Positions 1-11,018 of a stretch of 11,018 nucleotides of DNA are shown here, piece after piece. Made by a program: the position numbers and the translations under genes. Every line of letters starts with the position of its first letter. Position 1 is the stretch's first letter. Source of the DNA: Escherichia phage vB_EcoM-473R3; sequence record ON470611. One strand, given 5' to 3'. Below the pieces are notes generated by a model, which saw only the letters and a program-made list of their open reading frames with translations, was not told where the DNA came from and did no database searches.

Positions 1-687
1 ATGAGGCTTATTGCACATTATCTCAATTTTGGATATTCAGACAAAAAATTAAAAAGACTTGACCGCGAGTGGCGCGACATTCAACTATTTAAAATAATTA
101 ACGGAATCAATGTATCAGGCATTGAAAATGTGAGAATGATACAGCAGGGACTGATTGATGGAAAACTAAAAACATCGTATTTTTTCCTTACTCGCATCTG
201 GGGTGACATAACAAAACCACCACACGTAATTAAAACAATAATTGTAATTCTGGCCAGTATTTTTTACATTCTCCTCGCATGTTACATACACAACGAACAA
301 TCCGTTATAGTAAGGGATGCCATAGGCATACCATATAAAAACATGATGTACTATGTTTATAGTGACAAAGTTCTTTTATCCTTCAAAAATAAAGCAGTTG
401 AATTTAATAAAACTTATAGCCTTGCCGATTGCAAGAGACTGCAAAACGTATTTATAAAAGACACACTTCCTGAGATCGCCTGCAATAAGCTCTTACAGTT
501 AAACGAGGAGGACTCCGAATGGTTAAGCCAGGAGATTAAAGACAATAACAGTCACAAAAAAGCATTATTAATACTATCCCTCGTCTATTTCACTTCAGGT
601 CTGGTTATATTCCTGTCATATACAAAATTCTTTTACGCCAATAAGAAGGTTTTAGAATACAAAGCATCAAATAAAAATCACTCATAA
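1..687 (+). CDS. Hypothetical AT-rich membrane protein (228 aa, two predicted transmembrane helices); accessory/moron gene in the S-V slot of the P2-like late region
   Basis: ATG at position 1, TAA at 685-687, frame open throughout. G+C is about 30% by eye, against well over 50% in the adjacent phage genes. Two hydrophobic stretches (IIVILASIFYILLACYI, about residues 79-95; ALLILSLVYFTSGLVIFLSY, about 187-206). Convergent with gpS. No family recognised from memory. Upstream promoter lies outside the window. Confidence 0.6.
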   Translation: MRLIAHYLNFGYSDKKLKRLDREWRDIQLFKIINGINVSGIENVRMIQQGLIDGKLKTSYFFLTRIWGDITKPPHVIKTIIVILASIFYILLACYIHNEQSVIVRDAIGIPYKNMMYYVYSDKVLLSFKNKAVEFNKTYSLADCKRLQNVFIKDTLPEIACNKLLQLNEEDSEWLSQEIKDNNSHKKALLILSLVYFTSGLVIFLSYTKFFYANKKVLEYKASNKNHS

Positions 688-693
688 ACCTCT

Positions 694-728
694 AAACATT
701 GAGCGACCAGCATGGCCGCTCAATGTTT
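694..728. terminator. Putative bidirectional intrinsic terminator hairpin between the convergent 1..687 ORF and gene S
   Basis: Perfect 12-bp inverted repeat AAACATTGAGCG (694-705) / CGCTCAATGTTT (717-728), with two further pairs (707-708 with 714-715) closing a 5-nt loop. It lies in the 71-nt gap between two convergent stop codons (687 and 759). The flanking U-tracts are weak. Confidence 0.4.
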
Positions 729-758
729 AATTGCGCATCAGCCTCTGCCTGGATAAAA

Positions 759-1211
759 CTAACGCTCAAGGTGAGCCAGGATAATCTCTTCAATCATCTG
801 CACATCCTCACCGGTAAAGCCAAGCAGAGGACGCGCCGGATAATCAATTTTCTTACCGTCTTTCCGGGTTTCTTCCGACAGACCGAACTGATGCACACTG
901 GCGATTTTCGGTGACTTTCCGCCGTAAAACTCCATTGATGCCTGTTCCGGGCTGGCGCGGATATGCAAAAAACGACTGGTGATAAGTTTCGCAAACATTT
1001 TTCGCTTAACACGACCGGTCTTTTTTCTGGCGCTCTGCTGCTGGCGTGGTGCGTAGGGTGTGCCGTCCGGGGCTTTCTGTGCCATCACCCGGCGCTGCTG
1101 ACTCTGCCGCAGATGTTTCGCCAGTTCTGCACTCAGTCGCCGACGCCCAGACGGTGACAGCGATTCAATCAGTCCGGTCAGCCGGTCTTCAAAACGCTTA
1201 AACTCATTCAT
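759..1211 (-). CDS. S: Tail completion protein gpS (150 aa)
   Basis: ATG at 1209-1211 (minus), TAG at 759-761. Length and N-terminus MNEFKRFEDRL match my recollection of P2 gpS. Overlaps the R stop by 8 nt. Confidence 0.88.
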   Translation of the reverse strand: MNEFKRFEDRLTGLIESLSPSGRRRLSAELAKHLRQSQQRRVMAQKAPDGTPYAPRQQQSARKKTGRVKRKMFAKLITSRFLHIRASPEQASMEFYGGKSPKIASVHQFGLSEETRKDGKKIDYPARPLLGFTGEDVQMIEEIILAHLER

Positions 1212-1671
1212 CCCACTTGCTCACCAGTTCACCATTGATATAAAGCTCCATCGGGCGATTGACTGGCTCCGGCGGCGGAGGTTCCGGGATATTCTTCACA
1301 TGCAGCGCACCGTCAACCTCACTGACCAGCGTTCGCTCGGTCAGCATCAGGCTGATGCTGATATCAAAGCTGCTGTCATTGTTGATGTCTGCATAAAACG
1401 TGAAACCTTTTTTCTGACCTTCGTCGGTGGTCATGATGTCGGGCTGATTTTCCCGCAGCCACGCCAGCACCGGCACGATGAGCAGGTCAAAATCACCGGT
1501 AAAGTCGGTCACAATGACATTGAGCGTGTAACGCTTTTCGAATGACAGCGACGTCGCCAGCGTGGAGGCAATACTCCCGTTATCCACGAATATCCGCAGC
1601 ATCTCTGGACTGGTTTTCAGCACCGTGACGGCATCAGTCAGCGCCCTGCGCAGGCTGTCGGGTTTGAGCAT
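1204..1671 (-). CDS. R: Tail completion protein gpR (155 aa)
   Basis: ATG at 1669-1671 (minus), TGA at 1204-1206. N-terminus MLKPDSLRRALTDAV and 155-aa length match recalled P2 gpR. Confidence 0.88.
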   Translation of the reverse strand: MLKPDSLRRALTDAVTVLKTSPEMLRIFVDNGSIASTLATSLSFEKRYTLNVIVTDFTGDFDLLIVPVLAWLRENQPDIMTTDEGQKKGFTFYADINNDSSFDISISLMLTERTLVSEVDGALHVKNIPEPPPPEPVNRPMELYINGELVSKWDE

Positions 1672-1924
1672 CGTTTTCGTCCTGACAGTGTTTAATCATT
1701 TTTACCTGGCTGGCACAACGTGCCAGCGCGTTCTCAAGCTGCCGGATATCGGCACTTAAATCGCCGTTCGTCTCCGGGTCACTGCCCGGCATCGGGCAAA
1801 GGCTCACTTTCGGGCAGGCGTTGGCGACAATCACTGGCGTCGGTGCAGGCGGGGCGCTGGTGCAACCGGCGCACAGCATCAGGCAGGTCAGCACCATACC
1901 AGCGGCGAAAATCTTCGTTTTCAT
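1634..1924 (-). CDS. lysC: o-spanin LysC (Rz1-like outer-membrane lipoprotein, 96 aa); the copy on the contig left of gap 1
   Basis: ATG at 1922-1924 (minus) preceded by a GAGG Shine-Dalgarno. Signal peptide plus lipobox MKTKIFAAGTVLTCLMLCAGC. Lies in the +1 frame relative to lysB and runs 38 nt into R, as in P2. 96 codons, matching P2 LysC. Confidence 0.72.
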   Translation of the reverse strand: MKTKIFAAGMVLTCLMLCAGCTSAPPAPTPVIVANACPKVSLCPMPGSDPETNGDLSADIRQLENALARCASQVKMIKHCQDENDAQTRQPAQGAD

Positions 1925-1986
1925 TAAGTAACCTCGTGATGGTTTTCTCGCGCTGTGCTTCACGCTTCGCGGCGTTCTCCAGTTCC
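1779..1986 (-). CDS. lysB: lysB 3' fragment (i-spanin C-terminal part), duplicate copy truncated by scaffold gap 1
   Basis: Region 1719-1986 is about 96% identical to 1998-2265. The TGA at 1779-1781 corresponds to the lysB stop at 2058-2060 (offset 279). The frame is cut by the N run at 1987. Confidence 0.45.
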
Positions 1987-1996
1987 NNNNNNNNNN
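1987..1996. other. Scaffold gap 1 (N10)
   Basis: Run of 10 N. Confidence 0.95.
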
Positions 1997-2203
1997 GCGT
2001 GCCAGCGCGTTCTCAAGCAGCCGGATATCGGCACTTAAATCGCCGTTCTTCTGCGGGTCACTGCCCGGCATCGGGCAAAGACTCACTTTCGGGCAGGCGT
2101 TGTGGACAATCACTGGCGTCTGCGCAGGCCGGGCGCTGGTGCAACCGGCGCACAGCATCAGGCAGGTCAGCACCGTACCAGCGGCGAAAATCTTCGTTTT
2201 CAT
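1997..2203 (-). CDS. lysC: lysC 5' portion (o-spanin), second copy, truncated at gap 1
   Basis: ATG at 2201-2203 (minus) with a GAGG Shine-Dalgarno. Same signal peptide and lipobox (MKTKIFAAGMVLTCLMLCAGC). The reading frame runs into the N run at 1996. Confidence 0.5.
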
Positions 2204-2483
2204 TGAGTAACCTCGTGATGGTTTTCTCGCGCTGTGCTTCACGCTTCGCGGCGTTCTCCAGTTCCTGACGCAGTGCCACCTGCGCCAGCTCGTTTTTGTC
2301 TGCCCTGGTGATGGCAACATGAAGCTGATTTTTCAGCATGGTGATGGTCGTCTGCTGTTCACTGGCGACGTTATTCGCCCTGTCCAGCGAGGCGCGCAGG
2401 CTGGCATTTTTGTGTTTCACCAGAAACAGACCGGTCACCGCCAGCGATAACAACACGACCAGCACAATCATCAGCTTTGACAT
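2058..2483 (-). CDS. lysB: i-spanin LysB (Rz-like, 141 aa)
   Basis: ATG at 2481-2483 (minus), TGA at 2058-2060. N-terminal transmembrane helix MSKLMIVLVVLLSLAVTGLFLV followed by a charged, coiled-coil-like region. Contains lysC in an alternative frame. Length matches P2 LysB. Confidence 0.85.
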   Translation of the reverse strand: MSKLMIVLVVLLSLAVTGLFLVKHKNASLRASLDRANNVASEQQTTITMLKNQLHVAITRADKNELAQVALRQELENAAKREAQREKTITRLLNENEDFRRWYGADLPDAVRRLHQRPACADASDCPQRLPESESLPDAGQ

Positions 2484-2896
2484 AGTTCCCGCCCCTCAAA
2501 ACGCTGACGGCAGGCCGTACGTATCAGCCGGAAGAACACCGATACCACGAGATAAATCAGCGCGGTAAAAATCCACCCGGCAGCGACCAGCGAGATAAAC
2601 GTCGCCACCATCACCACCAGAGCCGCCGCCCGTCTGCGCCACGGCACCGGCTGCAAAAACAGCGACGTGACGATCTTCACGGCCAGCGATTCCGGCGGCA
2701 GCTCCCGCCCGTAGCGTTCCAGCACATACTCCGTGGCATACACGCCGACACCACCGGCAACCACACAGATAACCGTCGCCAGAATCGCCCATGCAGCGAC
2801 AAAACTGACGGCCACGCTCTGCGGGTAAATCAGGGACAGTGCCAGCATCAGCGCCAGCGACACGTTCAGCATCAGTGAAAGGGATAATTTCTTCAT
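2471..2896 (-). CDS. lysA: LysA lysis-timing membrane protein (141 aa, multi-transmembrane)
   Basis: ATG at 2894-2896 (minus) with a GGAG Shine-Dalgarno, TGA at 2471-2473. Highly hydrophobic. Position between K and lysB, and length, as in P2. Confidence 0.85.
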   Translation of the reverse strand: MKKLSLSLMLNVSLALMLALSLIYPQSVAVSFVAAWAILATVICVVAGGVGVYATEYVLERYGRELPPESLAVKIVTSLFLQPVPWRRRAAALVVMVATFISLVAAGWIFTALIYLVVSVFFRLIRTACRQRFEGRELCQS

Positions 2897-2910
2897 GGTG
2901 TTTACTCCGT

Positions 2911-3408
2911 TTAAGCCGGTACGCCGCCAGCGGTACGCCAGACGGTGACCAGTTTTTCCAGTGAATGCTCACGCTGACCGTAACCGGCACCCGGCAGGGA
3001 CGCCCAGATATTGCGACAGCGTAAAATGGCGCGCTCAATGCGTCCCGCCCGGATGTCATCCAGTGCACCGCGTTCGCGGATCAACTGAATGGCGAGCCTG
3101 TCCTGTGACAACGGACTGAAATCCGGCAGGGCAAGCTGTTTGCGGTAGTGCGGCCAGAACAGGTAAAGCTGCTGATAGCGACCGGAGGCCGTGGATTTTT
3201 CACCGCGACGGTTAAACACCTTCGCCGGTCGGCCATGCGCGAACGGGTGGTCACTGTAGTCGGTGAAAATTTCCGGCTTCCCGTCCAGTCCGGTGACTAT
3301 CACGTCATAGCCCCGGTTTTTCGTCAGCGGATGATTCGCCGTCCCTTCGGACACCGCCAGCATGTCGAGAAAGGCAGCGATATTCTGATGCGTGTTAATT
3401 ACCGGCAT
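2911..3408 (-). CDS. K: Endolysin gpK, lambda R-like lytic transglycosylase (165 aa)
   Basis: ATG at 3406-3408 (minus), TAA at 2911-2913. Strong similarity, from memory, to lambda R (FLDMLA.SEGT ... GYDVIV ... FTDYSDHP ... IWASLPGAGYGQ), with the catalytic Glu in the SEGT motif. Confidence 0.92.
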   Translation of the reverse strand: MPVINTHQNIAAFLDMLAVSEGTANHPLTKNRGYDVIVTGLDGKPEIFTDYSDHPFAHGRPAKVFNRRGEKSTASGRYQQLYLFWPHYRKQLALPDFSPLSQDRLAIQLIRERGALDDIRAGRIERAILRCRNIWASLPGAGYGQREHSLEKLVTVWRTAGGVPA

Positions 3409-3689
3409 TACGGTTTCCCCCTGCCCTTAAAGCGGCGCTGAATGGCAATCTCAATCACCTGATAACCGGCGATACCCAGCATGGAGCCGATGCCGCACAC
3501 CGCAGGCAGTGACAGGTCAGGAAACTGCACCAGAACAACACCGGCAACCATCGAGACAAAACCACCGAGCAACATGCGCCCGATAAACAGACGCGGGGTG
3601 ATGGGTTCACCACCGGCAAGCACCTTGCCGACAACAATCAGCACCCCAATCATGAAAAGCGACAGGACGCTTTTTTCTTCTGCTGTCAT
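3408..3689 (-). CDS. Y: Holin gpY (93 aa)
   Basis: ATG at 3687-3689 (minus). Stop overlaps the K start by 1 nt. Multi-transmembrane small protein with a charged C-terminus (RRFKGRGKP), immediately upstream of the endolysin. Confidence 0.9.
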   Translation of the reverse strand: MTAEEKSVLSLFMIGVLIVVGKVLAGGEPITPRLFIGRMLLGGFVSMVAGVVLVQFPDLSLPAVCGIGSMLGIAGYQVIEIAIQRRFKGRGKP

Positions 3690-3692
3690 GCG

Positions 3693-3896
3693 TTACTCCC
3701 ACAGATTGACAGTTTCAGCCACGGGCGCGGTCTGAACGTCGGGCAGTTCGACGGCGGTGCCGTGTGGCAGCACCGCACCCAGTTCAGCCAGTCCCGGATT
3801 TGCGGCGAGCACGGTCTCAACCACGCCCTCAGTGCGCCCGTAATACCGGACACAAATGGCGTCGAGCGTGTCGCCCTGTAGCGCAAAGGTCTTCAT
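3693..3896 (-). CDS. X: Tail protein gpX (67 aa)
   Basis: ATG at 3894-3896 (minus), overlapping the L stop. TAA at 3693-3695. Sequence MKTFALQGDTLDAICVRYYG matches recalled P2 gpX. The longer ORF to 3965 is rejected. Confidence 0.82.
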   Translation of the reverse strand: MKTFALQGDTLDAICVRYYGRTEGVVETVLAANPGLAELGAVLPHGTAVELPDVQTAPVAETVNLWE

Positions 3897-4405
3897 CAGA
3901 TTTGACTCACGATGCAGCGCGGCTTGTCCTGGATGCGCGCCACTGCCCAGCGCATATCCCGCCACAGTTCATCAATGGTGCTGTCAATGCTGTCGGCCTT
4001 CTTGTCGCCTTTCGCACTGGCATCCACGCCGCGATAACGCTCATAAAGCGACGCGGTCGCCATCGCACACACGGCGCGCTCGTAGTAAAAAACTTTGATG
4101 CTTTCACCGTCGATGTCGTCCGCCGGGACGTCAGCCAGACGCGAAAAACCGGCAGCAATTTTCTGTTCGCGGTACTCGTACAGCTCCGCATTCGTCTCCG
4201 CCATGCCTGACTTGACGGCCTCACGCAGACGGGCGGGGGCGACAGTCTGCTCAAGGCGCATACGTTCCCGGACGCGCTTCGGGTCGATATCGGGAAAAAA
4301 GAACGTGTTTTTAATCACCGGCTCGTCGCCTGCCGGTTGCGGGATGACCACCGTACCCTCACCGGACACGGGAGCCTCCTTTCGCGGAATAATCAGCGTC
4401 ATCAT
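3896..4405 (-). CDS. L: Head completion/stabilisation protein gpL (169 aa)
   Basis: Tandem ATG ATG at 4400-4405 (minus) with GAGG 7 nt upstream, TGA at 3896-3898. 169 aa, matching P2 gpL. The extended ORF to 4465 is rejected. Confidence 0.85.
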   Translation of the reverse strand: MMTLIIPRKEAPVSGEGTVVIPQPAGDEPVIKNTFFFPDIDPKRVRERMRLEQTVAPARLREAVKSGMAETNAELYEYREQKIAAGFSRLADVPADDIDGESIKVFYYERAVCAMATASLYERYRGVDASAKGDKKADSIDSTIDELWRDMRWAVARIQDKPRCIVSQI

Positions 4406-4504
4406 GACTACCTCTGAAAAGTCGGGCGGTGGACGCCGGTGCAGTGTCAGGTGATTCACCCTCACTGACCGGCGTGCCGCCCTGGCGCGGGGCGCATTCG
4501 GTTG

Positions 4505-5248
4505 TTAACTGGCTTTCTTTTTCGGGCGTCCACGTTTTGCCGGTGTCGCACTCCGGGTCTTACGCGGGGCGCGGGTGGCCGCTTTTGGCTGTGGCTCCGG
4601 CTTCGGTTTCAGCTCCCGCTCCAGTCGTTCAATCTCTTTTTTGACGCCTGCCTGACAGTCGAGCTGTGTCGCACGTTGCAGGTGCGCCAGCGCACCGGCG
4701 GCATCACCAGCGTCACGCAGAAACAGACCGGTGATTTTGTGCAGCTTTGCGCGCACTTCATCAGGCATGTCTGCCGTGGCGGTCAGTTCAAGGGTGTCCG
4801 TCAGCAGGCGGGTATCCACAGACTCACCGGCAGCGTGAGCGCGCATGGCCGCGAGCGCCACCTCCTCGGTGAACATGTACGGCGGGGTGCGGCGGTGTTT
4901 ACCCGGCATGGTCAGACCGTACTTCAGGGCATAACGGGCAATCTCCAGCGCACCGGCAATATCGCCGGTATCCAGACGCCACAGCATGACCGTCATCAGA
5001 ATGTCATCCTGTGCACCTTTGCCCTGCTCCAGCACGCCGTTCACCCACGGCAACCAGAACGGCAGCAGTTCGCGCTTTTTCGCGGCCTTAAGCTCTTTTG
5101 AATAAATCGCTTTCAGTGTGCGCTGGTCTGCGGCCAGCTTGACCAGCATCTGCTCATAGACAGTTGCATGTCGCAGCGGGGCGGCTTCCCGCTGCGCGGT
5201 CATCGCTGCCGAGACCCGCATCATGTGGCGCTGTGCGGGACTCGTCAT
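4505..5248 (-). CDS. M: Terminase small (endonuclease) subunit gpM (247 aa)
   Basis: ATG at 5246-5248 (minus), TAA at 4505-4507. Basic, Lys/Arg/Pro-rich C-terminal tail. Length and position match P2 gpM. Confidence 0.9.
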   Translation of the reverse strand: MTSPAQRHMMRVSAAMTAQREAAPLRHATVYEQMLVKLAADQRTLKAIYSKELKAAKKRELLPFWLPWVNGVLEQGKGAQDDILMTVMLWRLDTGDIAGALEIARYALKYGLTMPGKHRRTPPYMFTEEVALAAMRAHAAGESVDTRLLTDTLELTATADMPDEVRAKLHKITGLFLRDAGDAAGALAHLQRATQLDCQAGVKKEIERLERELKPKPEPQPKAATRAPRKTRSATPAKRGRPKKKAS

Positions 5249-5251
5249 CGG

Positions 5252-6325
5252 TTACGCTCCCGGCTCTGCGGTCGCCTTAGCCGGTGTGGAGAAATCACCG
5301 ACCTTAATTTTTTCCACCAGACAACCGGCGGCGTAGTCCTCCACCACGTAATCAATGTTCATTGACTCGTAGTTCTCCACGCGGTCGAGTTTCGGGTTTT
5401 CCTCAATCACGCGGCGATGGCTGTCATCCATGTAGTAGATGGACAGGTTTTCCAGCTTCGTGATGAGCATTGCATCCGCCGGGAAGTACGGGACGCGTAC
5501 CGCTGGCAGGTTGCCGATGCGTTTCTGGCTGATGATGACGTCAGCGGCCAGCGTTTCGCTGTTGTCCTGCTCCTTGTTGACGATGGGAAAATACTTGTCC
5601 GCCAGTAGCTGACGTCCCACAATCACCACAAGGTCAGGGTCTTCCTGATACCACGGCTCAATCAGGTTGTTGGTCGCATCCATCACCAGTGCATCAAGGC
5701 TGGCATAATCACCGCCCTTACCCACGCGGATAACCTCAGAGGTGGTGCGGCCTTCCTCGTCAGTGACCTTGCTCATCACGCGCGCCGGGGCTTCATTGCG
5801 GTATTTCTGCAGCCAGCCGACCGCCACATCCTGCAGCATCGGATTACTGTTGCGGTCAGAGGTTTCGGCACGCTTCACGCCGTTAAAACCGGCCATGATG
5901 AAATCAAGGGACTGGCGTTTGATAATGGCGTTACGGACACGGAGCTGGAAATCCTGATAACGCGCCCACAGGTCCAGCGTTTTGTAGCGGATATAAAAAT
6001 CGAAGTTAATCTGGTCGCATTCGTACTTGTTTGACGCCAGCTTCGAGAAGTCCTTCGGCTGACGCTCGGTGCCACCGGCGGTATCGGTGGTGCTGGCGAT
6101 GGAGCCGGTGACACCGATGCCAATTTTTTCCCCTTTCATTTCGCTGACCGGCACAATGTTGATGCGGGTCAGGAAATCAGAGGACTCCTGCATGGTGTTC
6201 ATCAGGGTCTGGGTGACCGAAGGTTCAACGGTGAATTTTTTCGACACATCACCGGCGTCGATGCCGTTCAGTTCGGCAACACGGGACAGGTAGGCATTAA
6301 ATTTAAAGCGGGTTTCCTGGCGCAT
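5252..6325 (-). CDS. N: Major capsid protein gpN (357 aa)
   Basis: ATG at 6323-6325 (minus) with an AGGA Shine-Dalgarno, TAA at 5252-5254. 357 aa, matching the P2 gpN precursor. Sits between scaffold and small terminase as in P2. Confidence 0.93.
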   Translation of the reverse strand: MRQETRFKFNAYLSRVAELNGIDAGDVSKKFTVEPSVTQTLMNTMQESSDFLTRINIVPVSEMKGEKIGIGVTGSIASTTDTAGGTERQPKDFSKLASNKYECDQINFDFYIRYKTLDLWARYQDFQLRVRNAIIKRQSLDFIMAGFNGVKRAETSDRNSNPMLQDVAVGWLQKYRNEAPARVMSKVTDEEGRTTSEVIRVGKGGDYASLDALVMDATNNLIEPWYQEDPDLVVIVGRQLLADKYFPIVNKEQDNSETLAADVIISQKRIGNLPAVRVPYFPADAMLITKLENLSIYYMDDSHRRVIEENPKLDRVENYESMNIDYVVEDYAAGCLVEKIKVGDFSTPAKATAEPGA

Positions 6326-6379
6326 AGTTATTCCTGAAATTAAGGGTTAATCGTGAAGGTTTTCCCGGACTGCCCCCGG

Positions 6380-7234
6380 TCAGCAGTTCGTCATCAGGGC
6401 GTCACCGCCACCGCCGGTGGCCTTGCTGCGGCGCTGCTGGGTCAGACTTTCGGTGTGGTCGAGACTGTTTTTCAGGCGGCTGAATGCCTGACTGGTTTCA
6501 TCCGCCCTGTCAGTCACCTCCTGCTTAAGAGCGGAAAAGGCAGTTTCCATCTCAGCGAGGCGCTGCTCAGTGGCGCTCAGTTTTTCCTGCACATGTTCAG
6601 CAACAGCGGTCACCGCTTCATGCACGTCATTCAGACGGGCGTCATCGCTGGCCTGTTTGCGGCCAAAAATGGATTTCACCTTTTCGGTCAGGGCGGTAAA
6701 CACGGTTTCAGGCAGGTCTTCAAATTCCAGCTCAACAGGCGTTGCCACTGAAATCAGGTTTTCAGGGCTTAATTTGAAGCGGTTCAGGGGGTTGTGTTTT
6801 GCCGTGCGGCAGAATTCCAGGTATTCCGTGCCGAGGCTTGCCGGGTCATCGGTGACGGCCAGACCCACCAGATAACATTTGCCGGTGTTGGCAAAGTTCG
6901 GCTGAATTTCCATTGAGGTGTAGACCTTCTGTGCGGCCTTGTTCATCGCGATAAGGTCATCGGTCGGGGTGATTTTCGCAAACAGCGCCCATTTGCCTTT
7001 CAGCGCCGAATCATCGTCAATCTTTTCGGCCTTCAGTTCGGCCACATCGCCATAACGTTTAAAAATACCGTCAGGCAGGATGCCGCGCAGATGTTCCAGG
7101 TTAATGCGGCAACCATAGACACGCGGGTCAAAGGTTTCGGCCATTTCCTGAATATCCTGCGCACTGATGACACGCCCGTCACAGGTGTCACCCTCAACGC
7201 CGATACGAAAGAATTTTGAGACTTTTTTTGCCAT
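6380..7234 (-). CDS. O: Capsid scaffolding protein gpO (284 aa)
   Basis: ATG at 7232-7234 (minus; MAKKVSKFFRIGVEGD) with AGGA upstream, TGA at 6380-6382. The ORF-track start at 7300 would add 22 residues absent from P2 gpO. The C-terminal half is Ala/Glu/Gln-rich and looks helical. Confidence 0.88.
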   Translation of the reverse strand: MAKKVSKFFRIGVEGDTCDGRVISAQDIQEMAETFDPRVYGCRINLEHLRGILPDGIFKRYGDVAELKAEKIDDDSALKGKWALFAKITPTDDLIAMNKAAQKVYTSMEIQPNFANTGKCYLVGLAVTDDPASLGTEYLEFCRTAKHNPLNRFKLSPENLISVATPVELEFEDLPETVFTALTEKVKSIFGRKQASDDARLNDVHEAVTAVAEHVQEKLSATEQRLAEMETAFSALKQEVTDRADETSQAFSRLKNSLDHTESLTQQRRSKATGGGGDALMTNC

Positions 7235-7407
7235 TGTCAGGAGTCCTGAATAGTGATTAGAGGAGTCACATGTCGGCATCAGTTTCCCGACGATGCGCAT
7301 CCTCCGCCATCAGTCCCGGATGGCTTATCACTGACACAACAGCACCTTAGCGAATCGCGGGGCGCGACTCAGTAGCCTTGCCGTGTATTCATCACGGCGA
7401 GGTATTC
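7235..7407. promoter_or_regulatory. Divergent late-promoter region (P_O leftward, P_P rightward), expected to be Ogr-activated
   Basis: 173-bp gap between divergently transcribed O and P. Contains a perfect dyad GCCATC-N7-GATGGC (7306-7324), a near-consensus TGG-N12-ACA (7321-7338) placed about where the -55 element for P_P would sit, and a dyad GTCGG-N10-CCGAC (7272-7291). Exact -10 and +1 positions not determined. Confidence 0.45.
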
Positions 7408-9012
7408 ATGACCATCACCACAGACACCACTCTTTTACACGACCCGCGTCGTCAGGCGGCGCTGCTGTACTGGCAGGGGTTTTCCGTGCCGCAGATTGCC
7501 GCCATGTTGCAGATGAAACGCCCGACGGTGCAGAGCTGGAAACAGCGCGACGGCTGGGACAGCGTTGCCCCCATCAGCCGTGTCGAAATGAGTCTGGAAG
7601 CGCGGCTGACCCAGCTCATCATCAAACCGCAGAAAACCGGCGGTGACTTCAAGGAAATTGACCTGCTGGGACGCCAGATTGAACGACTGGCACGGGTCAA
7701 CCGTTACAGCCAGACCGGCAACGAGGCAGACCTTAATCCGAACGTCGCTAACCGCAACAAAGGCGGGCGGCGCAAACCGAAAAAGAATTTTTTCAGTGAC
7801 GAGGCCATCGAAAAGCTGGAGCAGATTTTCTTTGAGCAGTCTTTCGACTATCAGTTGCACTGGTATCGCGCCGGGCTTGAGCACCGCATCCGCGATATCC
7901 TGAAATCCCGCCAGATTGGCGCAACGTTTTATTTTTCCCGCGAGGCGCTGCTGCGCGCCCTGAAAACCGGTCATAACCAGATTTTTCTGTCGGCCAGTAA
8001 AACGCAGGCGTATGTGTTCCGCGAATACATCATCGCCTTTGCCCGGCTGGTTGACGTTGACCTGACCGGTGACCCGATTGTCCTGGGCAATAACGGCGCA
8101 AAACTGATTTTTCTCGGCACCAACTCCAACACCGCACAGAGCCATAACGGCGACCTGTACGTCGACGAGATTTTCTGGATCCCGAATTTTCAGGTACTGC
8201 GTAAGGTGGCATCAGGTATGGCCTCACAGAGTCACCTGCGCTCGACCTATTTCTCCACCCCGTCCACGCTGGCGCACGACGCCTACCCGTTCTGGTCGGG
8301 TGAACTGTTCAACCGGGGACGCGCCAGCGCCGCCGAACGCGTGGAAATCGACGTCAGTCATAACGCCCTTGCCGGTGGGCTTCTCTGTGCGGACGGCCAG
8401 TGGCGACAGATTGTCACCATTGAGGACGCCCTGAAAGGCGGCTGCACGCTGTTCGACATTGAGCAGCTCAAACGCGAAAACAGCGCCGACGATTTTAAAA
8501 ACCTGTTCATGTGTGAATTTGTTGACGACAAGGCATCGGTGTTCCCGTTCGAGGAGCTGCAACGCTGCATGGTCGACACGCTGGAAGAATGGGAAGACTA
8601 TGCACCGTTTGCCGCCAATCCGTTCGGCTCCCGCCCGGTATGGATTGGTTACGACCCGTCACACCGTGGCGACAGCGCCGGATGCGTGGTGCTGGCACCG
8701 CCGGTGGTGGCCGGTGGCAAATTCAGAATACTTGAGCGTCACCAGTGGAAAGGCATGGACTTTGCCACCCAGGCTGAATCCATCCGCAAACTCACCGAAA
8801 AATACAACGTCGAATACATCGGAATTGATGCCACCGGCCTCGGTGTCGGCGTGTTCCAGCTCGTGCGCTCGTTCTATCCCGCCGCGCGCGACATCCGCTA
8901 CACGCCGGAAATGAAAACCGCAATGGTGCTCAAGGCCAAAGACGTTATCCGCCGTGGCTGTCTGGAATATGACGTCAGCGCCACCGACATCACCAGCTCG
9001 TTTATGGCTATC
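7408..9012 (+). CDS. P: Terminase large (ATPase) subunit gpP, 5' portion (535 codons), interrupted by scaffold gap 2
   Basis: ATG at 7408 with GAGG 5 nt upstream (MTITTDTTLLHD). The ORF-track start at 7378 is a TTG. The frame runs into the N run at 9013. Together with 9638-9805 it gives 590 aa, the P2 gpP length. Confidence 0.9.
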
Positions 9013-9022
9013 NNNNNNNNNN
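9013..9022. other. Scaffold gap 2 (N10)
   Basis: Run of 10 N. Confidence 0.95.
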
Positions 9023-9218
9023 GCAGATTGTCACCATTGAGGACGCCCTGAAAGGTGGCTGCACATTGTTCGACATTGAGCAGCTTAAACGCGAAAACAG
9101 CGCCGACGATTTTAAAAACCTGTTCATGTGTGAATTTGTTGATGACAAGGCATCGGTATTCCCGTTCGAGGAGCTGCAACGCTGCATGGTCGACACGCTG
9201 GAAGAATGGGAAGACTAT
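9023..9218 (+). CDS. P: Duplicate internal fragment of the terminase gene P (corresponds to 8406-8601), bounded by gaps 2 and 3
   Basis: 196 bp, a few percent divergent from 8406-8601. The encoded peptide [65 protein letters not shown] is identical in both copies. Confidence 0.5.
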
Positions 9219-9228
9219 NNNNNNNNNN
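9219..9228. other. Scaffold gap 3 (N10), replacing only about 2 nt of the terminase sequence
   Basis: 9218 corresponds to 8601 and 9230 corresponds to 8605. Confidence 0.95.
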
Positions 9229-9229
9229 G

Positions 9230-9805
9230 CCGTTTGCCGCAAATCCGTTCGGCTCCCGACCGGTATGGATTGGTTACGACCCGTCACACCGTGGCGACAG
9301 CGCCGGATGCGTGGTACTGGCACCGCCGGTGGTGGCCGGTGGCAAATTCAGAATACTTGAGCGTCACCAGTGGAAAGGTATGGACTTTGCCACCCAGGCG
9401 GAATCCATCCGCAAACTCACCGAAAAATATAACGTCGAATACATCGGTATTGATGCCACCGGCCTCGGTGTCGGCGTGTTCCAGCTCGTGCGCTCGTTCT
9501 ATCCCGCCGCGCGCGATATCCGCTACACGCCGGAAATGAAAACCGCAATGGTGCTCAAGGCAAAAGACGTTATCCGTCGTGGCTGTCTGGAATATGACGT
9601 CAGCGCCACCGACATCACCAGCTCGTTTATGGCTATCCGCAAGACCATGACCAGCAGCGGACGCAGTGCCACCTATGAAGCCAGCCGCAGCGAGGAAGCC
9701 AGCCACGCCGACCTCGCCTGGGCGACCATGCACGCCCTGTTAAATGAGCCACTCACCGCCGGTATCAGCACCCCGCTGACATCCACCATTCTGGAGTTTT
9801 ACTGA
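9230..9805 (+). CDS. P: Terminase large subunit gpP, 3' portion (second copy overlaps 8605-9012; unique C-terminus 9638-9805)
   Basis: In frame from 9230 (PFAANPFGSRPVWIGYDPSHRGDSAGCVVLAPP...) to TGA at 9803-9805. The stop overlaps the Q start (TGATG). Confidence 0.85.
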   Translation, partial: PFAANPFGSRPVWIGYDPSHRGDSAGCVVLAPPVVAGGKFRILERHQWKGMDFATQAESIRKLTEKYNVEYIGIDATGLGVGVFQLVRSFYPAARDIRYTPEMKTAMVLKAKDVIRRGCLEYDVSATDITSSFMAIRKTMTSSGRSATYEASRSEEASHADLAWATMHALLNEPLTAGISTPLTSTILEFY

Positions 9806-10104
9806 TGAGCAAGAAAAAAGGGAAAACACCGCAACCTGCGGCAAAAACAATGACCGCCAGCGCCCCGAAAATGGAGGCATTCACCTTTGGTGAGCCGGTG
9901 CCGGTACTCGACCGCCGTGACATTCTGGATTACGTCGAGTGCATCAGTAACGGCAGATGGTATGAGCCGCCGGTCAGCTTTACCGGTCTGGCGAAAAGCC
10001 TGCGTGCTGCCGTGCATCACAGCTCGCCGATTTACGTCAAACGCAATATTCTGGCCTCGACATTTATCCCGCATCCGTGGCTTTCCCAGCAGGATTTCAG
10101 CCGC
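9805..10104 (+). CDS. Q: Portal protein gpQ, N-terminal portion (100 codons), interrupted by scaffold gap 4
   Basis: ATG at 9805-9807, overlapping the P stop (MSKKKGKTPQPAAKTMTASAPKMEAF). The frame runs into the N run at 10105. Confidence 0.85.
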
Positions 10105-10283
10105 NNNNNNNNNNTGAGTGCATCAGTAACGGCAGATGGTATGAGCCACCGGTCAGCTTTACCGGTCTGGCAAAAAGCCTGCGTGCTGCCGTGCATCACA
10201 GCTCACCGATTTACGTCAAACGTAATATTCTGGCCTCGACATTTATCCCGCATCCGTGGCTTTCCCAGCAGGATTTCAGCCGC
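9937..10283. repeat. Assembly-type direct duplication inside gene Q: 9937-10104 versus 10116-10283 (168 bp, 4 mismatches, all synonymous)
   Basis: Direct alignment of the gap flanks (offset 179). Confidence 0.85.
10105..10114. other. Scaffold gap 4 (N10)
   Basis: Run of 10 N. Confidence 0.95.
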
Positions 10284-11018
10284 TTTGTGCTGGATTTTCT
10301 GGTGTTCGGTAATGCGTTTCTGGAAAAGCGTTACAGCACCACCGGTAAGGTCATCAGACTGGAAACCTCACCGGCAAAATATACCCGCCGTGGCGTGGAG
10401 GAGGATGTTTACTGGTGGGTGCCGTCCTTCAACGAGCCGACAGCCTTCACGCCCGGCTCCGTGTTTCACCTGCTGGAGCCGGATATTAATCAGGAGCTGT
10501 ACGGCCTGCCGGAATATCTCAGCGCCCTTAACTCTGCCTGGCTGAATGAGTCGGCCACGCTGTTCCGCCGCAAGTATTACGAAAATGGCGCACATGCCGG
10601 ATACATCATGTACGTCACCGATGCCGTGCAGGATCGCAACGATATCGAAATGCTTCGCGAAAACATGGTTAAGTCGAAAGGCCGCAATAACTTTAAAAAT
10701 CTGTTTCTCTATGCCCCGCAGGGGAAAGCCGACGGCATTAAAATTATCCCGCTCAGTGAAGTGGCGACGAAGGACGATTTTTTTAATATCAAAAAAGCCA
10801 GCGCCGCAGACCTGCTGGACGCGCACCGCATCCCCTTTCAGTTGATGGGCGGCAAGCCGGAGAACGTCGGGTCGCTGGGTGATATTGAGAAAGTGGCAAA
10901 GGTCTTTGTCCGCAATGAGCTTATCCCGCTACAGGACAGGATCCGCGAGATAAACGGCTGGCTCGGTCAGGAGGTCATCCGCTTTAAAAACTACTCACTG
11001 GACACTGACAACGACTGA
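10116..11018 (+). CDS. Q: Portal protein gpQ, C-terminal portion (300 aa), ending at the window edge
   Basis: In frame from 10116 (ECISNGRWYEPPVSF...) to TGA at 11016-11018. Non-redundant N-terminal 44 aa plus these 300 aa gives 344 aa, the P2 gpQ length. Confidence 0.9.
   Translation, partial: ECISNGRWYEPPVSFTGLAKSLRAAVHHSSPIYVKRNILASTFIPHPWLSQQDFSRFVLDFLVFGNAFLEKRYSTTGKVIRLETSPAKYTRRGVEEDVYWWVPSFNEPTAFTPGSVFHLLEPDINQELYGLPEYLSALNSAWLNESATLFRRKYYENGAHAGYIMYVTDAVQDRNDIEMLRENMVKSKGRNNFKNLFLYAPQGKADGIKIIPLSEVATKDDFFNIKKASAADLLDAHRIPFQLMGGKPENVGSLGDIEKVAKVFVRNELIPLQDRIREINGWLGQEVIRFKNYSLDTDND

What the first reader, a model, noticed from the sequence alone, without database searches (positions are those of the whole stretch)
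1..758. AT-rich two-transmembrane cargo gene in the S-V slot, transcribed against the late operon
The 228-aa ORF at 1..687 is sharply different in composition (about 30% G+C by eye) from the adjacent, densely packed late genes. It lies immediately beyond the last gene of the O-to-S operon, is convergent with S, and is separated from it by a strong hairpin. The product has an N-terminal soluble region of about 75 residues and two hydrophobic helices; I recognise no family. In P2-like phages the S-V junction (orf30 in P2) is a known site of variable, horizontally acquired genes, and other P2 accessory genes (old, tin, Z/fun) are exclusion or defence functions. That makes this a candidate membrane-acting superinfection-exclusion or abortive-infection gene. 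The window starts at its ATG, so its promoter and any upstream partner genes are not visible.
Basis: partly seen in the sequence, partly recalled or inferred. Interest (0 to 1): 0.62.

Follow-up and report, generated by a model that had tools for sequence, protein, structure and literature searches.

The report
Phage P2 orf30, truncated membrane-protein gene
The AT-rich gene at the left edge of the window is the already catalogued, non-essential orf30 of phage P2, cut short by the window. It encodes a three-helix inner-membrane protein of unknown function that sits in a genuine cargo slot of P2-like prophages, so a phage-exclusion role is plausible but untested.

Summary
Window 1..687 is real coding sequence, but it is only codons 34-261 of phage P2 orf30. 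It is 97.6% identical in DNA to P2 and 100% identical to E. coli prophages. The annotated gene is 261 aa and starts 99 nt left of the window behind an AAGGAG ribosome site. This adds a third, N-terminal membrane helix.

The low G+C (0.34 against 0.56), the convergence with S and the strong hairpin (693-729) are confirmed.

Orf30 has no direct Pfam, PADLOC or structural match. A deep profile search shows it founds a family of 250-270 aa proteins with three transmembrane helices, which grades into Pfam DUF6216. Members only 20-25% identical to Orf30 sit in the same S-V slot, in the same orientation and always at 30-38% G+C, in P2-like prophages of Serratia, Yersinia, Enterobacter and others.

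The slot is a true hotspot:
- 24 of 63 species-level loci are empty.
- 39 of 63 carry AT-rich cargo, including restriction-modification, GmrSD, toxin-antitoxin and other defence-type genes.

In complete E. coli genomes, 464 carry orf30 and 1024 have an empty slot.

orf30 evolves fast (dN/dS about 0.47, against about 0.1 or less for its neighbours) but stays intact. A 2026 preprint reports that a DUF6216 gene in the BL21 P2-like prophage, which I located in the S-V slot, is bound and silenced by H-NS.

The function is unknown. Envelope-level phage exclusion is my best guess, at about 0.4.

The parts
1..687 (+). 3' part of phage P2 orf30: codons 34-261 plus the TAA stop. The first 33 codons, the ribosome site and the promoter region lie left of the window.
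   Evidence: ORF and translation. 97.6% nt identity to P2 and 100% to E. coli prophages. Annotated 786-nt CDS P2p15 'Orf30; nonessential', and PGAP CDS WP_021523179. PHROG 2407, E 1.8e-148.
1..225 (+). Predicted cytoplasmic helical loop domain (residues 34-108). It carries the family's most conserved motif, D-x-Q-L-F-[KR]-x-x-N-G-[IV]-N-V ... D-A ... G-x-L ... [FW]-G-x-[IV]-[GT].
   Evidence: Family alignment A3. Net positive charge of this loop in all members, K+R 11-17 against D+E 6-11. AF2 helices 47-67, 74-86 and 91-94.
226..282 (+). Transmembrane helix 2 (residues 109-127)
   Evidence: Hydropathy peak 2.58. AF2 helix 109-134.
283..561 (+). Predicted periplasmic alpha/beta domain (residues 128-220): four beta strands plus helices. 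It contains the conserved cysteine pair C177 (nt 430-432) and C194 (nt 481-483).
   Evidence: AF2 strands 141-173 and helices 174-180 and 189-198. C194 is invariant and C177 is at least 90% conserved. Exactly two Cys occur in this loop in nearly all aligned members that have three hydropathy-predicted segments; one allele has four. The loop charge is near neutral.
562..618 (+). Transmembrane helix 3 (residues 221-239)
   Evidence: Hydropathy peak 2.25. AF2 helix 202-260.
619..687 (+). Short basic cytoplasmic tail (residues 240-261; conserved N247 and K254) and the stop codon
693..729 (.). Strong inverted repeat between the convergent orf30 and S genes. It is a putative bidirectional terminator that insulates orf30 from late O-operon transcription.
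   Evidence: Fold energies and z-scores. Annotated in P2 as the putative terminator of the O operon. Not flagged by the consensus terminator scan because it lacks a T-run.
759..1211 (-). Gene S (tail completion / virion morphogenesis), the last gene of the late O operon and the right-hand boundary of the cargo slot. Homology with empty-slot prophages resumes exactly at its stop codon (759-761).

Best explanation
SHOWN: The feature is the phage P2 accessory gene orf30, truncated by the window edge.

SHOWN or PREDICTED from sequence: The full product (261 aa) is an inner-membrane protein with three transmembrane helices. Its predicted topology is N-terminus out and C-terminus in. It has an ~80-residue conserved helical loop in the cytoplasm and an ~90-residue alpha/beta domain in the periplasm. 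That domain carries a conserved cysteine pair, which probably forms a disulphide.

SHOWN: The gene is an AT-rich 'moron'-type cassette. It fills the variable slot between the tail-completion gene S and the baseplate-spike gene V. It is transcribed against the late operon and is walled off from it by a hairpin.

SHOWN: It founds a fast-evolving family, distantly linked to Pfam DUF6216, that recurs in exactly this slot across P2-like prophages of Enterobacterales.

INFERRED mechanism: Orf30 is made from the prophage when H-NS silencing is relieved, or at a low level otherwise. It sits in the inner membrane and acts as an envelope-level exclusion factor. Its periplasmic domain would interfere with the membrane-penetration or DNA-delivery step of incoming foreign phages, as P22 SieA and HK97 gp15 do. 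The conserved cytoplasmic loop would anchor it or couple it to a host membrane partner.

The 0.4 confidence applies to the inferred mechanism. Confidence in the identity and architecture is above 0.95.
For: Identity:
- 97.6% nt identity to P2, and 98-99% amino-acid identity to P2 Orf30 over the full gene in the identical E. coli prophage.

Architecture:
- Three hydropathy peaks.
- A positive-inside charge pattern repeated in about 25 divergent relatives.
- Two cysteines confined to loop 2.
- AF2 model with pLDDT 78.

Accessory cassette:
- G+C 0.34 against 0.56.
- Present in 464 and absent (empty junction) in 1024 of 5426 complete E. coli genomes.
- Homology to empty-slot prophages breaks exactly at V's ATG and at S's stop codon.

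Family tied to the slot:
- Relatives at 20-25% identity lie between V and S in the same orientation in Serratia, Yersinia-type and other prophages. Their V, J and R proteins are 57-83% identical to those of this prophage.

Guilt by location:
- Other cargo in the same slot includes type II restriction-modification, GmrSD, RelA_SpoT/PDC-S33, PDC-S06, AriA-like ATPases, a caspase, DUF4062 and Gp49/HTH toxin-antitoxin pairs.
- P2 hotspots are established reservoirs of anti-phage genes (PMC9122126, PMC13586616).

Selection:
- dN/dS is about 0.45-0.5, against 0.02-0.13 for S, R, V and W.
- The ORF is covered at 80% or more in 460 of 464 genomes and is intact in all seven alleles translated.
- The gene is retained in decayed prophages.

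Regulation:
- The DUF6216 gene of the BL21 P2-like prophage is reported to be H-NS-bound and derepressed in the hns/stpA mutant culture, alongside the retron defence genes (bioRxiv 10.64898/2026.09.05.749240). I located that gene in the S-V slot.

Analogy:
- P22 sieA is also AT-rich (0.337 against 0.50), has 3 TM, is in the inner membrane, is convergent with the last late-operon gene, and exists as sequence types less than 30% identical.
- HK97 gp15 is an inner-membrane moron inside the tail operon that blocks DNA entry (PMC3594210).
Against: - There is no experimental phenotype for orf30 in any paper found.
- There is no match to any PADLOC model, for Orf30 or for 27 relatives.
- There is no sequence homology to P22 SieA (hhalign probability 0.5%).
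- From my own knowledge, the classical interference phenotypes of P2 lysogens (against lambda, T-even phages and T5) all map to old, tin and fun(Z). P4 and heteroimmune P2-type phages are routinely grown on P2 lysogens. So Orf30 does not visibly exclude P2-tailed particles under laboratory conditions.
- No convincing sigma-70 promoter was found upstream (8/12 matches at best).
- The related BL21 gene is H-NS-silenced, so expression in a lysogen may be very low.
- The slot also carries non-defence cargo: Hcp+Tlde1, a fimbrial protein and an ion channel.
- The most conserved part of the family is the cytoplasmic loop. That is not what a simple periplasmic 'plug' would predict.
Confidence: 0.4

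Rival explanations
1. Lysogenic-conversion or competition factor unrelated to phages. Orf30 would be an envelope protein that benefits the host, for example through immunity to a membrane- or periplasm-acting toxin (pore-forming colicin, CDI or T6SS effector), envelope-stress tolerance or a colonisation trait.
For: - The S-V slot also carries inter-bacterial competition and surface cargo: Hcp plus a Tlde1 T6SS effector domain, a fimbrial protein and 8xMP membrane proteins.
- It is a small multi-pass inner-membrane protein with a periplasmic domain and no conserved catalytic residues, a format shared with many immunity proteins.
- It is retained in prophage remnants.
- One relative gave a weak hit to colicin K immunity (E 0.11). 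This is not significant.
Against: - No cognate toxin gene is adjacent in any slot examined. Orf30-like genes usually stand alone.
- There is no significant similarity to any immunity family.
- A family tied to one phage slot is more easily explained by a phage-related function.
Confidence: 0.2
2. Abortive-infection or toxic membrane effector. Orf30 would sense infection and collapse membrane integrity or potential, like RexB-type or other single-gene transmembrane defence effectors. This would kill or arrest the cell rather than block entry.
For: - It is an AT-rich gene, and its BL21 relative is H-NS-silenced together with a toxic retron system, consistent with a product that is harmful if over-expressed.
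- Three long helices could oligomerise.
- It sits in a defence-rich slot.
- A conserved cytoplasmic domain could serve as a sensor.
Against: - The TM helices carry no conserved polar or charged residues, and TM sequences are the most variable parts.
- There is no partner or antitoxin gene.
- It matches no known Abi or defence model.
- Toxicity has never been reported for P2 orf30.
Confidence: 0.15
3. Accessory function in P2's own lytic cycle. Orf30 would be a late or delayed membrane protein that tunes lysis timing, prevents re-adsorption or re-injection into already infected cells, or assists release. It would be dispensable in the laboratory.
For: - The start codon lies only about 15-60 nt beyond the Ogr/late-activator half-site (ACACAAC) of the divergent PV promoter in every family member.
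- The cassette carries its own version of the PV control region, so activator binding could relieve silencing late in infection.
- It lies next to the lysis and tail gene block.
Against: - It is absent from about two thirds of E. coli P2-type prophages and from viable phages such as W-phi and L-413C (PMC2771037).
- It is retained in defective prophage remnants that can no longer grow lytically.
- It is transcribed against, and insulated from, the late operon.
- It has no similarity to holins, antiholins or spanins.
Confidence: 0.15
4. Functionless passenger: an AT-rich remnant that hitch-hikes in the slot and is kept silent by H-NS.
For: - dN/dS is high relative to neighbours (0.47), and is about 0.9 in the first 33 codons.
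- Its relative is H-NS-silenced.
- No phenotype is known.
Against: - The ORF is covered at 80% or more in 460 of 464 E. coli genomes, and all seven alleles translated are intact.
- dN/dS is well below 1, at 0.21 in the periplasmic domain.
- Architecture, motifs, the cysteine pair and the ribosome site are conserved down to 20% identity across genera.
Confidence: 0.05

Closest known systems
Phage P2 Orf30 (NP_046770, locus P2p15; PHROG 2407)
   Same: It is the same gene. DNA identity is 97.6% over window 1-1300 and amino-acid identity is 98-99%. The position between S and V, the orientation and the downstream hairpin are identical.
   Different: Only allelic differences. The window holds just codons 34-261.
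Pfam DUF6216 (PF19723), e.g. the 'DUF6216 family protein' ECD_RS04470 in the S-V slot of the E. coli BL21(DE3) P2-like prophage
   Same: - Same length class (about 250-270 aa).
- Three TM segments.
- A cysteine pair in loop 2 (D-C ... C-K-L-L).
- AT-rich (0.33).
- Same slot and orientation.
- One Orf30-family member (P0028) matches DUF6216 end to end at 28.9 bits (gathering cut-off 27.3), and 10 of 27 members match at E of 1 or less.
- hhalign aligns the BL21 protein to the C-terminal half of the Orf30 profile (E 1e-4).
   Different: - Orf30 itself gives no Pfam hit at E of 1 or less.
- The hhalign probability is only 57% and covers 105 columns.
- The conserved cytoplasmic motif of the Orf30 family is not evident in the BL21 protein.
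- DUF6216 has no known function either.
Salmonella phage P22 SieA (inner-membrane superinfection-exclusion protein)
   Same: - Prophage gene that is AT-rich relative to its neighbours (0.337 against 0.50).
- Three predicted TM segments, located in the inner membrane.
- Placed at the end of the late operon and transcribed against it.
- Exists as sequence types less than 30% identical at one locus (PMC10883804).
   Different: - No detectable homology (hhalign probability 0.5%).
- SieA is 162-164 aa and lacks Orf30's ~90-residue periplasmic and ~80-residue cytoplasmic domains.
- SieA's block of DNA injection is demonstrated; nothing is demonstrated for Orf30.
HK97 gp15 moron (inner-membrane superinfection-exclusion protein related to YebO)
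   Same: An independent AT-shifted cassette inserted among tail genes. It is absent from close relatives. Its product inserts in the inner membrane and protects the lysogen (PMC3594210).
   Different: gp15 is a small protein unrelated in sequence. Its promoter, terminator and prophage expression are documented. For orf30, only the hairpin is evident.
P2 accessory exclusion genes old, tin and Z/fun, and the P2 defence hotspots
   Same: These are non-essential, horizontally acquired, AT-rich cargo at fixed variable loci of P2-like phages (PMC3091744, PMC9122126, 10.1101/2024.10.15.618418).
   Different: - They lie at different loci: the A-Q region and the tail-fibre/sheath region.
- Their products are cytoplasmic and have demonstrated phenotypes.
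- The two hotspot papers I term-searched (PMC9122126, PMC13586616) never mention orf30, and none of the three hotspot studies read singles out the S-V junction. PMC13586616 mentions hotspots 'within the tail genes' and 'downstream of GpL'.

Membership tests
Phage P2 Orf30 / PHROG 2407 | Near-full-length high-identity match to P2 Orf30 | tested here: met
   PHROG 2407 matched at E 1.8e-148 over residues 1-261. Identity is 98.9% to P2 Orf30 for the full gene of the identical prophage. tblastn shows 98.1% identity between P0001 and P2.
Phage P2 Orf30 / PHROG 2407 | Located between S and V, divergent from V, convergent with S | tested here: met
   Within the window only the S side is visible.
Pfam DUF6216 (PF19723) | Score at or above the gathering cut-off (27.3 bits) against the Pfam model | tested here: not met
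   Orf30 gives no hit at E of 1 or less. Only relatives reach it: P0028 at 28.9 bits over the full length, and the BL21 slot protein at 44.5 bits.
Pfam DUF6216 (PF19723) | Remote (superfamily-level) homology through intermediates | tested here: inconclusive
   10 of 27 Orf30-family members hit DUF6216 at E of 1 or less. hhalign of the BL21 DUF6216 protein against the Orf30 profile gives probability 57% and E 1e-4 over the C-terminal 105 columns, including the Cys pair and TM3. Length, 3-TM layout and slot are shared.
Moron (independent accessory cassette in a phage late region; Juhala/Hendrix definition as summarised in PMC3594210) | Present in some genomes and absent at the same position in close relatives | tested here: met
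   464 E. coli genomes carry orf30 and 1024 have an empty ~70-nt S-V junction. 24 of 63 species-level loci are empty. Break-points lie at V's ATG and S's stop codon.
Moron | Base composition different from the surrounding genes | tested here: met
   0.341 against 0.564. The same holds for all relatives, at 0.30-0.38 against 0.45-0.62.
Moron | Own terminator | tested here: inconclusive
   A strong hairpin lies directly after the stop codon and is annotated as a putative terminator in P2. It has no U-tract and is not called by the scan.
Moron | Own promoter active in the repressed prophage | tested here: inconclusive
   Only matches of 8/12 or weaker to the sigma-70 consensus occur upstream of the true start, outside the window. 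No transcript data exist for P2 orf30. The BL21 relative is H-NS-repressed.
P22 SieA-type inner-membrane superinfection exclusion | Sequence homology to SieA | tested here: not met
   hhalign probability 0.5%.
P22 SieA-type inner-membrane superinfection exclusion | Integral inner-membrane protein | tested here: met
   Prediction only. Three hydropathy peaks and a positive-inside pattern are conserved across the family, and AF2 predicts long helices. No experiment has been done.
P22 SieA-type inner-membrane superinfection exclusion | Blocks DNA injection of superinfecting phage when expressed alone | not testable with these tools
   Needs plating, K+-efflux and DNA-entry assays.
Known anti-phage defence systems (PADLOC-DB 2.0) | Match to a defence-protein model | tested here: not met
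   No families for Orf30. Only three isolated chance-level hits (E 0.007 or more) among 27 relatives.

The most novel reading that the evidence does not exclude
Orf30/DUF6216 proteins are a previously unrecognised class of single-gene, inner-membrane anti-phage (exclusion or abortive) factors. They are the commonest recurrent family in an under-appreciated defence hotspot of P2-like prophages, the S-V junction. H-NS keeps them silent, and they diversify in an arms race through their periplasmic and membrane segments.
Probability: 0.3. Interest if true: 0.55.

Novelty: already known. Interest (0 to 1): 0.33.

Why it matters
orf30 is one of the last unassigned genes of the textbook phage P2. Allelic copies sit in about 8.6% of complete E. 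coli genomes.

This analysis shows four things:
- orf30 belongs to a conserved but fast-evolving three-helix membrane-protein family.
- That family recurs at one slot in P2-like prophages of many enterobacterial genera.
- The slot otherwise carries recognisable defence genes.
- At least one relative is under H-NS control.

Together these turn a vague 'hypothetical protein' into a concrete, cheaply testable candidate for a new envelope-level phage-exclusion family. They also flag the S-V junction as a cargo hotspot that recent P2 defence surveys did not single out.

As it stands, the finding itself is a re-discovery of a known gene of unknown function, so it should rank as moderate to low.

Tried and rejected
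- Direct family assignment failed. Pfam, NCBIfam and PADLOC gave nothing for Orf30, and the PDB sequence profile search gave only chance hits.
- Homology to P22 SieA was tested and rejected.
- A virion or housekeeping role was rejected. The gene is absent from most relatives and is annotated as non-essential.
- Recent acquisition as the reason for the low G+C was rejected. Relatives at 20% identity in hosts of 50-60% G+C are all 30-38% G+C, so AT-richness is a maintained property of the family.
- Translation from the window's ATG (Met34) was rejected.
- The search for a sigma-70 promoter, or for a mirror-image use of the Ogr site, gave only weak matches.
- The search for related loci with the family alignment failed because it had no conserved stretch. 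I surveyed the slot through gpV instead.
- The 2004 Mol Biol Evol paper on the orf30 region is not held in the library.
- Literature searches by accession, locus tag and PHROG number returned nothing relevant.
Full report
**1. What is in the window**

Positions 1..687 (+) are an open frame of 228 codons plus a stop. Its G+C is 0.341, against 0.564 for the rest of the window.

Gene S lies downstream on the opposite strand at 759..1211. A strong inverted repeat lies between them at 693..729. It folds at dG -22.7 kcal/mol (z -3.8) on the + strand and -29.6 (z -4.3) on the - strand. So the sequence-level observation is real.

**2. Identity**

- Window 1-1300 is 100% identical to prophages in many E. 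coli chromosomes and 97.6% identical to phage P2.
- In the P2 reference record the region is CDS P2p15, 'Orf30; nonessential' (9439-10224, complement). It is followed by the 'putative rho-independent terminator for O operon' and then by S, R and the lysis genes.
- The feature is therefore P2 orf30 itself, not a new occupant of the orf30 position.
- The literature found describes orf30 only as a 786-bp ORF of unknown function. It is absent from W-phi and L-413C and replaced by other ORFs in phiCTX, R18C and Burkholderia P2-like phages. The site is described as one of three loci of horizontally acquired genes in P2-like phages (PMC2771037, PMC6823313, PMC3091744).

**3. The window truncates the gene**

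- Both the P2 record and PGAP annotation of the identical E. coli prophage codons, starting 99 nt left of window position 1.
- That ATG is preceded by AAGGAG at the right distance. An equivalent AAGGAG/AAGGA-plus-ATG arrangement is found in distant relatives.
- The Met at window position 1 is not conserved in the family.
- The extra 33 residues form a hydrophobic helix that is present in all full-length relatives.
- The protein therefore has three transmembrane segments, at about residues 9-27, 109-127 and 221-239.

**4. Architecture**

The pattern below holds across about 25 relatives:

| Segment | Size | Charge or other feature |
|---|---|---|
| N-terminal tail | short | mostly uncharged or acidic |
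| Loop 1 | ~80 aa | K+R 11-17 against D+E 6-11 |
| Loop 2 | ~80-93 aa | near neutral; exactly two cysteines in almost every member (one allele has four) |
| C-terminal tail | short | basic |

- This gives an N-out/C-in topology, with loop 1 in the cytoplasm and loop 2 in the periplasm. There, C177 and C194 (window nt 430-432 and 481-483) could form a disulphide.
- AlphaFold2 on a 13-sequence alignment (pLDDT 78, pTM 0.56) predicts a helical loop 1 and a four-stranded sheet plus two helices for loop 2.
- Conserved positions are G68, G87, C194 and I212 (invariant) and Q61, D76, C177 and K254 (at least 90% conserved). Loop 1 carries the motif D-x-Q-L-F-[KR]-x-x-N-G-[IV]-N-V.
- Nothing resembles a catalytic constellation.

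**5. Family**

- A word-indexed search of 5.8 billion proteins found only five 90%-identity clusters.
- A full HMMER profile scan of 1.84 billion cluster representatives found 44 hits. About 25 are full-length proteins of 250-270 aa at roughly 20% identity.
- Orf30 itself hits nothing in Pfam, NCBIfam or PADLOC. It hits only PHROG 2407, of unknown function.
- Ten of 27 relatives touch Pfam DUF6216. One of them (P0028) matches it end to end just above the gathering score.
- The annotated 'DUF6216 family protein' of E. coli BL21(DE3) lies between S and V of the P2-like prophage remnant, in the same orientation. It has three TM segments, a Cys pair in loop 2 and 33% G+C.
- hhalign links the BL21 protein to the C-terminal half of the Orf30 profile only modestly (probability 57%, E 1e-4).
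- I therefore treat Orf30 as a sister family of DUF6216, probably in the same superfamily, and not as a demonstrated member.

**6. The family is tied to the slot**

Genomic look-ups gave these contexts:

| Relative | Context |
|---|---|
| P0050, P0052 (Serratia) | between V and S, same orientation |
| P0056 (Serratia rubidaea remnant) | between V and an S fragment, same orientation |
| P0026 (three assemblies of unnamed organisms; intergenic region matches the Yersinia frederiksenii locus L027) | between V and S, same orientation |
| P0028 | between V and S, same orientation |
| P0021 | beside V in a remnant, same orientation; a second family gene follows in tandem |
| P0037 | next to a portal gene |
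| P0016, P0017 | short metagenomic contigs without P2 genes |
| P0005 | at a contig end |

- Against the window's prophage, these elements have V 68-83%, J 68-79%, R 57-77% and S 43-49% identical proteins. Their Orf30-like proteins are only 23-26% identical.
- All family genes have 30-38% G+C whatever their host or flanks. The low G+C is therefore a maintained family trait, not a mark of recent arrival.

**7. The slot is a real hotspot**

I fetched 80 species-level loci through gpV and located S within 3.5 kb in 63 of them.

- 24 have an empty spacer of about 71 nt.
- 39 hold 0.8-3 kb of AT-rich cargo.
- Orf30-family genes are the most recurrent occupant. They occur in 7 of 80 loci; no Pfam family was found in more than two of the other cargo proteins.
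- Other cargo includes type II restriction-modification, GmrSD, RelA_SpoT/PDC-S33, PDC-S06, AriA-like ATPases, a caspase, DUF4062 and Gp49/HTH pairs. It also includes Hcp+Tlde1, a fimbrial protein, 8xMP membrane proteins and an ion channel.

Among 5426 complete E. coli genomes:

| Slot state | Genomes |
|---|---|
| orf30 | 464 |
| BL21-type DUF6216 gene | 111 |
| Empty junction | 1024 |

- Comparison of an occupied and an empty prophage shows that homology breaks exactly at V's ATG and at S's stop codon. The cassette therefore brings its own version of the PV/Ogr control region, and exchange presumably occurs by recombination in the flanking genes.
- The two defence-hotspot papers I term-searched (PMC9122126, PMC13586616) never mention orf30. 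None of the three hotspot studies read (those two plus 10.1101/2024.10.15.618418) singles out the S-V junction. The 2026 NAR paper mentions minor hotspots 'within the tail genes' and 'downstream of GpL'.

**8. Selection and regulation**

- Seven E. coli/P2 alleles (88-100% nt identity) all keep the 786-nt frame.
- Pairwise dN/dS is about 0.45-0.5 for the more divergent alleles, with a median of 0.47 over all pairs. In the same prophages S, R, V and W give 0.02-0.13.
- The periplasmic domain is the most constrained (0.21). The first 33 codons are the least constrained (about 0.9).
- Orf30-like genes persist in prophage remnants: Serratia rubidaea, BL21, an O145 strain with a frameshifted V, and a remnant with two tandem copies.
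[quoted passage not shown] It also reports their up-regulation in the hns/stpA mutant culture (10.64898/2026.09.05.749240). It did not test that gene's function.
- I found no convincing sigma-70 promoter upstream of orf30 or its relatives.
- The start codon always lies 15-60 nt beyond the conserved ACACAAC half-site of the divergent late promoter.

**9. How it most likely works**

- Shown: it is a non-essential, mobile, AT-rich cassette. It encodes a conserved but fast-evolving three-helix membrane protein, in a slot that elsewhere carries defence genes.
- Inferred: Orf30 is an envelope-level exclusion factor acting at the inner membrane or periplasm against incoming phages.
- The closest functional analogues are P22 SieA and HK97 gp15. 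SieA has 3 TM, sits in the inner membrane, is AT-rich, is convergent with the end of the late operon, and exists as sequence types less than 30% identical. HK97 gp15 is an inner-membrane moron within the tail genes.
- Orf30 is not a homologue of SieA.
- Against the idea: there is no phenotype in the literature and no defence-model match. The known P2 interference phenotypes map to old, tin and fun, and P4 and P2-type phages grow on P2 lysogens (my own knowledge). The relative is H-NS-silenced, and the slot also holds non-defence cargo.
- I put about 0.4 on exclusion. The rest is split between a non-phage envelope or competition function (0.2), an abortive or toxic effector (0.15), a lytic-cycle accessory role (0.15) and no function (0.05).

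**10. Verdict**

The ORF, its composition, the convergence with S and the hairpin are right. The start, the length and the number of helices are wrong because the window cuts the gene.
Cargo in a variable slot is correct, but a defence role is plausible and untested.
- The object is an already known gene of unknown function.
- What is added here is the family, its tie to the S-V slot, the quantified hotspot, the selection pattern and the H-NS link. Together these make a decisive experiment simple to design.

Noticed in passing
L105:7001-7771 and L105:7900-8658: A decayed P2-like prophage (J fragment, W, V) carries two Orf30-family genes in tandem. Their HMM E-values are 5e-78 and 1e-86 and their G+C is 0.30 and 0.33, against 0.60 for V. 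This suggests duplication or stacking of alleles in the slot.
   Followed up: partly
L002:3819-3901 against L013:3432-3500 (left of window position 1): Homology between orf30-carrying and empty-slot prophages breaks exactly at V's start codon and at S's stop codon. The classical P2 PV promoter/Ogr-site region is therefore part of the AT-rich cassette and differs completely from the PV region of empty-slot phages. Only an ACACAAC half-site is shared.
   Followed up: partly
L013:3440-3490; L004:7886-7920; L010:5882-5925: Empty-slot prophages and the Serratia/Yersinia-type cassettes have a GC-rich hairpin (GGATGCCGCC...GGCGGC) directly upstream of V's ATG. The P2-type cassette lacks it and instead has its hairpin next to S. 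In the Serratia/Yersinia-type loci the orf30-like gene overlaps or abuts S convergently, with no hairpin between them.
   Followed up: no
L093:45114-45920 (E. coli BL21(DE3), ECD_RS04470): The BL21 P2-like prophage remnant keeps a 'DUF6216 family protein' between S and V. A 2026 preprint reports H-NS binding on a gene it calls DUF6216 in this prophage, and de-repression of that gene. The same gene is found in 111 complete E. coli genomes, two of them on plasmids.
   Followed up: partly
S-V slots of L013-L092 (for example L014:2276-3373): Cargo in the slot in other species includes a RelA_SpoT/PDC-S33 protein, type II restriction-modification, GmrSD, a caspase, DUF4062 and Gp49/HTH pairs. It also includes Hcp with a Tlde1 T6SS-effector domain, a fimbrial protein, an ion channel and two 'octameric membrane protein' (8xMP) genes, provisionally the two 221-aa four-TM ORFs in L016 and L020, which lie in the same orientation as orf30.
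   Followed up: partly
L098:684-1318 (E. coli O145 RM12522-C8) and L005:7272-9021 (Serratia rubidaea): In prophages that are visibly decaying, the orf30-type gene remains intact. In one, V is frameshifted. In the other, only ogr, V, the orf30-like gene and an S fragment are left.
   Followed up: no
L001:2818 (P2 record position 10308): The P2 RefSeq record places the 'transcription start site for V operon' on the first base of the V coding sequence. This would make V mRNA leaderless, or else the annotation is approximate.
   Followed up: no
window 1634-2320 (-): A 228-codon ORF overlaps the end of R, lysC and lysB in another frame. It contains the annotated Rz1-like lysC frame extended upstream, and is probably just the embedded spanin frame rather than a separate gene.
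   Followed up: no
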